The notes below the pieces were generated by a model. It had not been told where the DNA came from. It saw only the letters and a program-made list of their open reading frames with translations, and searched no databases. Shown piece after piece: positions 1-64,000 of a stretch of 64,000 bases of DNA. The stretch is taken from NCBI GenBank assembly GCA_000433315.1, contig FR893385.1, forward strand, positions 29,667 through 93,666, in the 5' to 3' direction. Positions within the stretch are counted from its first letter, which is position 1. The number at the start of each line of letters is the position of its first letter. The stretch is from Firmicutes bacterium CAG:345. Lineage in GTDB: Bacteria; Bacillota_I; Bacilli_A; RFN20; CAG-288. Position numbers and translations under genes: made by a program.

Positions 1-46
1 TGATGAAGAACATCAAATTAAGAAAAATGAAAATGGCTATCTAATA

Positions 47-613
47 ATGGGAAAAGCTTCTTATCCAAATTCTCCAAATTGGGTAAATCAAGAAGTACAA
101 TTCAGTGAAGATTTAAAACCAATAAGTGTAAATATACTCGACGCAAGTTCAACTAGTGTTGGAAAAATAACATTCACCGAAGTTGATTTCAAGCCTACAT
201 ATTCTGAAGATTTCTTCTCAGTTGATAGCAACATGAATAAAGCAAGAGAAAATCTTCCTAAATCAGAAACATCTGTCACTTTTGACGATTTACCTCTTTT
301 ACCAGTAGATAATTCTTCGACATTAAAAGAAAAAACCATAAGCGCAATAGATGGAGAAAACTATTACATACTTTCTTTTGAAGGAAAAAACAACTTCACT
401 ATGGTTCAAGGAATTGCTCAGCCTAATGAGACTATGAAAGTTGTTGAACTAGATATGGATTACGTTGAAACAATCAATGGAATAGCCTTTGTAAAAGACA
501 ATCACCTTATATATCAAAATAATTGTGTCAGCTATGAAATTTATTCAGACACAATGGATATATATAAAATTATCGATGTTGTCAATTCACTAGAAGTCTA
601 TGATAAAAAATAA
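47..613 (+). CDS. hypothetical protein, 188 aa
   Basis: ATG at 47 preceded by an in-frame TAA; no recognisable motif; followed by a convergent terminator hairpin. Confidence 0.4.
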   Translation: MGKASYPNSPNWVNQEVQFSEDLKPISVNILDASSTSVGKITFTEVDFKPTYSEDFFSVDSNMNKARENLPKSETSVTFDDLPLLPVDNSSTLKEKTISAIDGENYYILSFEGKNNFTMVQGIAQPNETMKVVELDMDYVETINGIAFVKDNHLIYQNNCVSYEIYSDTMDIYKIIDVVNSLEVYDKK

Positions 614-634
614 AAAGCTCTTTTAAGAGCTTTT
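613..634. terminator. bidirectional rho-independent terminator between convergent genes
   Basis: AAAAGCTCTTttAAGAGCTTTT palindrome flanked by A and T runs. Confidence 0.6.
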
Positions 635-1812
635 TATAATTTTAAGAAGTTTTTAATTTCATTAACCTTATCTAATTCTTCCCAAGGAGAATAGATATCT
701 GGCCTACCAAAATGTCCATAGTTAGATAAATCAGAATATTTAAATTTTGGTTCAGTCATAGAGAATTTAGAAATAATACCTTTTGGAGTAAAATCAAATA
801 CTTCATTCAAACAAGCGATTATTTTTTCTTTTTCTACTTTCTCAGTACCAAATGTTTCAATACCAATACTAACTGGTCTTGAAACTCCAATCGCATAGGA
901 AAGTTGAATTTGAATTCTATCACAAGCACCACTAGCAACTATATTTTTTGCAGCGTATCTTGCGGCATAAGCTGCTGAGCGATCAACTTTAGTTGGATCT
1001 TTTCCTGAGAAAGCACCACCACCATGAGGACATGAACCGCCATAAGTATCAACAATAATTTTTCGTCCAGTTACACCGGTATCTCCTTCTGGTCCACCAA
1101 TAACAAAGCGTCCTGTTGGATTTATTAAAGTACGAAAATCTAGATTCATTCCAAAAGATTCAACTACAGGAATAATAACTTCTTTTAAAATTAATGACCG
1201 TAAATCTTCTATATCAATTTGATCATCATGTTGACAAGAAAATACAATTGTATCAACACGTGGATTATTTATATCAGTATAATCGATAGTAACTTGAGAT
1301 TTCATATCGGGACGCATATGTGTATTTTTATTAGCCTTACGATATATACTAGCTCTACGTACTAATTTATGGGCCATAACTATTGGGAGTGGCATTAAAT
1401 TTTCAGTTTCATTAGAAGCATAACCAAACATAATACCTTGATCTCCTGCCCCAAGTGATGCCTCATCATAACTAGAATCAACGCCTCGAGAAATATCAGC
1501 CGATTGTTGACGAATTAAAACTTCAACATCACATTTATCAGCATCGATACCTTCTTCATGTGAAGTATATCCAATTTCACGAAGGACATCTCGAGCTATT
1601 TTCTCATAATTTGGAGTTCCGACAGATTTATTTAATGTAACTTCGCCGGCAATAACAACTTTTTCATGAGTTATTAAAACTTCAACAGCAACACGAGCAT
1701 TTTTGTCTAAATTTATACATGCATCAAGAATTGAATCTGCAATTTTATCGCAAAGTTTATCCGGATGTCCCTCGGACACCGCTTCGGAAGTAAATAATAT
1801 TTTTTGTTTCAT
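634..1812 (-). CDS. metK: S-adenosylmethionine synthetase
   Basis: 392 aa; N-terminal EAVSEGHPDKLCDKIAD and GGGAFSGKDPTKVDRSAAY motifs typical of MetK. Confidence 0.95.
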   Translation of the reverse strand: MKQKILFTSEAVSEGHPDKLCDKIADSILDACINLDKNARVAVEVLITHEKVVIAGEVTLNKSVGTPNYEKIARDVLREIGYTSHEEGIDADKCDVEVLIRQQSADISRGVDSSYDEASLGAGDQGIMFGYASNETENLMPLPIVMAHKLVRRASIYRKANKNTHMRPDMKSQVTIDYTDINNPRVDTIVFSCQHDDQIDIEDLRSLILKEVIIPVVESFGMNLDFRTLINPTGRFVIGGPEGDTGVTGRKIIVDTYGGSCPHGGGAFSGKDPTKVDRSAAYAARYAAKNIVASGACDRIQIQLSYAIGVSRPVSIGIETFGTEKVEKEKIIACLNEVFDFTPKGIISKFSMTEPKFKYSDLSNYGHFGRPDIYSPWEELDKVNEIKNFLKL

Positions 1813-2040
1813 AAGTCCCCTCGGTGGGAACTTATCCCACCTTACTTTCTTTCTATCTTGGAATTTGACTCCTCGAGCCTAATTTGTTTAGCCAATAATT
1901 CCAAACTGGCTACGCCGGTTATCTTTTCAATAAGCGGCAATTCCATACCATTTTCATATAATATTTCTGCTAATTTAATTTGTTTTTCATGTTTAGTTTT
2001 ATTCATATTTTTCACCTACTTAAAGTATGTGAAAATGAAT
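1813..2040 (-). promoter_or_regulatory. long structured metK 5' leader (candidate riboswitch-like or translational switch); contains an unannotated 54-aa ORF at 1842..2006
   Basis: Hairpin GGTGGGAtaagTTCCCACC sits immediately upstream of the SD GAGGGGA. An alternative UCCC/GGGA pairing would sequester the SD. A GCCAgtttggaattatTGGC hairpin is also present. No confident match to the SAM-I consensus. Confidence 0.35.
1842..2006 (-). CDS. small ORF, 54 aa (MNKTKHEKQIKLAEILYENGMELPLIEKITGVASLELLAKQIRLEESNSKIERK), HTH-like
   Basis: Good RBS AGGTGAaaaatATG; below the ORF-track size cutoff; helix-turn-helix-like pattern resembling the IS3 OrfA N-terminus; its stop overlaps the metK leader hairpin. 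Confidence 0.3.
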   Translation of the reverse strand: MNKTKHEKQIKLAEILYENGMELPLIEKITGVASLELLAKQIRLEESNSKIERK

Positions 2041-2045
2041 GAACA

Positions 2046-2324
2046 CTATGCATTAATTTTTGATTTTCTTTTTTCAATAACAGATTTTAGACCGCGCGAT
2101 AATTGATCTGGGCAAGAAGTGCCACGACCTCTGCAATCGACACCTGATAATTTATCAGCGACTTCATTGATATCCATTCCTTTGATTAGACGAGTAATTC
2201 CACCTAAATTTCCTGGACAGCCTCCAACTACTTCAAAACTGACAATTTTATCATTGTCGTCGATTTCAATTTTCATTTCGCGAGAACAAACACCTTGTGG
2301 TTTAAAAGTATAAATTTCGTTCAT
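2046..2324 (-). CDS. TSCPD domain protein (TIGR03905 family)
   Basis: 92 aa with a GTSCPDQL motif and conserved Cys. Confidence 0.7.
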   Translation of the reverse strand: MNEIYTFKPQGVCSREMKIEIDDNDKIVSFEVVGGCPGNLGGITRLIKGMDINEVADKLSGVDCRGRGTSCPDQLSRGLKSVIEKRKSKINA

Positions 2325-2380
2325 AATAACCTCGCGTACTATATACTAGCACACACTTTCTTTTTTTTCATTAAAATAAG

Positions 2381-2923
2381 TCATGATTTTTTTATTATCT
2401 TTTTATTTTGATTACTAGCAAAACCATATTCTTTTACTGGAGGTAATCTTTCCAAAAGAAATTTGCTTAAAAATGCAAGAATGAATCCAGCAAGCATACT
2501 AAGACTAGCTAATATCGGCAAATATGAGATTAAATATGGTGTTAATGTTATTAAAATATACATTAAGACTTGTCCTAGTACATGGAAAAATGATGAAACA
2601 GTAGATATTCCAAATATAGAACATCGAGAAAATTTAAAAAGTAAAATCGACGCTACTGTCGATAAAACCATACCGCTAACCGATAAAAAGAATGCCGTCC
2701 CAAAACCTGTTGAAAGCAAAGCAACAAGAAGAACTCTAGCGACATTGCTTATAACATAATAGCTCCAACCTAAATAAAACAAAGTAAATACACCAACAAT
2801 ATTTGCTAAGCCTAATTTAAAACCAATTATTGGGACAGGTAGAGGAATCAACCCTTCTACATAATGCAGAATGACAGCTAGAGCTGTAAATAAAGCAGTA
2901 TACGATATTTTACGAATATTCAT
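2381..2923 (-). CDS. Gx transporter / heptaprenyl diphosphate synthase component I-like membrane protein
   Basis: 180 aa polytopic membrane protein; typically found next to a NusG-domain-II protein downstream of rnf in Firmicutes. Confidence 0.55.
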   Translation of the reverse strand: MNIRKISYTALFTALAVILHYVEGLIPLPVPIIGFKLGLANIVGVFTLFYLGWSYYVISNVARVLLVALLSTGFGTAFFLSVSGMVLSTVASILLFKFSRCSIFGISTVSSFFHVLGQVLMYILITLTPYLISYLPILASLSMLAGFILAFLSKFLLERLPPVKEYGFASNQNKKIIKKS

Positions 2924-3369
2924 CAGTTATCAAATCCTCCTTTATTTTCCGCAACTATAACAGCCATAAATGAATTAGGAAGACAAATAAGTGGAGTATT
3001 TCCCGTACCAATTGATCCTTGTGTAGAACAAAGATGTTTATTGCTTGTTTCTTCTCCAATTTTGATTTTTTTATCTTTGATTTCCAAAACTACTACAGGT
3101 CCTTGGAAATCAGAAAAACCACTTTTTGTGCATACTCTGCCCACAGTTTCACCATCTTCTTCATTGCGACAATATACTAAAGTCTGATCGACATTTAAAT
3201 CGTAAGTATCAATCAAGCGATTTTGATAATAAACATTTACGGTAGTACCACTTTCAAAAATAGGATAACGAATAAAACCATAGACTAAAAAAACGATAGT
3301 GGCCACAACTGCGGCCACAATCGCAAAAACATCATGAATATTAAATTTTGTCCTACTCTTCTCTTGCAT
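2923..3369 (-). CDS. NusG domain II-containing protein
   Basis: 148 aa, N-terminal TM helix; start and stop overlap the neighbouring genes (ATGA). Confidence 0.5.
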   Translation of the reverse strand: MQEKSRTKFNIHDVFAIVAAVVATIVFLVYGFIRYPIFESGTTVNVYYQNRLIDTYDLNVDQTLVYCRNEEDGETVGRVCTKSGFSDFQGPVVVLEIKDKKIKIGEETSNKHLCSTQGSIGTGNTPLICLPNSFMAVIVAENKGGFDN

Positions 3370-3686
3370 TAAAGATCAACTTTCAATGTAGATCCATCAG
3401 GACCTGGAGTAGAATTTAAATAATCCTTAATAACATTTGCTTGATCATCTTTAATAACTTTACATTGTTTTACATGAGTTACTTTTCCTTCGATCAAAGC
3501 ATCTGCTAAACCTGAGCAACCAGGATATGTACAAGCACCACAGTTAGCTCCTGGAAGATGTTTCATAACTTCTTCTTTTCTATTGTCTTCTTCAACTTTG
3601 AAAAACTTATTTGCAACAGCTAATGCAACAGCAAGCAAACAAGCTAATACAACTAGGACAACTATTGTCCAAACTATTGACATCAT
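3369..3686 (-). CDS. rnfB: RnfB-like subunit, short form (membrane anchor plus N-terminal Fe-S domain only)
   Basis: TM helix then CGACTYPGC...C motif; lacks the tandem ferredoxin domains of full-length RnfB. Confidence 0.6.
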   Translation of the reverse strand: MMSIVWTIVVLVVLACLLAVALAVANKFFKVEEDNRKEEVMKHLPGANCGACTYPGCSGLADALIEGKVTHVKQCKVIKDDQANVIKDYLNSTPGPDGSTLKVDL

Positions 3687-3688
3687 TT

Positions 3689-3928
3689 CTATTTATCTCC
3701 TTTATCTTTTTTGGATTCATCGCTTAGTGGAGAAAAAGGAGTTTCTCTTTTTCCACAGCTGAGCATGCATGACTTGCAACCTTCCGGAAGTTCATCTTTT
3801 GCACAATCATCTGGCACCTTAGCTTTTTTATTCAATAAATATGTTATTGTAAAAATAATAAAACTACCTACTAAGAATGCCAAAGCAATTAAACTTTTTT
3901 CTAGTGTATTTAGAAAAATCGTAATCAT
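3689..3928 (-). CDS. small Cys-rich membrane protein between rnfA and rnfB
   Basis: 79 aa, TM helix then DDCAKDELPEGCKSCMLSC (C-x8-C-x2-C-x3-C). Confidence 0.45.
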   Translation of the reverse strand: MITIFLNTLEKSLIALAFLVGSFIIFTITYLLNKKAKVPDDCAKDELPEGCKSCMLSCGKRETPFSPLSDESKKDKGDK

Positions 3929-4506
3929 TAAATAGTGCCAGCAAATCCATAGAATGCCAAAGCCATCAAAGCTGTAGTGATCAAACCGATAGCAGCACCC
4001 TTAAATCCTTTTGGTGTATTGCTAGAAAGCAATCTTTCTTGTATAGCACTAAAGAGCATAATAACTAAGAAATAGCCAAGAGGAACACCAATGACAGTTC
4101 CTAAAACTGTACCAAATTCTTGAGGTGTAGCAATTGAACCAACCGATAAAGCTAAACCTAAAACAACGCAGTTTGTTGTAATAAGTGGTAAATAAATACC
4201 TAAACTCTTATAAAGGGAAGGAACAAATTTCTTAATTACCAATTCAACAAATTGAACCAGAGAAGCAATTACTAAAATTGCAACAATGGTGAACATGAAA
4301 TAAATATCTAAAGCTCTTAAAAGGAAACCAAGACCCCAGCAAATAAGACCTGAAATAACACAGACAAATGTTAAGGCACATCCCATTCCAAATGCTGCTG
4401 TGCGATTTTTTGATATTCCTAAATAAGAACACATTCCTTTGAATCCAGAAAGAATAGAGTTAGAAACAAAGATTGATGAAATAAGTGCTGTATAAAATGC
4501 TACCAT
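3928..4506 (-). CDS. rnfA: Rnf complex subunit A
   Basis: 192 aa polytopic membrane protein of the RnfA/NqrE family, in a conserved rnfCDGEA order. Confidence 0.85.
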   Translation of the reverse strand: MVAFYTALISSIFVSNSILSGFKGMCSYLGISKNRTAAFGMGCALTFVCVISGLICWGLGFLLRALDIYFMFTIVAILVIASLVQFVELVIKKFVPSLYKSLGIYLPLITTNCVVLGLALSVGSIATPQEFGTVLGTVIGVPLGYFLVIMLFSAIQERLLSSNTPKGFKGAAIGLITTALMALAFYGFAGTI

Positions 4507-4507
4507 T

Positions 4508-5200
4508 TTAATTTGCTCCTTTCGAAGAAGCTAAAGCTTTTTGTGCTTCGATCTTCTTTTCTTTTTTACTATTGATAAGGATATTGATTGTATTATAGAC
4601 ACCTAAGACAAAACCAAATGTCATAAATCCACCAATACCTCCTGTCATTGCTGACCAAGCATAATCTTTAAGTGGTAACCAGCTAACTGTTTGTGATGAA
4701 TCAAATGGATTAGATAAAGTGAAACCGCCTGTACCTATTAATTCTCTAAAGAAGGCGATAATCAAACAGGCAAAAGCAAAACCAATTGAAACACCAAGAG
4801 CATCTAACATTGAATCAACAACCGAATGTTTGCTAGCAAAAGCTTCAGCTCTTCCTAAAATAATACAGTTAACTGTGATAAGAGGAATGAAGACTCCTAA
4901 AGATTCGGATAAAGAAGGAGTATAAGCTTGTAACAATAAATCGATACATGTAACTAATGAAGCGATAATAACAATATAAATTGGAATACGAATTTCATTA
5001 GGAACAATTTTACGAATTGCTGAAATTATTATATTTGAGAAAAATAAGACGAATAAGACAGCTACTGACATTGTTAAGGCATTCATAATAGAGGTTGTAG
5101 CTGGAATAATTGGACAAAGACCTAATAAGGAAACAAGAATTGGGTTTTCCTTAAAGATACCGGCAAGGAAATATTCTTTCTTTTGTGAAGTTTTTTCCAT
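4508..5200 (-). CDS. rnfE: Rnf complex subunit E
   Basis: 230 aa RnfE/NqrD-like membrane protein. Confidence 0.85.
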   Translation of the reverse strand: MEKTSQKKEYFLAGIFKENPILVSLLGLCPIIPATTSIMNALTMSVAVLFVLFFSNIIISAIRKIVPNEIRIPIYIVIIASLVTCIDLLLQAYTPSLSESLGVFIPLITVNCIILGRAEAFASKHSVVDSMLDALGVSIGFAFACLIIAFFRELIGTGGFTLSNPFDSSQTVSWLPLKDYAWSAMTGGIGGFMTFGFVLGVYNTINILINSKKEKKIEAQKALASSKGAN

Positions 5201-5202
5201 AA

Positions 5203-6615
5203 TTAATTAGCTCCTTTTTCAAATTCTGCAACAATTAATTGCATAGCTTGTAAATAACCTGAAGCTGTAAATGTTGCACCAGTTCCGACTGTTACTTCAT
5301 CGATATTGACATTTTTAAATGTATCAAATGATAAACCTTCAGCTGGGAATTTAACATAATTTTTAACAAAATCATTACGTTTTGTATTAGCGCTATTTGT
5401 ATTGCCTTTAATGATATCTACACCGAAATTATCATAATATGCAACAGCACTATAAGCCTTATATTCAACGCTTAATACTGTGCGATTAACTGGATCAATT
5501 GTAGCGACAAGATCTAATTTACCATAAGTTCCGTTAAAGACACGGGCACGATAATGAGTATCATCAATTTTAATCGCTGCATTTGTCTCTTTATTATAAG
5601 CTGTGAAGTTTTGACCAGCTTCATAAATCATCGAATATAAAGTATAAGCAGTTCCTAAAGCTTTACTATCAGAAGTGAAATAAGTCTTATCACTAGCAAT
5701 AGCAGCTAAAGGTTGAGAATATTTACTGAAATCAACGCCATCACCAGAAATTGCTGGAGCGATAAGTGTTTGGGTAAATGCATCAGTTGCGGTACCATCT
5801 AATATTGAAGAACCATAGTCATCTTCACTATTTGAACTATGTTTAGTAACATTGATTCTATATAACTTATAAGAAGCTTCATTGATGGAATAAACAAATG
5901 TAAATTCACCTTCAAGATTTTGATATTGATCATCATAATCATCAGTATCACCAGCAGTAGTTTTAACTGAGTAAGTAACATAATCAAATCCTTCTTCTTT
6001 AAGTGATACCTCAGCAGTAATATTGAAATTAAGATCAGAAGAACGAACACTGATATCAGCTAAAGCTGCATTAATTGCCTTTTCTAAAACAGGTAAAGTA
6101 GATTTTGCTGAAGCACCAGCAGATGTTGTAAAGGAAGAAAAATCACTTCCAGAAACATAAGGATTACCTTGATTAACATAAGAAGCTAATTTATTTACTT
6201 CACTGACGCCTAAACTATCTTCATCACCTTCAATATAACTTAATCCAATCATGTTATTGTCTAAGAAACATGCTAAAACAGTAATTGTTCCACTAAAACC
6301 TTTATCAGTTTTAAGAAGATAAGCATGTCCTGTTTTTTCATCAGCTGTAACAACAGAATAATATTGAACAATATGAGAGTCAAATGGTTTAGGATTTGTA
6401 TTTAATGCTGGATCATCACTTGTTGTATCATATACAAGTTTAACTTCTTTGCTTCCGACAAAAACACTTTTGATTGTTTTTGCAACTTTGCCACTTGAAT
6501 TTTCAGCAATTTTTCCACTCACTGCATAATTAATTGCGGAAACAACACCACCGCAAACTAAGCATGTAGTTCCTAAAATTAATGGAAATAATATAAAATT
6601 ATTTAATTTTTTCAT
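5203..6615 (-). CDS. rnfG: Rnf complex subunit G, extended (470 aa) with N- and C-terminal FMN-binding domains
   Basis: N-terminal TM plus FMN_bind (GFSGTITVLACF...). A second FMN_bind-like C-terminus (TGATFTASGYLQAMQ). About 250 aa longer than canonical RnfG. Confidence 0.75.
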   Translation of the reverse strand: MKKLNNFILFPLILGTTCLVCGGVVSAINYAVSGKIAENSSGKVAKTIKSVFVGSKEVKLVYDTTSDDPALNTNPKPFDSHIVQYYSVVTADEKTGHAYLLKTDKGFSGTITVLACFLDNNMIGLSYIEGDEDSLGVSEVNKLASYVNQGNPYVSGSDFSSFTTSAGASAKSTLPVLEKAINAALADISVRSSDLNFNITAEVSLKEEGFDYVTYSVKTTAGDTDDYDDQYQNLEGEFTFVYSINEASYKLYRINVTKHSSNSEDDYGSSILDGTATDAFTQTLIAPAISGDGVDFSKYSQPLAAIASDKTYFTSDSKALGTAYTLYSMIYEAGQNFTAYNKETNAAIKIDDTHYRARVFNGTYGKLDLVATIDPVNRTVLSVEYKAYSAVAYYDNFGVDIIKGNTNSANTKRNDFVKNYVKFPAEGLSFDTFKNVNIDEVTVGTGATFTASGYLQAMQLIVAEFEKGAN

Positions 6616-7778
6616 CTTGCGAACACTCCGTTAATAAATGGAAGAATAGTTTCAACTGAATTCAAGAAACTCATTTTTCCACTTAAATAAGCACCGATTC
6701 CACATCCTAAACCTATGCACATAACAGTTAAACCTGCCATAACAATATATTGGGTTCCAATTCTATGATTGCTCTTATTGGATAATATTCTATCAATTGC
6801 TGGAGTACATAAATTTACTAATAATATTGAATATCCTACGCCTTCTGGAGCACTTCCTAAATAACGGATACATGCACAAACAAAGGCACCGAGGAATGCT
6901 GCATATATTCTTCCAGATGACATAACTGGTGATGTTACAGGATCGGTAATACAGAATACTGCACCAAATAATACAGCACCATATAAACATTGTCTCAAAG
7001 CGAATTCAAAAGAACCTAATCCTTTATCAGCAGTAACTCCCATAAATAATGAAATTATAAAGAAAGCTACAACATAAGTTAAAGACATTTTCCAATCGAT
7101 TATTTTTCTTACTGAAAGATAAATTCCAATGAAAATAATAAGTCCAGCAAATGTTTCACCGATAGCACCATGATAGGTACCAAGGAATAAACTCTTTAAT
7201 GAAATATCTAATGTTTCATTGACAAAACCACTAGCCTGATTAATTGTAGTAAGTGTAGCACCTGTACTGATAGTTAAATTTGTACCAGCTTGTACAACAC
7301 TAGCATTAGAAATCTGACCTGAAAAACAAATTCCAGCAAATATTCTTCCTGCTAAGGCTGGATTAAAGATATTGCTTCCAAATCCACCAAATATGACTTT
7401 TGCAACTAAAGAAGCGATTAAAGCGGAGACAAAAATTACATAAATTGGAGTATAAACAGGGAATAATAAAACAAGAATTAATGGAGTAGCAAAGAAAAAT
7501 TCTTTGGTTATTGGATTTAAGAATATTTCTTTAACTTTTAATGTTTTATGATAACGAATTGCAAGATTTGCGGTTTCAATAGCATAAACAGTTCCCATTG
7601 AAACTAATAAATTTAAGAACATTCTTAAAATGTATTTACCTGCATCATCACCGCCAGAAACACCATAATAAACTAAAGCAGCAATAAAGACTAAAGCTAC
7701 GCAAATGGTGAATTCAATCATCATTGACATAGTTGTTCTTTTAGTCTTCACACGATCATGTTGAAAAACTTTTATCAT
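6612..7778 (-). CDS. rnfD: Rnf complex subunit D
   Basis: GGFGSNIFNPALAGR motif, polytopic membrane protein. Confidence 0.9.
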   Translation of the reverse strand: MIKVFQHDRVKTKRTTMSMMIEFTICVALVFIAALVYYGVSGGDDAGKYILRMFLNLLVSMGTVYAIETANLAIRYHKTLKVKEIFLNPITKEFFFATPLILVLLFPVYTPIYVIFVSALIASLVAKVIFGGFGSNIFNPALAGRIFAGICFSGQISNASVVQAGTNLTISTGATLTTINQASGFVNETLDISLKSLFLGTYHGAIGETFAGLIIFIGIYLSVRKIIDWKMSLTYVVAFFIISLFMGVTADKGLGSFEFALRQCLYGAVLFGAVFCITDPVTSPVMSSGRIYAAFLGAFVCACIRYLGSAPEGVGYSILLVNLCTPAIDRILSNKSNHRIGTQYIVMAGLTVMCIGLGCGIGAYLSGKMSFLNSVETILPFINGVFAR

Positions 7779-7787
7779 ATCTTTCTC

Positions 7788-9095
7788 CTACTTTTTAGTG
7801 CCAACTTTAATCTTAGTGATTAATTTACCTTTGGCAAAATCTTGAGCTAAATCAATATGTGATGGGCAAATAGCTGAGCACGATCCACAAGAAACGCAAG
7901 ACATAATGCCTAATTTATCAGCAGATTTATAATCTTCACGTCCTAAAGCCATGCGAATTAAAACAGGTTGTAATGAACTTGGGCAAACTTCAATACATTT
8001 ACCACAATGCCAACAAGCGACTGGTTTATATTCATGTTCTAACTTTTTAATATTAAAAACAGTTATACCTGAATTATTATTCATCAAAGCAATTTCTTCT
8101 GATCTAGCTGCTTTACCGGTCATTGGTCCACCTATAACAATCATCACATCATCTTCGGTATTATATCCTCCGAGGAATTTTATTATTTCTCCAATAAGTG
8201 TTCCAACTGGGCAAATGACGTTGTTATTATTTTTTAAAGCATCACCAGAAAAAGTATATGTTCTAAATCCTAAATTCTCAGTGCCGATAAATAGGTCACC
8301 AATTTGAGCTATTGTTTCAACATTATTGACAACAGCACCAACTTCAATAGGCAAAACATTATAAGTTTTCTTTAAGACGAACTTAACGAGTGTTCTTTCA
8401 TATCCAGCTGGGTAAACGTCTGGTACTAAATGTAGTTCTAATTTGTCATGACCTTGTAAAGCTTTTTTAACTGGTTCAATCAGATCTTTTTTCGATTTTT
8501 TAAAGCATAGATAAGCTTTATCTAAGCCAAAAGTTTTTACAATTTTTTCCATGCCGACAATAACAGAATTCAAGCGTTCCTGTAAAGCTTTATAGTCAGT
8601 TGTTAAATATGGTTCACATTCAACCGCATTGACAATTAAGTAAGAAATTTTCTTATTTGTTTTGTACTTTAAATAAGTTGGAAAGCCAGCTCCACCCATG
8701 CCGACAAGTCCTGCATTTTGAACAGCAGAAATAAATTCTTCTTTTGAAATGTCATCTTTTAATAAAGGTCTATCAACAGCTTCATATTTTTTGTCATTTT
8801 CAATAACAAAAAAATCTGTTGGACGACCCAAGGTACTATTGAAAAGTTTTTTAACTTCTTTAATTGTTCCAGAAACAGAAGAGATAACTGGGATACTGAA
8901 ATCTGGACGAGTACCTAAAACTGTGCCTCTTAAAACTTTTTCACCAGCAGCAAGTTTATCTTTGAGTGGTAAACCTTTATTGTCTACCGCGGAAATATAA
9001 ACAAAATCCGGATCGAAGCGGAGAGGGCTTTTGTGATCAGTAAGCTCTTTATGTCCTATAATGTGCTTATGACCAACTGCATTTAAATTGTTCAT
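7788..9095 (-). CDS. rnfC: Rnf complex subunit C
   Basis: GMGGAGFPTYLKY NADH-binding motif; two 4Fe-4S motifs CWHCGKCIEVCP and CVSCGSCSAICP. Confidence 0.92.
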   Translation of the reverse strand: MNNLNAVGHKHIIGHKELTDHKSPLRFDPDFVYISAVDNKGLPLKDKLAAGEKVLRGTVLGTRPDFSIPVISSVSGTIKEVKKLFNSTLGRPTDFFVIENDKKYEAVDRPLLKDDISKEEFISAVQNAGLVGMGGAGFPTYLKYKTNKKISYLIVNAVECEPYLTTDYKALQERLNSVIVGMEKIVKTFGLDKAYLCFKKSKKDLIEPVKKALQGHDKLELHLVPDVYPAGYERTLVKFVLKKTYNVLPIEVGAVVNNVETIAQIGDLFIGTENLGFRTYTFSGDALKNNNNVICPVGTLIGEIIKFLGGYNTEDDVMIVIGGPMTGKAARSEEIALMNNNSGITVFNIKKLEHEYKPVACWHCGKCIEVCPSSLQPVLIRMALGREDYKSADKLGIMSCVSCGSCSAICPSHIDLAQDFAKGKLITKIKVGTKK

Positions 9096-9203
9096 ATCTT
9101 TCTCCTTAACGTCTTTTATTATATAAAAGAAAAAATAAAAATTAAAGTAGTTATCACTTTTTAGAAATGAATTTCAATATTTGTATTACTCGCTCATTAT
9201 TTA

Positions 9204-9233
9204 TTGCCAAATAATCATTTGCGCAAATATAAT
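9204..9233 (+). promoter_or_regulatory. pflB promoter TTGCCA-N18-TATAAT with perfect palindrome TTTGCGCAAA in the spacer
   Basis: Sigma-A-like hexamers read directly; the 10-bp palindrome lies at 9218..9227. Confidence 0.5.
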
Positions 9234-9282
9234 TCATAAAATTTCTCAAATTTAAAAAAGCTGAAATTGTAAGCACTTTCAT

Positions 9283-9311
9283 AATGCGTATTAATTGTAA
9301 AAAAACGCATT
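9283..9311 (+). promoter_or_regulatory. inverted repeat AATGCGT-N15-ACGCATT in the pflB 5' UTR
   Basis: Perfect 7-bp inverted repeat between the promoter and the RBS. Confidence 0.35.
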
Positions 9312-9365
9312 GTTAGTTTATTCTAATATTGGCTAAATTGCTGTTTAATTAATTTGGAGGTAAAA

Positions 9366-11438
9366 ATGGAAGAAAAACAAGAATGGCGCAATTTTGTCGG
9401 CGGTGCCTGGCAAGGCGAAGTCGATGTTCGCGATTTTATTCAAAAGAACTACACACCATATGATGGTGATGATAGTTTCTTAAAAGGTCCTACCGATGCT
9501 ACAAAGAAACTTTGGGCACAAGTCATGGAACTCAGTAAAGAAGAAAGAGAAAAAGGCGGTGTCCTCGATATGGATACTAAAATCATTTCTACAATCACTT
9601 CTCATGGTCCTGGCTATTTAAATAAAGACCTTGAAACAATTGTTGGTTTCCAAACAGATAAACCATTTAAGCGTTCTTTACAACCATATGGTGGAATTCG
9701 TATGGCTGAAAAAGCTTGCTTAGATAATGGATATAAAGTTGATCCTGAAATTTCTAAATTCTTCAAGATTCATCGTAAAACTCATAACGCTGGTGTCTTT
9801 GATGTCTATACACCTGAAATGCGTGCTTGCCGTTCAAGCCACGTTATTACCGGCTTGCCAGATGCTTATGGTCGTGGCCGTATTATCGGTGACTATCGCC
9901 GTGTTGCTTTATATGGTGTTGATTTCTTAATCAAAGACAAGGAAGATCAAAAAGCTTCTACACCTGATATCATGACAGAAAATGTCATTCGTGATCGTGA
10001 AGAATACAGCGAACAAATTCGCGCTTTACAAGAATTAAAAGAACTCGGAAATATTTATGGTTACGATATTTCTAAACCTGCAAAAGATGTCAAAGAAGCT
10101 ATTCAATGGTTATATTTCGGCTACTTAGCTGCTGTTAAAGAACAAAATGGTGCAGCAATGAGTTTAGGTAGAACTTCTACATTTATTGATATCTATGCTG
10201 AAAGAGACTTAAAAGAAGGTAGATATACCGAAGAGCAAATTCAAGAATTTGTCGATCACTTCATCATGAAATTACGTCTTATCAAATTTGCTCGTACTCC
10301 TGAATACAATGCATTATTCTCCGGTGATCCTCAATGGGTTACAGAATCCATTGGTGGTGTCGGAATCGATGGAAGACACATGGTTACAAAGATGAGCTAT
10401 CGTTATCTCCATACTCTTTCTAACCTCGGAACTGCACCAGAACCAAATTTAACAGTTTTATGGTCAAATCGTTTACCATTAAACTTCAAAAAATTCTGTG
10501 CTAAAACTTCCATTGAATCGTCTTCAATTCAATATGAAAACGATGATCTCATGAGAGTAACTCATGGTGATGATTACGCTATTGCTTGCTGCGTTTCTTC
10601 CATGAGAGTTGGTAAAGAAATGCAATTCTTCGGCGCTCGTGCTAACCTCGCAAAGACTTTACTTTACGCCATCAATGGTGGTTATGATGTTTTCTCCAAT
10701 AAACAAGTTGGACCTGAATATCGCCGAATCGATAGCGAATATCTCGACTACGATGATGTAATGAAACATTACGATACAATGATGGGTTGGTTAGCTGGTG
10801 TTTATGTCAACGCCTTAAATATTATTCACTATATGCATGATAAATATTGCTACGAAAGAATTCAAATGGCTCTTCATGATGCTCATGTAACAAGATGGTT
10901 TGCTACAGGTATCGCTGGATTATCTGTTGTTGCCGATTCCTTATCCGCAATTAAATACGCTAAAGTTAAGGTCATCAGAAATGAATTAGGATATGCCATC
11001 GGATATCAAACTGAAGGTGACTTCCCTAAATACGGAAACGATGATGATAGAGTAGACTCTATCGCTGTCGATATCGTTAAACGTTTCATGAAACACTTAA
11101 AGAAATATCCTACATATCGTGGTGGTATAACTACAACTTCTATTCTTACAATTACTTCCAACGTTGTCTATGGTAAAAATACTGCTTCTACTCCAGATGG
11201 TAGAAAAGCTGGTGAACCATTTGCTCCAGGTGCTAACCCAATGCATCACCGTGATTCTCATGGTGCTGTTGCATCCCTTGCATCTGTCGCAAAGATTCCA
11301 TTCAAATATGCTCAAGATGGTATATCAAATACTTTCTCCATCATCCCAGGTGCTCTAGGTAAAGATGATCAAGTCTTTGCTGGAGATCTCGATGTTGAAT
11401 TATCTAACTTCGATCCAAGTGAACACGAAGGCAAATAA
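9366..11438 (+). CDS. pflB: pyruvate formate-lyase catalytic body, lacking the C-terminal glycyl-radical domain
   Basis: Collinear with E. coli PflB from [18 protein letters not shown] through the IACCVSSM catalytic Cys pair to ALGKDDQV. Then it diverges and stops. ATG at 9366 with GGAGG RBS (the ORF-track start at 9354 is TTG). Confidence 0.9.
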
Positions 11439-11641
11439 TGAATACAGATAACGAAAAACTTATTGAAGATATTATAAATTCATTAGATAACGCTACAAAT
11501 AACGGCGTCGGACATGTTGAAGTTAAAGTCAACAAAAAAAATTCAAATGTCGAAATTACAAATATATCAAAAGATGATGACAGCGATGATGGTCTTAAAA
11601 AAGAAGTTAAGACCATCGGCTGTGTCAAATGTGCTAAATAG
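11438..11641 (+). CDS. 67-aa ORF inserted between the PFL body and the glycyl-radical domain
   Basis: Start overlaps the pflB stop (TAATG); no recognisable domain; ends CVKCAK. Confidence 0.3.
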
Positions 11642-11651
11642 GAGGCTAAAT

Positions 11652-11897
11652 ATGGCAAAAGCTACAGAACAACAAATCGATAACTTAGTTAATATGTTAG
11701 ATGGCTATACAAAAGAAGGTGGCCATCATCTCAATGTCAACGTTCTTACAAAAGAAACTCTTCTCGATGCTCAAAAACATCCTGAAAATTATCCTCAACT
11801 CACAATCCGTGTCAGTGGATATGCTGTCAACTTCATCAAATTGACAAAAGAACAACAAGACGAAGTTATTTCTCGTACATTCCACGATGCTATTTAA
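11652..11897 (+). CDS. autonomous glycyl-radical domain (GrcA/YfiD-like; homologous to the PFL C-terminus)
   Basis: 81 aa with its own GGAGG RBS; aligns residue for residue with the E. coli PflB C-terminus including the RVSGYAV glycyl-radical motif. Confidence 0.85.
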
Positions 11898-11900
11898 GCT

Positions 11901-12663
11901 TATGGAAGGTCATATTCATTCAACAGAAAGTTTTGGAACAGTCGACGGACCGGGTATTCGGTTCGTCGTTTTTTTCCAAGGCTGTCCAATGCGTTGTCTA
12001 TTTTGTCACAATCCAGATACATGGAAGATTAGTACCGATAAAGATAAAAAAAATTTAATGTCTGTTGATACTATTATTGAAAATTATAAAAAAAATCTTC
12101 CATTTTATAAAAATGGAGGAATAACATGCACTGGTGGAGAACCACTGCTTCAAATAGACTTTTTAACCGAATTATTTAAAAGATGTCACGAAGAAAATAT
12201 TCATACCTGTTTGGACACTTCAGGGATAACATTCAACCCAAGCGATGATAAAAATCTAGCTAAATTCAACGAATTAATTAAATACACTGATTTAGTTATG
12301 CTCGATATAAAACAGATAGATAATGAGAAGCACAAAATTTTAACATCGCAAAACAATGATAGAATTCTTGCTTTTGCAGAGTACTTATCTGACAATAATA
12401 TTCCTATTTGGATAAGACATGTTGTTGTTCCAGGTTATACTGATAAGAAAGAAGATTGGTATAAATTAGGACAATTCATTGGAAAATTAAAAACATTAAA
12501 AGCTTTAGATTGTTTACCTTATCATACCATGGGTGTAAATAAATATTATAGTTTAAATATTCCATATCCTCTAGAAGGCGTTGAACCAGCACCTAAAGAA
12601 TTAGCTGCTAATGCAAAAAAAGAGATACTTCGAGGAATAATTAGCGTACGCAATAAAAAATAA
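11901..12663 (+). CDS. pflA: pyruvate formate-lyase activating enzyme (radical SAM)
   Basis: GTVDGPGIRFVVFFQGCPMRCLFCHNPDTW aligns with E. coli PflA; likely start MEGHIHS at 11901. Confidence 0.9.
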
Positions 12664-12671
12664 AATTAAAC

Positions 12672-12716
12672 AAAGCAGCTTTTATAATTATTAAAAAATA
12701 AAAGTTGCTTTTTTCT
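12672..12716 (+). terminator. rho-independent terminator after pflA
   Basis: AAAGCAGCTTTT...AAAAGTTGCTTTTTT hairpin with a T run. Confidence 0.5.
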
Positions 12717-12788
12717 TTCAAAAACCTTATGAAATATAGATTTTACTATTGCATATTTTCATAATTTATAGTAAAATTTATCACAGCG

Positions 12789-12865
12789 CGGGAAATAGCG
12801 CAGTATGGTAGCGCGCTTGGTTCGGGACCAAGAGGTCGCGGGTTCGACTCCCGCTTTTCCGACCA
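12789..12865 (+). tRNA. tRNA-Pro (anticodon CGG)
   Basis: Manual cloverleaf: acceptor CGGGAAA/TTTTCCG, anticodon loop TTCGGGA, T-loop GGTTCGACTCC, CCA encoded. Confidence 0.8.
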
Positions 12866-12884
12866 GTTACCAAAAAATATAGAT

Positions 12885-12961
12885 GGCGGTTGTGGTGAAG
12901 TGGCTAACACATCTGGCTGTGAACCAGACATTCGGGAGTTCGATCCTCCTCAACCGCCCCA
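12885..12961 (+). tRNA. tRNA-His (anticodon GTG) with encoded G-1
   Basis: Acceptor GCGGTTG/CAACCGC, extra 5' G pairing with discriminator C, anticodon loop CTGTGAA, T-loop GAGTTCGATCCTC, CCA encoded. Confidence 0.8.
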
Positions 12962-12977
12962 GTATAGAATTTATTGG

Positions 12978-13009
12978 TCCAGTGTTGAAATACTGGGCTT
13001 TTTTGATGC
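12978..13009 (+). terminator. terminator after the tRNA pair
   Basis: CCAGTgttgaaatACTGG followed by GCTTTTTT. Confidence 0.55.
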
Positions 13010-13739
13010 AGTAATTACAGTGTTTATATTTAAAATGCATAATTTTGCTTGGTAAGCGTCAAAAATAACCAGGATCGAAAAAAGGCTCGAATTTTGAATA
13101 ATTTTTTCAGGAGGAACGAACATGTTTAAAATTGATTTTGTAAAAAAATATTTTTCAAAAAGATATTTTTCAAAAATATAATGTAAGCAAATAAACACTA
13201 TGATGATGGATATGTAAATATAGAAATTTAGTTCAAAATGATTGGAAGATTACTGAAGGTTTTTTTCAAGAAAGAGAATTTAAAAGTTATATAGATAAGT
13301 TATTTGAAATATTTAATAAAGTTAATCCACAAAATAAATCAAGACTAGAAGAAGCAATAAAATATATAACAACAAGAAAATATATTTTTTTAAATATTAA
13401 ACGATGGTCACTTAGAATTAAGCAATAATACAACGAAAAGAGGTATAAAGACATTTGTAATAACAATAAAAAACTTTTTGTTTTCGAATACAGAAAATAG
13501 AACTGAATCATCAGCAATAATTTTTTCAATAATACAAACAGCAATAGCAAATGGAATAGATTATAAAAAATATATAGAAAAAGTAATAAATAATATACAA
13601 CCAAATTCAACAAAAGAAGAATTAGAAAATCTTTTACCTTGGACAATTGAATTGAACTATATATGGATATCTTTGACGCTTACTCTTAACTTTATATGAT
13701 TTAAAAAATGTTGATAAAATTTTATACAACTTAACATAA

Positions 13740-13860
13740 ATAGAAATTTAGAAAAAATTCGACTTATTTTTGAGCAAAATATAGCCTCAATATAGATAAA
13801 AAGTGAGAAAAATGTTAAAATTTTTACAAGAATTAAAAATGTCGATGAGAATTTTATGAT
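13740..13860. repeat. partial third copy of the terminator/promoter repeat module (promoter part, extended -10 TGTTAAAAT)
   Basis: About 80% identical to 32117..32183 (atatagataaaaag...tgtta.aat...acaagatta.a.aaaatgt.gatgag). Confidence 0.5.
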
Positions 13861-14057
13861 TTTCAGCTAAATGAAAAATCTATAATTAGATTTTTTATCA
13901 GGACCAAAAACAACTATATTTTAAGAATATAAATTATATAGATTGATGAAAAAATGTCAAAATTTGAATATTTAGCGAAAAAATAAAGATCAATTGTTGA
14001 AAGATATTGAGAACAAAAAAACGAATTAAAAAGCGCAAAACATAGTGGAGGTAGGAA

Positions 14058-15236
14058 ATGGTAAACGCATTTTATTTTAATAAAAAAATTATTGAAGATT
14101 TTAGAAGTGCAGTAAATAAATCTCCTATTTTTGCTAGAAAAAATGAATATAAATTACTTTATAGCAAGGCGTGTGTTTTGATGAATAGAATTGATAGTGC
14201 TATTAGTTATTTTAATTCTCATAATGAAAAGCCTAAAAGTGAAGAGGAATTAATTTTGTATTTCGTTGAAGCTGCTATTTTAAAAGATGGTGTTTATCAA
14301 ATGTATGAAAATCTCTTTAGAGAGAAGCCACCTTTGATTGAAAGTAAAAAGTGGTTTATCGATGCGCAAACATATGGAAAAAAACTATTTGAAAAAGATG
14401 TATGTCCTTATGATGACACTTATTTTGAGTATTTAAGGGCATTAATATTTGCACATCCATTCGAAACATCTAAAGGGTGCCGCTCTAATAGAGTTTTTAT
14501 GTCAGAAGGTGAAATTCATATGTCGCCTTGGGTTATTGCTAACTATAATGATCCGAATAGAGAAGTTGTCGGATTAAGAATTTATTCAAACAAAACTTTA
14601 GATTCATTAGAAGATATATTCATTGGCTTTTCAAATTTAAAAAATTATTTATTGGAAAGATATAATTTGATTCCTAAATTAACTGATAAAATTAATGATA
14701 TTATTAACAGTGAGAAGAAAACTTGGCTTAGGCATAAGATTGTTCACTCAAATGATTTTTATTTAGATCTAATTGAAATTGAAAATGTTTACAAAGAAAG
14801 ATTCATACGCATCGAAATAGTAAGTGACTACAAAGATATTTATTCCATTAAGTGCGATTCAAAATTAAATATAGAATCCATAGATAAAGTAAGATTTATT
14901 TTGAACAACAAAATAATAAAAGCAATTGATTATTTGAACAATAATGAAAATGACAATGCTGAGGAAGAATTGTGCTTTATTTATAAAAGGCCTAAAAATA
15001 TGCATGAATTCGCTCATTACGAATTAGAAAAGATATTCACATATTTGCCAAATGAAAGAGCTAAAATTGAAATTGGTTCTAATGAAGAATGGGGGTTAAT
15101 TCAAGCAAAAAATTTTTATTCAAAATATGCATATAAATATGTTTTCATAGATTTTGAAAATTATAGTTATAATGAAATAAAAACACTTGTCACAGTCGCG
15201 TGTATATTGGGGTTTGTTGAAGAAACAAAAAAATAA
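14058..15236 (+). CDS. hypothetical protein with two Rx4-5H (HEPN-like) motifs; possible Abi-type defence protein
   Basis: 392 aa; LRALIFAHP and LRHKIVHSNDFY motifs; GGAGG RBS; lies in the AT-rich island after tRNA-His. Confidence 0.45.
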   Translation: MVNAFYFNKKIIEDFRSAVNKSPIFARKNEYKLLYSKACVLMNRIDSAISYFNSHNEKPKSEEELILYFVEAAILKDGVYQMYENLFREKPPLIESKKWFIDAQTYGKKLFEKDVCPYDDTYFEYLRALIFAHPFETSKGCRSNRVFMSEGEIHMSPWVIANYNDPNREVVGLRIYSNKTLDSLEDIFIGFSNLKNYLLERYNLIPKLTDKINDIINSEKKTWLRHKIVHSNDFYLDLIEIENVYKERFIRIEIVSDYKDIYSIKCDSKLNIESIDKVRFILNNKIIKAIDYLNNNENDNAEEELCFIYKRPKNMHEFAHYELEKIFTYLPNERAKIEIGSNEEWGLIQAKNFYSKYAYKYVFIDFENYSYNEIKTLVTVACILGFVEETKK

Positions 15237-15784
15237 TACGTTTAATAAAAAATCAGTTGTATAATTATCATAAGTAATAAAATTTGATAGTTACTAATCA
15301 TTGTGATTGTGTGTGAATTGGTTTAAAAGCTAATAAAAAATTCGAGAACTGCTCAATCACAGAATTATTAACAAACAAAACACAATGAATTAAACTCAAA
15401 ATATAACAAAAAACTATACTGAACAAAGCCTACAAGCAAAACAAATAAATAAAAAGTCATTCATTTCTGTAAAACTTGAAGCTCAAAAATGTTTAATTAA
15501 TTATCAATATGAGGAACTTTGAATGATTATGGTTGAAAAAGCAATCGTTCATAGAGATAAATCAATAACATTCAAATTTTATAATGGAAACGAAATAACA
15601 ATAGCTGCTCTTTAACAAGTGACATTTTTGCAATTTGATAAAAGCAATGATAGAATTAAATTATCAACTAATCATGGAGTTATTTTTATAAGACTCTACT
15701 TGAATAAATATCAACTCTCGGAAGAGTATGTAAAGGTTTTTAATCTACTTGTTTTATAATTATTGTGCAGGAGGAAAAACATAA

Positions 15785-17740
15785 ATGGAAACTATAGGAG
15801 ATAGAATAAAGAGTAAAAGAAAAGAGGCTGGAATGACACAACTAGAATTAGCTAGCAAATTAAATGTTACTGATAGAGCTGTGAGTAAATGGGAGCAGAA
15901 TGAAGGAAACCCTGATATTAGCATTCTTCCAAGAATTGCTGATTTATTTAATGTAACACTTGATTATCTTATGACTGGTATAGAACCTAAAAAAGAAGTA
16001 ATAATAATGTCAAAGATAGAACTTTGTGCCAAAAATGACGATCCTTCAATGATTAAATCATTACCATCAAATACAGATGAAAATGGGAAAACCCTTCTAG
16101 ACTATGTAAAGCAATATGATAGTAAAAAAGTTTTAAAAGCATTAATAGATAATTGCTCACATCAAACGCATTATATGTATTTATTTAATGCGCATCGAAG
16201 AACAGTGAAAGATGCAATTGAAATAATGCTTACATGTATTCCAGTTGACAGAGAACGTAAAGTAATAAAAGAAATATATGACAAAGAAATTAGAAATGCT
16301 GATGAAGATTTTATTAGAGCGTTAAATATGAATGATGATTATAGCAAAAAAATAGTTGATGGCTTTAAAAAAATCTTTAGGCTTTTAGTGAAACAATATA
16401 ATAGTTTATCCGAAGAGCAAAAAGATTATTATTTTGGAATGAAAGAAAATGAAGGTGAAGGACAAACTACATGTTGGTTTAATGCATATCCTTTTTTTGT
16501 AGAATATTCTATTATAGAAAAAAAGCAAAAATTACTTTCCATTTTACTTGAACAAATCGAAAAGCATAATGCTTGGGTTGATTCATCAATAGAAAAAATA
16601 AGAAAAGAACATTGCACACAAACTGATTTTATTTATTATCGTCAACATTTTCATGGCAAAAAAGTATATTGTTTACAATCAACACTAGATTATCTTCTTT
16701 CAAAAAAAGATTTCAAACTTGCGTATAGAATAAATTCATTTTTAGAAAAGCCATATGTGAGAAGAAAAATCGAATTGCTCGAAGTAGAAAATAATGCAAC
16801 TATCACAGAAAAAGATAAAACAGAATTTAGATGTGTCGATTGTCATATGATTGTTCCTGAAGAAATTGAAAAATTAAAAGATTTAAAATATGTCAAATCT
16901 ATTTTAGAGAATAATTATGCAAATTATTATGAAATGGTTTATAAGCTTTTAAAAAGCAACAAAAAAGAATTATATAAATTTTTTATTGATAATAATTTAC
17001 TTGATTTAGCAGATTTTTTAATGAATGGCAACGAAAAAAAACTATTACATGAAAGTTGGGAATATTTCAATTCTAGATGTAGTGATGAATTAACAATAAA
17101 ACAACCAGTAATTATAACAAGAGATAGTTATCTACCAACAACAGATAAAAAATATGTTTATTATCAAGATCTTAGAAATGTTTGCAGTGATATTGATAAT
17201 GAATCGAAAAAAATAGATAAAAATAAATTATTAGAGTATTTTGAATCATTTAAAAACAATGTTTTTGAAAAGACTAAAGCAATCGTTACTGCCGAAGAAA
17301 AAGATAAGCAGGACAAAATAGAGAGAGCAAAATTGGTAAAAGGACTAACACGTGAATATTTCGACGATCTTCTTTCAAATGATGATGAAGAAATATTCGT
17401 CATAAAGTTGTGTTCGCTATTTGATGCAATTTTACGTTTTGACTATAAATGTGACGCTGAAGACTTTTACGGAAGAATGAATCAATTTTTCGATAAAGGA
17501 CCTAAAAGTCAGTATTACGATAACGATGATTCCGGATATATGGTCTTAAATACTGACTATGAAAATGAATATGTTCAACCTTGGAATGATAATCGTGAAT
17601 TAATGAATAAACTCAGAATTAAAAGAAACACTATAGTTCATCCCGAAAATGATGAACGTGCTAATTTAAATAATGAAGAATTAAAACAATGTTTAGATTT
17701 TGTTTTTGCAGCTAATGGAGGAAATATATTCAATGGATAA
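15785..17740 (+). CDS. XRE-family HTH protein fused to a large C-terminal region with a HEPN-like motif
   Basis: 651 aa; N-terminal MTQLELASKLNVTDRAVSKWEQNEGNPDISILPRIADLFNVTLDYL is a Cro/CI-type HTH; C-terminal LRIKRNTIVHPEN resembles the HepT/HEPN RNxxxH motif. Confidence 0.6.
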   Translation: METIGDRIKSKRKEAGMTQLELASKLNVTDRAVSKWEQNEGNPDISILPRIADLFNVTLDYLMTGIEPKKEVIIMSKIELCAKNDDPSMIKSLPSNTDENGKTLLDYVKQYDSKKVLKALIDNCSHQTHYMYLFNAHRRTVKDAIEIMLTCIPVDRERKVIKEIYDKEIRNADEDFIRALNMNDDYSKKIVDGFKKIFRLLVKQYNSLSEEQKDYYFGMKENEGEGQTTCWFNAYPFFVEYSIIEKKQKLLSILLEQIEKHNAWVDSSIEKIRKEHCTQTDFIYYRQHFHGKKVYCLQSTLDYLLSKKDFKLAYRINSFLEKPYVRRKIELLEVENNATITEKDKTEFRCVDCHMIVPEEIEKLKDLKYVKSILENNYANYYEMVYKLLKSNKKELYKFFIDNNLLDLADFLMNGNEKKLLHESWEYFNSRCSDELTIKQPVIITRDSYLPTTDKKYVYYQDLRNVCSDIDNESKKIDKNKLLEYFESFKNNVFEKTKAIVTAEEKDKQDKIERAKLVKGLTREYFDDLLSNDDEEIFVIKLCSLFDAILRFDYKCDAEDFYGRMNQFFDKGPKSQYYDNDDSGYMVLNTDYENEYVQPWNDNRELMNKLRIKRNTIVHPENDERANLNNEELKQCLDFVFAANGGNIFNG

Positions 17741-18392
17741 GTATCAAATAAATTTTTTAAAAGGAATTATAGTCAGTGTAGATAATGCTGATGGATGTGG
17801 AAATTTTGAAATAGATAGTGAAGGTAATTTAATTATTGTACAAAATGAGAATTACAACATTACAAATTATGTTTTGAAGATCAAAAACAAAGATTTATCA
17901 TCAGTTTCTTATTATGTTAATGCATGGAAGAAAGCTAATATAGAAAATGATATTGCAAGCATTCCAGTTGACTTTAACAATCCAACAACAATTATAAAAA
18001 TCGAATTAAAAGATGGATTGGTTGATGATTTCAATGCGCAAATAATCTTAAAGAATGCTGATAAAGCGTCATGGGATGAAAAATACTCAAAAAAGGTCAA
18101 TGAAGAAAGGATAAAAAATATTGGCTGCATTTTATGCGATGAAAGCATGATTCACACGTTAATATTTAAGCCTTGCTGTAATAAATATAATTATTCTATC
18201 GTTAAATGGTATGCAAAAGGATACATGAAAAACCAACATTATAGTGAAATAAATAAACAATATTTTTTAGAAGAACAAAAAATAAATACAAAATTTTATT
18301 CAAACATTGAATGTGCATTTTACGTTGCTGCAGAAATATCTCAATTTGATAAATATGGTAATTTACTAGTTTCAACAAAAATAAACTTCTAG
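17734..18392 (+). CDS. hypothetical protein, 219 aa, translationally coupled to the upstream gene
   Basis: Start overlaps the upstream stop (ATGGATAA); Cys cluster GCILCDES...KPCCNKY; no recognisable domain. Confidence 0.5.
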
Positions 18393-18404
18393 AGGTTTGC
18401 GATA

Positions 18405-19370
18405 ATGTTAAAATATTTATTTTTTGATATTGAATGCTCTAATTGTTTTGGAAGAAATCCAAAGATGTGTGAGTTTGGATATGTACTAACTGATGAAAAT
18501 TTTAAGGTGATACGAAGCGATTCAATTCCTATGTCACCAGGTAGAAAAAATCATGAAAATAGATTTGATCTAACTATATACAAAAGAGACCCTGAATTTC
18601 AATGGGCATACGATATCGATTATTATTTTAAATGCCCTGAATTTCCTGAATACTATGAATTAATAAGTAGATTATTTAAAACAGAAAATGTTGTTATATT
18701 TGGATATTCTATTGATAATGATATTCGTTATTTAGACAACGCTTTTAAAAGATATAAATTAAATCCTATTGAATATGAAGTTTATGATATTCAAAGAATG
18801 ATGAAATATTATTCTGAGAAAAAAGAAAGATTTATGGGGCTAGAGGATGCGTTTAAAAAACTTTGTTCAATAAATGAATTTATAAAACTGCAAAAGCATT
18901 TGTCTAGAGACGATGCATTTATGGCAATGAGAGTTCTTCAAAAAATGTGTGAGAATCTTGAGGTAACTCCTTTAGAAATGATTGAATTGTGTGATAATTG
19001 TAAATATGATTCAAAAGAGTATTTAACAAAATACAACAAAAATCAATATTACAAAAAAGAAAAGGAAATTGGCCAGACTATGTGGGGAAATTTTTATAGA
19101 GAATGCACCCCAATGTTAGAAAATGATGAATCTATAGGAAAAATAATCACTATTAGTGGAAAAATCAAAGAAAATCCTATTGTGTTACAAGAATTAATAA
19201 AACTAATAAAAGATAATGGTTTTATTGGCTTCGATAAAATAAGTGGATCCGATTATTTAATATCTTTAAACAATGAAGATTCTATTAGAATTAAAAATGC
19301 ATTGAAGCATCCTTATCACGGAAAAATTATAACAATTCAAGAGTTTCAAAATTTAGAAGTTAAAATATAG
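18405..19370 (+). CDS. DEDDh-family 3'-5' exonuclease (DnaQ-like) with a ~140-aa C-terminal extension
   Basis: Exo I FFDIECSN, Exo II GYSIDNDIRYL, Exo III HLSRDDAFMA (Hx4DA). Confidence 0.65.
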   Translation: MLKYLFFDIECSNCFGRNPKMCEFGYVLTDENFKVIRSDSIPMSPGRKNHENRFDLTIYKRDPEFQWAYDIDYYFKCPEFPEYYELISRLFKTENVVIFGYSIDNDIRYLDNAFKRYKLNPIEYEVYDIQRMMKYYSEKKERFMGLEDAFKKLCSINEFIKLQKHLSRDDAFMAMRVLQKMCENLEVTPLEMIELCDNCKYDSKEYLTKYNKNQYYKKEKEIGQTMWGNFYRECTPMLENDESIGKIITISGKIKENPIVLQELIKLIKDNGFIGFDKISGSDYLISLNNEDSIRIKNALKHPYHGKIITIQEFQNLEVKI

Positions 19371-19430
19371 AGTATGCAAAATTTCATTGCTTAGAATATG
19401 CATTGAATCAATATTGATTATCAAACTAAT

Positions 19431-19670
19431 AATAGTAGAATAGGTCTGATACAATGCTATCAGGCTTTTTTGTTGCAAAAATATCAGAATTTACGTTTAA
19501 AACGCGATATTTTGCTTTAAAAATAGAATTTTATTAGTTTGACAGGCTGTTGGTAGGCTTCGTTTAGAGGTTCTATTAGTAGCTTTTTATTTTGCTTTTG
19601 CACGATTTAAACTCAAGGGTGCTAAAATTCTACACGATTTAACACAATTTGAAATTTGAGATAATATAGC
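19431..19670. repeat. ~240-bp repeat copy 1, starting with a rho-independent terminator hairpin (CTGATAcaatgcTATCAG plus T run)
   Basis: 85-90% identical to 31829..32075; contains the motif GGGTGCTAAAATTCTACACGATTT. Confidence 0.7.
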
Positions 19671-19863
19671 TTTGACGTTATTCCACAATTTGCTTGTAAT
19701 TTTCTAAAACTTGTAATTTTCTGAAAAAAGTGCTATAAGTTTTATGTAATTTAATACTATATTTATAAGGCTTATATTTTGCTAACAATAGTGAAAAACA
19801 ATGGTTAATTGAATATCTAAAAACTATTGCATAAAAATACTGACAAATGGAGGTTGAAAGAAT

Positions 19864-20487
19864 ATGTTAAGAAATAAATTGTCAATTATTGGTTACACAG
19901 TACTTTTATCGATAACTTGTGTTAGTTTAGTTGCATGTGGTAATATTGACGACAGTGGTGAAAACAAAAATCCTGTTCACGATACTTCAAAATGGTTTAC
20001 AGAAGAAGAATTGTCGTTAAAAGGGCTTACTGGTTTGACTGCACCGACTGGATTGTCAGGAGAGATGCAATCAAGCGATGCATGGTATAACGGCGGATAC
20101 TCATTTTCACAAGTCTGTCCGAATGAAGATACATTTATGACGAATGCAGAAACATATTTTTCGTATTTTAAAACAAATTATAATGGAATGTTCGGCAAAC
20201 CAAAACTTGAAAAGTTTAGTATGGATACAAACGAAAATTGGTATATTATAGAGCAAAAGAATGATTTGTCTGACTATTTCGATAATAATCCTAGTAATTT
20301 GTACGAGTTCTATTATGTAAGGGATAACACTTTAGATAATGGCTATTTTACAAGAGGCTCGGTTTGGATTTTTGAAATTAGATATGAATTTGATACTAAT
20401 TCTAATGAATATAAATTTAAACTATTTATTGAAAGTGCTGATTCTTCTCGAAATGGAATTTATACAAATTATTACAAAATGAGATGA
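19864..20487 (+). CDS. lipoprotein, hypothetical
   Basis: Signal peptide with lipobox LVAC-G; GGAGGT RBS. Confidence 0.55.
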   Translation: MLRNKLSIIGYTVLLSITCVSLVACGNIDDSGENKNPVHDTSKWFTEEELSLKGLTGLTAPTGLSGEMQSSDAWYNGGYSFSQVCPNEDTFMTNAETYFSYFKTNYNGMFGKPKLEKFSMDTNENWYIIEQKNDLSDYFDNNPSNLYEFYYVRDNTLDNGYFTRGSVWIFEIRYEFDTNSNEYKFKLFIESADSSRNGIYTNYYKMR

Positions 20488-20994
20488 AGTCAATATATAT
20501 AATTGATTGGAGAATAGATGTTAGCAAAACAACACAATGTTCCGTAAAATCGCAACGAAATCAACAATTCCTATTTCATATATTTTTTAACAGTAGCTTT
20601 GATGAACATACGAGTAAATTGATGTGATATATGTGACAAGGTAGTAAATTTAGTAATAGTTCAAAAGAAAATCTTTGAAATTTAATTTGAGTTGGCTTAT
20701 TTTATGTGCTTAAATATCTATAAATGTTAAATTGAAGAGTTAGTGATAGTTATGTTACATATTGTGCTATATTAAGAAACGATATTCAAAAATACTGTTG
20801 CTAAAATTTTCATAATTACAAGAGTAGTGCTAGCATTGATACTATGCTATCAACTCTTACATAAGAATGCATTAGTTTGATACAGTAAAATGTGTCGAAC
20901 TTTTTTATTTTTACGAGAGTTTGATTCTTACTATAGTTTCGAACTCGCAAACTTTGATACATAAAATATTATATTTTTTCATTTTATTAAACAT

Positions 20995-21525
20995 TTATGT
21001 CTTACTCAAATTTATAAATTGATATTTTATAATTAGCTTTTTTTGATATTTTAATGCTACTCCTGTTCCACCACATGAACCTAATTCATTATTGACCGGA
21101 ATCATAAAGGAAAAAGCAAGTGCAATATACCCTTCATCTTTATTAAAAACTTTGGATGGTATTTTAATATCTTCATAACTATTATAAGAAATATAATAAT
21201 TATGCCATTTTTTCTTTTTTGTAAATACATAATTATCATTTGCTATACTATCATAATCATATTGCTTAAGAAGTATGGATGATTGTTCATAAGAAACATA
21301 ATGACTGTCTTCGTTTAAGAAAACAAATACTTGAGTATCATTATTGCATGCAATATAGTCAGAACTCATATACCAAAGACCTAAATATAATTTTATGGTT
21401 ATGTCTTCTATATCATATTCGTTTTGTAACTCGCAGTCCAAATAATAAGGTTGTTCTGATTTATGAATAAACGCATTATTTGAAGGTGTACATCCACATA
21501 AAACTAATAATAACATTAAAAACAT
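20995..21525 (-). CDS. lipoprotein, hypothetical
   Basis: Signal peptide with lipobox LCGC. Confidence 0.5.
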   Translation of the reverse strand: MFLMLLLVLCGCTPSNNAFIHKSEQPYYLDCELQNEYDIEDITIKLYLGLWYMSSDYIACNNDTQVFVFLNEDSHYVSYEQSSILLKQYDYDSIANDNYVFTKKKKWHNYYISYNSYEDIKIPSKVFNKDEGYIALAFSFMIPVNNELGSCGGTGVALKYQKKLIIKYQFINLSKT

Positions 21526-21872
21526 AAAATTTTTTTCATAATAGATAATCTCCTTTTAAATTATTATTCTAAATGAATGGCGTCTATACTCAAAATCAAT
21601 ATACAAAAAATTTGATATAAAACCGATGAATATTTAAAATCATATGTACTCATCTTCCTTTTAGCTATTTTTATAATAAAATTCCTTAATAATTTTTAAG
21701 AAAATTACCTTTTATATGATACTTAAATAGATTTTATTATCAATTTGCTACCCAATAAAAATATTCTTTCGCTTTTTCTCTTTCAGCGGGACATCGTGAG
21801 CAAAATCGTGTTGTATCTATTGATTTAAAGAAATTAACTATATGTCAGCTTTCTAGTTCTCCTTCTAATGAA

Positions 21873-22259
21873 TTGTTTATTAAAGATATTTTTGTCAAAA
21901 CAAAATACAAAATAGTATACGAAAAAAATATGGATGATTATCTTCTTTGTCATGCTGCTTTCGTTATTCCAGTAGCATTTGCTTGCTATAAAACAAATGG
22001 TAACCTCAATAAAATTAAAAGAAATAATGCTTATCTAAATAAAATTATCGATGCCAATATAGAAGCATATAGAATTATAAGTAATGCTGGTCATGAAATA
22101 TTACCTGATGATGATAAAGACTTTGAAAGCAAAAAATATAGAAAAACTTGCTTTAAAATTTTTAAATTGATGTGTGGAACTAGTCTTGGAAAAATTTGTG
22201 CTTCTGATCATGCGATAAATGCTACTGATGAAATGAGTGCATTAAATGAAGATTTTTAA
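21873..22259 (+). CDS. hypothetical protein, possibly a gene fragment
   Basis: 128 aa, no clear RBS. Confidence 0.25.
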   Translation: MFIKDIFVKTKYKIVYEKNMDDYLLCHAAFVIPVAFACYKTNGNLNKIKRNNAYLNKIIDANIEAYRIISNAGHEILPDDDKDFESKKYRKTCFKIFKLMCGTSLGKICASDHAINATDEMSALNEDF

Positions 22260-22425
22260 AAATTTTTTGATGAAAATAATGCAGCTTATCCTACATGGAT
22301 TGAATTAGAAAATGACTATAAGAATTATTTAAAAAGACTATTTTAAAAACAATTATCGAAGACTTATTTCTCAGTGTACTTTTTTTCTAATTTGTGCTAT
22401 AGGAATTAGAAAAAGCGCCATTGGT

Positions 22426-22827
22426 ATGGTTCATCTTTATAGCCAAAAAGTACAAAATTGCTGTGTTGAATTAGGATTGATAACTCATAATAAAATTAAG
22501 CGCTATTCTATTTTATTTAAAATTATTTGCATTCCTGGATATATTATATATGTTTTACTCAGCGCATATTTGATAAATGGTTTCAAAAGATTTCTTAAAG
22601 GTTTTTGGCAACTTCTTGTTATTCTATCAATCATTAATTTATTTGATCAATTATTAATTGATAATTTTTGGGTTGGTTATACTAATGCTTGGATAATACC
22701 TGGAACAGAAAACTTAAAACAATATATCACTAAAAAAGATAAATGTAAAAAATGGCTTTTTGGCACAGTTGGTATGGTAATAATATCAGCTATATTATCA
22801 GGATTAATGACAATTTTTATCAATTAA
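22426..22827 (+). CDS. hypothetical membrane protein
   Basis: 133 aa, 3-4 predicted TM helices. Confidence 0.4.
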   Translation: MVHLYSQKVQNCCVELGLITHNKIKRYSILFKIICIPGYIIYVLLSAYLINGFKRFLKGFWQLLVILSIINLFDQLLIDNFWVGYTNAWIIPGTENLKQYITKKDKCKKWLFGTVGMVIISAILSGLMTIFIN

Positions 22828-22939
22828 AATGTCTCAATACAACCATTTCAATATAAAACTAATTAATAAATCATATTATCATTCATTTTAAAATTACAAA
22901 CTATTGCTTTTATTGCTTTAAAGTGTTATTCTTTAAAAG

Positions 22940-23066
22940 CAACTTAAGGGAGTAGTTGACTCATTGAGTGATTGACCTACAAACCGGTCATAAAAACCAG
23001 GTTAATCTTAATTAACGAGACTTATGTTAGCTATTTTTAGAGGCTAACTATAGGGTCTCGTTTTAT
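22940..23066 (+). promoter_or_regulatory. yybP-ykoY (manganese) riboswitch with terminator-type expression platform
   Basis: AAGGGAGUAG 5' motif; CGAGAC...GGTCTCG stem followed by TTTT; immediately upstream of an MntP-family gene. Confidence 0.55.
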
Positions 23067-23067
23067 T

Positions 23068-23748
23068 ATGGGGGATAAACAAAATACTATGGATACTCTA
23101 ATTTGGGTTTTAACTGCTATTGGATTAGGAGCAGGGCTTGCTATGGATGCTTGTGCAGTATCCATGAGTAATGGATTAGCTAATCCAAAAATGAAACTTG
23201 ATAAAATATTTACCATCGCTGGATTTTTTGGCGTATTCCAAATAATTATGCCAATTTTCGGTTATTTAGCTGTCACTGTTTTAAGCGCTGCTTTAGGAGA
23301 AAAATTTACTACAATTTTCAGTTATTTAGTACCATGGATTGCTTTAATCTTACTTTTGATTTTAGGAATTAAAATGTTAATTGAAGGTATTAAAGAAGGC
23401 AAAAATAATAAAAAGGAAAAAGATAATACAGAAGAAACCGTAAAAAATTTGACTATCAGAGGACTTTTTATTCAAGCAATAGCTACATCAATTGATGCAT
23501 TAAGTGTCGGTGTTATTTATGGAAATGTTGTTCCTTTAGAAGCCTACTTAACATTCTTAATCGTTGGTATAGTTACTTTTGGAATCAGTGTTGCCGCAGT
23601 CTTCATCGGAAAAAAATTCGGAACTATATTTTCTAACAAAGCAACTATAGCTGGTGGAATCATTCTTTGTGCAATTGGCTTAGAAATTTTCTTTACTCAT
23701 TGGAATGATGTTGTCGCTGGAATTAATGCTATTTTTAATTTATTTTAA
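23068..23748 (+). CDS. mntP: manganese efflux pump MntP family (DUF204)
   Basis: 226 aa; LAMDACAVSMSNGL motif; two-fold repeat membrane topology. Confidence 0.75.
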   Translation: MGDKQNTMDTLIWVLTAIGLGAGLAMDACAVSMSNGLANPKMKLDKIFTIAGFFGVFQIIMPIFGYLAVTVLSAALGEKFTTIFSYLVPWIALILLLILGIKMLIEGIKEGKNNKKEKDNTEETVKNLTIRGLFIQAIATSIDALSVGVIYGNVVPLEAYLTFLIVGIVTFGISVAAVFIGKKFGTIFSNKATIAGGIILCAIGLEIFFTHWNDVVAGINAIFNLF

Positions 23749-23771
23749 TGTTTTAAGGAGTAGTAAATAAA

Positions 23772-24842
23772 ATGATTCTTACTTTTGTTGATTCTTGTCC
23801 AATTTATCTTCAATCAATTGCCTTTGTAGTAGGTTTAATTGTCGGTACTATTTGTTTAGTCAAGTTCTGCGATATTTTTGTTGATTCGGCAAGTACAATT
23901 GCCAAAAAACTTCATATATCTGAATTAATTATCGGTTTAACTGTTGTTGCTATCGGTACAAGTTGTCCTGAACTAGCTGTTTCAGTATCCGATTCTATAT
24001 CATCACTATTAGAAAATAGCAATGCCAACGTTGCAATAGGCAATGTCATAGGAAGCAATATTTGTAACTTACTTCTAGTATTAGGATTTTCTGCTGTATT
24101 TACTCCGATTGTTGTAAAAAAATCTGTTTGCAAACGTGAATATCCATTTTTATTAATAATATCAGCTCTTCTAGTCTTATTTGTAATCTTATTCGGAACA
24201 GGATCTTCTATAACTGGTAATTATGCAATATTAAGATGGGAAGCTATAATTCTTGTTGTTCTTATGTTTGTTTATATTTGGTTCTTAATACACAATGCAA
24301 AAAAACATCCAGATGAACAATTAAATACTGAAGAAGAAAAACTTACAGAAGAAAAAGAGAAAGATATGAAATTATGGAAGGCTATAATTTTAGTTATAGT
24401 CGGAGCAGCTGGAATTGTCTTTGGAGGAGAAGCTGTTGTCTTTGGTGCCAAAGGATTAGCTTTACAAGTTTCTGATGCTGCTCACTTAGACCATGATTTA
24501 GCAGAATCTTTAGTTGGATTAACAATTGTGGCAGTAGGAACTTCTTTACCTGAATTAGTAACAAGTGTTGTTGCAGCTAAAAAAGGACAAAATGAATTAG
24601 CCTTAGGAAATGTCATCGGTTCTAATATTTTCAACATTTTATTCGTTTTAGGAATCGCTGGTACAGTTAATCCTTTAACCACTGGTTCTCAAGTTATTAT
24701 CGACGCCGTCGTTATGATGGTTGCAACAATTGTTGTTTTCATTTTTGCCCTAACTGGAAAAATTAAACGTTCTGGTGGTATTGCATTGCTATGTATCTAT
24801 GGTGCTTACTTAGCATATCTAATTGTTCGTACAATAATGTAA
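23772..24842 (+). CDS. CaCA family sodium/calcium exchanger (YrbG-like)
   Basis: Two alpha-repeats GNVIGSNI.N; GTSCPELAVS / GTSLPELVTS. Confidence 0.8.
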   Translation: MILTFVDSCPIYLQSIAFVVGLIVGTICLVKFCDIFVDSASTIAKKLHISELIIGLTVVAIGTSCPELAVSVSDSISSLLENSNANVAIGNVIGSNICNLLLVLGFSAVFTPIVVKKSVCKREYPFLLIISALLVLFVILFGTGSSITGNYAILRWEAIILVVLMFVYIWFLIHNAKKHPDEQLNTEEEKLTEEKEKDMKLWKAIILVIVGAAGIVFGGEAVVFGAKGLALQVSDAAHLDHDLAESLVGLTIVAVGTSLPELVTSVVAAKKGQNELALGNVIGSNIFNILFVLGIAGTVNPLTTGSQVIIDAVVMMVATIVVFIFALTGKIKRSGGIALLCIYGAYLAYLIVRTIM

Positions 24843-25100
24843 ATTAAAAGGAAAATAATACTTTTTAAATTTATTATTTTCCTTTTTTGTATGAATAAAA
24901 TTAAATTTTTCCGAATAATTTTGTCCTTCTTCTACCGCTTCTTTATAAAGAGAATGTATTTTTCTAACATTTTCAACAAACATCTTCCCCGCTGGGGTTA
25001 AAGAAATACTTTTTTGTGTTCTATCAAAAATTTTAAATCTAATTTCTTCTTCTATCACTTGAATTTGATAACTTAAAGAAGGTTGAGAAATGTATAACAT
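24819..25100 (-). pseudogene. LysR-family regulator fragment (about 93 of ~300 aa)
   Basis: LYISQPSLSYQIQVIEEEIRFKIFDRTQKSISLT is the second half of a LysR HTH; truncated at both ends. Confidence 0.5.
24849..24891. terminator. bidirectional terminator
   Basis: AAAGGAAAATAATA...TATTATTTTCCTTTTTT. Confidence 0.55.
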
Positions 25101-25154
25101 ATCAATAAAATTTTCTTGTCAAATTATTATATATTAATACTAGAGGAGGTAAAT

Positions 25155-25292
25155 ATGAAATCATTAATAGTTTATTTTTCTAGAAGAGGAGAAAACTATG
25201 CAGTAGGAAATATTAAAGAAGGCAATGCCAAACAAGCAAAGACAATTATGAATGCTATTTGGGATGGCTATGAATTAGCAAATAACTTATAA
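25155..25292 (+). pseudogene. flavodoxin N-terminal fragment (45 aa)
   Basis: MKSLIVYFSRRGENYAVGNIKEGN matches the flavodoxin_4 N-terminus then stops; good RBS GAGGAGGT. Confidence 0.45.
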
Positions 25293-25421
25293 CTTAATTA
25301 ATCTTATTTTCATTATTAAGAGGTATTTTTTCCTCTTAATTTTTTTAGGTAAAAATATACTCATATATTTTTATGATATATTAATTAAAGGTAAATATTT
25401 TTTTACAAATATAGGTATATT

Positions 25422-25933
25422 ATGAAGAATAAAATAAATAAAAATACTATTCCCAATGACTTTTCTATAAAGCTAGTCTTAATCGATGCATTTCCCGTTT
25501 TATTCTTTGGACTTTCGGGAATATTTTTAGGGTTAATTTTAAATAATTTTTTATTTTATATTGGAGCAACAATATGCATGTTATCTGGAATATTAAAGGT
25601 TTTATGGAAATTTATAGTTGCTAAAAAAAGAAAAATATCTGGCCATTATTTTTGCAGATGAGAATTGCAACACCAATTGGTTTTGTTATTACTTTAATAT
25701 CTATTATATTATCTGGAATTCAAAGAACTCTTTCTCCGCTAATTAATTTTCTTTTGTATCCTTTACCGCTGACTTTCTTTATTATTGGCTTAATTAGTCT
25801 TTTATCAATGATAATATTTACTTTTGTCTTAGATTCTTCAAATGCTAAATCAAATTGGATTAATCAAATATGCAATAGCCTTTGTCAATTATCTTTCTTT
25901 ATTTCTTTTCTAATCATCTTTTTAATGTACTAG
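25422..25933 (+). pseudogene. membrane protein disrupted by a frameshift near 25652
   Basis: Two overlapping ORFs (79 and 93 aa) in different frames, both hydrophobic. Confidence 0.35.
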
Positions 25934-25965
25934 ATTTTAAAAAAAGTACATACTATACTATTCAT

Positions 25966-26394
25966 ATGAAAGAAAACTTGGAAAATAATTTAAATATAAC
26001 AATATCATTTGATAATAAATATAACGGAAATAAAAAAGATAGAATACGATATAAAACATCAAATTTCTCATTAGTCTTTATAGGAGGATTAATTATTTTT
26101 TGTGCTGGAATTTACCTAATGTTTTTCCATTTTCGTCCTAGACCAATTGGAATTCAAAAATATGAAGCAATATTTATATTTGTTTTAGGTATAGTATTAA
26201 TAATAGCATCTCCTTTTGCTTTCATTTTTTCAAAGATGAATGCCAAATTTGATGGGGAAATTATGTTTAACATAAAAAAAGATGAATCTAATCCTGATTA
26301 TCAATTAAATGTTACTGGATATAAAAAAGAAAAATTATGCAAAGAAACTTGTATTATAAATTCAATCGAAGCAAAAAAACTTTCTACGAAATAA
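25966..26394 (+). CDS. hypothetical membrane protein
   Basis: Likely start MKENLENN; two TM helices. Confidence 0.35.
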   Translation: MKENLENNLNITISFDNKYNGNKKDRIRYKTSNFSLVFIGGLIIFCAGIYLMFFHFRPRPIGIQKYEAIFIFVLGIVLIIASPFAFIFSKMNAKFDGEIMFNIKKDESNPDYQLNVTGYKKEKLCKETCIINSIEAKKLSTK

Positions 26395-26527
26395 ATACTA
26401 GAAAAGGGAAGAATTATATTATTCCTTTTTCTCAAATTTCTGAAGATAATAAAAACAAATTATCTGAAATAGCTGCTCTTTTAAAAGAACATAACACAAT
26501 TAAGAATTAAATATTTTGGAGAAAGTA

Positions 26528-26953
26528 ATGAAAAATATTTTAGCCATGGATTTAGGGAAAACAACGCTGGGACTAGCTATATCTAGATCAGGAATTCTTG
26601 TTACTCCTTTAACTAATATCAAGTTTCCTGCAGAAGATTATGATGAATGTATAAAACTTTTACTTGACACAATTAAATTTGAAAAAATAGAGCATATCGT
26701 AATTGGACTTCCTTTATTTCCTAGCGGAGATCCTTGTGAAATGACTCCTGTTGTTGAAGAATTTATAAAAAAGATAACTCCTTTATTTCCTAATATAGAT
26801 ATCAACAAAGTTGATGAAAGAAATTCTACCGTAGAAGCTGCTGAAATGCTTCATTTAAATAATAGAAAAGCAAAAAATCAAAAGTCTATTATTGATAGTG
26901 CCGCGGCCATGATAATTCTCGAGCGATTTTTAAAACAAATTGGGCAATATTAA
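26528..26953 (+). CDS. ruvX: Holliday-junction-resolvase-like protein RuvX/YqgF
   Basis: MKNILAMDLGKTTLGLAISR N-terminus typical of YqgF. Confidence 0.85.
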   Translation: MKNILAMDLGKTTLGLAISRSGILVTPLTNIKFPAEDYDECIKLLLDTIKFEKIEHIVIGLPLFPSGDPCEMTPVVEEFIKKITPLFPNIDINKVDERNSTVEAAEMLHLNNRKAKNQKSIIDSAAAMIILERFLKQIGQY

Positions 26954-26978
26954 GCTTGGATATCCAAGCTTTTTTTAT
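26951..26978 (+). terminator. rho-independent terminator
   Basis: AAGCTTGGATATCCAAGCTT perfect palindrome plus TTTTTTT. Confidence 0.7.
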
Positions 26979-27132
26979 TTTAAATATATTATTTAACTTT
27001 ATGAAAAAAATTAATATTTATTTAATAAAGTTTAATAATTATTTTTTAATTTATTTTCAAATAAACTATTGAATTTTATTAAAATATTATCTATATTTTA
27101 GATGTTACAATAAAAAGGAAGTAAGAATTACT

Positions 27133-27720
27133 ATGTTAGAAGAGAATGAATTATATGACAAAGCTTTGAAAATTGCTAATGGTGAAATAAAATATAAAGA
27201 AACTATTCCATATTCATATAAATCAGGAAGCACATTTTTTATCGAAGGGATAAAAAGTGCTTCTCGAGAAATAGAGTATTTAAACTCAAGGTTTCCTTTT
27301 TGTATTACCAGAGATGGTATTGCTGCTTTTGAGCCTGATATACGTTTTTTAATAGTAAATACCGATGAAATTAGTACTGATATTCTCGAAGATTCTTCTA
27401 TTATTGGTTTATTTATCATGCCAAAAGTAAAAAAAATAATAGGTGAAGAAATTTATTTCAAAGTAAAGTATTTATGGGTGCATAATGATAATCAGTTTTT
27501 TGCAACAATAAATAACGCTCTCTTCAATAAAGATATTACTGAATTATTATTTTATTCTCATTTAAATGATTCAACAGCTTTTAAAATTCCAGAATCAGTT
27601 ATTAAAATTAATAAATTTGCTTTCAAAGGTGTAAAACATCTTCGTACTCTTTATGTACCAAATAATATTTCACTTGATGATATCGATATTACTCCTTCAG
27701 TTAACATCATACGCTATTAA
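27133..27720 (+). CDS. BspA-type leucine-rich repeat (LRR_5) protein
   Basis: FKIPESVIKINKFAFKGVKHLRTLYVPNNISL repeat signature; GGAAG RBS. Confidence 0.55.
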   Translation: MLEENELYDKALKIANGEIKYKETIPYSYKSGSTFFIEGIKSASREIEYLNSRFPFCITRDGIAAFEPDIRFLIVNTDEISTDILEDSSIIGLFIMPKVKKIIGEEIYFKVKYLWVHNDNQFFATINNALFNKDITELLFYSHLNDSTAFKIPESVIKINKFAFKGVKHLRTLYVPNNISLDDIDITPSVNIIRY

Positions 27721-27774
27721 ATAATTTGACAAAAAAATATTTATATGATACATTCAAAGAAGTTTGATTATCAA

Positions 27775-27880
27775 ACTATCTAATTTGTTCATCGGAGGAC
27801 ACTAGATCGCAATCTAGTTTGTCGATAAGATGTCGAGTGCGCTCGGTTATATTGAAAAATATAACCTTTTTTGTTTGTTG
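27775..27880 (+). promoter_or_regulatory. structured leader upstream of the MATE transporter (candidate attenuator or riboswitch)
   Basis: Hairpins ACTAGATcgcaATCTAGT and CGAGtgcgCTCG; terminator-like GGTTATATTgaaaaATATAACC plus TTTTTTG just before the RBS GGAGGAG. Confidence 0.4.
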
Positions 27881-27900
27881 TATAGAAGGAGGAGCTGTTT

Positions 27901-29238
27901 ATGAAGAAAATTGATCTATCTGAACATTTTACTTTTAAAAAACTTTTACTTTTTAGTATCCCATCTATTTTTATGATGATTATTTCATGCATCTATGGAA
28001 TAGTTGATGGATTATTTATCACCAATATTATAGGTGACGATGCCTTTACAGGAATTAATTTAATCATGCCTGTTGTTATGATTGTCGGTACAATTGGTAC
28101 TATGTTCGGTACAGGTGGAGGAGCTTTAATTTCAAAATTCTTAGGAGAAGGAGATAAAGAGAAGGCTAACAGATTGCTTTCAACTTTCTCAATATTCATA
28201 TTTATATTAACAGCTATAATAGGATTTATTTTACTTATTCTTATTGAACCTATTTCTTACGCAATTGGCGCTGATGAAAGCACTATTCAATATTGTGTAC
28301 CATATGGAAGAATTTTGTTAGCCTTTATGCCTTTTTACGCTTTACAACTCGCTTATCAAAATCTAATAATTGTTGCAGGTAAGCCTCATTTTGGATTAAT
28401 CATTACAATTATTGCTGGTCTTGTTAACGGATTATTTGATTTTTTGTTCATCTATGTTTTTAATTTCGGAGTTCAAGGAGCTGCGTTTGCAACTATTTTA
28501 TCCCAAGTCTTTGGAGCAATTATTCCACTTGTTTATTTCTTTAGAAAAAAAACTAGCAGTTTAATCCATTTTGAAAAACCTATCTTAAATTTTAAAGATA
28601 TTGGCAAAGCTGCTTATAATGGCTCAAGTGAAATGGCATCTAACGTTTCTATGTCCTTAATTAATATGCTATATAACATTCAACTTTTGCAAATATTTGG
28701 AAAAGGTGGTGTTAGTGCATATGGAACAATCATGTATGTTGGGTTTATTTTTATTGGAACTTTCTTCGGATTTTCAATGAGTGTTGTACCTATAATGGGA
28801 TATAACCTGGGAGCTAAACGTACTGATGAATTACATAACGTTTTTAAAAAGAGCTTAATTATTATCACTACTTTTTCATTAGTACTCACAATGCTAGCTG
28901 AAGCCTTATCATATCCATTAGCATTTATTTTCTTTTCCAAAAATCAAGAACTTTTAGATCTCACCACAATAGCAATAAGAATTTACGCTTTATCCTATTT
29001 ATTAAGTGGATTTAATATCTTTGGTTCATCAATGTTCACAGGTTTAAATAATGGGTTTGTATCAGCCTTAATTTCTTTTTCAAGAACATTAATATTCCAA
29101 GTAGTAATGATTTTCATAATTTCTTTAATATTTGGGCCTTATGGAATTTGGGCTGCAATGTTATTTGCCGAATTCTTTTCATTAATTGTCACAGTAGTAT
29201 CAATTATTGTTAATCACAAACGATATGGATATTACTAA
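27901..29238 (+). CDS. MATE family efflux transporter
   Basis: 445 aa, 12 TM helices, typical MATE N-terminus. Confidence 0.85.
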   Translation: MKKIDLSEHFTFKKLLLFSIPSIFMMIISCIYGIVDGLFITNIIGDDAFTGINLIMPVVMIVGTIGTMFGTGGGALISKFLGEGDKEKANRLLSTFSIFIFILTAIIGFILLILIEPISYAIGADESTIQYCVPYGRILLAFMPFYALQLAYQNLIIVAGKPHFGLIITIIAGLVNGLFDFLFIYVFNFGVQGAAFATILSQVFGAIIPLVYFFRKKTSSLIHFEKPILNFKDIGKAAYNGSSEMASNVSMSLINMLYNIQLLQIFGKGGVSAYGTIMYVGFIFIGTFFGFSMSVVPIMGYNLGAKRTDELHNVFKKSLIIITTFSLVLTMLAEALSYPLAFIFFSKNQELLDLTTIAIRIYALSYLLSGFNIFGSSMFTGLNNGFVSALISFSRTLIFQVVMIFIISLIFGPYGIWAAMLFAEFFSLIVTVVSIIVNHKRYGYY

Positions 29239-29263
29239 TTATTAAAAAAACTACATATATAAA

Positions 29264-29311
29264 AAGCCATATTTAATACAATTTTTTCAAAAGAAATAAA
29301 TATGGCTTTTT
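29264..29311. terminator. bidirectional terminator
   Basis: AAAAAGCCATATTTA...TAAATATGGCTTTTTT long stem. Confidence 0.6.
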
Positions 29312-29313
29312 TA

Positions 29314-29824
29314 CTATAATTTTTTACCGCAGTTATTACAATAATTAGCATCTAATGGATTTTCTGAATTACAATAATGACACTTTTTTATTAAACTCTT
29401 TCCGCAATTTGAACAATATTTTGCATCTTTAAAATTTTTATTATGGCAATATGGACATTCAATTTGATTTTTATTCATAGTATCAGAAACAGTATCAATA
29501 GCTGGTTTTATATTCTTAGTCAATTCATTTATAACTATTGCTTGATCTTTGGTAAAATATGCATATATTGCACGATTATATCCAATTAATAAGAAAATTA
29601 TTCCAGGAGTTATTAAAAATACACCTATAAAACATAAATAAAATAATGTAGGCTGTTCCATAGTAGAAAAAGCTTTAAAAAAATCAATCAATCCAAATGT
29701 CATACACGCTATACCAGAAATTAAAAAAACAAAACCTAAAATTCTAAAAATTATCTTTTTATTTTTATGTTTGCGCTCTTTTTCATCATCTATCATTTGG
29801 TTAACTTCATCATATTTTTTCATA
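29314..29824 (-). CDS. membrane protein with C-terminal double zinc-ribbon
   Basis: CPYCHN...CSNCG and CHYCNS...CNNCG; two TM helices. Confidence 0.55.
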
Positions 29825-29926
29825 TTTAGTCTCCATAACATCATTTTAACAAAAAATTATCTAATAACATAGTTTATTTATTAATAAATTTATGCTAGTC
29901 TATGTTTTCAAAGGTAATTATAGATT

Positions 29927-30634
29927 ATGAATATTTTATTAGTTAATGATGATGGATATAATGCTGAAGGTATTCTACTTTTGCAAAAGAAATTAAAAAA
30001 ATATGGTGAAGTAACAATAGTTGCTCCTAAAAACAGCATGTCTGCCAAGTCATGTTCTTTAACAATAAGAACTGGTCTTAAAGTTGTTGAAGAAAGTGAA
30101 AACGTGTATTCAGTTGAAGGGTTTCCCGCCGATTGTACTTCTTTTGGTTTGGTTGAATTAAATAAACATTTCGATTTGGTCGTATCTGGTTGTAATCACG
30201 GATTAAATATTTCCGATGATATAAATTATTCAGGAACAATAGGAGCTTGTGTTGAAAGTATAAAACATAAAGTACCAGCCATAGCTTTTTCATGTGAATT
30301 CAACTTTAATATTGTCGATAAATATTTTGACAAAGTTATGAATTATATTATTGAAAATCAATTGATATCTTCCAAATATATTTTGAATATCAATTTTCCT
30401 AAAGGAAATTATGTCAAGGATATAAAACTAACAAAAAGCATCTCTACTGAATACGATAGAGCGTATTATAAACATGAAGATGGACTATACTATTGTCAGA
30501 GATTAGAAATATGTAAAGAAATTCCAATCGACTCTGAAAATTATGCAGTAAATAATGAAATTATTAGTATATGCCCTTTGACGAATTCTTATTTTAATTC
30601 AAATCTCTATGATAATTTAATCAAAAAAATTTAA
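29927..30634 (+). CDS. surE: 5'/3'-nucleotidase SurE
   Basis: MNILLVNDDGYNAEGI N-terminus. Confidence 0.85.
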   Translation: MNILLVNDDGYNAEGILLLQKKLKKYGEVTIVAPKNSMSAKSCSLTIRTGLKVVEESENVYSVEGFPADCTSFGLVELNKHFDLVVSGCNHGLNISDDINYSGTIGACVESIKHKVPAIAFSCEFNFNIVDKYFDKVMNYIIENQLISSKYILNINFPKGNYVKDIKLTKSISTEYDRAYYKHEDGLYYCQRLEICKEIPIDSENYAVNNEIISICPLTNSYFNSNLYDNLIKKI

Positions 30635-30695
30635 TTATAAAATCCCTAGTTTCTCAAAGATTAATAGTATATAATTTCATAGGAAGGAGATAAAT

Positions 30696-31451
30696 ATGGT
30701 AAAAAACATTAAAATTAAAAAAGTCAAATATTTCTGGCTTTATATAGTTCTAGGTGCATTAGGAGTCATTGCTTCAATAATTCTTGCACCAATATGGAAT
30801 TTCTGGGAACAATGCCCTTGGAAAACTTGGGGGCAAAGCATATTAGGAATAATAATTGCCGCCGCTATTTTATTCTATGTTGGCTATTATCTAATAAAAA
30901 AGATTATTAGATCAAGAGGTGTAATACAAGTTTTATACATAATTGAATGTGTAGTTCTTGTATTAATAGCAATTGGCAGTATTTTAACCCAGCTTCAAAT
31001 TCTTCCTATTAAAGAAATATGTATGATAATAGGATTAATATTCTTGAGTGAAGGTGTAATTGATTTATTCCGTGCTTATTTTCATCAAAGAGATTCAAAA
31101 ACAAGTTATCCAATGTGGAGACTTTGCATCGCAATTGGCGCAGTCACGCTTGGAACATATATGTTCGCTAAACCATTTTTCCAAAATATAGTAGTACTTT
31201 GGGTCTTTGTTTCATTACTATTTGTATTAAGTATCGCATTGATTGTCTTTGGTGCAATGTGTAAGCCAGCAGGAAAACCAAAAAAAGTCAAAGAAAACAA
31301 AAAAAATAGCGATAATAAAAAAGCAATAGAAGAAAAAGAAGAGAAAAAAGAACAAAAAATTATTGAACCAAAAATAACTGAATTTAAACCAAAAGAAACA
31401 AAATCTTCTTCAAAAAAAGATGAAAAAGAAGAAGAGAAAAAAGATAAATAA
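30696..31451 (+). CDS. membrane protein with Lys/Glu-rich C-terminal tail
   Basis: 5-6 TM helices then a KEEKEE low-complexity tail. Confidence 0.5.
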   Translation: MVKNIKIKKVKYFWLYIVLGALGVIASIILAPIWNFWEQCPWKTWGQSILGIIIAAAILFYVGYYLIKKIIRSRGVIQVLYIIECVVLVLIAIGSILTQLQILPIKEICMIIGLIFLSEGVIDLFRAYFHQRDSKTSYPMWRLCIAIGAVTLGTYMFAKPFFQNIVVLWVFVSLLFVLSIALIVFGAMCKPAGKPKKVKENKKNSDNKKAIEEKEEKKEQKIIEPKITEFKPKETKSSSKKDEKEEEKKDK

Positions 31452-31478
31452 AAATCCTCAAAAAATGAGGATTTTTTC
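31452..31478 (+). terminator. rho-independent terminator
   Basis: AAAAATCCTCAaaaaaTGAGGATTTTTT. Confidence 0.7.
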
Positions 31479-31606
31479 TTTTATCTTCTTGCAATCTCAA
31501 AACAAAAATGGTATTATTAAAAAGCTGTTTAAAACAGCACTAATAAATAACAAATTCAAAAATTATGTTGACATTAATATTAAAATTTGTTATTCTAATA
31601 CATGCC

Positions 31607-31682
31607 GGGTGTTTAGCTCAGCTGGGAGAGCATCTGCTTGACGTGCAGAAGGTCATAGGTTCGATCCCTATAGCACCCACCA
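31607..31682 (+). tRNA. tRNA-Val (anticodon GAC)
   Basis: Acceptor GGGTGTT/AGCACCC, D-arm GCTCAGCTGGGAGAGC, anticodon loop TTGACGT, T-loop GGTTCGATCC, CCA encoded. Confidence 0.8.
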
Positions 31683-31735
31683 TTTAGGTTAAAATTGTTG
31701 CATGTATTGCAACTTTTTTATTAAATTAATATCGT

Positions 31736-31825
31736 GGAGCAGTACCCAAGCGGTTGAAGGGACTGGTCTTGAAAACCAGCAGAGGTTAGTAGCCTGCCAG
31801 GGTTCGAATCCCTGCTGCTCCGCCA
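31736..31825 (+). tRNA. tRNA-Ser (anticodon TGA), type II long variable arm
   Basis: Acceptor GGAGCAG/CTGCTCC, anticodon loop CTTGAAA, long variable arm, T-loop GGTTCGAATCC, CCA encoded. Confidence 0.8.
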
Positions 31826-31828
31826 TGA

Positions 31829-32183
31829 TAGTAGAATAGGTCTGATACAATGCTATCAGGCTTTTTTGTTGCATAAATGGCAGATTTTATGCTTAAAATG
31901 CGATATTTTGCTTTAAAAATTGAATTTTATTAGGTTCACAGGTTGTTAGTATGCTTTATTTAGAGGCAGTATTAGCATCTTTTTATTTTGCTTTTACACG
32001 ATTTAACCTTAAGGGTGCTAAAATTCTACACGATTTGACTAGGGGTGCTAAAAATTTACAAGATTTAACACGATTTGAATTTTGAGACAATTTTGATAAA
32101 AATCCAAGCTCCATATAGATAAAAAGGCAAAAAATTGTTATAATTTCTACAAGATTATAGAAAAATGTGGATGAGGAGTATTT
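31829..32183. repeat. repeat copy 2 (terminator + ~240-bp repeat with internal 24-bp tandem motif + promoter module with extended -10 TGTTATAAT)
   Basis: 85-90% identical to 19431..19670; promoter part similar to 13793..13860; GGGTGCTAAAA(A)TT(C)TACA(C/A)GATTT repeated twice at 32013..32075. Confidence 0.7.
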
Positions 32184-32393
32184 ATGACTTATAAAGAGGC
32201 AGTCAAAAAATTAAGACTTAAAATGTTGATGACTCAAAAGGAGTTTACAACTATAAATAGGTGGGAAACAGGTAAATATGTTCCAACTATTAAAGTAAGA
32301 AGAAAATTACAACCATATTTTGAAAAGTATAATATTGAGGTGGATGCGTTATCCTCAATTCTTTGCTACAAGAGCATTTTTAAAACGTTTTGA
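32184..32393 (+). CDS. small XRE/Cro-like HTH protein (69 aa), 3' end runs into the hsdR fragment
   Basis: LKMLMTQKEFTTINRWETGKYVPTIKVRRKL HTH pattern; driven by the repeat-module promoter. Confidence 0.45.
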   Translation: MTYKEAVKKLRLKMLMTQKEFTTINRWETGKYVPTIKVRRKLQPYFEKYNIEVDALSSILCYKSIFKTF

Positions 32394-32643
32394 GCAACCT
32401 GAACAAAATGGTATTATTTGGCATACTCAAGGTTCAGGCAAGACTGCTTTAGCTGCTTTTTCAAATCGTGTTATAAAAGATTACTTTGGACATAAGAAAG
32501 TAGTAAATACTAGATTTTTCTTTGTCGTAGATAGAATGGATTTATTAAGACAAGCAAAAACAAAATTTGAAAACAGAGGATTTTACTTATCATCTTTAAA
32601 TGTTTATCAAGGAATCATTAAAATCTGTTCAATGGATGGATAA
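32330..32643 (+). pseudogene. hsdR: type I restriction enzyme HsdR N-terminal fragment (helicase motif I region)
   Basis: GIIWHTQGSGKTALAAF and RFFFVVDRMDLLRQ match the HsdR Walker A/Ia region; only ~100 aa remain. Confidence 0.55.
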
Positions 32644-32737
32644 AGATGAGTTTATTGATAAATGTTCACACGAAAATGTGAAATTAGTAGTTAAGGAAAT
32701 TTTATAAAGAAAGTTGTAATTTTAGGAGGTGTTTTAA

Positions 32738-33787
32738 ATGAATGCTATTTTTAAACTTGATGGATTAGTATTAGAAACTGAAAGATTAATATTACGTCCG
32801 TTTAAACAATCGGACTTAGATGATTTTCATGAATATGCTTCAGTTGAAGGCGTTGGAGAAATGGCTGGTTGGAAACATCATGAAACAAAAGAACATACGC
32901 AATTAATATTAGATAAATTTATTAGTAATGATAAAACATTTGCTATTGTTTTAAAGGAAAACAATAAAGTTATTGGTTCTTTAGGCATTGAAGAATATGG
33001 TATGGAGGAAAAACTATCTGAATTTTTTAATTATAATGGAAGAGAAATAGGATATGTTTTATCTAAAGATTATTGGGGAAAAGAAATAATGCCTGAAGCA
33101 GTAAAGACTGTGATTGATTATTTATTTAATGTTAAAAATTTAGACTTCCTAACTTGTGGATATTATGACTTTAATATTCAATCTAAAAGAGTTCAAGAAA
33201 AGTGTGGCTTTAAACCATATAGAAAACTTGTAATAGAAACAAAAATAGGAACAAAAGAACAATCAATATTAAATTTACTAATTAATCCAAAAAAGAAAAT
33301 TGAGTTTATATTTTCACATCCAGAAACTTTAATTTGGAAAGAAATCATAAAATATGAATCAAGAAAATTAGATGATGATACAGTAAAGTCTTTAATTGAG
33401 TTATCCAAGCAATGGCAAGAAGAAGATTGTTCTTATGGCATGATTGTAAACACTAAGGATAATTTAAGAAAACCTTTATATGTAGCGGTTAAAAATGATA
33501 AGATAATTGGATATATTTTTGGACATTATTATAAGCTAGAAAATAAAACATCATACATTGAAGTTGGAAGTAATTGTTTTATGATAGATGAAATATATGT
33601 TATTCCTTCATATAGAAGTAAAGGTGTAGGTAAAGAATTATTTAAATTAATGGAAAATGAAATCAAAGAGTCTTGTGATTATATTACATTAAGTACATCT
33701 ACAAAGGATTATAAAAAAATATTACATTTTTATGTGGATGAGCTAGATATGAATTTTCATAGTGCATTTTTAATTAAAGATTTATAA
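32738..33787 (+). CDS. tandem GNAT N-acetyltransferase
   Basis: N-terminal RimJ/RimL-like GNAT and a second C-terminal GNAT (IDEIYVIPSYRSKGVGKELF). Confidence 0.7.
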   Translation: MNAIFKLDGLVLETERLILRPFKQSDLDDFHEYASVEGVGEMAGWKHHETKEHTQLILDKFISNDKTFAIVLKENNKVIGSLGIEEYGMEEKLSEFFNYNGREIGYVLSKDYWGKEIMPEAVKTVIDYLFNVKNLDFLTCGYYDFNIQSKRVQEKCGFKPYRKLVIETKIGTKEQSILNLLINPKKKIEFIFSHPETLIWKEIIKYESRKLDDDTVKSLIELSKQWQEEDCSYGMIVNTKDNLRKPLYVAVKNDKIIGYIFGHYYKLENKTSYIEVGSNCFMIDEIYVIPSYRSKGVGKELFKLMENEIKESCDYITLSTSTKDYKKILHFYVDELDMNFHSAFLIKDL

Positions 33788-33821
33788 CAAACTACTAGGC
33801 GTGCAAAAGGAGATTATTAAA

Positions 33822-34193
33822 ATGAGTGAAGCATACAAGTTTTTAAAAGAATGTGTTTCATTTTTTGTCTTATCTATTAATGGAGATTTTCCAGCTGAGA
33901 GACCTTTCGGAGCAGTAATGCAAGTAGGAGATAATTTATATTTATCTACTAATGATTTAAATGAAGCTCATAAACAAATTAGATTAAATGGTAATATTCA
34001 AATTGTTGCTAAAAAGCCAGATTCAAGAGAATGGATTAGAATAACTGGTGTAACTAGTGAATGTAATGATATTGATTCAAAATTAAAAGATAGTATTATA
34101 AATAAGAACAACGAAGAAGCTAGATATTACATGAATAAAATTAAAACATTATCCAATAATTTCGAACTTCCCAATGATTATTGTCAAGAATAA
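33822..34193 (+). CDS. pyridoxamine 5'-phosphate oxidase-like FMN-binding protein
   Basis: FFVLSINGDFPAERPFGAV...IQIVA split-barrel pattern. Confidence 0.5.
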   Translation: MSEAYKFLKECVSFFVLSINGDFPAERPFGAVMQVGDNLYLSTNDLNEAHKQIRLNGNIQIVAKKPDSREWIRITGVTSECNDIDSKLKDSIINKNNEEARYYMNKIKTLSNNFELPNDYCQE

Positions 34194-34318
34194 GAAAGAG
34201 TATATAAAGCTTTTAAATCTTTAAACAATCTAATATAAGTATTATATTTCTTTTATTTTTTTAAAAAATATACTATCATAAAACTAAGTTCTTACATTTA
34301 ATGTATCGCGGAGGATTT

Positions 34319-35707
34319 ATGAAGATAATTGATAATATAATCTATATACAAAATAATAAAGCAATTAATTTTTATAAAGATGAAAATGATTGTCTTTATA
34401 TTTCTGAAAAAGATATTCCTAATATTTTCTTGTGCAATAATGAGGAAATTATTATAAGTGATTTTAAAAAATTTATTAATAGAGAATCTATTGATTATAA
34501 TGAAAATAAACATATAGAAAACAATATCATCTTATACAATATTAACTTAGTTTTGTATTATGGATATTATGAATACTTAAATCAAACAAAAATATTTTAT
34601 TCCTTTTTAAAAGAAAATAATTTAACTTCTACTATCTGGATGTATTTATGTGATGTCTTAGAAAATAAAACCAATAAATCATCTTTTTTAAAAATATTTA
34701 AAAATTATGAAAATATTTTTTCTACTATAGAAAAATTAAAAACTTCTGAACATTCCAAAAATTATTCTGCTTTTTTCATTCCAGATGAAAATTTAATTAA
34801 TGATATGATTTCAAAATTAAAAGATGAATATTATTTAAATGATGATTTTGGTGTTTTAAAAGAAAAAGATAGTTTTAAAAATATTACTTCAGATTTCTAT
34901 GAAAACTATTTTGATTATGATAATCTTTCTTATGAAAATAATCTTTCTTCCTTTACTTATCTTTTTCTAAAAGCAATGCCTTATATTTCTGGAAATGAAG
35001 AAATTTTATGTGGCATAATTCTTTTAGATTTAATTAATAACAATGATTTATATTCAAAAAATTATACTTATTTAAATGAAATTGATTTAGGTATTTTTAT
35101 CAAAGAAGCAACTGAAAATTTAAAAGAAGATCCTTTGTATTTAAAAGAAAAAATTACTAAGTTATTTTATTATGAAAAAAATCCAACAATAAGATATAAA
35201 GATCCAGATTCTTCTTTATTGAAAGAATCAACACAAGAAAACATCATCAATTATATTGTCGAATTTATTCAAAAAAATAAAGCATATAGTGGTAGATATG
35301 ATTATTTTAGAGGAAAAGAACCAACAAAAGATCCTAATGACCCTTTTAGTGAATTCTATACATCAAATGTTTATAAACTTCATTTTCATTGTGAATTTAA
35401 TAATTTTAAACTTAATGTCGGAAAAAGTATGACTAAACAAAATACTTTAGTTTTTAATGTCGATGGAAATGCATATATAGAAGCACCAATTGATTTAAAT
35501 AGACGTGATTTATTTATTCTTAATATATATGATGAAATAAAAAATAAATTAGCTCCTGATGCATTCGAAGAATTAGAAACTGATGCAATAAAAAAATTAG
35601 ATATTTCATTAAATCATAAATTAAAAGATATTTTTGATATTAAGAAATTAAAATTCGAATATATTATAAATTGGAATATAGAAATAACTACCGATAATGG
35701 TTATTAA
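34319..35707 (+). CDS. hypothetical protein (N/K/Y-rich)
   Basis: About 460 aa long ORF in an AT-rich region; no motif recognised. Confidence 0.4.
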   Translation: MKIIDNIIYIQNNKAINFYKDENDCLYISEKDIPNIFLCNNEEIIISDFKKFINRESIDYNENKHIENNIILYNINLVLYYGYYEYLNQTKIFYSFLKENNLTSTIWMYLCDVLENKTNKSSFLKIFKNYENIFSTIEKLKTSEHSKNYSAFFIPDENLINDMISKLKDEYYLNDDFGVLKEKDSFKNITSDFYENYFDYDNLSYENNLSSFTYLFLKAMPYISGNEEILCGIILLDLINNNDLYSKNYTYLNEIDLGIFIKEATENLKEDPLYLKEKITKLFYYEKNPTIRYKDPDSSLLKESTQENIINYIVEFIQKNKAYSGRYDYFRGKEPTKDPNDPFSEFYTSNVYKLHFHCEFNNFKLNVGKSMTKQNTLVFNVDGNAYIEAPIDLNRRDLFILNIYDEIKNKLAPDAFEELETDAIKKLDISLNHKLKDIFDIKKLKFEYIINWNIEITTDNGY

Positions 35708-35787
35708 TCTTATTCTTGAATTTAAAAATTATCAAATTAAAAAAGGTTAAGAAATATTTTCCAATACTTCTTAACCTATTTTATTTT

Positions 35788-36204
35788 TTATTCGGCTTTT
35801 TTTGTATCTTCAGCAGTTTTCTCTTGTTTTACAGCTGGAGCAGGATAAGATGGTGTAGAAAGAAAGTCTTGAACCATTTGTTTACGTCTTTCTTTCTTAG
35901 ATTTAATTGCATCATATTTATTGGCATAATGTCTTAAAACAATAATTATAAATATAGTAGCAACTAAGAATATAACTGTTCCTAATATTCTAAAATCAAC
36001 AACTCCATTTATACCTAAAAAGCTAGCAAAGCCTTTTTGTGCAGCATATAACGGATTATTTTCAGTAAGTTTTGGTAAGTTATAAGCAACCATTCCTAAA
36101 ATAGCAAGGACAAAACCTAACAACCAGATAGCACCGAAGACTGATAAAAGAATTATTTCGTTTCTTTTATAAGCTTTAGCATTATTTTTCTTAGGAGCAG
36201 CCAT
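35788..36204 (-). CDS. hypothetical membrane protein
   Basis: 138 aa, 2-3 TM helices; coupled to the upstream 321-aa gene. Confidence 0.45.
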   Translation of the reverse strand: MAAPKKNNAKAYKRNEIILLSVFGAIWLLGFVLAILGMVAYNLPKLTENNPLYAAQKGFASFLGINGVVDFRILGTVIFLVATIFIIIVLRHYANKYDAIKSKKERRKQMVQDFLSTPSYPAPAVKQEKTAEDTKKAE

Positions 36205-36206
36205 AA

Positions 36207-37172
36207 TTATTTAGCTTCTGGGGCTGGTGCTTGAGAAGCACGCATTTCTTGTTCATACTTAACAAGATTTTGATACATATTATTAAAGTTTTGTAACCAA
36301 GCTTGAGTATATTCTTGACCTTTGGCATTGAAAATACTTACCAAAGTATTTAAAACATCTTGCATTGTGCGTCCTTCTTCAAGCTTTTTACTGCCATTAA
36401 GATAATTGAGATATTCAGCAAATTGATCAAATAATCCTAAAAGTGTAGGATCTTGATTTCTAATTTTGCTCTTGATAAAGAATGTTAAGCCGATAACATT
36501 TTTTAATTCTTCATCAATAAAGTGAATGGATGGATCTGCATGAATATTGAATTCAGGAGATGTAACATCAACACCTTGTGCACGCTTAGCATTGCGAATT
36601 GAATTTGCAACGTTATTAAGTTCAATAAATTTTGCACTGATAATTGATGAAACAACATGCATACTTCTTGCACGATAGAACAAATCATATGAATTAAATA
36701 ATTCTTTTAATTCTGGTTCAAGTGTTCCATCTTTTTCAAATGTATTGATATATCCATTTAAGATATCAATAATAACTTCATGAATAGATACGATTTCTCC
36801 AGCATATTTAACAAGTAAACTTGTTTCAACACGAAGTTCTTTTTGACTATCAGCATTTGTAACAATAGAAACAAATGGAGTATCAGAATCTTCAGTACGA
36901 CCAATGCCATAAACATCGCGTGCAATATCTTTTACATGATTAAAAATCTTTTCCCCTTGTTCACCATTAGCTGCGCAAAAACGTGCAAATGGCATATTTG
37001 GTTCCAAGAAATGTTGGAATTGTGTAACTTGGCTTTCATAAGCTTTAACAAGTTGCTCTCCATTATTATTTTGTTTTAAAAGATTTACAACTGGGCCGGC
37101 ATAATCAAGAGCTTGACTAAGAAGTTGAGCAACTTGATAAATACCCATTGCATAACGAGTACTTTCGTTCAT
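36207..37172 (-). CDS. hypothetical protein, 321 aa
   Basis: Long ORF with good codon usage; no domain recognised. Confidence 0.45.
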   Translation of the reverse strand: MNESTRYAMGIYQVAQLLSQALDYAGPVVNLLKQNNNGEQLVKAYESQVTQFQHFLEPNMPFARFCAANGEQGEKIFNHVKDIARDVYGIGRTEDSDTPFVSIVTNADSQKELRVETSLLVKYAGEIVSIHEVIIDILNGYINTFEKDGTLEPELKELFNSYDLFYRARSMHVVSSIISAKFIELNNVANSIRNAKRAQGVDVTSPEFNIHADPSIHFIDEELKNVIGLTFFIKSKIRNQDPTLLGLFDQFAEYLNYLNGSKKLEEGRTMQDVLNTLVSIFNAKGQEYTQAWLQNFNNMYQNLVKYEQEMRASQAPAPEAK

Positions 37173-37324
37173 TTAATATATTTCCTCCGATAACTTTTCT
37201 TATTATAACCTTATAAAGAAATAATTACAAGCAATTACACAGTTTATAAGAAGCAATTTTATAAAAAAGCAATTAAAAATTATATGATTTAAATATGATA
37301 AAAATAATATTTTTCGTTTATATT

Positions 37325-37714
37325 TTATTTTCTTTTTAATGATGAATTTTCCTTAATTATCTTTTTTCTTCTTTTTGAAAAAATAAAATAAATTAAAATT
37401 GATATTATTGCTAAAATTAAAATACCTCCAAAAATTAGTCCTACAATCAATAAGATTATTTTTAAAAATGCATTGCCTAATTGATCAGACACTTCATTTC
37501 CAGAGGTAGATAAATTCGAACTGGTGTTATTTTTTGTACTTGTAAAATCCTGTTCAAGAATAATATAATCTCCATCAATTTTTTTGTTTTCAATTTCATT
37601 TTTTTGATAATTGACTATGCTTATTTTTTCTAATTCAAAAAAATTATGCTCTGTAGAAATAATAGAAATTGGTAAAAATAATAATGGAATAAAAGAAAAA
37701 ACTTTAAATTTCAT
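37325..37714 (-). CDS. hypothetical exported/membrane-anchored protein
   Basis: N-terminal signal peptide and C-terminal TM helix. Confidence 0.4.
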   Translation of the reverse strand: MKFKVFSFIPLLFLPISIISTEHNFFELEKISIVNYQKNEIENKKIDGDYIILEQDFTSTKNNTSSNLSTSGNEVSDQLGNAFLKIILLIVGLIFGGILILAIISILIYFIFSKRRKKIIKENSSLKRK

Positions 37715-37771
37715 ATACCTTCCTCATTTCAATTATATTGTATATAAAAATTAAAGTTTTGTAAATTTTTA

Positions 37772-38914
37772 TCAATTTTTGCTATAAACTAGATTACCTG
37801 CTATATAGGTTTTGATAACATTTAAATTTCTATCAATAACAATGTAATCCGCATCTTTACCTATATCTAATGATCCCTTAAATTTTTCAACACCCATATT
37901 TTTAGCTGGATTAATTGTTGCAAAATCAATCGCTTCTTCCAACGATATATTCAATGTTTTTTGAATATTTTTTACCGCATCATTCATTCTTAAAATTGAG
38001 CCCGCAAGGGTTCCATCATTTAATGTAGCAACACCATTTTTTACATAAACTTTTTGTCCCCCAAGTTCATATTGTCCTTCATCTAAAAATCTTGCTTCCA
38101 TTGAGTCTGTAATCAAAACAATTTTATCTTTTCCTTTAAGTCGGTATAATAACTCAATTGCTGGAGCTGAAACATGATGTAAATCACAAATTAATTCAGT
38201 ATAAACAGAGTCATTTAACAATCCAGCGCCTAACAATCCTATATCACGATGATGAATCCCTCTCATAGCATTATAGGTGTGAGTAAGTGTATGAGCACCT
38301 TTATCAATAGCTTCTTGAGCTTTAGTATATGAACAATCAGAATGTCCAAGACTTGGTTTTATTCCGTTATCGAGAAGAAATTTAACAATATCAAAATCAG
38401 CTTCTTCATAAGCTATAGTCATAATCTTAATCATATTACTACTAGCTTCAATCAATTCTTTTATATTTTCTTCTGTCGCCTTAATAATATTTTTAGGATC
38501 TTGAGCTCCACAATATTTTTTACAAATAAACGGTCCTTCTACATTTATGCCTAATATATTTGCACCAGGTAAATCTTTATTTTGAGCAATATTATTTAAT
38601 GCCCGCTTTACATCATCTAAACTCATGCTCATTGTTGTTGGATAAAATGATGTTACACCATCTTGTAAAAGTGAAATTGAGATATTTTCCAAGTCTTTTT
38701 TTGTTGCATACATAGTATCAGAACCATTGCAACCATGAATATGTTCTTCGATAAAACCAGGAATAACTATATAATTTTCATCTAATTTTTCAAAAGAAGA
38801 ATCTTCATCGTAACCTATAACTTTACCTTTTTCAAACGCTATAGATCCTTTGATAATTCCTTTTTTTGGAATATATATATACGTATCCTTATATCCTGTC
38901 ATATTAAACACCAA
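37772..38914 (-). CDS. nagA: N-acetylglucosamine-6-phosphate deacetylase
   Basis: EEHIHGCNG metal-binding motif, 380 aa amidohydrolase. Confidence 0.85.
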   Translation of the reverse strand: MVFNMTGYKDTYIYIPKKGIIKGSIAFEKGKVIGYDEDSSFEKLDENYIVIPGFIEEHIHGCNGSDTMYATKKDLENISISLLQDGVTSFYPTTMSMSLDDVKRALNNIAQNKDLPGANILGINVEGPFICKKYCGAQDPKNIIKATEENIKELIEASSNMIKIMTIAYEEADFDIVKFLLDNGIKPSLGHSDCSYTKAQEAIDKGAHTLTHTYNAMRGIHHRDIGLLGAGLLNDSVYTELICDLHHVSAPAIELLYRLKGKDKIVLITDSMEARFLDEGQYELGGQKVYVKNGVATLNDGTLAGSILRMNDAVKNIQKTLNISLEEAIDFATINPAKNMGVEKFKGSLDIGKDADYIVIDRNLNVIKTYIAGNLVYSKN

Positions 38915-39632
38915 TCTTTAATTTGCTCGCTGCTTCTTCATCAGCATAAATTGTACAATTAGGATGAGATTTCAAAATTGAAGCTGGTAAATTTTCATTT
39001 TCATCTTCAGTAAATAATCTGAAAATAGCCTCAGCCTTATTTAATCCAGTGGCTATTAAAACGATACGTTTAGCGTTCAAAATAGATTGCAATCCCATTG
39101 AAATTGCAGAAGTTGGAACATCATCAATTGATTCAAAAAATCTCGAATTATCTTTTATAGTTGATTCTTTTAATTTCACGACATGAATATGTGAAGAAAA
39201 AGATGTTCCTGGTTCATTAAAAGCAATATGTCCATTTGATCCTATTCCTAATATTTGAAAATCAATTCCCCCATCTTTTGCAATTTCTTGTTCATATGTT
39301 CCTATACATTTGCTTGAATTTAAACCATCTGGAATATGAATGTTTTCTTTATTGATATCTATATGTTCAAAAAGATTTTTATTCATAAAATAATGATATG
39401 ATTGAGAATCATCTTCTTTTAATCCAATATATTCATCCAGATTATATGTTTTAACATTTTTAAAAGAAACAAATTTATTATTATAAGCTTTTATCAGTTC
39501 TTGATAAACGCCGATTGGAGAAGAACCAGTTGCTAGACCCAAACAAGCATTATTTTTTCTATTGATCAATGTTACTATTTCTTTAGCAATTTCTCTAGCT
39601 ATATCTTCTTTTTTTAAAACTATTAATTCCAT
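38904..39632 (-). CDS. nagB: glucosamine-6-phosphate deaminase
   Basis: ACLGLATGSSPIGVYQELI and NLDEYIGL motifs. Confidence 0.88.
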   Translation of the reverse strand: MELIVLKKEDIAREIAKEIVTLINRKNNACLGLATGSSPIGVYQELIKAYNNKFVSFKNVKTYNLDEYIGLKEDDSQSYHYFMNKNLFEHIDINKENIHIPDGLNSSKCIGTYEQEIAKDGGIDFQILGIGSNGHIAFNEPGTSFSSHIHVVKLKESTIKDNSRFFESIDDVPTSAISMGLQSILNAKRIVLIATGLNKAEAIFRLFTEDENENLPASILKSHPNCTIYADEEAASKLKIGV

Positions 39633-39643
39633 AATTATCTCCT

Positions 39644-42172
39644 CTATTCCACAATTTCGATAGATATTTTATTTGTTTTATCTAGCATGTCATCTCCGAT
39701 AAAAATATTATTTTTTTCTATCTTCTTTCCATTTAACAATATATTTCTTTCAATTAAATTTTCTTTTCTATAAGAAACTACAATAATTGTATTATTAACT
39801 TTTAAAGAACATCGACATTTTTCTGATGGATAATAATTTTTTATATTAATATTAACTCCATTTAAATTTGGCTCAATACCAAAAGATCCTTTTATTAGAG
39901 TTTTTATCAATGTATTAGCTGATCCAGTATACCAATCTGACATAGATTCGCCATCCATTCCTTCTTCTACATTATAAGAATATGAATTTGGCATTACACA
40001 AGGTGTAGTTGTCAAAATGTCATGCGTAAAAGGCAATATCTTTTCTAATTGATCATACGCCATTTTTTCTTCATTCAAATAAAAGCAAGCAAGAATTCCA
40101 AATAAGGTTCCATGTATATATGTGGCACCATTTTCTGCTGTTCCTTTAGGAAGATTAATAATTCTACCTACACCTTTACAATTTTTTTCAAAATATGGTT
40201 CAAAAGTTTTAAAACCATATTTAGAATCTAAATTACTAAATGCCAAAAGCAAATCATTTTTATCCAAATAATTTTCTTCATTCATCTTTGATATTACATA
40301 AAAGGCATTAGCGGTTAAAGAAGAACGAGATTTATTATCAACGTCGCAAAAACTTCCAACATAATATGATTGATTTTCTCCCCAACCATGAACTATTTTC
40401 TTAATTCCGTCTTTTTCAACAACAGCATTATCTTTTACACCTTTTTTTATAAGTTCTCTTTTTTCTTTATAAAGTTCAACTAAGTCCTCTTTAACATGAA
40501 GTTTTTCTAAAATTTCTATCATTTGTTGAAGATTAGAGTAAAGTTGTAAAGTGGCCATTATGGATACACCATTGCCATATTTTTCCTTTGGATCAGAAGA
40601 TATTCCTAAACCATCTAAAGCATCATTCCAGTCTCCATACATTGCTCTTAAACAATTCGTATCATTATCAATATGTTCAATAAGATAATTCATAATTTGA
40701 ATCATATGATCCAAAACAGAATCAATTCTTGAAGAAAGAACAACACCATCATTTTTCCGATCGTAATATCCTATTTTTTCTTCAAGAATAGAATAATCTT
40801 TAGTATATGATAAATAGGTATAAATAGTCGATATTATCCAAACACCCTGATCTATAAAATCTCTTAAATCCATAAGAGGAACACCATTTTTCGGTGGAAT
40901 TGAATATTGACGAGGTGGATTTCCTGAGCTATCAATAAAACTCAACACTTCAAGAATTTTTCTTCGACAAGCTTTAGGATTCCAAATTAAAGCCGCTTCA
41001 ACTTGTTGCATAACATCTCTAACGCCTAAAAACATAGCACCAGAATTTTTTGCTAAGCCACAATATTCAGTTTGATATATTACATACTTCAAAAATTGAT
41101 TAAATATAGTTGTATTTACCTTTTTATCTTTCCATCCTTCAAATTCAAAATTCAGCATATCAGTAGAAGAATATTTATTTTTATTAAAATCAACTTCTTT
41201 ATTCTTTTGTTCCTCTATATTTTGAAAATTTGGAAGATTATTTTTTATACAAGTATATTCATCTAAATTATGAGCATACGCCATTACATAATTAATAATA
41301 ACCCACTCTTTAGAATTTAAATTATATTGATTAATATCCCCTTCTATCGCTGTATCAGTAAATAAAGTTGATTTTTTTTGTTTCTTAAGAGTTCCTTCTT
41401 TTAATGAAATAGAATTGACTAATGAATTTTCTAAACTTCCATTAAATTCTTTTTTACTAGTTGTATTGGTAGAAAGACTTAAATTTCCGAGAACAAATTC
41501 TCTTTTCACTATTCCATAATTATCAATATGAGTATGTCTATCTATATCTTCCGGAGATTCAAAACTAAAAATATCATTGTTATACGAACATTTTTTAAAC
41601 CATTTGGTCTCCATGCATTCGCCATTAGCATATTTAAATAGACAATTCATATAACTAGAAAGATAAATATGTTTAAGTTTATTCGTTTTATTTTTACAAA
41701 ATACAGTAAATGAAACCTTTTTATCTTCAGTAACATAAATTCGACATCCACTTAAAAAAGAAGAAGTTTCCAATAGATAATACACGCATTCTTTAGAATA
41801 AACGGTGTATCTTTTAATATTTTTTTCTTCTGGATTTTTAGCTCCGCCTAATATTGAATATGGAAAATATTTTCCTTTTTTATCTTCTCCTAAAAAAAAT
41901 GCTAAATATGGTTCTCTTCCTTCTGGAGAAGGCAAAACTAAATAAAAAGTTGATTCGTTAATTGAAATATATCCAGAAGAATATGCCCATAAAGTAAAGC
42001 CATCGTGTCCATATGGAAAACGACTAACACCATTTTTTCTTTCCAAAGATAAAACATTACCGTTTTTTAAAAAATATGTATTTTCTAAAATATAGTTATC
42101 TTCTGATTTATTTTTTAATGTTATTTTAATATCTTTTAGTAATTGTAGGATTTCTTGTTCAAAATTTTTCAT
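39644..42172 (-). CDS. GH94-like disaccharide phosphorylase (laminaribiose/cellobiose/chitobiose phosphorylase family)
   Basis: 842 aa; MYGDWNDALDGLG catalytic-region motif of (alpha/alpha)6-barrel phosphorylases; context of GH16 enzymes, a mutase and an ABC sugar importer. Confidence 0.6.
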   Translation of the reverse strand: MKNFEQEILQLLKDIKITLKNKSEDNYILENTYFLKNGNVLSLERKNGVSRFPYGHDGFTLWAYSSGYISINESTFYLVLPSPEGREPYLAFFLGEDKKGKYFPYSILGGAKNPEEKNIKRYTVYSKECVYYLLETSSFLSGCRIYVTEDKKVSFTVFCKNKTNKLKHIYLSSYMNCLFKYANGECMETKWFKKCSYNNDIFSFESPEDIDRHTHIDNYGIVKREFVLGNLSLSTNTTSKKEFNGSLENSLVNSISLKEGTLKKQKKSTLFTDTAIEGDINQYNLNSKEWVIINYVMAYAHNLDEYTCIKNNLPNFQNIEEQKNKEVDFNKNKYSSTDMLNFEFEGWKDKKVNTTIFNQFLKYVIYQTEYCGLAKNSGAMFLGVRDVMQQVEAALIWNPKACRRKILEVLSFIDSSGNPPRQYSIPPKNGVPLMDLRDFIDQGVWIISTIYTYLSYTKDYSILEEKIGYYDRKNDGVVLSSRIDSVLDHMIQIMNYLIEHIDNDTNCLRAMYGDWNDALDGLGISSDPKEKYGNGVSIMATLQLYSNLQQMIEILEKLHVKEDLVELYKEKRELIKKGVKDNAVVEKDGIKKIVHGWGENQSYYVGSFCDVDNKSRSSLTANAFYVISKMNEENYLDKNDLLLAFSNLDSKYGFKTFEPYFEKNCKGVGRIINLPKGTAENGATYIHGTLFGILACFYLNEEKMAYDQLEKILPFTHDILTTTPCVMPNSYSYNVEEGMDGESMSDWYTGSANTLIKTLIKGSFGIEPNLNGVNINIKNYYPSEKCRCSLKVNNTIIVVSYRKENLIERNILLNGKKIEKNNIFIGDDMLDKTNKISIEIVE

Positions 42173-43602
42173 TATTCATGTACCATGTTATCAATATGTT
42201 CTACATATTCATTAAGTCTTTTAACATATTGCTCTGCCTTTTCTTTTGTCCGCATTTCAACAAAAATTCGTAAAACAGGTTCTGTTCCAGAACGTCTTAA
42301 TAGTACCCATGAATCATCAGCAAAAATATATTTTATATTGCGATTAATTCTTTCAACTTTTAAAACTTCATCCGGAAAATCAATTGTTTCATTTTCTAAA
42401 TATGAGCAAACTTTTTTATCATCTTTGTAAGAAATACTATCTTCAATAATAACATGATGAAAATCAGCAAAATTTCTTACTTCTTCAATGACTTTAGATA
42501 AAGGTTTCTTCATTGCTATTAACATTTCAATAACTAACGCTAGAGCAAAAGTTGAATCTTTGCCATAAATATATCCACGCATAGTTAAACCGCCAGAACT
42601 TTCTCCACCGATTAATGCATCATATTTTTTTATTGCACTTGAAACATTTTTAAACCCAACATCAACTTCGTGACAAACAAAGCCACATTTTTGTGCAACT
42701 TTATCAAGAAGATTACTGGTAGCCAAATTTTTAACGATATCACCTGACATATGGCGATACTTAATAAAATAATAATATAAAGAAGCTAAAATTTCATTGC
42801 TATCTACATAATTTCCAAGTTCATCAAGCATTCCCAATCTATCAGCATCAGAATCAAGACCAGCAATACAATCATAATGATAATCATTCAGATATTTCCG
42901 ATCTTTTTCCATATTGTTCTTTGTTGGATTTGGCAACATATTTCCAAAAAAAGCATCATGATTATAATTGACAATTTTAATATTTTTAAAGCTCATTTTT
43001 TCAATAAGAGGAGATAATGAAGTAACACCTACACCATGTAAATCATCGATTAAAATATTAATATCGCTTCCTTGAATCTGTTGGTCCATAAAAGACTTTA
43101 TATTCTCTACATACTCATCAATAAATGATATATATTCAATGAATCCTTTAGATAATGCCTCATCAAAGTCGATTATTTCTACATTTTTTAATAAAGCAAT
43201 TTGCTGTTCTATTCGACTTGTTAAATTTATATCAGCATCCATGCCTTCTTTTTGAAAGACTTTAATACCATTGAAATAATAAGGGTTATGACTAGCAGTA
43301 ATCATAATTCCAAAATCATAACTTTCTTTTTTAGTTTTAAACATTACTGCTGGAGTTGGTGTCGGTTCTTTAGATATCAAAACCTTAATACCATTATAGG
43401 CCAAAACTTCGGCAATCCACTTAGCAGCATAATCGGACATAAATCTGTAATCATATCCAACAACTATAGGCTTTTCGCTTTTTTCAAACTTAACAATATT
43501 AGCTATAGCCTTACCAACTAATTGAATATTATCACGTGAAAAATCATCCCCGATTACACCGCGAAATCCACCTGTTCCAAATTCAATTTTTTTATCATTC
43601 AT
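42172..43602 (-). CDS. phosphohexomutase (phosphoglucomutase/phosphomannomutase family)
   Basis: GTGGFRG and TASHNPYYFNGIK active-site Ser motif. Confidence 0.85.
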   Translation of the reverse strand: MNDKKIEFGTGGFRGVIGDDFSRDNIQLVGKAIANIVKFEKSEKPIVVGYDYRFMSDYAAKWIAEVLAYNGIKVLISKEPTPTPAVMFKTKKESYDFGIMITASHNPYYFNGIKVFQKEGMDADINLTSRIEQQIALLKNVEIIDFDEALSKGFIEYISFIDEYVENIKSFMDQQIQGSDINILIDDLHGVGVTSLSPLIEKMSFKNIKIVNYNHDAFFGNMLPNPTKNNMEKDRKYLNDYHYDCIAGLDSDADRLGMLDELGNYVDSNEILASLYYYFIKYRHMSGDIVKNLATSNLLDKVAQKCGFVCHEVDVGFKNVSSAIKKYDALIGGESSGGLTMRGYIYGKDSTFALALVIEMLIAMKKPLSKVIEEVRNFADFHHVIIEDSISYKDDKKVCSYLENETIDFPDEVLKVERINRNIKYIFADDSWVLLRRSGTEPVLRIFVEMRTKEKAEQYVKRLNEYVEHIDNMVHE

Positions 43603-43620
43603 AGTATTACGCTTTCTATT

Positions 43621-44208
43621 TTAAAACTTAGTATATTTAAAGGAATAAATTGTCATCTTTGAATTTTCTTGTCTTTGTTCACCAGCCCAAGAAGGACACC
43701 ACGCTCCAATCCATACTTCCATGGCATGAGTTGGAACATTAGTTTCTATAACTGTTTGAAGAACATTATCTATATAAAATTCAACTTTTTTTCCGCAGTA
43801 CCAATCAAAACGATAGGTATGTTTTTCATTATCTTGAAGATTATAATTCAATTTTGAATTAATATGAGTAGAATCACTTTCTGAAGTATATGAAGAATAA
43901 ATAACATCATTAGAATTAAATGCTTCAATATCTATTTCATGGTTAACATTTCCATTATCAGCATAATAAAATGTCCAAAAAGCAGTTGCCACTCCACTTT
44001 TAGAAGTAGTGCTTGCTACAAATTCAAAACTGCCTTCTTCATATAACGCTTTGGAAATTAGGGCACCACCTACTCTATTTTTTCCATCTATATTAATTTC
44101 GGCATAACCTTCAGGAGTAAAAGAAACATTTTCTTCTTTTACTCCCCCATTTCCATCATTTCCCCATTTTCTTGTTACTGCGGTAAAACTTTTTTTAATG
44201 ATTGAGCC
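43621..44208 (-). pseudogene. GH16 catalytic domain separated from the upstream lipoprotein by a frameshift at a T7/A7 tract (44190..44196)
   Basis: In frame with GGALISKALYEEG...AFWTFYYADNGNVNHEIDIE (GH16 ExDxxE motif); no start or signal peptide; one extra A would fuse it to the 44175..45767 ORF. Confidence 0.6.
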
Positions 44209-45767
44209 TCATTTTCATTAATTCTATACCATCTAAAAGCAGAAGATGATTTATATATATTGTTTTCTTTTACCAAAACATTGATGGCATATACTCCAGG
44301 TTCTGTCGGAGCAGTTGTGCCTAAATTAGTTTCACCATCATCTTTGGTATAATAAACTTCATAATCAGCACCATCAGAGACTTTTACTGTAATTTCATAT
44401 GGAGTACCATAAGTAAATATTGTTCCATTTTCTATCGATATTTCAATAACGGCTTCTTGCAATTCACTTGGACTATCAATTACATACCAAACAAAGACGT
44501 TTTTTGCTTTAAAAGTTGCATTTTCTTTTACTGCAACATTGATAGCATATGTTCCTGGAGCTGTTGGTTTGTTTTGTCCAAGATTAGTTTCACCATCATC
44601 TTTGGTGTAATAAACTTCATAATCAGCGCCATTTGATACTGCAACTTCGATTTGATAATCTTCACCATAAGTAAAATGAGTTCCACTAGCTACAGAAAAA
44701 GATATTTCTGCATCTTGCTTTTCAGTTTTAGCAACAATTTCAAACCATCTCCAAGTTTTTTTATTATCAAGAGGAGCAACAAATTCATCATTTTCAATGA
44801 TTCTAACATTCACTGCATATAAACCAGGTTCTGTTGGAGCAGTTGCACCCAAATCGATTTCTCCATCATCTTTAGTATAATAAACTTCATAATCAGCACC
44901 ACTTGATACTGTGACTTCAATATTATATGGTTCACCTTGAGTAAATTTTGTTCCATTTTCTATAGAGAATGAAATTTCTGCTTCTTTTTTAACTGAAGGT
45001 GCTTTGATATAGTACCAAACAAATGCAGTTGTTGAACTATAATAAGCATTTTCAAGTGTAGTAACATTGATAGCATATAATCCTGGTTCCGTCGGAGCTT
45101 TAGAACCTAAATTAGTTTCTCCATCATCTTTAGTATAAAAGATTTCATAATCAACTACCGCATTAACTGAAACAATAATAGTTTTTAAATCATTTGTTAA
45201 TAAAGTTGTTCCGTTTGTAAATGTCGTTCCATCATCAAGAGTAAATGTAATAGTTGGCTTTTCTTTTTCTATTGTACTTTTAATATTTATAGTATAGTAC
45301 GCTTGATATTTTTCTTCATATTTAATAATAACATCAGTCTGTCCTTCTTTATTCATGCTAGGAGCTATAACCATATCCAATGTTACTGGAACTTCTTTTT
45401 GGCTACCATCAGAATAATTGACTAAAATTGTTAAACCAGTTATATCAAGTTCTTCGCCAATATTATATTCTGTTTTATCTGGGTAATTTCCAATTTCAAT
45501 AGAAGTAATACTGATAACATCAGTGCCCGATGATGATGTTGTTGAGGAAGAAGAGGTTGCTGAACTAGTACTAGAAGATGAACTAGGTTTACTAGATGAA
45601 GAACTACTTGAATTAGAAGAAATAGATGAAGAAGATGAAATTACGGAAGAAGAGGTTGGTTGAATCGTAGAAGTAGAAGAAGAAGATGATGATGATGATG
45701 ATGTAGGTGAACAAGATGCTAAAAGTGTGGCGACTGTTGCAAGTAAGATAACATTAAGCTTTTTCAT
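44175..45767 (-). CDS. surface lipoprotein with Ser-rich linker and four tandem ~95-aa repeat domains (likely N-terminal part of a GH16 enzyme)
   Basis: Lipobox LLASC; poly-Ser linker; four repeats ADYEVYYTKDDGETNLG..APTEPG.YAINV. Confidence 0.7.
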   Translation of the reverse strand: MKKLNVILLATVATLLASCSPTSSSSSSSSSTSTIQPTSSSVISSSSSISSNSSSSSSSKPSSSSSTSSATSSSSTTSSSGTDVISITSIEIGNYPDKTEYNIGEELDITGLTILVNYSDGSQKEVPVTLDMVIAPSMNKEGQTDVIIKYEEKYQAYYTINIKSTIEKEKPTITFTLDDGTTFTNGTTLLTNDLKTIIVSVNAVVDYEIFYTKDDGETNLGSKAPTEPGLYAINVTTLENAYYSSTTAFVWYYIKAPSVKKEAEISFSIENGTKFTQGEPYNIEVTVSSGADYEVYYTKDDGEIDLGATAPTEPGLYAVNVRIIENDEFVAPLDNKKTWRWFEIVAKTEKQDAEISFSVASGTHFTYGEDYQIEVAVSNGADYEVYYTKDDGETNLGQNKPTAPGTYAINVAVKENATFKAKNVFVWYVIDSPSELQEAVIEISIENGTIFTYGTPYEITVKVSDGADYEVYYTKDDGETNLGTTAPTEPGVYAINVLVKENNIYKSSSAFRWYRINENEAQSLKKVLPQ

Positions 45768-45781
45768 TTTACTTCCTTTCC

Positions 45782-46915
45782 TTAATATTTAAGCAAACTG
45801 TTTTCAGTATCAATATCGAACAAACATAAATTTTCAGTATCAAAACTAACTTTAATTTGATCTCCGAAATGGTGTTCAGTTCTACCTGGTTTTTTCATTA
45901 CAAATTCTGTTTCTTTCTTTGAAGAAATAGAATCAAAGTCGTTTTCAAAATTTAAAAATAATAAACATTCAGATCCAAGAGATTCAATGACATTTAGATA
46001 AACTGGTATTCCATCTTGATCTTCATAAACATTTTCACTTCTAATTCCTAAAGTTGCTTCAAATAAATCCTTATCTTTATATTCATCGATTAAATCAAGA
46101 TTACCAAGTGATATTTTATTTCCATTAATTATTTCTGCAAAATATTCACCATCTTCTTTAGTAATTTTTACTTTAAAGAAATTCATCTGCGGAGTTCCAA
46201 TAAAACTGGCAACAAATTTATTAGCTGGATGATCATATAAATTTGTTGGAGTATCAAATTGTTGAATTTCTCCATTTTTTAAAACAACGATTCGCGTTCC
46301 CATAGTCATAGCTTCTACTTGATCATGGGTAACATAGATAAATGTCGTTTTTAATTTTTCATATAACCGAATAATTTCAGATCTCATTTCAGTTCTAAGC
46401 TTTGCATCCAAATTCGATAAAGGTTCATCAAACAAGAATATATCAGCATCTTTTACAATTGCTCTTCCTAGTGCTACACGTTGTCTTTGTCCACCTGAAA
46501 GAGCACCTGGTTTTCTTTTTAAATATTCTTCAAGTCCTAAAACTTTACTAACTTCCTCTACTTTTTTCTTTATTTCCTCTTTTGGAACATGACGTAATTT
46601 CAGTCCAAAAGCGATATTATCGTAAACATCTAAAAAAGGATATAACGCATAATTTTGGAAAACCATAGCAATATTTCGATCTTTTGGTTCAACATCATTC
46701 ATATAATTACCATTGATATATAATTCACCGCTGGTAATTTCTTCAAGTCCTGCTATCATTCTTAAAACTGTTGATTTTCCGCAACCTGATGGTCCAACAA
46801 AAACAATAAATTCGCCATCTTTTATTTCCATCGAAAAATCTTTTACAACTGTAACATCATTTTTATAAGTTTTATAAATATTTTTTAATACTAAACCTGC
46901 CATAAACTGCCTCAA
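45782..46915 (-). CDS. msmK: sugar ABC transporter ATP-binding protein (MsmK/MalK-like)
   Basis: Walker A GPSGCGKST, signature LSGGQRQR, C-terminal TOBE domain. Confidence 0.88.
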   Translation of the reverse strand: MRQFMAGLVLKNIYKTYKNDVTVVKDFSMEIKDGEFIVFVGPSGCGKSTVLRMIAGLEEITSGELYINGNYMNDVEPKDRNIAMVFQNYALYPFLDVYDNIAFGLKLRHVPKEEIKKKVEEVSKVLGLEEYLKRKPGALSGGQRQRVALGRAIVKDADIFLFDEPLSNLDAKLRTEMRSEIIRLYEKLKTTFIYVTHDQVEAMTMGTRIVVLKNGEIQQFDTPTNLYDHPANKFVASFIGTPQMNFFKVKITKEDGEYFAEIINGNKISLGNLDLIDEYKDKDLFEATLGIRSENVYEDQDGIPVYLNVIESLGSECLLFLNFENDFDSISSKKETEFVMKKPGRTEHHFGDQIKVSFDTENLCLFDIDTENSLLKY

Positions 46916-48084
46916 TTATAAATCAATTCATCTTCATCATTTCTGGTCATAGAAATTATAGATTGATCAACAGATGTTGATATCGCTCCATATAAAACAG
47001 AAGTTCTTCCAATTTTTGTAAATTTAACTGAACATTCATTCGAAGATTTTTTTACTTCTTCTTCCACACATTTAAGATAATCTTCACCAAATAAAGAAAC
47101 ACGACCAGAAACCAAAATGTCTGAAATATTCAAAAGTTCTACAACATCTTTAAGACGACGGCCAAGAAGATGGGCCGTTTCATTTATATATTCATATAAA
47201 TCGCCTTTTTCTTCATATTTTTTAACAAGATCCTTAACTGTAAAGTGAGTTTCATATTTTTGGGCTGCATATTCTTTAATACTTCTTAAAGAAGAAAATT
47301 CATCTAAGGCATCTTCTTTTCCATGAAAATAGCAATGCATTAAACCAAGTTCACCTGCGTATCCTTCTTCGCCACCATAGAATTCTCCATTGAGAATGAA
47401 AGCTCCACCAATACCATTATCAACATAAGCGACCATAGCGTTTTGAGAATTCTTAAGTTCCCCATATTTCATTTCACCAATTATAGAAAGATTTATATCA
47501 TTATATTGATAAATTGGAACATCAAAATGGGTTTTGAATATTGCTTGAATATTATTTTTTCCTTCAAATAAATTTTTGTCAAACTGCTTAGATAATTGCA
47601 ATTCTCCAGTTTGTGAATTAACACGACCAGGAACAGAAATGATAATGTTTCTTAAAGCGATATCACGATAAAGTGGGTTTTGTAACATATCTTTAATATT
47701 TAAAACTATTTCATAGATAATACTTACATCATATCTATCTATCTCTTTTATTCTCTCTAAAAGAATTTCTTCTTTAATATTAGAGATAGTTATTGCGTAT
47801 CTATTATCTGATAACGAAACAACAATAATTAAACCATATGATTCATTTAAGGAATAAACAATCTGTTTTCTTCCTTTTCCAGATTCTGATTTTGTATAAG
47901 AAATTTTTATAATTCCTTGTTCTAAAAGTCCTTTCATAATTGAACTCATAGCAGCATTTGATAAAGAAAGTTTTTCTGATAATTCTGTGGCTGATAAATC
48001 TTCTTTTCTCAAAGCTTGAATAACTAATTCATTATTCAATGTTCTTGCATAAGTTTGATTTCTTCCAGTATTTAATTTTTTCAT
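46912..48084 (-). CDS. ROK-family transcriptional regulator
   Basis: N-terminal HTH (LSATELSEKLSLSNAAMSSIMKGL) plus ROK sugar-kinase-like fold. Confidence 0.75.
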   Translation of the reverse strand: MKKLNTGRNQTYARTLNNELVIQALRKEDLSATELSEKLSLSNAAMSSIMKGLLEQGIIKISYTKSESGKGRKQIVYSLNESYGLIIVVSLSDNRYAITISNIKEEILLERIKEIDRYDVSIIYEIVLNIKDMLQNPLYRDIALRNIIISVPGRVNSQTGELQLSKQFDKNLFEGKNNIQAIFKTHFDVPIYQYNDINLSIIGEMKYGELKNSQNAMVAYVDNGIGGAFILNGEFYGGEEGYAGELGLMHCYFHGKEDALDEFSSLRSIKEYAAQKYETHFTVKDLVKKYEEKGDLYEYINETAHLLGRRLKDVVELLNISDILVSGRVSLFGEDYLKCVEEEVKKSSNECSVKFTKIGRTSVLYGAISTSVDQSIISMTRNDEDELIYN

Positions 48085-48089
48085 GATGA

Positions 48090-51000
48090 TTACCCGATTG
48101 TATTTTTTTCCTTTCCGTTATAAGTACAAGCTAATACTTGACCTTCAAATAATCGTCCAACAACACCGCCTACTCTAATATCTCCAACGGTGTAAATATA
48201 ATTGTTATATCCTGTGATATTAGAATTTGTTTCATTTTCAAGATGACAATTTTCAACAATAGAATTACCTGTCATCATTCCTACAAGACCGCCAACAAAA
48301 TTTTTCCCTGAAACTTTAACATTCTTGATATTAATATCATATAACCTTCCGCTCAACGAGGCAAAAAGTCCAACACCATAATTTTTACTATCACTTGAAG
48401 AATCAATTAAAGCATATTCATTTTGCTTTATTTGATAATTGCTAATAGTGTGACCTAAGCCATAAATTGTTCCTGCAAAAGGATGTGATGTCATTCCATC
48501 TTTTGTAAAACCAATACCATTAATTAAATCATCTTGGAAATCTATATCTTTTGTTAAAACATAAGTTTTATTATAATTTTCATATTTTGAACTTTGGTAA
48601 GAACTTTCGTTTAAATTGAAATATTTATAGAAATCTTCTTTCGAAGAAATTTCAATAATATCATTTTCCTTTTCTTTAATACTATCTAATGTAAAAGCAT
48701 TATGAGAAAGATAATACCCACTTCCAATGAATAAATTTTGATTTTCATCTTCAAATATAAAATCTAATTTTTCATCTTTTTTATCTTCGAATAAATCTTT
48801 AGAAATAGTAATAATATTGCCATTTTGTTGATAGTTTACATTTTGTCCAAGGTAAGAAATATTTTTTATCTTATCACTAGGTAAAATAAATTCAAAATTT
48901 TTATCATCAAGATATATTGTAGAAAAATTTATTCTTTGAAGCTTTTTAATCGACACTGTAATTATTTCAGATCTAATTGTATTATTTTGATTTGATCCAT
49001 AAATCTGAAATGAATCTGCTGTTACATCTTCTTCAATATTCAATGTATCTCCAAAGACTGTAATACCCTCAAGATTTTCACCCAGAAGATGATAAACAAC
49101 TTTTTCAGTAGCATCTAAAGGAGATAAATTTGCTTCTAATTTATATGAACTACCTGCTGTAACATTAGTCAAAACATTATCCAAAGAAATATCTCTAATT
49201 CTTTTTCCGAGTTGAATGGTGATAGAAGAAAAATAAGTTTGCCCTTCAATTTCTATTGATGCATTAACGACAATCTCATTTTTACTAGCGTTTAATGTAT
49301 TGAGAATTTTTCCATTTTCAATCTTAGCACCACCATTTTTTTCAATGCTATATACTACTTTTTCTTCATACTCTTCTTGATAATTTCTAGGATAAATATT
49401 TACATTAAGATCAATTTTATCCCCAATATAATAATTATTTTTCAAAATATTTGGATCTATTTCAAATTTATTTACTGCATATTGTTTTAAATTTTCTTTT
49501 AAAGTTGGATAATCTGAATCTTTTATATTCCAATAATCTTGAGAAAAAACACTAGAATAGTCATAGCTTTTCATCTCTTGTTCAGTTAAAAACAAATGAT
49601 TTGAAGTGTCATCAATTGTTCCTAGTCCAGCAAAATTTTGCACATTATTTTGAACGCGAGCAAAACAATTTGTTATTTCGCCTTCATTTGATCCAATAAA
49701 TGCTCCATAATAAGTATCACTTCTAACATCGTTCGAACTATAGCAATTTCTTATTGTTCCAAAATTTGATCCCGCAAATCCACCAACATAACGATAGGCA
49801 CTTTCTCCACTAAAAACATCAAGATAAACATCGCTCCAACAATTTTCAATAATTCCAGAATTTGATCCAACTAATCCACCAGAATAAGAAGCGACATTTA
49901 AATTTCCTGAAACCCCTAAATTTCTTATTGTTGCTGAACTCGTAACATATCCAAATAATCCAGCATTAAAAGCATATGTATCTTTTTTATTATTCATCAA
50001 CAAGTTTGAAACAACATGTCCATTGCCATCAAAAGTACCTTTAAAGGCAAATCTTGTTGCAACATTAGAATCAGTTACATCGTTATATTGTCCAATTGGA
50101 ATCCAACCTTTGCCATCATTATATCCTTCACAATTTTCACTTAAATAAGAAGATAAATCTATATCATCCATCAAAATATAATATCCGGAAAGAGATTCTT
50201 CATTTTTATTAATGGATTGTAAATCTTCAGCAGTATAAATAAATTTTGTCGCAACTTCTACATTAATCGAAATAGTATTTCTTGCTGTTATAATTTTTAA
50301 TGTATTTTCACCATATGGAAGTGTGGATAAATATTTTGAAGATATCCTCAATTTCTTTTGATTTTTATCATACTGGTAATTTTCACTAGAAACAGGATTA
50401 TTTCTTGAAGTTGTCAAAGCGATAATTCCTTTTTCCTCAATATCTGGTATCTCAGAAAAATCAAGAAAATATATCGCATCAACATTTCCATTTTTCTCAA
50501 TAGCTTGTCTCGTATTTTCTACTTTTGCAAAATTTGATTTTATCGCATAAAATGTTTTTTCGCTTTGAACATTTCCATGTGTTTTGGCAACAACAGTAAA
50601 AGCTTGATCATTTAATACCGATGGCGCAAAATTTACTTTTCCACTAGAAGAATCAATTGATATTCCATCAACTTCATCCTTCAAAGAATAGGTAATAGAA
50701 TACGATAAAGAAGATTGTGCTGAAATTATTTCTCCATTCATTATATAATCTGTCAAATTATTAAAACTAACCTCTGACTGTCTATAATCATGAATTAATG
50801 TTACGACAATTGGTTCACTTTCTAATGTATCTTTTTTAGCTATAACCATCACTTGGAGATAATTAGGTATCATATCATCAAATTTAAAAATTCCAGTCTT
50901 TTCATCAAGGTAAATAGAATAATCATTTTTACCTATGATAAGATAGTTGACATCACTAACATTCTGCACAACAGAAATTTTTTCCCCTGAATGAACTATA

Positions 51001-51098
51001 TATTCATTTTTTTCAAAAGATAATTTGTTAATTTTTGGTGTACAACTACTGATAGATAAAAGAGTTAATAAACTCAAAAACAATGATATTTTTTTCAT
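48090..51098 (-). CDS. large surface lipoprotein (1002 aa) with GLUG-motif repeats
   Basis: Lipobox LSISSC; repeated GGLVGSNSGIIENCW / GGFAGSNFGTIRNCY / GAFIGSNEGEITNCF motifs. Confidence 0.65.
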   Translation of the reverse strand: MKKISLFLSLLTLLSISSCTPKINKLSFEKNEYIVHSGEKISVVQNVSDVNYLIIGKNDYSIYLDEKTGIFKFDDMIPNYLQVMVIAKKDTLESEPIVVTLIHDYRQSEVSFNNLTDYIMNGEIISAQSSLSYSITYSLKDEVDGISIDSSSGKVNFAPSVLNDQAFTVVAKTHGNVQSEKTFYAIKSNFAKVENTRQAIEKNGNVDAIYFLDFSEIPDIEEKGIIALTTSRNNPVSSENYQYDKNQKKLRISSKYLSTLPYGENTLKIITARNTISINVEVATKFIYTAEDLQSINKNEESLSGYYILMDDIDLSSYLSENCEGYNDGKGWIPIGQYNDVTDSNVATRFAFKGTFDGNGHVVSNLLMNNKKDTYAFNAGLFGYVTSSATIRNLGVSGNLNVASYSGGLVGSNSGIIENCWSDVYLDVFSGESAYRYVGGFAGSNFGTIRNCYSSNDVRSDTYYGAFIGSNEGEITNCFARVQNNVQNFAGLGTIDDTSNHLFLTEQEMKSYDYSSVFSQDYWNIKDSDYPTLKENLKQYAVNKFEIDPNILKNNYYIGDKIDLNVNIYPRNYQEEYEEKVVYSIEKNGGAKIENGKILNTLNASKNEIVVNASIEIEGQTYFSSITIQLGKRIRDISLDNVLTNVTAGSSYKLEANLSPLDATEKVVYHLLGENLEGITVFGDTLNIEEDVTADSFQIYGSNQNNTIRSEIITVSIKKLQRINFSTIYLDDKNFEFILPSDKIKNISYLGQNVNYQQNGNIITISKDLFEDKKDEKLDFIFEDENQNLFIGSGYYLSHNAFTLDSIKEKENDIIEISSKEDFYKYFNLNESSYQSSKYENYNKTYVLTKDIDFQDDLINGIGFTKDGMTSHPFAGTIYGLGHTISNYQIKQNEYALIDSSSDSKNYGVGLFASLSGRLYDINIKNVKVSGKNFVGGLVGMMTGNSIVENCHLENETNSNITGYNNYIYTVGDIRVGGVVGRLFEGQVLACTYNGKEKNTIG

Positions 51099-51099
51099 T

Positions 51100-51981
51100 T
51101 TATCCTTTTAATCCTCCAGCAACTGTATTTTCTACAATCTTCTTTTGGAAGATACAATAAATTATTAAAACAGGAAGAATAGAAATAATAATGGCAGCAA
51201 AAATCATCGGATAATTGCCTTGACTTTGAAGTTCCATCTGAATAGCTTGTAAACCAACCGCTAAAGTTTTATGGCTTTTCAAAAACAAGAAAGGAGTTGA
51301 ATAATCATTCCATAAAGCAATTGATTGTAAGATACAACAAGCGATGATTGGGCCTTTGCACATTGGAATCATCACTTTAAAAAATATACCAAAATGTCCC
51401 GCCCCATCCATCTGCGCTGCTTCTGCATAGTTCCATGAAATACTTTGGAAAGATGAATGTAAAAGAATAAAGTTAAAGCCAAAGGCTCCTGAATATAAAA
51501 ATAGCACTCCTAAAATAGAATCATCTAAATGCAAAAACTCCATAAATCTAATTTGAGCCGGTAAAGTTCCAACAATTGGAACTACCATTGCAAATATCGC
51601 CATTCCATATAAAATTTTCTTTCCAGGAAAATCATATTTAGCTACACAATAAGCCGCACATGCAGAGAAAAATACATTCACCAATGTCCCAAGAATAGTT
51701 AATATCAAGGAATATCCAATCATCGATAATAAATTTTCCCCTTGTAAATTTTCCTGCAAAATTTTAATGTAGTTAGTAAAATCCCAATTGGATGGCCAAG
51801 ACCAATAATCTTTCAATGATGTTAAATGTCTCCATTCATCAACATTTCTAAATGAATTTAAAAGCATCCAAACAAAAGGAAATAATAAAGATATTGAATA
51901 TATAGCAAATACCGCAAATGCAACCCAAATACCAATCGATAACATTGGATTTTTTCTTTTCTTATTTTTCATATTTATCAC
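51100..51981 (-). CDS. carbohydrate ABC transporter permease (MalG-like)
   Basis: EAAQMDGAGHFGIFFKVMIP signature, 6 TM helices. Confidence 0.85.
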   Translation of the reverse strand: MINMKNKKRKNPMLSIGIWVAFAVFAIYSISLLFPFVWMLLNSFRNVDEWRHLTSLKDYWSWPSNWDFTNYIKILQENLQGENLLSMIGYSLILTILGTLVNVFFSACAAYCVAKYDFPGKKILYGMAIFAMVVPIVGTLPAQIRFMEFLHLDDSILGVLFLYSGAFGFNFILLHSSFQSISWNYAEAAQMDGAGHFGIFFKVMIPMCKGPIIACCILQSIALWNDYSTPFLFLKSHKTLAVGLQAIQMELQSQGNYPMIFAAIIISILPVLIIYCIFQKKIVENTVAGGLKG

Positions 51982-52956
51982 CTAACATTCAGTATCAGAA
52001 TATCTTCGGGAAAGTTGCTTTCTGATAAGTAAAATCGTAGGCGCAAGAATGACAGAGAAAAGCAAGCCGAATGCTGCAAAATATGGATATTGAGTCGGAT
52101 TATTAATTCCATTAAAAATAGTTCCAGCAATTGTTTCATTATTATTGAGATTAAATAAAACAGGTTGGAGATATAAAGTTAAAACGTTTGTCATCCCTAA
52201 AACAACTAAAGTTATTACCGTCGGCCAAACCATTGGAATCATGATTTTAGAAAATTGTTTGAAATTTCCAGCACCATCCATCTGAGCTGATTCAAAAAGT
52301 TCTTTCGGAATACGTCCAATTGCTCCAGAAAGCAATAAAACATTATATCCTAATCCAGCCCAAATACAATAAATATAAACAATAATAGAAGTACTCGGCC
52401 ATGTTTCAAAACGAATTCCCATAGCCCGAAATAAAGGATATAAAATTCCAGCACTCGAATCGATAGTCTGCATACGGAAAGCATAGACTAATGCAACTGT
52501 AGAAATAATATTTGGAAGGAAGAAAATTACTCTAAAGACATTAGCTAATGGCATTTTTTTAGATAAGAAATAAGAACAGACCAATGCTAAAGGCAAACTG
52601 ATAAAAATTGTTATCAAACCATATCCTAAAGAATTCAATAAAATCATTAAATTGTACGGAATTCTTGCACCATTTGATAAAGTAATCGATCCTAAATTAG
52701 GATCAAAAATTCTTTTGATAACATTGATAAAATTATCAAATCCTGCAAATGAAACATTTCCTTCCAAAGATATTTTTTCAAAAGATAATATAATAGAATA
52801 AGAATTGACAAATATCCAAGTTGCAAGGAATTGGATAACAGGATAGGCCAACAAAACAGCAACGAAAATCAATTCCTTTTTTCTTTTTCTGGACATCTTT
52901 TTCTTTTTAGGAGCTCCAGTAGTACATTTCTCCTCTAATTTAATTTCTTTTTCCAT
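51982..52956 (-). CDS. carbohydrate ABC transporter permease (MalF-like)
   Basis: ESAQMDGAGNFKQFSKIMIP signature. Confidence 0.85.
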   Translation of the reverse strand: MEKEIKLEEKCTTGAPKKKKMSRKRKKELIFVAVLLAYPVIQFLATWIFVNSYSIILSFEKISLEGNVSFAGFDNFINVIKRIFDPNLGSITLSNGARIPYNLMILLNSLGYGLITIFISLPLALVCSYFLSKKMPLANVFRVIFFLPNIISTVALVYAFRMQTIDSSAGILYPLFRAMGIRFETWPSTSIIVYIYCIWAGLGYNVLLLSGAIGRIPKELFESAQMDGAGNFKQFSKIMIPMVWPTVITLVVLGMTNVLTLYLQPVLFNLNNNETIAGTIFNGINNPTQYPYFAAFGLLFSVILAPTILLIRKQLSRRYSDTEC

Positions 52957-52971
52957 ATTAGTTTCCTCAAT

Positions 52972-54360
52972 TTATTTTTGATACAAGGAAACATTATCTA
53001 TATAAATAGTATTTCCTTTACTGCTTTCAACATTGATTCTAATTCTTTGAGTATTTTTGGGGGCAATTCCATCTATCATATATAAATTCAAATTATCGGA
53101 ATCAACTTCAACTTCTTTAAATTCTAGAATTTCTGTATCAGTAGCTCCGTAATATCTTAAAACTACCTTTCCCTTTCCTTTTCCATAAAAAGAAAGTGTA
53201 TGTTCAAAATTTTCATAGACTGAATCAATTATTTGATAAGCTAATCCTTCATCTTTGACAAATAAACATTTAGATTCATCTTTTCCTTCATATTCAATTA
53301 CATTGCAAACCTCTTCAATTTCTTTATCTTCTGTTATTCTTTTAGTTGCATTCCAACCGCCGATTCTCGAATTTTTCAACAAGACGTTATCAAAATCACC
53401 ATTAGAAATTTTATTATTAACCGGAGAAGAAATTGGCTCGCTTGGATATTCATAATCTTCTGCATATCCATTGACAGCAGGATTAAATTTTGTAAAAGGC
53501 TGATCTAAAAAAGGAATATATTTCACATAATCAACATACATATAATCTGTTTCAAAATTTGCTGTTCCAACAAATGCCGAAGTTACTGGAAACCAACATC
53601 CAACCCAAAGTCGAGATTGCATCAGAGGAACAAAAACATTAGAGATAGCTGATATTTTTCCATCTACATAATAAATAACTTTTTCAGGATTAGTGTACCA
53701 ATCAAATCCAAAGGTATGCCATTCTCCATCATTATAATAAGAAGGGCTTCCATTAATTGTCTCAGAATTTACATCTTGAGAATTTGAAAACTGCTCGGTT
53801 ATATAATTTGTATTTAAAACATTAGTAAATGATATCGTATTACTTCTTGTTCCACCAGGAAGTTCAATATCTATTTCATGATTCAATGCATTTTCAGTGT
53901 CATACGCGAATGTCCAAAAAGCAGAGCAAGCACCTTGTCGAGGCAAAACTTTCATTTTAATTTCATATCTTCCTGATTGAACAAGAAATTTTGAAATTAG
54001 AGCTCCACCAGTATAGCGACCATCTTTAATATCACCAACTCCTCTTATATCATTATCGTCATAATAAGCACCATTAGCTTGAATAACTAAAGAACCATCA
54101 TCGGTATATTTTATATTTTCTGGAATTACTCCACCATTAGAGCCACCCCATGCTTGTTTTCCAATATACCAATTTTCTTTTGATACTCCAGTAGAAAAAT
54201 CATCAAAAAAAGCATTATCATAATCCAATTTAACATTTTCTAACAAAGAAATATCATCCCCGATTTTCATTTCCGTAGAATTTGATGTATTATTAGAACA
54301 AGAGGTCAAACAAAGTATAATAGATAAGAAAGAAATTCCTCTAATTATTTTCAAACTCAT
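52972..54360 (-). CDS. GH16 beta-glucanase lipoprotein with C-terminal carbohydrate-binding domain
   Basis: Lipobox LTSC; NHEIDIELPGG catalytic ExDxxE motif; extra ~180-aa C-terminal beta-sandwich. Confidence 0.8.
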   Translation of the reverse strand: MSLKIIRGISFLSIILCLTSCSNNTSNSTEMKIGDDISLLENVKLDYDNAFFDDFSTGVSKENWYIGKQAWGGSNGGVIPENIKYTDDGSLVIQANGAYYDDNDIRGVGDIKDGRYTGGALISKFLVQSGRYEIKMKVLPRQGACSAFWTFAYDTENALNHEIDIELPGGTRSNTISFTNVLNTNYITEQFSNSQDVNSETINGSPSYYNDGEWHTFGFDWYTNPEKVIYYVDGKISAISNVFVPLMQSRLWVGCWFPVTSAFVGTANFETDYMYVDYVKYIPFLDQPFTKFNPAVNGYAEDYEYPSEPISSPVNNKISNGDFDNVLLKNSRIGGWNATKRITEDKEIEEVCNVIEYEGKDESKCLFVKDEGLAYQIIDSVYENFEHTLSFYGKGKGKVVLRYYGATDTEILEFKEVEVDSDNLNLYMIDGIAPKNTQRIRINVESSKGNTIYIDNVSLYQK

Positions 54361-54414
54361 ATAGAACCTCCTATGTATAATTTATCTTAACACAGGCATA
54401 TTTCCAATGCAATA

Positions 54415-54429
54415 TTTAACTTTGTTAAA
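54415..54429. promoter_or_regulatory. palindromic operator TTTAACTTTGTTAAA (copy 1)
   Basis: Perfect 6-bp half-sites TTTAAC/GTTAAA; the 19-bp context ATTTAACTTTGTTAAAAAA is repeated at 54525. Confidence 0.5.
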
Positions 54430-54484
54430 AAATAAAAGAAAGCCTTTTCAATAGTGTTTTATTGAAATAAATACGCTTTTCTCT

Positions 54485-54513
54485 TGACTATATCCATATT
54501 TGAATCTATAATT
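54485..54513 (+). promoter_or_regulatory. sigma-A promoter TTGACT-N17-TATAAT for the solute-binding-protein gene
   Basis: Near-consensus hexamers with 17-bp spacing. Confidence 0.6.
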
Positions 54514-54524
54514 TAATCATATTA

Positions 54525-54539
54525 TTTAACTTTGTTAAA
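54525..54539. promoter_or_regulatory. palindromic operator TTTAACTTTGTTAAA (copy 2), just downstream of the promoter -10
   Basis: Identical to the copy at 54415; positioned at about +1 to +20. Confidence 0.5.
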
Positions 54540-54554
54540 AAAGGAGATAAGCTG

Positions 54555-55982
54555 ATGAAAAAGAAATATGTAGCATGTTTTTTAGCAACATGCCTAGTAT
54601 CCACTGTCCTTGCAAGTTGCAACAATAATACTACAAACGAAAAAGAATTAAAAATTGTTTATTATTCAGCAGGTTATGGTGAAAAATGGATAAACGATTT
54701 AGTTTCTATATTTGAAAAGAACCATGAAGGTGTTAAAGTTAATTTAGAAGCGAGTTACAATGCTGAAAGCATTATCAGACAAAATTTAAATTCATCAAGA
54801 AATAGCGATGACTTATACATTTCCACTGGTTCAACCTGGAAATCATATGCTGCAACAGGTAAGTTTGCAGATTTAACTGATTTTCTAAATGAAACAGTCG
54901 ATTCCACTTCCAATATTACCGTAAAAGATAAAATCAACGACGAATATAAAGATTCTATTTATTATAAAAGAAGTGATGGCTCTACAAAATCTTATCGATT
55001 ACCTTTTACTTCCGGTGTAGGCGGAATATTCTATAATAAAAAGATGTTTGAAAGCAATGGTTGGAAAATTCCAGAAACCTATAAAGAACTTATGAATCTT
55101 TGCGAAACTATCGTTAAAAATCCCGTTGCTGTTCCAGGTGATCCTGATGGTACAACTATGGTTAAACCTTTTGTTTATACTGGATCAAATACTGATTACT
55201 TTGATTACACAGTTTTTGACTGGTGGAGTCAAATTGTTGGCAAAGATGCTATTCAAAACTTTTTAAAATATGATAATCCTGAAAACTTCGATGTCAGCAA
55301 AAATGAAACATATAATGGCTTAAAAACAGCAACTCAAAGATGGAATGATCTATTTGCTCCTGAAAAAGGGTATTATGTTTTAGATAGAAATGCAACAAGT
55401 GCAGCCGATGCTCAAAGAGATTTTATCAATGGCTATGCTGCTATGATGTTCAATGGTGATTGGCTATATAATGAAGCCTTGAATTATACAAATAGTGGAA
55501 CATTTGATTCAACATTTGAATTAGGCATTATGAAAACTCCTGTTCTTGAAGAAGCTAAGGAAGAATATAAAGATACTTCTTATATTATCGGTGAAGATCA
55601 ATATATTGCTATTCCTGCTTCTAGTTCTAAAAAGGAATTAGCGCAAGAATTTATCAAACTTATGATAAGTGATCAAGGATGTGAAATTTTTGCTAATGAG
55701 GGTCATGGTATCTTAGCCTATAAATCCGATTTTTCAAAAATGAATATTACCGATAGTTTTATGAATGAATATTTAAACCTTAGAGAAAAATATACATATA
55801 AATTCACTAATTTCTCAAATGATAGAAAATATTTAACTAATTATATCGATATTTGGGGGACTTCTGCCACCCGTCCATTCTTATCAATATTAAATGGTAC
55901 TTTAAATATTGATAAAGCTTTTAATAATATCCGCGATACTGTCAATGCATCATGGAATGATTGGACTTCACAAAGCAATTAA
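54555..55982 (+). CDS. ABC transporter extracellular solute-binding lipoprotein (family 1, sugar)
   Basis: Lipobox LASC; 475 aa SBP_bac_1-like. Confidence 0.8.
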   Translation: MKKKYVACFLATCLVSTVLASCNNNTTNEKELKIVYYSAGYGEKWINDLVSIFEKNHEGVKVNLEASYNAESIIRQNLNSSRNSDDLYISTGSTWKSYAATGKFADLTDFLNETVDSTSNITVKDKINDEYKDSIYYKRSDGSTKSYRLPFTSGVGGIFYNKKMFESNGWKIPETYKELMNLCETIVKNPVAVPGDPDGTTMVKPFVYTGSNTDYFDYTVFDWWSQIVGKDAIQNFLKYDNPENFDVSKNETYNGLKTATQRWNDLFAPEKGYYVLDRNATSAADAQRDFINGYAAMMFNGDWLYNEALNYTNSGTFDSTFELGIMKTPVLEEAKEEYKDTSYIIGEDQYIAIPASSSKKELAQEFIKLMISDQGCEIFANEGHGILAYKSDFSKMNITDSFMNEYLNLREKYTYKFTNFSNDRKYLTNYIDIWGTSATRPFLSILNGTLNIDKAFNNIRDTVNASWNDWTSQSN

Positions 55983-56087
55983 AATTTTATATTATCAATC
56001 CTAAACTAAGAAGAAAACTAACTCTTCTTAGTTTTTATTTGCAAAATAATAATATTTTAACTAGTATAATTATATAGAGGAAGAAAA

Positions 56088-56630
56088 ATGAAATTAACAG
56101 TTAATAAAATCGATAAAAAATCAAAAGATTTTAAAGAAGCAAAAAAGCTATTAAAAAAGTCCTACGCTAAGGATGAACTATATCCGTTTTGGATAATGAA
56201 CTTTATGGTAAAAAAAGGAAGAGCTGAATTTTTAGGCTTTTATGAAGAAGATAAATTCATTGGTGCAACATTTACCACTTCAAGCAATAAAGGAATTTTA
56301 ATATGGTATCTTGCTGTCAATGAAGAACTTCGTCATAAAGGATATGGATCAAAAATTATTTCTTCATTTAAAACCTTATTTAAAAATATAAATATTTATG
56401 CCCATGTTCCTCTTGTTGAAGACTACAAAAAATATCAAAATGAAATAGAAATTCTTGAGAAATTTTATTCCAAAAATGGTTTCTATAACACAAAATATAA
56501 AATTGAAAATGATGGTGACCAACATATAGTATATTCCACAAGAATCTTCAATAAAGATGAATATATATCCCTAGCAAAATTATTATCATTTGGTGTTTTT
56601 AAACCTAAAATTGAAAAGATTGATAAATAG
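56088..56630 (+). CDS. GNAT family acetyltransferase
   Basis: LAVNEELRHKGYGSKII acetyl-CoA-binding motif. Confidence 0.6.
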   Translation: MKLTVNKIDKKSKDFKEAKKLLKKSYAKDELYPFWIMNFMVKKGRAEFLGFYEEDKFIGATFTTSSNKGILIWYLAVNEELRHKGYGSKIISSFKTLFKNINIYAHVPLVEDYKKYQNEIEILEKFYSKNGFYNTKYKIENDGDQHIVYSTRIFNKDEYISLAKLLSFGVFKPKIEKIDK

Positions 56631-56635
56631 AATAA

Positions 56636-57373
56636 ATGAAAAATAAAATTATAAACAAAAGCTTCATCATTGCTTTGCTTTTGTCTTTTTGTGGTGGATT
56701 CATTGAATTATATTCTGTTAAAATTCATGGGGTTTTTGCTTGTATGCAAACAGGAAATATGATAAATATGTTTGCTAACTTTTTTGATAACAAAATATAT
56801 TTAGGTTTAGAAAATATTTCCGTTGCAGTCATATTCTTCTTAGGATGTATACTTGCTGAAACATTAAAACTTAAATTAGAAAACAAAATTAAATATTTCA
56901 ACACATTAATTCTATTTTTAATGATTGTTTTTGCTTCTATTATTGTTATTTTTCCTTTAAATATTGATAACGCATCAAAAAGTCAACCAAATATATATGA
57001 TATTATTTCCAACGCTTGTCTAGCTTTAATTGGAGCTTTTCAATTTTGTATATTTAAGGAAGTAAATAATATCGGTTATACTTCAACAATGATGACAGCC
57101 ACACTTAGAAATATTTCTGCTAATCTAGTCAGTGGAATAATAGAAAAAAACAAAACAAAATTAGTAATAACATTAGAATATATAGCTTTTCTTTTTTGTT
57201 TTATACTAGGTTCTATTATTTTTTATATTCTTTTTAAATATAATTCCAATAGAAATAATTTGTTATTAATTCAATTATTACCATTAATAATTTCTTTTAC
57301 TTTATTGATAACTTTAATCATTTCTATTTTTGTTGACAAAGAAAAATATAGTGATAAAAAAAATAAAATATAA
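56636..57373 (+). CDS. YoaK-family (DUF1275) membrane protein
   Basis: GGFIELYSVKIHGVFACMQTGNMI N-terminal signature. Confidence 0.55.
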   Translation: MKNKIINKSFIIALLLSFCGGFIELYSVKIHGVFACMQTGNMINMFANFFDNKIYLGLENISVAVIFFLGCILAETLKLKLENKIKYFNTLILFLMIVFASIIVIFPLNIDNASKSQPNIYDIISNACLALIGAFQFCIFKEVNNIGYTSTMMTATLRNISANLVSGIIEKNKTKLVITLEYIAFLFCFILGSIIFYILFKYNSNRNNLLLIQLLPLIISFTLLITLIISIFVDKEKYSDKKNKI

Positions 57374-57530
57374 ATCACATAATAGAAACTTATTATTGAA
57401 TTTTTTTCTTTTTTTTAGTATAAATAAACATAGAAAAAAGCAAAATTGTTGTAAAGCAATGACGCAAAACTATAGGGTCCATTTTGGACAGCCAGTTGCC
57501 AATATATTAGGAGAATAGAACTGGAATACT

Positions 57531-58421
57531 ATGGATAAAAGTAAATTTAAAACTATGTTGTTATCATTAGTAATGTGTAGCAGTTGTGTTTTAGCTACTG
57601 CTTTTTCTACAGTAGCCTGGTTCGAAGCTAAAAGACAACAAGAAATAGCTGGGGACAACCATATTAATGTTGTTAGTTTTGATTCTAAAATAACTTTATT
57701 TGAAGCTTATAAATTTAATTATAGCCTTTTAAGTACAGAAGAAGAAGCAATATATGATTACGATAATCCTTCAACTGGAAAAGTAATAAAAATTGAAGAA
57801 GCAAATGTCGCTAATGCAAAAATGAATATTTTTGATCCCGCATATTTAATTATTAACGATAATGCTGATCTATATAGTCTTAATACAAATATCGTTTATA
57901 AAATTGTATTAGAAACAGAAATTCCCGAGAAAGTAAATGTACTTATTTCTTTTGTAAAAAAAGAAATGAGTAGAGAAAAAGATAACCTATATATATCTCG
58001 CTATACTGATATTCAAGTTTTTTCTCAAGCAGAAGTTAACAATTGTATAAAATCAGAAACAGAAACTTCTACTTTTTATCCAGATTTTTATAAAGATACA
58101 GAAAATAAAACTGATTATGATCCTACATATTATGCTGTTTCTTATCTATCAAAAATTTATAAAGATGATGATGTACTAGGAAAGAAACATCTTTATGATA
58201 GTACTAAAAAAGAAGACTACAATACTGAAGCAAATGAAATTACAATTAGACACGATAATGATTCTATATCTAATATTTCTGGAGGTAGTGAATTTGCCTA
58301 CTACATTAATATTAATTATTCTCCAGATCAATTAAAAGAATTTGCATTTAGAGGACAAGATGGTGCTATCCCAGTCTATTATGATTGCGATATAAAAATA
58401 ATTATTGGAGAAGGAAGTTAA
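57531..58421 (+). CDS. hypothetical secreted protein
   Basis: N-terminal signal/TM anchor, 296 aa. Confidence 0.45.
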   Translation: MDKSKFKTMLLSLVMCSSCVLATAFSTVAWFEAKRQQEIAGDNHINVVSFDSKITLFEAYKFNYSLLSTEEEAIYDYDNPSTGKVIKIEEANVANAKMNIFDPAYLIINDNADLYSLNTNIVYKIVLETEIPEKVNVLISFVKKEMSREKDNLYISRYTDIQVFSQAEVNNCIKSETETSTFYPDFYKDTENKTDYDPTYYAVSYLSKIYKDDDVLGKKHLYDSTKKEDYNTEANEITIRHDNDSISNISGGSEFAYYININYSPDQLKEFAFRGQDGAIPVYYDCDIKIIIGEGS

Positions 58422-58439
58422 AAATTTAACTTCTTTTTT

Positions 58440-58990
58440 TAAAATTATATTTTCCTATCAGTAGTAAAATCCTTCCTGATAAAGCCTTTTTATAAAAGTA
58501 AAGATTTGTTTTTCATCCACTTCAAAATGAAAAACAAATGAGAAGCCTATTTCAATTTCATTACAATTACGCGCATTTTCTTTTAGATCTTCCACAGTTT
58601 ATCCAGGATGATAGAAATCAATAAGATAATCTTCAATACCATATGCTTCAAATTCTTATCCATCAATTTTTTTAAAAGAATACATCAATACCATATTCCG
58701 TTTCAACTTTGTAGATACAGATATTTTATCAAATTAAATCTCAATATCACAAAGACCCTTTAAACTAATTACTGAAATTAGGATAAGACTCTCGTATTCA
58801 ATTTCCTTTTTCATCTTTATGATAATGAACATTATACCAACTAGATTTTATTTCACAAATCCTATCGAATAAAACATCATAAATTTCTTTTTGCCTATAT
58901 TCTAAATGATGATAAGCTGTATTTATTTCATTCAATACATTAATATTCATTCAATAATTTTACTAACATTTAAAATAAAATCAGTTTTAC
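58440..58990 (-). pseudogene. decayed gene remnant
   Basis: Minus-strand translation gives protein-like stretches (MNINVLNEINTAYHHLEYRQKEIYDVLFDRICEIK...; ...EAYGIEDYLIDFYHPG*TVEDLKENARNCNEIEIGFSFVFHFEVDEKQI) interrupted by several stops and frameshifts. Confidence 0.35.
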
Positions 58991-59290
58991 TTCATCCAAT
59001 ATGACAGAAAAAATAACATCACCTCATAAAAAGTTTCACACGTATAGTGCTATATTTTATTCACAAAAATACTAAAATAGTAATTCATATGACAGATTAA
59101 TCTAAATCATTTTTTAATCAATTCTTATACCTTAATGCTTAACATACATTTACCATCATCAATATAACATCTACAATCCAAACCTAATCTTAAATCGGCT
59201 AATTAATAGATATTTTTCCTTAAAATTGTATTTAGGTACTTATTAATCTTCTGTACCCATTCAAGCAATAATCTCATATAATTTTCAAAA

Positions 59291-60559
59291 TTAAATTGAC
59301 TCTTTCCCAAGAAATAAATCTATTGCATTAATATGGTGAACACCATCTTGCTGATCTCTAAAAATATCAAGTGAAATAATATATCTAGGGTATCCATCTC
59401 TAATTTTTCTAAATGGTCTATATTCTCTTTCTTTCACTTTTTCATTTCCAGTCATAGAATATGTAACTTGGATATATGCATATTCTCCATTATTTTTTCT
59501 AACAATAAAATCGCATTCAAATTTTCCAATTTTTCCCACGCTTACTTGATATCCATTACTTACTAAATATAGATAAACTAAATTTTCTAATGATGGTCCA
59601 TAATTTAAATTGTTATTAGTACTAAAAGAAAAATATAAAGCCAAATCTGCTAGATAAAATTTTTGATCTCTTGTTAATGATTTTTTTGATTTTAAATCAA
59701 ATCGATTACATTCATACACTATTTTAGCTTTTTTTAAAATTTCTATATAATTTTTAATTGTTGTAATTTTTGTATTAATTCCTGCCTCAACTAGAGAATC
59801 ATAGAATTTTTTAAGCGAAAAAGGTGATGCATAATTATTAATTATATATGATTGTACTCTTTCAAAAAGTGCTTTATTAGATATCCTATTTCTTGTCCTA
59901 ACATCTTTATTAAAAATTTCACTTATAATTTTTCTTGTATAAAGTTGATTTGATCTTAAATCATCAAACTCAATTGCTTTAGGAAAACCTCCTTCAATAA
60001 TATAAGAATTAAATTCTTCGTAAATATTCTCATTTATTTTTTTATTAAAGAACTTTTTCATTTCTATATATTCATAAAAATCTAGTGGATATGTTTCAAA
60101 AGTTATATATCTGCCTGTAAGCTTAGTAGAAATTTCATCACTTAATAAATAAGAATTTGAACCAGTTAAAAAAACAGAATATCCTTCTTCTTCATATTGA
60201 AGTATTACCTTTTCAAAGCCTTTAACGTTTTGAACTTCATCAATAATTAAATAATACTTTTCAGAATCATTAATGCATTCTTCTATTCTTTTTTCTAATT
60301 GTTCAGGAGTAACAATATCTTTATATCCTCTTTTATCAAGGGGTAAATAAATTATTCTATCAGATACCCCTCTTGCACCAAGTTCATCAATAATTGATTT
60401 TAAAATAGATGATTTACCTGATCTTCTTATGCCTGTAATAACCTTAACAATATCACTATCATAAAAAGGTCTAATTCTAGCCAAATACTTTTCTCTAGGA
60501 TAAATTTTATCTTTCATATAGTCATCTTCTTTCAGCACAATTATATCATTAATCCTCAT
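59291..60559 (-). CDS. AAA-family ATPase with DUF4143 domain
   Basis: Walker A GIRRSGKSS, 422 aa. Confidence 0.7.
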   Translation of the reverse strand: MRINDIIVLKEDDYMKDKIYPREKYLARIRPFYDSDIVKVITGIRRSGKSSILKSIIDELGARGVSDRIIYLPLDKRGYKDIVTPEQLEKRIEECINDSEKYYLIIDEVQNVKGFEKVILQYEEEGYSVFLTGSNSYLLSDEISTKLTGRYITFETYPLDFYEYIEMKKFFNKKINENIYEEFNSYIIEGGFPKAIEFDDLRSNQLYTRKIISEIFNKDVRTRNRISNKALFERVQSYIINNYASPFSLKKFYDSLVEAGINTKITTIKNYIEILKKAKIVYECNRFDLKSKKSLTRDQKFYLADLALYFSFSTNNNLNYGPSLENLVYLYLVSNGYQVSVGKIGKFECDFIVRKNNGEYAYIQVTYSMTGNEKVKEREYRPFRKIRDGYPRYIISLDIFRDQQDGVHHINAIDLFLGKESI

Positions 60560-60801
60560 TTAAAGGTAGTGTTTTTTATTTTTTTCTAAAAAAGTTACCC
60601 TTAAAAAGCATTTATCACTATTGTCTATACGTTTTTAATTTTAAACATAATATTTATTATTTAAATACTATAATAAAAAATTTAAAAACACACTAATTAT
60701 TTATATCCTATCTTTAATAACAATAAAATATTACTAAAATAAATTTTAAAAAATTATAGAAAAAAACCGATAATTACTTATCGGTCTTATTCTTTTTTAG
60801 A

Positions 60802-60890
60802 TGGCGGAGCGACAGGGATTTGAACCCTGGCACATGTTACTGTCTACGAGCTTTCCAAGCCCGCCCCTTCAGCCTCTTGGGTATCGCTCC
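60802..60890 (-). tRNA. tRNA-Ser (anticodon GGA), type II
   Basis: Reverse complement folds with acceptor GGAGCGA/TCGCTCC, anticodon loop TTGGAAA, long variable arm, T-loop GGTTCAAATCC, CCA encoded. Confidence 0.75.
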
Positions 60891-60995
60891 ATGAGCCTTT
60901 GGTATTGTAACATGTTGTTTTTAAAAAATAAAGAGATTTTTATAATTTTTTTAAAAAAGACCAAGAATTTTTGTTTCTTGGTCTTAATTTATTTA

Positions 60996-62624
<1,629 letters not shown>

Positions 62625-62635
62625 TTAATTTAATA

Positions 62636-62911
62636 TTATTCAACAACAGCAAGAAGATCATCATTTTTTACTAATAAATATTTCTTATCGCCGTCTTTAT
62701 ATTCAGTTGTTGAATATTCTTTAAAAATAACTTTTTCGCCAACTTTTACTGTAGGAGCAACAATTTTTCCATCAACTTCTTTTCCTGGACCAACAGCAAC
62801 AACCTTAGCAACACTTGGCTTGTCTTTGCTTTCAGGAACAATAAAACCACCGATATTTCTTTCAGCTGGTTCAACTTCTAATAAAACATAATCTTTTAAA
62901 GGTCTAATCAT
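62636..62911 (-). CDS. groS: co-chaperonin GroES
   Basis: 91 aa; MIRPLKDYVLLEV...GGFIVPESKDKP. Confidence 0.95.
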   Translation of the reverse strand: MIRPLKDYVLLEVEPAERNIGGFIVPESKDKPSVAKVVAVGPGKEVDGKIVAPTVKVGEKVIFKEYSTTEYKDGDKKYLLVKNDDLLAVVE

Positions 62912-62964
62912 TTTTTAATCTCCTTTCGGTCTTCTCGACCAACAAATACATTTTAATATATTAA

Positions 62965-62991
62965 TTAGCAAAGTCAATTTAGAAGTGCTAA
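62965..62991. promoter_or_regulatory. degenerate CIRCE-like inverted repeat (HrcA operator) upstream of groES
   Basis: TTAGCAaagtcaatttagaagTGCTAA against the consensus TTAGCACTC-N9-GAGTGCTAA. Confidence 0.45.
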
Positions 62992-63038
62992 CTTTACTTT
63001 ACACTTGTTAGAATGTGTAAAGAAGATTTTAATGCACG

Positions 63039-63066
63039 AAAAAAAGCAGGTTTCCCTGCTTTTAAA
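63039..63066 (-). terminator. rho-independent terminator downstream of rpsD
   Basis: AGCAGGgaaaCCTGCT followed by a T run on the minus strand. Confidence 0.6.
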
Positions 63067-63075
63067 TTCAATTGA

Positions 63076-63684
63076 TTAGAGCTTACGATTGTAGAATTCA
63101 ACAATAGCAGCTTCGTTAATTTCTTGTAAGAATTCGTTTCTTTCAGGAAGTCTAACGAGTTTACCTTCTTTTTTATCCTTATTTAATTCAACATAAGGAA
63201 CTGTGTGAGTGTTGACTTCAAGAGCTTCATTGATGACTTTAAGATTTAAGTCTTTTTCACGAATGCTGATGACTTGACCAACAGAAACTAAATAAGAAGG
63301 AATATCAACTCTCTTGCCATCGACAGTAATATGACCATGAGCAACAAGTTGACGAGCTCCACGACGTGTACGAGCAAATCCTAAACGGAAAACAAGGTTA
63401 TCGAGACGAGTTTCAAGAATTCTCATGAAATTCAAACCAGTGACACCATGTTCTTTCTTTGCCATAATGTATAAACGTTGGAATTGACGTTCGGAAACAC
63501 CATAAGTCATTCTAAGTTTTTGTTTTTCGGCAAGTTGAAGACCGTATTCAGATTTTTTCTTACGGCGATCGTTACCATGAGCACCTGGAGCATAATCACG
63601 TTTAGCGAGTTCGCGTCCAGTTTCAAGAGTAGAATAGCCGAGTCTACGAGAGACTTTCCAAGATGGACCTGTATATCTTGACAT
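63076..63684 (-). CDS. rpsD: 30S ribosomal protein S4
   Basis: [17 protein letters not shown]-terminus, 202 aa. Confidence 0.95.
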
Positions 63685-63893
63685 GTTTTTATTTCCTTTC
63701 TAGCAAGGCCTTAAATTCCATCACTCCGGGTGAATGACTTCACCATTAATAGCTGGGCTACTTTTCTGTCATTCATTGGACAAGTGAGTACTTAAGTGCT
63801 AACACATGCTTATCTATTGTAAAGTATTTTTATTTAAATGTAAAGTATTTTTTTTAAAAAAGACTGCTTTGTTATTAGCAGTCAATATATTTT

Positions 63894-64000
63894 ATTTCTT
63901 TTCAATTTGTTCAAGAAGTTCAACAGCTCTTTTTAACAAGCCTTTTTCACTTTCAGCTTCTTCTTGAGCTTTCTTCAATGCTTCTTCTTTTTCTTTGGCA
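63894..64000 (-). CDS. C-terminal end of a coiled-coil protein (partial, continues beyond the window)
   Basis: Open minus-strand frame ending ...LLKRAVELLEQIEKK*. Confidence 0.3.

Follow-up and report, generated by a model that had tools for sequence, protein, structure and literature searches.

A pyruvate formate-lyase that is probably split by nature into a catalytic body and a separate GrcA3 radical subunit

Does a pyruvate formate-lyase (PFL) gene that stops short of its glycyl-radical loop mark a broken enzyme, or an enzyme that is made in two pieces? The question is raised by the pflB locus of Firmicutes bacterium CAG:345 (contig FR893385.1), for which we analyzed a stretch of 64,000 nucleotides, here called the window; all coordinates are positions in the window, and all features lie on the forward strand. 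No other glycyl radical enzyme is as widespread as PFL, and the reaction that it catalyzes is central to anaerobic carbon metabolism in the gut. The first-pass annotation of this DNA described a pflB gene without the glycyl-radical loop, followed by a separate open reading frame (ORF) for the radical peptide, and offered either a two-polypeptide PFL or a recent disruption as the explanation.

Reading the sequence bears out the described layout. The first gene, pflB (9366 to 11438), encodes a 690-amino-acid formate C-acetyltransferase without a glycyl-radical domain, which we call the body. Its true start is the ATG at 9366, which has GGAGG 5' of it (9356 to 9360) and which gene callers also use to give the same 690-residue protein; the TTG at 9354, where the mechanical ORF begins, was rejected because it falls within the ribosome binding site (RBS). 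The stop codon of pflB (TAA, 11436 to 11438) overlaps the start of a 67-amino-acid ORF (ATG at 11438, in the sequence TAATG), as had been reported. This small ORF (11438 to 11641, with TAG at 11639 to 11641) has a Shine-Dalgarno-like GAAGG 6 nt 5' of it and sits in the gap between the body gene and grcA3. The gap is indeed 213 nt long, and grcA3 shares the frame of pflB. The gene for the 81-amino-acid radical protein, grcA3 (11652 to 11897), has its radical glycine, G56 (codon 11817 to 11819), within RVSGYAV, and the GGAGG claimed as its RBS is read as AGGAGG at 11640 to 11645, 6 nt upstream of the ATG at 11652. Next comes pflA (11902 to 12663), which encodes the activating enzyme, a radical SAM protein with CPMRCLFCHN (TIGR02493, 292.3 bits; cut-off, 231.75); its 253-amino-acid start is the one that gene callers use in three relatives from the same species (L005 to L007). 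A consensus scan found a candidate sigma-70-like promoter upstream of pflB (TTGCCA-18-TATAAT, 11 of 12 matches, 9204 to 9233), which is a weak prediction because the total number of sites found was not above the shuffled expectation. Codon GC3 is even across the genes of the operon, so the operon was not imported recently.

The body looks like a complete PFL up to the point where it ends. It scores 1100 bits against TIGR01255 (formate C-acetyltransferase; cut-off, 994.2), and it matches the PFL-like domain of Pfam with E = 2e-218. It aligns to residues 9 to 683 of E. coli PflB (PDB 1h16); the collinearity with E. coli PflB that had been reported is real, and the alignment continues through V680 of GISYTFSIVPNALGKDDEVR (662 to 681). 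The body holds the ten-stranded-barrel catalytic core with its Cys-Cys pair: the adjacent catalytic cysteines (C418/C419 in E. coli) are present as IACCVSSM, which aligns with the motif of a solved structure, 38lb. The RVSGYAV loop is not on this polypeptide, which ends at the V680 equivalent, but on the 81-amino-acid ORF. In place of the link to the radical domain, the body has an acidic C-terminal tail of 20 residues (11376 to 11435). Nearly all split bodies have such an extension, (V/I)F.GD(I/L)(E/D).(D/E)L after ALGKxx, and it is missing from the fused PFLs L086 and L132 and from PFLs of the E. coli type.

The 81-amino-acid protein supplies the rest. It had been likened to the last 80 or so residues of E. 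coli PflB, including the radical glycine, and to GrcA/YfiD, and both comparisons hold: it aligns to PflB residues 678 to 757, and it scores 166.9 bits against the NCBIfam model of GrcA3 (NF038360; cut-off, 158), across positions 2 to 78 of 78. It also matches Gly_radical from Pfam (positions 48 to 106, E = 3.8e-24). The body and the radical peptide match adjoining stretches of one equivalog model, namely positions 2 to 667 and 660 to 743 of the 744 in TIGR01255. GrcA3 is a stand-alone protein of about 80 residues with the RVSGYAV glycine and its own translation start, and it comprises the whole glycyl-radical domain: the helix of PflB 681 to 692, beta10, the Gly-734 loop, and the C-terminal helix. 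Residues 21 to 80 align to YfiD residues 67 to 126; for the first 20 residues, the counterpart is the PflB helix at 678 to 692, not the N terminus of YfiD. The protein is under the cut-offs for GrcA (TIGR04365, 97.6 bits versus 170) and GrcA2 (NF008341, 104.6 bits versus 145). There are at least 8000 homologues of GrcA3; among the matches listed, most have 80 to 83 amino acids and many are already annotated as GrcA3. All 27 of the grcA3 genes that we surveyed have a Shine-Dalgarno match, which is mostly the full AGGAGG 6-mer. The GrcA-like genes of phages are mostly of the T4 type.

A gap whose length is divisible by 3 and that keeps the frame of pflB is what gave rise to the idea of a recent disruption by a small insertion, be it a mobile element, an intron, an intein, or a homing endonuclease. 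We give almost no credence to this idea or to an artefact of assembly or sequencing, and the recent disruption is refuted by the comparative data and by a body that is above the equivalog cut-off. The features proposed for the small ORF and the gap (intron, homing endonuclease, or MITE) were looked for with Rfam, domain, and repeat searches, and none was found. Specifically, Rfam at E values of up to 1 gave only tRNAs and one chance-level match to PyrR, with no intron; there are no terminal inverted or direct repeats around the gap; and domain searches of the small ORF gave neither an endonuclease nor an intein. A C-intein or split intein is excluded because GrcA3 begins directly with sequence that is homologous to PflB, that is, to the extein. 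Independent assemblies from other samples share the identical layout (L005 to L007, L092, and L093), so it did not arise by chance, and the same layout is found in dozens of species.

Comparison with the pflB genes of relatives, which the first-pass annotation had recommended, showed that the split is common to many species rather than specific to a strain. Relatives of GrcA3 are present in at least 590 species-level genomes. We fetched 80 loci: in 69 of them grcA3 is split off beside a truncated body, 2 are fused, and 9 have no body within 1.5 kb, which represents contig edges or orphan genes. Overall, grcA3 is a separate ORF in 78 of the 80. The order body, GrcA3, and pflA recurs across many Clostridia and other anaerobes, and the same four-gene layout is found in Lacrimispora, Hungatella, and Oscillospiraceae, as well as on metagenome contigs, including high-GC ones. 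The split falls at the same domain boundary throughout. This comparison shows the split to be ancient and widespread. We also rejected a pseudogene derived from a disrupted pflB, as body, grcA3, and pflA are all intact in the 69 species-level loci that share the split state. The gaps between the body gene and grcA3 range from 0 to 480 nt across loci and are in varying frames, so a programmed frameshift or readthrough that fuses body and GrcA3 was rejected as a general mechanism.

Another explanation is that GrcA3 is a spare part, as in E. coli, for a full-length PFL that is encoded elsewhere and does the work, while the truncated body is an inactive relic. The NCBIfam name, "autonomous glycyl radical cofactor," does suggest a spare role and not an obligate subunit. 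Orphan grcA3 genes exist as well (in 5 of the fetched loci, grcA3 lies away from any body, so a use of GrcA3 in trans is possible as well), and so do fused PFLs with a GrcA3-like C terminus (L086 and L054). However, the body is above the equivalog cut-off with its catalytic motifs intact, 69 of the 80 species-level loci conserve a truncated body beside grcA3 and pflA, and the split is constantly at one domain boundary. A relic would not persist in this way. Also, no second PFL was found within the 64-kb window. We consider the spare-part explanation to be improbable. The two-polypeptide PFL with a GrcA/YfiD-like radical module, which had been proposed from the sequence alone, is instead supported by the membership in GrcA3 and by the recurrent layout. 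Thus, the locus probably encodes a PFL that is naturally split, that needs both of its pieces, and whose radical subunit can be replaced, together with an accessory module that may function in docking.

The accessory module brings us to the 67-amino-acid ORF, which had been listed as being of unknown function. In fact, the ORF is a shortened member of a conserved, though unnamed, family of small proteins, and this family is a partial paralogue of GrcA3. There is no dedicated family for either the small proteins or the truncated body, and the small protein has no above-threshold match in NCBIfam or Pfam. A Pfam match to "Protein M, C-terminal" was discarded as chance (E = 0.002, below the cut-off, and in just 1 of 26 members). 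The ORF scores 47.5 bits against an HMM of the family and aligns with 25 other members (alignment A1). A search for the family gave 214 hits, which corresponds to about 215 clusters when grouped at 50% identity; almost all are 54 to 130 amino acids long. The sequence of the protein is that of CDD23492.1 from Firmicutes bacterium CAG:345 (100% identity); this sequence, or a variant that differs by one residue, is on at least 1000 contigs, and there are 0 to 1 differences from the relatives of the same species (L005 to L007, L092, and L093).

The N terminus of the small family is homologous to the N terminus of GrcA3 (hhalign of A1 versus alignment A2, probability of 96.3%, E = 1.6e-9, 35 columns), and 10 of the 26 family members individually match the NCBIfam model of GrcA3, at sub-threshold scores. 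In the window, residues 1 to 35 of the small protein (11438 to 11542), a helix and a beta-strand, are homologous to residues 1 to 35 of GrcA3, which correspond to PflB residues 678 to 705 or so (the helix and beta10). The characteristic feature of the family, a helix followed by a GxGH-x-N-V strand, is present in the window copy, which is 34% identical to its own GrcA3. AlphaFold2 placed a helix at residues 3 to 21 and strands at 26 to 32 and 37 to 44, with low confidence (pLDDT of 57, two runs on alignments of the family). The models, a helix and a hairpin that lack a confident independent fold, would fit a small-protein segment that folds on a partner.

The C-terminal part of the family is a different motif: a Cys, then A-C-x-(V/I)-P-(T/N)-(L/F), often followed by xxGLD and an acidic tail. 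In Lachnospiraceae copies of the small ORF, synonymous sites are saturated (pS of 0.6 to 1.0), and pN is 0.11 to 0.32 overall and 0.03 to 0.11 across the Cys motif. In these copies, the Cys/PTLxxGLD motif is under strong purifying selection. An HMM of the motif scores 29 of 40 Type-1 body tails above the maximum of 1000 shuffles. Split loci without the small ORF have a body tail with the cysteines in 38 of 40 cases, versus 0 of 30 loci with the small ORF (Fisher P = 9e-18, a statistic that ignores shared ancestry). By this comparison, the Cys/PTLxxGLD motif appears to ride on either the small protein or the body tail, and never on both (30 versus 38 loci). The best reading of these homologies is that the small family arose by partial duplication of the N terminus of GrcA3, which would have been joined to the Cys/PTLxxGLD motif.

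The window copy is an unusual member. It ends after GCVKCAK, without the last Cys and the P-T/N-L part; the third Cys and PTLxxGLD are missing because the ORF stops at 11639. The sole remnant of the motif is a CxxC, C62-V-K-C65 (11621 to 11632), whose C65 occupies the one column that never varies in alignment A1. Lacking the most conserved part of its family, the window copy may contribute little as a protein.

This raises the possibility that, in this lineage, the 67-amino-acid ORF is a remnant in decay whose protein does little or nothing, and that the 213-nt spacer acts as RNA. An inverted repeat (I2) in the 3' part of the small ORF would form an RNA hairpin (11575 to 11627) that ends 13 nt before the RBS of grcA3; upstream of that RBS, the hairpin could determine how strongly grcA3 and pflA are expressed, or how stable their part of the transcript is, relative to the rest. 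Besides the loss of the best-conserved C-terminal motif of the family, several observations are consistent with this. The 101-nt hairpin fold is strong (-29.1 kcal/mol, z = -5.7), and none of 200 shuffled sequences folds as well. Its 5' arm is a lineage-specific insertion of 11 residues in the small ORF. Terminator-like hairpins are at the same position in L036, L037, L039, and L050, all of which are without the small ORF. Also, public variants (P0122 to P0125) include in-frame deletions and frameshifts. On the other hand, the ORF is intact, with its Shine-Dalgarno-like site, its helix-strand segment, and the CxxC all kept; its sequence, or the one-residue variant, is on those 1000 or more contigs; and hairpins are not general among split loci. 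Similar hairpins were found in some split loci and not in most (median z of -0.77), and conservation of a hairpin before grcA3 across all split loci was rejected for that reason. We think that a role as RNA alone is unlikely, but we take it seriously.

A second unusual feature of the spacer is an A8 homopolymer within the small ORF (11534 to 11541), where a deletion of 1 nt joins the N terminus of the small ORF to the grcA3 frame. Slippage at this tract, whether mutational, transcriptional, or ribosomal, would produce an N-terminally extended radical protein of 152 amino acids, similar to YfiD. The grcA3 frame is open for 55 codons 5' of its ATG (P of about 0.002 at 29% GC), a length that only 0.5% of alternative-frame runs reach, and the predicted fusion (P0255, 152 amino acids) and a partial version (P0124) occur in public assemblies. 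But the open frame was noticed post hoc and does not occur in other lineages, a canonical frameshift signal is absent, and among more than 1000 contigs, P0255 is on just 1 and P0124 on 2, numbers that homopolymer errors or rare alleles could account for. Slippage as the source of such an extended protein seems very improbable.

How would the two-piece PFL, which we favor, operate? PflA, whose CxxxCxxC is present at the locus together with IACCVSSM and RVSGYAV, would put the radical on GrcA3. GrcA3 would then dock non-covalently into the body, so that barrel and active site become complete, which is how YfiD/GrcA acts on oxygen-cleaved PFL in E. coli. Because a separate GrcA3 would dock non-covalently, the radical part would be a small replaceable cartridge, and oxygen damage might require the remaking of a 9-kDa peptide only. 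The small protein may act at the docking site of the radical domain, as an element for recognition or as a placeholder; PflB residues 696 to 733, on which E. coli YfiD depends for binding, would be the analogue. Our confidence in the docking-site role is lower, as homology and gene order are what point to it. In the lineage of the window, the small protein is shortened and keeps the CxxC alone, and the 3' half of its gene would double as the RNA hairpin before grcA3.

A more speculative extension, which we think is rather doubtful, is that the split PFL is not a broken enzyme but a three-component exchange machine, in which the Cys/PTLxxGLD module guards or occupies the empty radical slot of the body. 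The carrier of the module would be either the body tail or a small protein that imitates the radical domain in its helix and beta10 strand, and the cysteines of the module might lie near the catalytic Cys pair or might hold a metal. GrcA3, once activated by PflA, would displace the module or be recruited by it. Strict anaerobes would then have a disposable radical cartridge that can be replaced rapidly, with a dedicated docking or placeholder factor, which could be a natural answer to the poor binding of an engineered split PFL and YfiD (see below).

The arrangement is known by way of an NCBI annotation name and is found in hundreds of species of anaerobes, but it is undescribed in searchable papers. 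A literature search (GrcA3 and split or truncated PFL, with Clostridia and Lachnospiraceae) found no description of a split PFL, and the term "GrcA3" was not found in searchable papers. A 2026 review mentions only the single-polypeptide PFL with its own radical, along with GrcA/YfiD as an emergency spare part (PMC13450708). If our interpretation is correct, then many Lachnospiraceae, Oscillospiraceae, and other strict anaerobes have an obligate two-piece PFL, and the "spare part" design also serves as a normal design. The split loci would provide a natural system for the recognition, activation, and docking of a free radical domain, as well as a template for engineering glycyl radical enzymes that can be repaired after damage by oxygen. 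An unnamed accessory module, on a small protein or a Cys tail, would join the partners of glycyl radical enzymes. Annotations and metabolic models should then not call pflB genes of about 690 codons pseudogenes, and grcA3 genes beside such bodies should not be read as merely optional extras.

Among known systems, the closest solved structures to the body are PDB entries 38lb (739 amino acids) and 38la (687 amino acids), both named "Formate acetyltransferase." The body scores 1154.8 bits against 38lb and 1107.3 bits against 38la, as compared to 973 for E. coli PFL. GrcA3 matches 33 PDB sequences, and these two are not included, which means that they are without the radical domain; the tail of 38lb (ALGKSGNVMFGECDMCEMK..., read except for the last 39 or so residues) resembles the Cys tails of the split type. 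On these grounds, 38la and 38lb appear to hold a split-type body. They are from a different organism; the nearest relative found in metagenomes is 77% identical over the region queried, and neither a query with the 38lb tail, nor a profile of the small ORF, nor a metagenome scan turned up an exact match to 38lb. A search of the PDB found no chain like GrcA3 or the small protein, and a literature search found no paper to accompany the two structures.

The radical subunit itself is most similar to E. coli GrcA/YfiD and to Y06I of phage T4, which, like GrcA3, are small free proteins with an RVSGYAV glycyl-radical domain. Like E. coli GrcA, GrcA3 is predicted to be activated by PflA and would complete a PFL body that has no working radical loop. 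In E. coli, however, GrcA serves a PFL of full length and comes into play only once oxygen has cleaved that enzyme at G734. The split body never had a radical domain, so GrcA3 should be obligatory, unlike E. coli GrcA. YfiD (127 amino acids) has a disordered N terminus of about 60 residues, which GrcA3 lacks, having the helix of PflB 681 to 692 instead. Furthermore, the hosts of the split PFL are strict anaerobes, whereas the literature presents GrcA as adaptive in facultative anaerobes (PMC12338860). NF038360 ("autonomous glycyl radical cofactor GrcA3"), for which the 81-amino-acid protein qualifies, covers the small radical protein alone.

An engineered counterpart is also available: Andorfer et al. 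(2021) combined tPFL(1-695) with truncYfiD(61-127), which resembles the split PFL in having a body cut just before beta10 and a free radical domain. The engineered pair of tPFL(1-695) and YfiD is catalytically competent once activated, yet its binding and activation are poor, and PFL residues 696 to 733 are the recognition element for YfiD (PMC8683613). These experiments support the mechanistic analogy. The natural split, at about residue 680, is 15 residues earlier than the engineered cut. Conserved parts that only the natural system has are the acidic tail, the Cys/PTLxxGLD motif, and the small protein of Type-2 loci, which bears a second beta10-like strand.

Finally, some other glycyl radical enzymes have small Cys-containing subunits that modulate dynamics or activation (the beta and gamma subunits of benzylsuccinate synthase and the gamma subunit of 4-hydroxyphenylacetate decarboxylase); the beta subunit of benzylsuccinate synthase reportedly has a regulatory role. 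In class III ribonucleotide reductase, a Zn(Cys)4 site adjoins the radical domain. Like BssB/BssC and HpdC, the small protein of the split PFL bears cysteines and is encoded with or near a radical domain. However, it has no Pfam or NCBIfam relationship to them, and members of its family, for which the AlphaFold2 model is of low confidence, have just 2 to 3 cysteines as compared to the four-Cys metal sites of those subunits. Unlike the subunits of benzylsuccinate synthase and 4-hydroxyphenylacetate decarboxylase, the small protein is a paralogue of the radical domain's own N terminus.

We re-read the ORF list and the raw sequence, and they bore out all of the sequence statements of the first-pass annotation, which had described a pyruvate formate-lyase (PFL) whose catalytic body and glycyl-radical peptide are separate ORFs with a small ORF between them. 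The body gene, pflB, is collinear with known PFLs as far as ALGKDDQV; a 20-residue extension follows, and the stop codon is TAA at 11436-11438. Its true start is the ATG at 9366, which gives a protein of 690 amino acids and is also the start chosen by gene callers in related contigs. The mechanical ORF instead opens with the TTG at 9354, which belongs to the ribosome-binding site (GGAGG at 9356-9360, within window positions 9354-9368). The ATG of the small ORF (67 amino acids, 11438-11641) shares its first base with the last A of the pflB stop, and this ORF ends 10 nt ahead of the start of grcA3, which encodes the radical peptide (81 amino acids, from the ATG at 11652 to 11897, with AGGAGG at 11640-11645 as its ribosome-binding site). 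The activase gene, pflA, begins at 11902. No second PFL is encoded within the 64-kb window, which has a G+C content of 28.9%. The neighborhood also includes an RnfC-like gene (7788-9095, minus strand), which is upstream of pflB and divergent from it and which is followed by RnfD in the related contig L005. Directly 3' of pflA are tRNA-Pro(CGG) and tRNA-His(GTG), which may share a transcript with the pfl operon, and then a terminator-like hairpin (12789-12961 and 12976-12999). Farther away, there is a c-di-GMP-I riboswitch aptamer at 57429-57503 on the plus strand (62.4 bits, as compared to a gathering threshold of 35).

The body scores 1100 bits against TIGR01255, the equivalog model for formate C-acetyltransferase (cutoff 994), but covers only positions 2-667 of the 744 in the model; the 81-amino-acid protein covers positions 660-743. 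Pfam's Gly_radical is divided likewise (the body has positions 1-51, the peptide 48-106), and, in the structure of E. coli PflB, residues 9-683 are matched by the body and 678-757 by the peptide. Together, these ranges place the cut at about residue 680 of PflB, just ahead of the helix (681-692) that leads to strand beta10, the Gly-734 loop, and the last helix. Thus, the catalytic motif IACCVSSM is on the body, and RVSGYAV, with the glycine at position 56, is on the peptide. PflA is above its own equivalog threshold (292 bits versus 232). The radical peptide is not new: it belongs to a known and curated family, as it is above the cutoff for NCBIfam NF038360, "autonomous glycyl radical cofactor GrcA3" (166.9 bits versus 158), and below the cutoffs of the GrcA/YfiD and GrcA2 models.

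We then considered how widespread the split is. A protein search with the 81-amino-acid peptide gave at least 8,000 scored homologs; the 120 that were listed are mostly of 80-83 amino acids, and many of them are already named GrcA3. With each species represented by a single genome, a scan gave at least 590 relatives of GrcA3. Of the 80 loci that we fetched, 78 encode the radical peptide as an ORF of its own: 69 loci are split beside a truncated body, and 9 have no body within 1.5 kb, while the other 2 are fused. The order body, small ORF, grcA3, pflA was found in Lacrimispora, in Candidatus Hungatella pullicola, and in an Oscillospiraceae metagenome-assembled genome (MAG), although some MAG labels might be wrong (for instance, those of the Bacteroidaceae, Spirochaetales, and Erysipelotrichaceae loci). 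A scan of metagenomes again gave mostly split forms. Two high-GC contigs among these, L094 and L099, have split PFLs with Cys tails (VMFDDCVTCG and ...DCACEADASA..., respectively), so the arrangement extends beyond low-GC Firmicutes.

The first-pass annotation had also raised a recent disruption by a small insertion. This is ruled out: within 9000-13500, Rfam gave no intron hit even with E values of up to 1 allowed; no repeats flank the gap between the body and grcA3; and the 67-amino-acid ORF contains neither an endonuclease nor an intein domain. An assembly artifact is ruled out by the identical layout in contigs from other samples (L005-L007, L092, and L093), and a pseudogene is likewise excluded. 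For all three readings, the decisive evidence is the comparison across loci, most of which are split. GC3 is uniformly low throughout the operon, so the residence of these genes in a low-GC genome is of long standing. Shine-Dalgarno matches precede grcA3 in all 27 loci surveyed (mostly as the whole AGGAGG), and 26 of 27 copies of the small ORF have a Shine-Dalgarno-like site. Overall, the gene models show an enzyme that is encoded in pieces, each of them conserved and predicted to be independently translated, with the activase co-encoded.

As a lone query, the 67-amino-acid ORF matched only proteins from its own species (5 of them). It is 100% identical to CDD23492.1 ("Firmicutes bacterium CAG:345"), and a single-residue variant, annotated in a "Bacilli bacterium" MAG, is found on at least 1,000 contigs; the window therefore comes from this uncultured lineage of the human gut. 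Nevertheless, the ORF is clearly related to those that occupy this position in other genomes. The family consensus has a helix (xIDDLVxMLD), a strand (GxGHxNVxV) and a short hairpin, and then (T/S)(D/E)C...AC-x-(V/I)-P-(T/N)-(L/F), to which xxGLD and an acidic tail are often added. A search with the family profile gave 214 proteins from a collection of 5.8 billion sequences and, among 1.84 billion representatives, 215 clusters at 50% identity. With few exceptions, the members are 54-130 amino acids long; every one is annotated as "hypothetical," and no Pfam domain was assigned to any of them. Across six copies from Lachnospiraceae, synonymous sites are saturated (pS of 0.6-1.0), while pN is 0.11-0.32, or 0.03-0.11 over the Cys motif. 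By these measures, the family is a real and constrained gene. The window's copy is atypical: its C-terminal motif is cut down to GCVKC, with neither the final Cys nor the P-T/N-L part, whereas the helix and the strand are still there. The function of this shortened ORF is the least certain element of our analysis.

The first 35 residues of the small protein are homologous to residues 1-35 of GrcA3, which correspond to the 681-692 helix and beta10 of PflB (hhalign probability 96.3%, E = 1.6e-9). As independent support, 10 of 26 family members match the NCBIfam model for GrcA3, all below its threshold (best E = 5.3e-6). The C-terminal motif recurs on the tails of other bodies. In 40 of the split loci (type 1), the gap between the body and grcA3 is just 0-160 nt and the small ORF is absent; in 38 of these, the Cys motif ends the body, as in ...FAGDIEVDLDCAGGACFSPTLFEGLDTDED. 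In the other 29 and in the window (type 2), the gap is 180-480 nt, the motif is on the small ORF, and the body's tail is short and Cys-free (...FAGDIELDLNK). An HMM built from the C termini of the small proteins alone scored 29 of the 40 type 1 tails above the best of 1,000 shuffled tails. The two locations of the motif are mutually exclusive (P = 9e-18, Fisher's exact test, a statistic that ignores phylogeny), and thus the Cys/PTLxxGLD module accompanies split PFL almost throughout, whether it is encoded in cis on the body or in trans on the small protein. Neither the small-protein family nor its complementarity with the Cys tail has a name in Pfam or NCBIfam.

Some loci depart from these two types. 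The fused gene in L086 (1984-4216) has a plain junction, ALGRDEKNREDNLIALLDGY. In the other fused gene (L054:1852-4234, labeled Treponemataceae), a Cys-containing insert, GNCMSCDTATIMAAPTV, joins the body to the radical domain; this may be a re-fusion or the ancestral form of type 1. Of the nine loci without a nearby body, four are at contig edges. In the other five (L022 at ~4000, L058 at ~4000, L068 at ~1390, L073 at ~4000, and L088 at ~3840), grcA3 is a true orphan, with unrelated neighbors and an upstream region of its own, so the linkage of GrcA3 to a PFL body is not universal. In two contigs from sister strains (L092:1397-1642 and L093:1390-1632), grcA3 differs from the window's copy by 22 synonymous changes (pS = 0.43), although the body tail and the small ORF are of the L005 type. 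This suggests a recombination breakpoint or a mosaic inside grcA3.

The 3' part of the small ORF contains a strong RNA hairpin (11575-11627, -29 kcal/mol, z = -5.7), which ends 13 nt upstream of the ribosome-binding site of grcA3. Its 5' arm is a lineage-specific insertion of 11 residues, which pairs with the conserved segment that encodes KTIGCV. Terminator-like hairpins occur at the same position in some type 1 loci (L036, L037, L039, and L050), but a hairpin before grcA3 was not found to be a general trait of split loci (median z = -0.77). Another hairpin, which resembles an intrinsic terminator, lies in the 5' coding region of pflA (11943-11978; VDGPGIRFVVFF), with an 11-bp stem that includes 7 GC pairs and is followed by T7; it could reduce the expression of pflA compared with that of pflB and grcA3. 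Also, the frame of grcA3 is open for 55 codons 5' of its ATG (11487-11651), which is rare for this genome (P of about 0.002). This open stretch and the small ORF both include an A8 tract (11534-11541), and deleting one nucleotide from the tract is predicted to yield a 152-amino-acid protein in which the helix-strand segment of the small protein is fused to GrcA3. Proteins from public assemblies match this fusion exactly (P0255) or partially (P0124). They may be sequencing noise, and we record them as unexplained.

How might the pieces work together? Wet-lab work in E. coli shows that a free radical domain can complete PFL: YfiD restores enzyme that has been cleaved by oxygen. Most likely, by analogy, PflA would place the radical on GrcA3, either free or bound to the body, and GrcA3 would then give the body its beta10 strand and Gly loop. 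An engineered pair, tPFL(1-695) with truncated YfiD, is catalytically competent once activated, but binding and activation are poor because residues 696-733 of PflB are a recognition element (PMC8683613). The extras of the natural split could solve this problem: these are the acidic tail of the body, the Cys module, and, in type 2, a second beta10-like strand on the small protein, which would reproduce the "two beta10 strands" of cleaved PFL with YfiD. Because the extras fit the binding problem of the engineered pair, we propose that the small protein or the tail acts at the slot for the radical domain, in docking, in recognition, or as a placeholder. This role is our inference and could well be wrong. 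AlphaFold2 modeled the small protein as a helix and a hairpin with no confident autonomous fold (pLDDT 57), which is compatible with folding on a partner and proves nothing.

The solved structures closest to the body are two PDB chains titled "Formate acetyltransferase," 38lb (739 amino acids) and 38la (687 amino acids, ending directly after ALGKSG). The tail of 38lb, ...NVMFGECDMCEMK, resembles the Cys tails of split-type bodies, and its closest relative among the metagenome contigs was L094. Both chains lack the radical domain, and no partner chains were deposited. Therefore, a split-type body has already been crystallized with and without its tail. A literature search found no paper for either structure, and, in the searchable literature, neither the term "GrcA3" nor phrases for split or truncated PFL gave a match. 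A June 2026 review of glycyl radical enzymes covers only spare parts of the YfiD type (PMC13450708). By analogy, split PFL would work much as PFL with GrcA does; what differs is that the division is constitutive and is accompanied by an undescribed accessory module, either the small protein or the Cys tail.

What the first reader, a model, noticed from the sequence alone, without database searches (positions are those of the whole stretch)
19431..19670. Repeated ~250-bp terminator/promoter module at tRNA-linked sites (copies at 19431, 31829, partial at 13740)
Two copies (85-90% identical) each start with a rho-independent terminator hairpin (CTGATAcaatgcTATCAG plus a T run). They contain the motif GGGTGCTAAAATTCTACACGATTT, which is tandemly duplicated in copy 2. 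Copy 2 directly follows tRNA-Ser and leads into a promoter with an extended -10 (TGTTATAAT) driving a small Cro-like HTH gene and an hsdR remnant. A third, partial promoter copy at 13793-13860 drives nothing. One reading is that copy 1 marks the ancestral sequence next to tRNA-His, with the defence island inserted between the tRNA and the repeat.
Basis: seen in the sequence. Interest (0 to 1): 0.55.

Follow-up and report, generated by a model that had tools for sequence, protein, structure and literature searches.

The report
tRNA-end landing pad for gene cassettes
The repeated 215-base unit is the DNA that directly follows tRNA genes in a group of wall-less gut bacteria; it combines transcription stop signals with what looks like the docking site where phage-like elements and small gene cassettes are spliced in, so it marks where these genomes gain and lose genes.

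Summary
Window 19429-19643 and 31825-32039 are 88% identical over 215 nt. A third, split and decayed copy follows tRNA-His (12962-~13060 and 13686-13862).

The unit belongs to a large family: 88 loci in species-representative genomes, almost all Acholeplasma-like Mollicutes. About 40 copies start exactly at the CCA end of tRNAs of at least eight identities.

Each module holds two terminator hairpins, then 1-3 units of about 32 bp (GGGTGCTAAA + TACACGATTT). Intact copies add a TGnTATAAT promoter and a small XRE gene.

Strains of the window's own species show an empty site, with tRNA-His CCA|module copy 1. Three different insertions occur at that same point: the window's island, a second island, and an element with three large serine recombinases (LSRs).

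Inserted elements end in a family-specific repeat array plus TTGTAT..N..CA. Together with the module's first 25 bp this forms a 52-bp dyad centred on the CA of CCA. LSRs are the only recombinases found nearby. A 2.9-kb contig without a recombinase closes on itself at this junction.

Best reading: an LSR-type attachment arm that accumulates by tandem accretion. The enzyme and the role of the repeat array are inferred, not shown.

The parts
12886..12961 (+). tRNA-His(gtg). Its terminal CA is the insertion point.
   Evidence: ARAGORN and Rfam. Empty-site strains L107/L120 read CCCCA|TAATAGTAGAATAGG.
12962..13060 (+). Left arm of island A: a diverged module start with its own terminator hairpin (12976-12999 plus T run).
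   Evidence: About 75% identical to tRNA-His-linked modules L062/L087. Alignment. Fold -12.8 kcal/mol, z -3.5.
13686..13862 (+). Decayed repeat array, promoter (TGTTAAAAT), RBS and ATG of a lost XRE gene. This is the rest of island A's left arm, separated from its start by unrelated DNA that includes an IS66 fragment (13478-13699).
   Evidence: 73% identical to L069 array+promoter. D5. Alignment. IS66_C hit.
14058..19370 (+). Cargo of island A: four genes of 392, 651 (HTH_3), 230 and 321 aa (weak DEDDh/RNase_T). No recombinase.
   Evidence: Pfam and PADLOC. Present in L109, L112, L118, L119, L123 and absent from L107/L120.
19370..19429 (+). Decayed right arm of island A: two degenerate GGGTATGCA repeats, then TTGAATCAATAT-N13-AA (the intact form is TTGTATCAATAT..CAGACCCA).
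   Evidence: Homologous to the intact right arms in L117, in 23 metagenome loci and in L148.
19430..19665 (+). Module copy 1, the displaced native trailer of tRNA-His. T1 hairpin 19442-19467, T2 hairpin 19544-19585, one repeat unit (CACGAT 19601-19606, GGGTGCTAAAA 19617-19627, TACACGATTT 19631-19640), then a tail.
31736..31825 (+). tRNA-Ser(tga). Module copy 2 begins at its CCA end.
31826..32077 (+). Module copy 2. T1 31838-31863, T2 31940-31981, two repeat units (31997-32077).
   Evidence: In a related strain (L134) a GGGTATGCA-type right arm abuts this module.
32116..32393 (+). Outward promoter TAGATA-17-(TG)TATAAT, RBS and a degenerate small XRE gene (69 aa, 8-aa deletion in the HTH, stop displaced into the hsdR fragment).
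   Evidence: Intact 63-77-aa homologues match PF01381.

Best explanation
What the repeat is. It is the tRNA-distal arm of a site-specific integration system used by phage-like elements and small gene cassettes of Acholeplasma-like Mollicutes.

What a module contains. A module starts exactly after the CCA of a tRNA gene. (1) Two intrinsic terminators stop tRNA read-through. (2) One to three units of about 32 bp follow (GGGTGCTAAA + TACACGATTT). (3) In intact copies there is then an outward TGnTATAAT promoter and a small XRE gene.

The proposed site. The first ~25 bp of the module (..AATAGGTYTGATACAA) form one half of a ~52-bp dyad-symmetric site. The other half is the end of the incoming element (TTGTATTAAA-N..-CA). 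The centre is the CA of CCA (or ACA).

The proposed reaction. I infer that large serine recombinases (LSRs) encoded by the autonomous members cut at this CA. They would integrate elements between the tRNA and its module, and would mobilise recombinase-less cassettes in trans.

Why copies accumulate. Every incoming element brings its own module as its left arm. Modules therefore pile up as direct repeats behind the tRNA (tandem accretion).

The window. Copy 1 is the original tRNA-His trailer, pushed 6.5 kb away by island A. The split copy at 12962-13862 is island A's own left arm. Copy 2 is the arm behind tRNA-Ser.

The repeat array. It is probably a binding array for an element-family-specific protein, either an accessory recombination factor or an operator-binding regulator.

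Shown: the insertion polymorphism at the CA, the architecture of the arms, the dyad, and the association with LSR genes. Inferred: the enzyme, the cleavage position, and the function of the array.
For: Family and position.
- 88 genome loci, nearly all labelled Acholeplasmataceae, Acholeplasmatales, Anaeroplasmataceae, Izemoplasmatales, Tenericutes or Mollicutes.
- About 40 of 107 arrays lie at a near-fixed distance behind a tRNA for Leu, Ser, His, Gln, Gly, Phe, Trp or Arg.
- The module always starts right after CCA, with AATAGGTYTGATACA at +10..+24.
- All arrays within one locus are in direct orientation, with up to 4 per 8 kb.

One site, four states in one species.
- Empty: L107, L120 plus 8 similar contigs.
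- Island A: the window, L109, L112, L118, L119, L123.
- Island B: L117.
- Element with three LSRs: L108.
- All junctions fall at CA|T.

Right arms.
- 46 distinct places end in [repeat array]-TTGTATTAAA-N9-CTTAGACA|T, usually followed by a module hairpin.
- Other families use other repeats with the same layout.

Dyad. Element positions -27..-16 match the reverse complement of module positions +14..+25 at a mean of 9.2 of 12, against about 3 at other offsets.

Recombinases.
- LSR genes lie near the arms in four repeat families: L108, L004, L005, L006, L002, L021, L057, L131, L143.
- No tyrosine-recombinase motif was found in 412 ORFs.

Mobility.
- The same GGGTATGCA-type right arm is joined to at least eight different module starts. 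These include both the copy 1 type and the copy 2 type.
- L146 closes on itself (55-nt terminal overlap) across a right arm-CA-left arm junction and has no recombinase.
- In L131 an LSR pair, the right arm, CA and the left arm with array, promoter and XRE gene are contiguous, as in an attP.
- L016 is a 2.2-kb recombinase-less cassette bounded by both kinds of arm.

Terminators. Hairpins are followed by T runs, and stems differ between subfamilies while staying paired.
Against: - No recombination was observed. The LSR assignment rests on co-occurrence in about 10 loci and on the shape of the site.
- Most cassettes carry no recombinase.
- The tRNA-side half of the site does not resemble the TTGTAT half.
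- LSRs are not known (from my own knowledge) to need accessory repeat arrays, so the arrays have no established role in this model.
- L146 could be a tandem duplication rather than a circle (coverage 3.3x).
- The search for tyrosine recombinases was only a regular expression plus partial Pfam annotation.
- The near-constant distance from tRNA to array could reflect common descent rather than a constraint.
Confidence: 0.7

Rival explanations
1. Homologous recombination only. The modules are portable stretches of homology. Islands are swapped between strains by double crossover in the tRNA and in the 215-bp module, with no dedicated recombinase.
For: Islands A and B carry no recombinase. Modules are 79-96% identical between loci and species, which is enough for RecA-dependent exchange.
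Against: - All independent insertions join at the same CA.
- Each element has its own, differently diverged left arm.
- Each has a conserved right arm that forms a dyad with the module.
- One right arm is joined to at least eight different module types.
- L146 and L131 show the right arm joined to the left arm.
Confidence: 0.1
2. Arm-type sites of a tyrosine integrase. The elements would be classical tRNA-integrating islands, and the 32-bp units would be arm-type or Xis binding sites.
For: Direct-repeat arrays on both sides of a crossover point, specific to each element family, resemble lambda-type attP arms (from my own knowledge).
Against: No box II/Tyr motif was found in 412 ORFs of at least 150 aa around the arrays. 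No Phage_integrase domain appears in any Pfam annotation obtained. No partial tRNA copy lies at the junctions. LSRs are the only recombinases seen.
Confidence: 0.1
3. Purely regulatory host module. It would be a terminator pair plus an operator array plus a promoter for the XRE gene and downstream genes. It would have spread by segmental duplication and would only coincide with an insertion hot spot.
For: An XRE gene with a TGTTATAAT promoter follows the array in 15 cases, and also in a family with a different repeat. The terminators are well supported.
Against: - Arrays keep their distance to the tRNA end (187-191 or 167-168 nt in 26 of 32) but not to the promoter (16-231 nt).
- The same repeats sit at element right ends directly against the junction, in arms where no promoter or XRE gene was noted.
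- No array was seen outside the two arm contexts. Some of that output was truncated.
Confidence: 0.07
4. Small RNA gene, or the end of a non-autonomous transposon (MITE or Tn7-like).
For: The minus strand of each unit reads TTAGCA-N17/18-TA(A/G)AAT. Right arms end in ..ACA, as DDE transposon ends do (from my own knowledge).
Against: - No Rfam match.
- The minus-strand fold is no better than shuffles, z 0.13.
- All arrays are in direct, never inverted, orientation.
- No transposase is linked.
- No target duplication is visible in the junctions read.
Confidence: 0.03

Closest known systems
Staphylococcal/enterococcal cassette chromosomes (SCCmec, ECC; PMC6222049 in the search list; details from my own knowledge)
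   Same: Large serine recombinases, often paired. Integration occurs at the very 3' end of a conserved gene. Tandem composite arrays form, and recombinase-less cassettes bounded by the same repeats are presumably moved in trans.
   Different: The target here is the CCA end of many different tRNA genes rather than one protein gene (rlmH). Each element carries a ~215-bp arm with two terminators and a 32-bp repeat array. The hosts are Mollicutes.
Tycheposons and other tRNA-targeting islands with tandem accretion (10.1101/2020.12.28.424599). Also ICE/CIME accretion in streptococci (PMC5704250) and Dehalococcoides ssrA islands (PMC3146451), which were seen only in the search list.
   Same: Cargo elements integrate at several tRNA genes, and newcomers push older ones further in. 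Degenerate remnants persist, and the cargo is defence or niche genes.
   Different: In tycheposons 910 of 937 elements have tyrosine recombinases, and the flanking repeats are partial tRNAs. Here the junction is after the last tRNA base, and the repeat is the post-tRNA module. Only serine recombinases were found.
Integrons
   Same: A fixed platform accumulates short, mostly recombinase-less, circularisable cassettes in one orientation, each bounded by a structured repeat.
   Different: No IntI-type tyrosine recombinase and no attC-like single imperfect palindrome were found. Cassettes bring their own terminators and promoter. There are many platforms per genome, one per tRNA.
Plasmavirus L2-like prophages of Acholeplasma (PMC12662186)
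   Same: Temperate elements of Acholeplasma integrated in tRNA genes.
   Different: No nucleotide similarity between the copy 1 region and any record of the phage collection. I did not verify that phage L2 is in that collection. The arm architecture described here is not mentioned in that profile.

Membership tests
Intrinsic (rho-independent) terminator | Stable G+C-containing hairpin directly followed by a T run on the transcribed strand | tested here: met
   T1 at 19442-19467, 31838-31863 and 12976-12999. T2 is an 18-bp stem plus CTTTTTATTTT.
Intrinsic (rho-independent) terminator | Pairing kept when the sequence changes | tested here: met
   Stems differ between subfamilies and remain complementary: CTGATAC/TATCAG, CCAGTG/TACTGG, CTTAATACC/GGTATTAGG. 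T2 shows CG to UA and GU/GC/AU changes.
Intrinsic (rho-independent) terminator | Transcripts end there in vivo | not testable with these tools
   Needs Term-seq or RNA-seq.
Large serine recombinase attachment site | Imperfect inverted repeat of about 40-55 bp around a central dinucleotide | tested here: met
   Positions -27..-16 against the reverse complement of +14..+25: 9.2 of 12 matches, about 3 at other offsets. The centre falls on the CA. The same holds by eye in the closed junction of L146.
Large serine recombinase attachment site | Identical central dinucleotide in all partner sites | tested here: met
   tRNA ..CCA and intact element ends ..(A/C/G)CA all have CA. The window's decayed arm has AA.
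Large serine recombinase attachment site | Recombinase gene next to attP in autonomous elements | tested here: inconclusive
   True for L108, L006, L004 (adjacent), L005, L021, L131 (within 2 kb) and L002 (4 kb). Most cassettes have none. LSR relatives L127/L128 lack such arms.
Large serine recombinase attachment site | Recombination catalysed by that enzyme at that site | not testable with these tools
   Needs an in vivo or in vitro assay.
Tyrosine-integrase tRNA islands / tycheposons | Tyrosine recombinase encoded by the element | tested here: not met
   No box II/Tyr motif in 412 ORFs (regular expression only). None in the Pfam tables.
Tyrosine-integrase tRNA islands / tycheposons | Element flanked by a full tRNA and a partial tRNA repeat | tested here: not met
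   Junctions lie after the last tRNA base, and no copy of the tRNA 3' end lies at the distal junction. T-arm-like fragments occur inside some left arms.
Integron | intI tyrosine recombinase with attI, and cassettes ending in attC | tested here: not met
   No tyrosine recombinase. The arms are 60-215 bp with direct-repeat arrays, not attC palindromes.
SCC-type cassette chromosome | ccr-type LSR genes, integration at the 3' end of rlmH | tested here: not met
   LSRs are present, but the target is tRNA CCA ends. It works like an SCC element but is not a member.
Tn7-like / DDE transposon ends or MITE | Inverted terminal repeats or inverted arrays of transposase sites, with target duplication | tested here: not met
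   All arrays in a locus are direct. No duplication is visible at the junctions read.
Described RNA family (Rfam 15) | Covariance-model match | tested here: not met
   Only tRNAs and one riboswitch elsewhere in the window.

The most novel reading that the evidence does not exclude
Acholeplasma-like Mollicutes may possess an integron-like cassette system built on serine recombinases. Any tRNA gene would serve as a platform. Self-contained cassettes (own terminators, repeat array, promoter, cargo, right arm) would be excised as small circles and re-inserted at the CA of the tRNA's CCA end by recombinases supplied in trans by resident phage-like elements. The family-specific repeat arrays would be accessory sites that match each cassette family to its recombinase.
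Probability: 0.35. Interest if true: 0.8.

Novelty: new variant of a known kind. Interest (0 to 1): 0.6.

Why it matters
If correct, this explains how small-genome, wall-less gut and environmental bacteria exchange defence and accessory genes: by a modular docking system behind their tRNA genes.

It would define a serine-recombinase site whose fixed point is the universal CCA end. It would also provide a simple sequence signature (module plus right arm) for delimiting islands and cassettes in metagenome-assembled genomes.

LSRs with short natural sites that are present many times per genome, and with possible accessory arrays, are also of interest as genome-engineering tools.

For the window itself, it settles the anatomy. 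12962-19429 is an inserted, now decayed island. Both full repeat copies are arms of this system.

Tried and rejected
- blastn of the copy 1 region against plasmid and phage collections: no match.
- Rfam at gathering and permissive thresholds: nothing relevant.
- nhmmer profile of 40 tRNA-linked modules against the window: only the two full copies. The decayed tRNA-His copy needed pairwise blastn.
- Searches for further module starts or right arms in the window: none convincing.
- Look-up of the 258-aa form of the PFL-activating enzyme gave one short contig. The 253-aa form worked.
- LSR relatives in IMG/VR at about 48% identity (L127, L128) have no such arms.
- An IMG/VR scan for the L108-type right arm returned only the two contigs already known.
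- L121 is a chimeric contig and was ignored.
- L007 was a chance match inside a coding region.
- Minus-strand promoter or small RNA: considered and set aside (fold z 0.13).
- Tn7-like ends: set aside because no inverted arrays exist.
- CRISPR-like array: set aside because the units are contiguous with no unique spacers.
- Replication-origin iterons: no replication genes were noted nearby, and this was not pursued.
- XRE protein as the general binder of the motif: an XRE gene follows only 15 arrays.
- Left end of the three-LSR element of L108: could not be reached with the allowed look-ups.

Full report
**1. Observation**

The two copies are real. Window 19429-19643 and 31825-32039 align without gaps at 88% over 215 nt. 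Each starts with AGGTCTGATAC-AATGC-TATCAGGCTT followed by T's, which is scored as terminator-like against 0.1-0.4 expected. Folding gives -12.6 kcal/mol.

The motif GGTGCTAAAAWTYTACAMGATTT occurs once in copy 1 and twice in copy 2, 3 matches against 0.01 expected.

Copy 2 begins at the last base of tRNA-Ser. It leads to TAGATA-17-TATAAT with an upstream TG, a 69-aa ORF and a 107-aa ResIII/SWI2_SNF2 fragment.

- tRNA-His is itself followed by a diverged module start (12962-~13060, own hairpin 12976-12999). The partial copy at 13686-13862 is the continuation of that same arm.
- The spacer holds a second 18-bp hairpin with a T run.
- The 69-aa protein has lost 8 residues of its helix-turn-helix.

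**2. A large family tied to tRNA ends**

Degenerate patterns found true relatives in IMG/VR. L001 and L003 are tRNA-Leu plus a module with 2-3 units. L002 lies inside a 51-kb contig.

One scan of species-representative genomes returned 88 loci. Nearly all are labelled Acholeplasmataceae, Acholeplasmatales, Anaeroplasmataceae, Izemoplasmatales, Tenericutes, Mollicutes or Bacilli MAGs, plus A. granularum ATCC 19168. A few short contigs in bins of other taxa are probably mis-binned; this is my inference.

About 40 of 107 arrays sit behind a tRNA (Leu, Ser, His, Gln, Gly, Phe, Trp, Arg), always in the tRNA's orientation. The module begins right after CCA, with AATAGGTYTGATACA at +10..+24.

The distance from CCA to the first GGTGCTA is 187-191 nt in 18 of 32 modules and 167-168 nt in 8 of 32. 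The distance from the array to the next TGnTAnAAT ranges from 16 to 231 nt.

Units repeat every 30-33 bp and hold two conserved boxes, GGGTGCTAAA and TACACGATTT.

Within the window's subfamily, 14 copies are 79-96% identical. They lie next to Ser, Leu, Arg, Gln, His or Gly tRNAs, or next to no tRNA. Copy 1 is closer to a tRNA-Leu-linked copy of another species (93%) than to copy 2 (88%).

Genes downstream are very diverse: small XRE proteins (15), Schlafen/AlbA_2-HATPase_c_4-wHTH proteins (10), groES (4), lipoproteins, methylases, T5orf172 and DUF3800.

**3. Strain comparison**

Proteins of the window are found on many human-gut metagenome contigs with the same gene order, so these are the same species. 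At tRNA-His there are four states.

- Empty: L107, L120 plus 8 similar contigs, reading ...CCGCCCCA|TAATAGTAGAATAGG = module copy 1, then the 207-aa gene.
- Island A, as in the window: L109, L112, L118, L119, L123.
- Island B: L117, about 8.5 kb, with sensor kinase-like, response regulator and EF-Tu-like genes and no recombinase.
- An element with three large serine recombinases (LSRs) and SHOCT proteins: L108.

All right junctions abut TAATAGTAGAATAGG, and all left junctions follow CCCCA.

The copy 2 site is occupied in a related strain (L134). A relative of island A's right part is joined to a copy 2-type module in L148.

**4. Anatomy of the inserted elements**

Left ends look like modules: a hairpin right after CCA, and sometimes an array, promoter and XRE gene.

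Right ends have a conserved layout. Two to four direct repeats, specific to the element family, are followed by TTGTAT..(27 nt in all)..CA and then T.

For the GGTGCTA family, 46 distinct places were found, mostly followed by a module hairpin. Other families use other repeats:
- GGGTATGCA in islands A and B, with 4 copies at 21-24-bp spacing at the right end only;
- GGGTACGAAA;
- GGGTGTTTCA;
- GTAAAACTCCGT;
- CAAACTTGGTTGTGACAA.

The window's island A keeps a decayed GGGTATGCA-type arm at 19370-19429.

The 12-mer at -27..-16 is the reverse complement of module positions +14..+25, at a mean of 9.2 of 12 against about 3 at other offsets. This defines a 52-bp dyad whose centre is the CA.

A metagenome scan with the GGGTATGCA-type arm gave 23 loci. 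In these the same arm is joined to at least eight different module starts.

L146 is a 2,984-nt contig with an exact 55-nt terminal overlap. It is therefore a 2,929-bp circle or a tandem copy. It joins right arm-CA-left arm and carries a wHTH gene, a Cys-rich peptide, a radical-SAM gene and a nitroreductase-like gene, but no recombinase.

In L131 and L143 several features are contiguous, as in an attP: an LSR pair, the right arm, CA, and a left arm with TTGAACGATTA x5, TGTTATAAT and a 63-aa XRE gene.

L016 is a 2.2-kb cassette between tRNA-Leu|left arm and right arm|module. L056 is a cargo-less unit.

**5. Which recombinase**

LSR genes (Resolvase + Recombinase + Zn_ribbon_recom) are the only recombinases seen. 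They lie next to or within a few kb of right arms in four repeat families.

A motif search found no tyrosine recombinase among 412 ORFs. This is a weak negative.

The dyad length, the single shared dinucleotide and the adjacency of recombinase genes fit LSR sites as I know them. The assignment is an inference.

The arrays have no precedent in LSR systems that I know of. Three features argue for a cis role in recombination or its control: they abut the dyad on the element side, they keep their distance on the module side, and they differ by family. An operator role for the XRE gene is the main alternative. Both could be true.

**6. Comparison and verdict**

The system works like SCC-type cassette chromosomes and like tRNA-island accretion systems such as tycheposons. 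It fails their defining features on three counts: the target gene, the recombinase class, and the partial-tRNA repeats.

It resembles integrons in outcome but not in parts.

I found no description of it in three literature searches. The only related statement is that L2-like plasmavirus prophages integrate into Acholeplasma tRNA genes.

I rate it a new variant of a known kind. The enzyme and the role of the array remain open.

Noticed in passing
window 57429-57503 (+): c-di-GMP-I riboswitch aptamer, 62 bits against a gathering score of 35.
   Followed up: no
window 44227-45153: Three tandem direct repeats of about 258-270 nt, 70-72% identical (D1/D2). Probably a repeated domain in a coding region.
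   Followed up: no
window 60740-60802 (-), downstream of tRNA-Ser(gga): This tRNA is followed by CCA|TCTAAAAAAGAATAAGACCGATAAGTAATTATCGGTTTTTTT. The hairpin resembles module T1 (10 of 15 to AATAGGTCTGATACA), but there is no repeat array. It may be a very old or naive trailer.
   Followed up: partly
window 13478-13699 (+): IS66-family C-terminal fragment inside the split left arm of island A.
   Followed up: no
L146 1-2984: Contig with an exact 55-nt terminal overlap, so a 2,929-bp circle or tandem. It carries a RiPP-like set (Cys-rich 67-aa peptide, interrupted radical-SAM/SPASM gene, nitroreductase-like gene, HxlR-like regulator) between a left and a right arm, with no recombinase. The protein names rest on my reading of the translations, not on a family search.
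   Followed up: partly
all arrays, e.g. window 19619-19640: Box 1 (GTGCTAAA) and box 2 (CACGATTT) are exact complements without reversal. I have no explanation. In the GGGTATGCA family the two box types are separated: GGGTATGCA sits on the right arm and TTGAACGATTA on the left arm.
   Followed up: no
L078 3300-3560; L073, L093, L095, L027, L023: GGTGCTA-type right arms are preceded by a conserved ~70-nt leader (GGACTGTATAGGGTAAATACAACAGTCATTTTCGACAG...GTTAAGCCATAATTTAGG). In L078 two such units follow each other.
   Followed up: no
L117 11060-11200; L146 100-150; L131 11720-11770: Left arms of the GGGTATGCA family contain T-arm-like fragments (GGGTTCAATTCCTACC, GGTTCGAACCCACGAAC). They may be relics of earlier tRNA junctions.
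   Followed up: no
L045, L060, L065, L095 (groES upstream): In four species the module lies about 410-470 nt upstream of groES-groEL, so a module can be followed directly by housekeeping genes.
   Followed up: partly
L121 10900-11100: Metagenome contig that switches to DNA of a higher-G+C organism inside tRNA-Pro. I read this as a chimeric assembly at a tRNA.
   Followed up: yes

Follow-up and report, generated by a model that had tools for sequence, protein, structure and literature searches.

A putative programmed −1 frameshift between a surface repeat lipoprotein and a GH16 glucanase-type domain in low-GC gut bacteria

The locus lies on the minus strand of a 64,000-nucleotide stretch of DNA from Firmicutes bacterium CAG:345 (the window, by which we mean the whole stretch analyzed) and contains two overlapping open reading frames that meet at a run of seven adenines (Table 1). 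Its neighbors in the operon encode a GH94-family protein, a phosphoglucomutase, and an ABC sugar transporter. The first ORF encodes a protein of 530 aa that reads as a bacterial lipoprotein, with a signal peptide carrying a lipobox and its invariant cysteine; the lipoboxes of orthologues are VYGC, ITGC, VSAC, LVGC, and LVSC. Short-form homologues recovered in a protein database search are 524–530 aa long and end at the same termination point. The second ORF, in the −1 frame, encodes a GH16 domain and has neither a start codon nor a signal peptide of its own. When the two are joined across the A-run, the resulting 715-aa protein is colinear with uninterrupted homologues.

A previous, sequence-only reading of this DNA had proposed that a GH16 domain, complete but lacking a start codon, is split off from the repeat lipoprotein by a frame break in the A-run. 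The ORF coordinates and translations confirmed both points. The earliest canonical in-frame start in the −1 frame, GTG 43992, lies inside the domain and would cut off its N-terminal third. That reading also held that a single extra A would fuse the ORFs into a protein of ~720 aa. The joined ORF was found, although it is slightly shorter than claimed; and while an extra A in the DNA does join the frames, for a ribosome this equals a −1 shift and not the +1 shift that had been named.

Translation of the −1 frame from 44190 gives SFTAVTRKWGNDGNGGV...NHEIDIE...KYTKF, followed by the stop codon. Pfam assigns residues 545–700 of the joined protein to Glyco_hydro_16 (PF00722; E = 1e-11, 45.1 bits versus a cut-off of 22), and sequence matches of the GH16 part in the PDB include the Bacillus 1,3-1,4-beta-glucanases 1MAC, 1BYH, and 1GBG. 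The catalytic residues of the HEIDIE motif (E85, D87, and E89) do not vary among 14 aligned family members. In the AlphaFold (AF2) model, pLDDT is >90 over most of the GH16 domain, and the first GH16 strand (F-T-A) begins directly after the slip position. Foldseek comparison with 1MAC, the Bacillus lichenase, gave E = 4.5e-13 and a TM score of 0.77 (normalized to the target) over 202 aligned columns. The type of motif and the content of the operon suggest that the GH16 part is of the endo-beta-glucanase type. Since by our estimate ~8% of random codons are stops at ~30% GC, 195 open codons would arise by chance with p ~1e-7, and the −1 frame is thus genuine coding sequence. Gene callers annotate just a 123-aa fragment of the GH16 part.

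Table 1. Features of the lipoprotein–GH16 locus. Nucleotide positions are those of the window; aa positions refer to the 530-aa ORF.
Feature	Position	Strand	Remarks
0-frame ORF	44175..45767	minus	530 aa + TAA stop; C-terminus ...NENEAQSLKKVLPQ, then stop
Lipobox LLASC (Cys19)		minus	in the 530-aa ORF; read directly from the sequence, MKKLNVILLATVATLLAS-C
Ser-rich linker	~aa 20-80		read from the sequence
Big_3 Ig-like domain	aa 96-154		Pfam
Four ~88-aa repeats	~aa 176-520		read from the sequence
−1-frame stop TGA	44211..44209	minus	5′ bound of the shift interval
Shine-Dalgarno-like GAGG	44207..44210	minus	10 nt 5′ of the heptamer; predicted pairing to the 16S 3′ end
Only region in which shifting from 0 to −1 yields an open product (shift interval)	44178..44208	minus	31 nt
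Slippery heptamer A_AAA_AAA	44196..44190	minus	0-frame phase TT-A AAA AAA = Leu-Lys-Lys
0-frame stop TAA	44177..44175	minus	3′ bound of the shift interval, end of the short product; five codons past the heptamer
−1-frame ORF, GH16 lichenase-type beta-jelly-roll	43621..44190	minus	189 aa + TAA; without start codon or own signal peptide
Perfect hairpin (12-14 bp) within the GH16 ORF	44113..44146	minus	z = -2.5; starts 43 nt 3′ of the heptamer
Catalytic motif E-I-D-I-E	43924..43938	minus	E85, D87, E89 of the GH16 part; alignment
Glu-C junction peptide			predicted for the joined protein: AQSLKKSFTAVTRKWGNDGNGGVKE

The run of seven adenines occupies exactly the positions of the heptamer, which has the X_XXY_YYZ phase. 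On this sequence, each of the two tRNA-Lys can move back one base and pair again, and the next codon is then AGT (Ser) at 44190. Upstream of the run, the −1 frame is open for only six codons (GSIIKK) before it reaches a TGA, and A_AAA_AAA is the only slippery motif within the shift interval. The arrangement is that of −1 frameshift sites, with an overlapping −1 ORF that lacks a canonical start. The A7 run by itself is unremarkable, as the window contains 86 A7/T7 runs, and its position alone does not discriminate a programmed from a mutational site, since frameshift mutations favor A-runs. We counted 54 sense-strand A7 runs in 52 kb of genes, 27 of them in the phase A_AAA_AAA; we saw no depletion of this phase in the window's genes, which would have pointed to intrinsic slipperiness. 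Because A_AAA_AAA is the commonest A7 phase, the heptamer by itself cannot be very slippery in this organism, and the efficiency of frameshifting may be a few per cent or below. In E. coli, a reporter carrying an A_AAA_AAA cassette gave ~10% frameshifting (PMC3711429), and the A_AAA_AAT of Sulfolobus fucA1 gave ~5% (PMC8211752).

The A7 run is present in all 12 other assemblies of the same species, which derive from different samples (13/13 with the window), and in 3/3 assemblies of the CAG:288 type. As the GH16 sequences of those 12 same-species assemblies comprise nine distinct haplotypes, none matching the window exactly, the sequencing error that the sequence-only reading had allowed for was not borne out. 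Polymorphism of GH16 within the species (eight variable sites, four of them in synonymous codons) is too sparse for a selection test. The one-step reversion, A8, was absent from the 12 same-species assemblies, the three CAG:288-type assemblies, and the protein database. Since this reversion was found nowhere, the interrupted state itself appears to be selected.

The same interruption occurs at the same codons in seven species, the window's own and six others, and each carries an in-phase X_XXY_YYZ heptamer. Four have A_AAA_AAA (the window, L007, L012, and L010, which is Clostridium sp. CAG:288) and three have A_AAA_AAT (L011, L013, and L174). The latter changed the Ser codon from AGT to TCA or TCC, cutting the run to A6 while retaining a heptamer that allows −1 re-pairing. 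In 7/7 species, the 0-frame stop falls 2–5 codons past the heptamer. The GH16 parts of the six other species are 62–71% identical to the window's, with 71% the best GH16 match in the scan of the genome collection. For six species including the window (L174, fetched later, was left out), the GH16 frames contain no internal stops, and pairwise dN/dS is 0.08–0.32 at a dS of ~1–3, where synonymous sites are saturated. The site persists across species, and both ORFs are under purifying selection. A fixed pseudogene, also considered in the earlier reading, did not hold up, as GH16 is intact in six other species and under purifying selection (five of them are in the dN/dS set).

The trans-frame sequence [SA]LKK|SFTA[VI]T..WG is colinear both with the in-frame homologues, NLK[NDT][DK]F.A.T..WG, and with L018, whose ORF is continuous. 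Flanks upstream of the site are unalignable among the frameshift species. Since all seven species form one clade (L174 is placed by its 83% identity to L011), conservation of the site and its phase is partly inherited from one event. Synonymous-site conservation adjoining the heptamer was not distinguishable from AT-biased codon use in the 6–7 sequences compared.

We examined sequences that could stimulate a shift. The Shine-Dalgarno-like GAGG is predicted to pair with the 16S 3′ end at -5.6 kcal/mol, the second strongest value for the 26 in-phase A7 heptamers in ORFs of the window. Pairing was at or below -2.5 kcal/mol in 6/6 species of the frameshift clade tested, and the GAGG or GGAG lies 9–11 nt upstream of the heptamer. 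By analogy, GAGG is a possible stimulator of the dnaX type; it could equally be a ribosome-binding site for ATT 44199..44197. A conserved downstream hairpin or pseudoknot was not found by RNAalifold in six species (five weak pairs, -1.5 kcal/mol, none covarying). Single-sequence folds of the downstream region were mostly no better than shuffles, with z-scores mostly near 0, and Rfam gave no matches in 43500–46000 at a permissive threshold. The perfect hairpin inside the GH16 ORF was rejected as a classical −1 stimulator, as it is too distant (43 nt) and conserved only to the closest relative.

In 12 other species, the orthologues carry an in-frame TGA instead, followed by A in 11 and by C in one. 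This TGA is at the N-terminal boundary of GH16 in 9/12 species, while in an upstream-TGA clade the part after the TGA opens with an extracellular-type repeat domain. A continuous lipoprotein–GH16 ORF occurs in one species only (L018). Since twelve orthologues carry a TGA in place of the frameshift, translational bypass before GH16 would be a family-wide solution. The pattern suggests a selected "leaky gate" ahead of the catalytic domain. Genomes in this group are those of low-GC gut bacteria, with records labelled Erysipelotrichaceae/Erysipelotrichales, Coprobacillus, and Clostridium sp. CAG:288.

General reassignment of TGA to Trp (code 4) was rejected: of the window's 40 long ORFs, 4 end in TGA, relatives also use it as a stop, the conserved tryptophans of GH16 are all TGG, and neighboring genes read through without breaks under table 11. 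The window lacks a tRNA with a UCA anticodon, a result of little weight given that it has only five tRNAs. A protein with Trp at the TGA position (P0034) proved to be a gene-calling artefact, as its DNA (L173) has TGA. Because coverage of the L173 contig is 2x and a further frame break lies upstream, only its TGA was counted.

A model that accommodates these data, to which we assign a probability of roughly 0.6, is that a single recoded gene yields two products through programmed −1 ribosomal frameshifting on A_AAA_AAA. The majority of ribosomes would stay in the 0 frame, terminate at the TAA, and produce the 530-aa non-catalytic surface repeat lipoprotein. A minority, with the tRNA-Lys pair in the P and A sites, would slip one base back at the heptamer and continue in the −1 frame, producing a minor 715-aa lipoprotein with a C-terminal domain of the endo-beta-1,3-1,4-glucanase type. 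The shared N-terminus would export and lipid-anchor the GH16 domain, so that, within a beta-glucan utilization operon, catalytic surface protein would stand in a fixed, low ratio to the non-catalytic form. We infer that the ribosome rather than RNA polymerase makes the shift, and infer likewise its efficiency and the purpose of the two isoforms.

Alternatively, RNA polymerase could add one A on the T7 template, such that A8 mRNA would be decoded normally into the fused protein. Transcriptional slippage would have an identical outcome and is compatible with all of the conservation data. A-runs are known slippage sites, A7/U7 is depleted in all three frames of E. coli genes partly for this reason (PMC4066793), and dnaX frameshifts in some species but slips transcriptionally in others (PMC3711429). 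However, efficient natural cases have runs of at least 9, and reporters with 11, 9, and 7 A gave 63%, 40%, and 10% (PMC3711429). Here, instead of a long homopolymer (usually at least 9 A/T) that is kept or lengthened, the run is 7, or 6 in three relatives, which is compatible with low-level slippage. The A6-then-T of 3/7 species should strongly lower slippage, yet the X_XXY_YYZ heptamer is kept. Further, slippage at A7 must be low, because such runs are very common in the genes of this genome. We therefore regard slippage as an unlikely, if serious, alternative.

We give little credence to the idea that the locus comprises two separate genes, with the GH16 part translated from the non-canonical ATT, or by reinitiation, as a small cytoplasmic glucanase. 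The GAGG-N7-ATT spacing does resemble that of initiation sites; ATT, with some purine-rich sequence upstream, occurs in 5/7 frameshift species, and three TGA-type relatives have ATG right after the TGA. However, the corresponding codon is TTT in L011 and CTT in L174, neither of which is a start of any kind. Since no start codon for the GH16 part is conserved across the frameshift species, the observation that the sequence-only reading had named as refuting, relatives with two separate genes and a proper start, was not made. No start follows the stop in 9/12 TGA-type relatives, the downstream part in the upstream-TGA clade starts with a domain of extracellular type, and L018 has a continuous fusion. 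Also, GH16 endoglucanases work on extracellular polysaccharide, yet this GH16 part has no signal peptide.

Phase variation, in which slipped-strand mispairing of the DNA would toggle subpopulations between A7 (OFF, short form) and A8 (ON, fused enzyme), had been put forward in the earlier reading. The homopolymer does lie in a surface lipoprotein gene of an ABC-transporter operon, as in Mycoplasma fermentans P78 as summarized in PMC3711429, and rare A8 mutants are inevitable in any population. Nevertheless, no in-frame allele was found in any assembly or in the protein database: at the assembly level, A7 is invariant in this species and the CAG:288 type, and a 5.8-billion-cluster search yielded no fused protein among 26 matches, although the clusters of the short form contain hundreds of members. 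Seven species with saturated dS have retained the OFF frame, three of them with just A6, and the TGA of twelve orthologues cannot switch by slippage. We conclude that phase variation is very improbable. A fixed pseudogene or a sequencing or assembly error, which would leave a GH16 remnant that is never expressed, hardly merits belief: although A-runs are favored for indels and annotation stops at a fragment, independent assemblies agree on A7, GH16 remains open with intact catalytic residues and a dN/dS of 0.08–0.32 over dS >1 in species with the interruption, and 190 open codons at 30% GC would occur by chance at ~1e-7 per lineage (our estimate).

Beyond frameshifting at this locus, orthologues may have been kept leaky just before, or ~100 aa before, GH16, with seven species using the frameshift, twelve using UGA-A/C readthrough, and one having a fusion. 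These states would reflect ~3 independent origins, each selected, with readthrough and frameshift interchangeable as means to a gag-pol-like fixed ratio. We consider the odds of this broader proposal to be about even.

If true, this would be a new and easily tested case of recoding in abundant human-gut bacteria, and one in which orthologues interchange a frameshift with a UGA stop at one domain boundary, which is rare for cellular bacterial genes. It would also hint at a general reason to limit enzyme-bearing surface anchors, such as the stoichiometry within a complex that captures glycans at the surface, or control over the release of a public good. To our knowledge, conserved recoding in non-mobile bacterial chromosomal genes is confined to a handful that includes dnaX, prfB, copA, and a few others. 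In the literature searched, which included a large 2016 review of frameshifting, none of the recoded genes encoded a bacterial glycoside hydrolase or a bacterial lipoprotein. Because annotation pipelines report these loci as a lipoprotein accompanied by a pseudogene or a truncated piece of GH16, inventories of gut carbohydrate-active enzymes under-count or mis-localize the glucanase.

The proposed arrangement resembles that of IS3-family transposases, in which an X_XXY_YYZ heptamer rich in A lets two tRNA-Lys slip −1 shortly before the 0-frame stop, the downstream ORF has no start, and catalysis resides in the second domain. As in orfA/orfAB of this family (for example in IS911, with A_AAA_AAG), and as in further bacterial −1 genes, a short 0-frame product would accompany a longer trans-frame fusion. 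In contrast to the IS3 family, the present gene encodes a secreted lipoprotein of chromosomal sugar utilization, is not mobile, and has no demonstrated downstream stem-loop or pseudoknot. E. coli dnaX produces tau and gamma by frameshifting on A_AAA_AAG, which has an SD upstream and a hairpin downstream. Like the present gene, it is cellular and combines an A-rich heptamer with an SD-like sequence ~10 nt 5′ of it. Moreover, dnaX makes two isoforms in a set ratio, as proposed here, and its orthologues differ in their recoding mechanism. However, the shifted product of dnaX is the shorter one, while that of the present gene would gain a whole catalytic domain, and no conserved hairpin was detected.

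Retroviral gag-pol provides the structural product in excess and the enzyme as an extension made by a minority of ribosomes, through −1 frameshifting in HIV and readthrough in MLV. As in our proposal, related genomes use either a −1 frameshift or a leaky stop at the same boundary. The likeness is in logic only, since the genes here are bacterial and chromosomal, the stop is UGA, and the ratio is a prediction.

Mycoplasma fermentans P78 (Theiss and Wise 1997, cited in PMC3711429) is, as described in the citing paper, also a low-GC surface lipoprotein of an ABC-transporter operon with a short poly(A) that sets the frame. By that account, the length of the P78 tract varies from clone to clone, which turns the entire protein ON or OFF, whereas the tract here is invariant in all assemblies and affects the C-terminal domain alone. 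A parallel among glycoside hydrolases is the alpha-L-fucosidase fucA1 of Saccharolobus (Sulfolobus) solfataricus, a split gene in which a −1 shift on A-AAA-AAT, the heptamer of three relatives here, allows low-level expression; a single A separates it from the full-length gene of close relatives (PMC8211752). According to the same review, no bacterial or eukaryotic alpha-L-fucosidase gene is under programmed frameshifting (PMC8211752). The fucA1 enzyme is archaeal, cytoplasmic, and of family GH29, and its gene is split inside the catalytic protein in one or two strains; here, the interruption falls at a domain boundary and is shared by seven species.

The split gene consists of a lipoprotein ORF followed, behind a run of seven adenines, by a second frame encoding a GH16 enzyme domain; the feature is real and its observation confirmed. 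The upstream ORF encodes a lipoprotein signal peptide (MKKLNVILLATVATLLAS-C), a Ser-rich linker, a Big_3 Ig-like domain, and four ~88-aa repeats, and ends ...NENEAQSLKKVLPQ*. The GH16 frame is shut by a TGA just six codons upstream of the A7 tract, and use of its earliest canonical in-frame start, a GTG at 43992, would remove one-third of the domain. Joining the frames at the tract gives a 715-aa protein with a Pfam GH16 match on residues 545-700 (E=1e-11). Thus, the sequence-only reading, which described a startless GH16 frame behind a 530-aa lipoprotein ORF ending at A7 and predicted a ~720-aa fusion, was accurate. It was right that GH16 lies in another frame but named the shift +1, while TT-A AAA AAA is a perfect in-phase X_XXY_YYZ heptamer on which a ribosome would need to shift -1. 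Since the 29%-GC window contains 86 A7/T7 runs, the A-run by itself is unremarkable; the noteworthy part is the ~190 open codons of recognisable enzyme behind it.

Features of the split gene and of the operon that contains it (window positions)
Feature	Position	Strand
0-frame ORF, 530 aa	45767 to 44175	minus
Seven A within TTA AAA AAA	44196..44190	minus
Other-frame GH16 ORF, 189 codons, SFTAVTRKWGNDGNGGV...NHEIDIE...KYTKF*	44190 (last A) to 43621	minus
Second GH16 lipoprotein, 462 aa, ordinary uninterrupted gene	52972-54360	minus
Solute-binding protein	54555-55982	opposite to rest of operon
Two permeases, 1002-aa Glug-motif protein, ROK protein, MalK-type ATPase		
Split gene itself, phosphoglucomutase, GH94-family protein		

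The arrangement recurs in other species. One homologue of 500 aa, sharing only 43% identity, ends with the same 0-frame tail (...SSALKKVLPR*), and its contig (L007) reads TTA AAA AAA GTT TTA CCG CGA TAA, followed by GH16 in the -1 frame. An unbiased GH16-alignment search of species-representative genomes, plus later look-ups, revealed the same in contigs L010, L012, L011, L013, and L174, making seven species. The heptamer is A_AAA_AAA in four of these and A_AAA_AAT in three, where the next Ser codon is TCA or TCC instead of AGT; there the run is shorter, and -1 re-pairing is still possible. In all seven, the 0-frame stop lies 2-5 codons past the heptamer. Upstream DNA cannot be aligned between species, and conservation starts abruptly at TTAAAAAA. 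The sequence-only reading had envisaged that relatives might carry separate genes with a proper GH16 start; no start codon for the GH16 part is conserved among the seven species. An ATT in the -1 frame directly precedes the Lys codons in five, replaced by TTT in L011 and CTT in L174, and these two have no other possible initiator near the domain N-terminus. Because all seven species fall into one clade (L174 placed by 83% identity to L011), the frameshift site arose once.

The best explanation and most likely route to the enzyme is a conserved programmed -1 ribosomal frameshift, to which we assign a probability of about 0.6. Ribosomes would slip -1 on the in-phase heptamer into the GH16 frame, yielding two surface lipoproteins, a short, non-catalytic form and a long form that carries GH16. 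We prefer this route because the heptamer is retained in phase despite shortening of the run, no start is present, an SD-like GAGG lies 10 nt upstream, and both heptamers have published activity (about 10% frameshifting in E. coli with an A_AAA_AAA cassette, PMC3711429; about 5% with A-AAA-AAT of Sulfolobus fucA1, PMC8211752). The GAGG pairs with the 16S 3′ end at -5.6 kcal/mol, ranking second among 26 in-phase A7 heptamers in window genes, and upstream SD-like pairing was at or below -2.5 in all six species tested. The same long product would result from transcriptional slippage at A7, but the species with the shortened A6T run speak against this, making slippage an unlikely source. That recoding of one kind or the other, ribosomal or transcriptional, operates here is highly probable.

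Comparison of the frameshift species revealed no conserved downstream RNA structure, and Rfam had no match at the locus. A 12-14 bp perfect hairpin (GGAGTAAAAGAAG...CTTCTTTTACTCC; 44113-44146, minus strand) is part of the GH16-coding region and scores z = -2.5. It sits 43 nt 3′ of the heptamer, at a position similar to that of a hairpin in the closest relative, L010, and without counterpart in other species. Among sense-strand A7 runs in window ORFs of at least 150 aa, in-phase A_AAA_AAA is the commonest phase (27 of 54), and thus basal slippage must be low; without some unrecognised stimulator, the long form would probably account for only a small fraction of the product. This abundance, opposite to the depletion reported in E. 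coli, indicates that the organism either tolerates this heptamer or keeps slippage there in check.

A fixed pseudogene, which the sequence-only reading had allowed for, is excluded by the GH16 part itself: pairwise comparison of six species gives a saturated dS of about 1-3 and a dN/dS of 0.08-0.32, and the catalytic E-I-D-I-E motif is invariant. Phase variation by changes in homopolymer length, its principal claim, also found no support. The A7 junction was identical in 12 of 12 same-species contigs from different samples (locus identity 97.3-98.6%), and a second species (Clostridium sp. CAG:288 type) has A7 in three of three assemblies. When 5.8 billion protein clusters were searched with the fused sequence, the short form was frequent (524-530 aa, and once 616 aa with an additional repeat, in clusters with as many as 505 members), while the fused protein was never found. 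An A8 allele, giving plain fusion, occurred in none of the assemblies and species examined. Since one high-rate mutational step from A7 to A8 would restore fusion, the absence of A8 is the strongest argument that the interruption is under selection rather than simply tolerated. Sequencing error, the last alternative, is dismissed by recurrence of the junction in the 12 contigs.

Strain-to-strain divergence in the locus is highest in the repeats; in the junction and GH16 part it amounts to only 1-3 nt in 570. The GH16 part forms nine haplotypes among the 12 contigs, none matching the window exactly and none with stops or indels. One strain variant of 616 aa (L006 563-2413, protein P0001) has an additional ~88-aa repeat relative to 44175-45767 of the window, and Ser-linker length differences give 524-526 aa in further strains.

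Frameshift species align without gaps to in-frame homologues: the latter read ...NLK[NDT][DK]F.A.T..WG, and the former ...[SA]LKK in the 0 frame, then SFTA[VI]T..WG in the -1 frame. In L018, a continuous ORF appears to run from lipoprotein signal peptide through repeats to GH16, with an internal masked N stretch interrupting the far-upstream reading. AlphaFold modelling of the final repeat together with GH16 (mean pLDDT 80.5, >90 across most of GH16) gave a structure that matched Bacillus lichenases over their full length (1MAC, E=4.5e-13, TM 0.77 of target, 202/212 residues aligned); these enzymes were also hit at the sequence level. The model has a short linker helix on ...NENEAQSLKK and the first jelly-roll strand (F-T-A) right after the slip, so that the recoding site falls exactly on the domain boundary.

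The split gene belongs to a predicted beta-glucan utilisation operon whose genes share one strand except that for the solute-binding protein. The uninterrupted GH16 lipoprotein has a weak CBM_4_9 match and an EIDIE-type motif like that of the split gene; thus, each cell would have one conventional and one putatively recoded surface GH16. Related contigs come from human-gut metagenomes. In single same-species assemblies, the MalK-type ATPase is broken into 153 + 217 aa (L004 2864-3986) and the Glug-motif protein into 642 + 364 aa (L005 1-1688), either strain-level disruptions or assembly errors.

Unexpectedly, other orthologues carry an in-frame TGA in place of the frameshift. In nine species (L014, L097, L169, L170, L171, L172, L173, L175, and L176), it lies at the GH16 N-terminal edge, in eight as the fourth codon ahead of the conserved Phe, adjoining the lipoprotein ORF upstream, and a start codon follows the TGA in L097 alone. 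In three more (L015-L017), it precedes the last repeat, ~100 aa farther upstream. All 12 genes have TGA as the internal stop, followed by A in 11 and C in one, with no conserved start after it. The terminal stop past GH16 is TAA in nine of nine loci checked, and TGA is a minority stop in these genomes, closing 4 of the 40 long window ORFs. Genetic code 4 is rejected because all conserved Trp codons are TGG. The 12 genes are candidates for programmed UGA readthrough. Protein P0034 (L173, a short contig) has Trp in the database where the DNA has TGA and was evidently called with code 4; such entries may mask in-frame stops in similarity searches.

In a neighbour-joining tree of GH16 domains from 16 species, every interruption type was monophyletic, which implies about three independent origins, each apparently preserved across deeply diverged lineages. 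The gene is interrupted in 19 of the 20 species-level lineages sampled and continuous in one, a pattern suggesting that a leaky link from anchor/repeat module to enzyme has been favoured by selection.

Recoding cases described in the literature searched included no glycoside hydrolase or lipoprotein from bacteria, an absence that is not proof of novelty. The text covered of a 2016 frameshifting review mentions no glycosidase, glucanase, fucosidase, or lipoprotein, the main text of the GeneTack survey lists no bacterial glycoside hydrolase or lipoprotein case (PMC3711429), and an archaeal review reports no bacterial or eukaryotic alpha-L-fucosidase gene under frameshifting control (PMC8211752). 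The putative GH16 lipoprotein frameshift would be a further case of an already known recoding type. Its significance is increased by the family-level alternation of frameshift with UGA stops. Retroviruses make gag-pol through either frameshifting or readthrough, and the GH16 family, in alternating between frameshift and TGA, may be seen as analogous.
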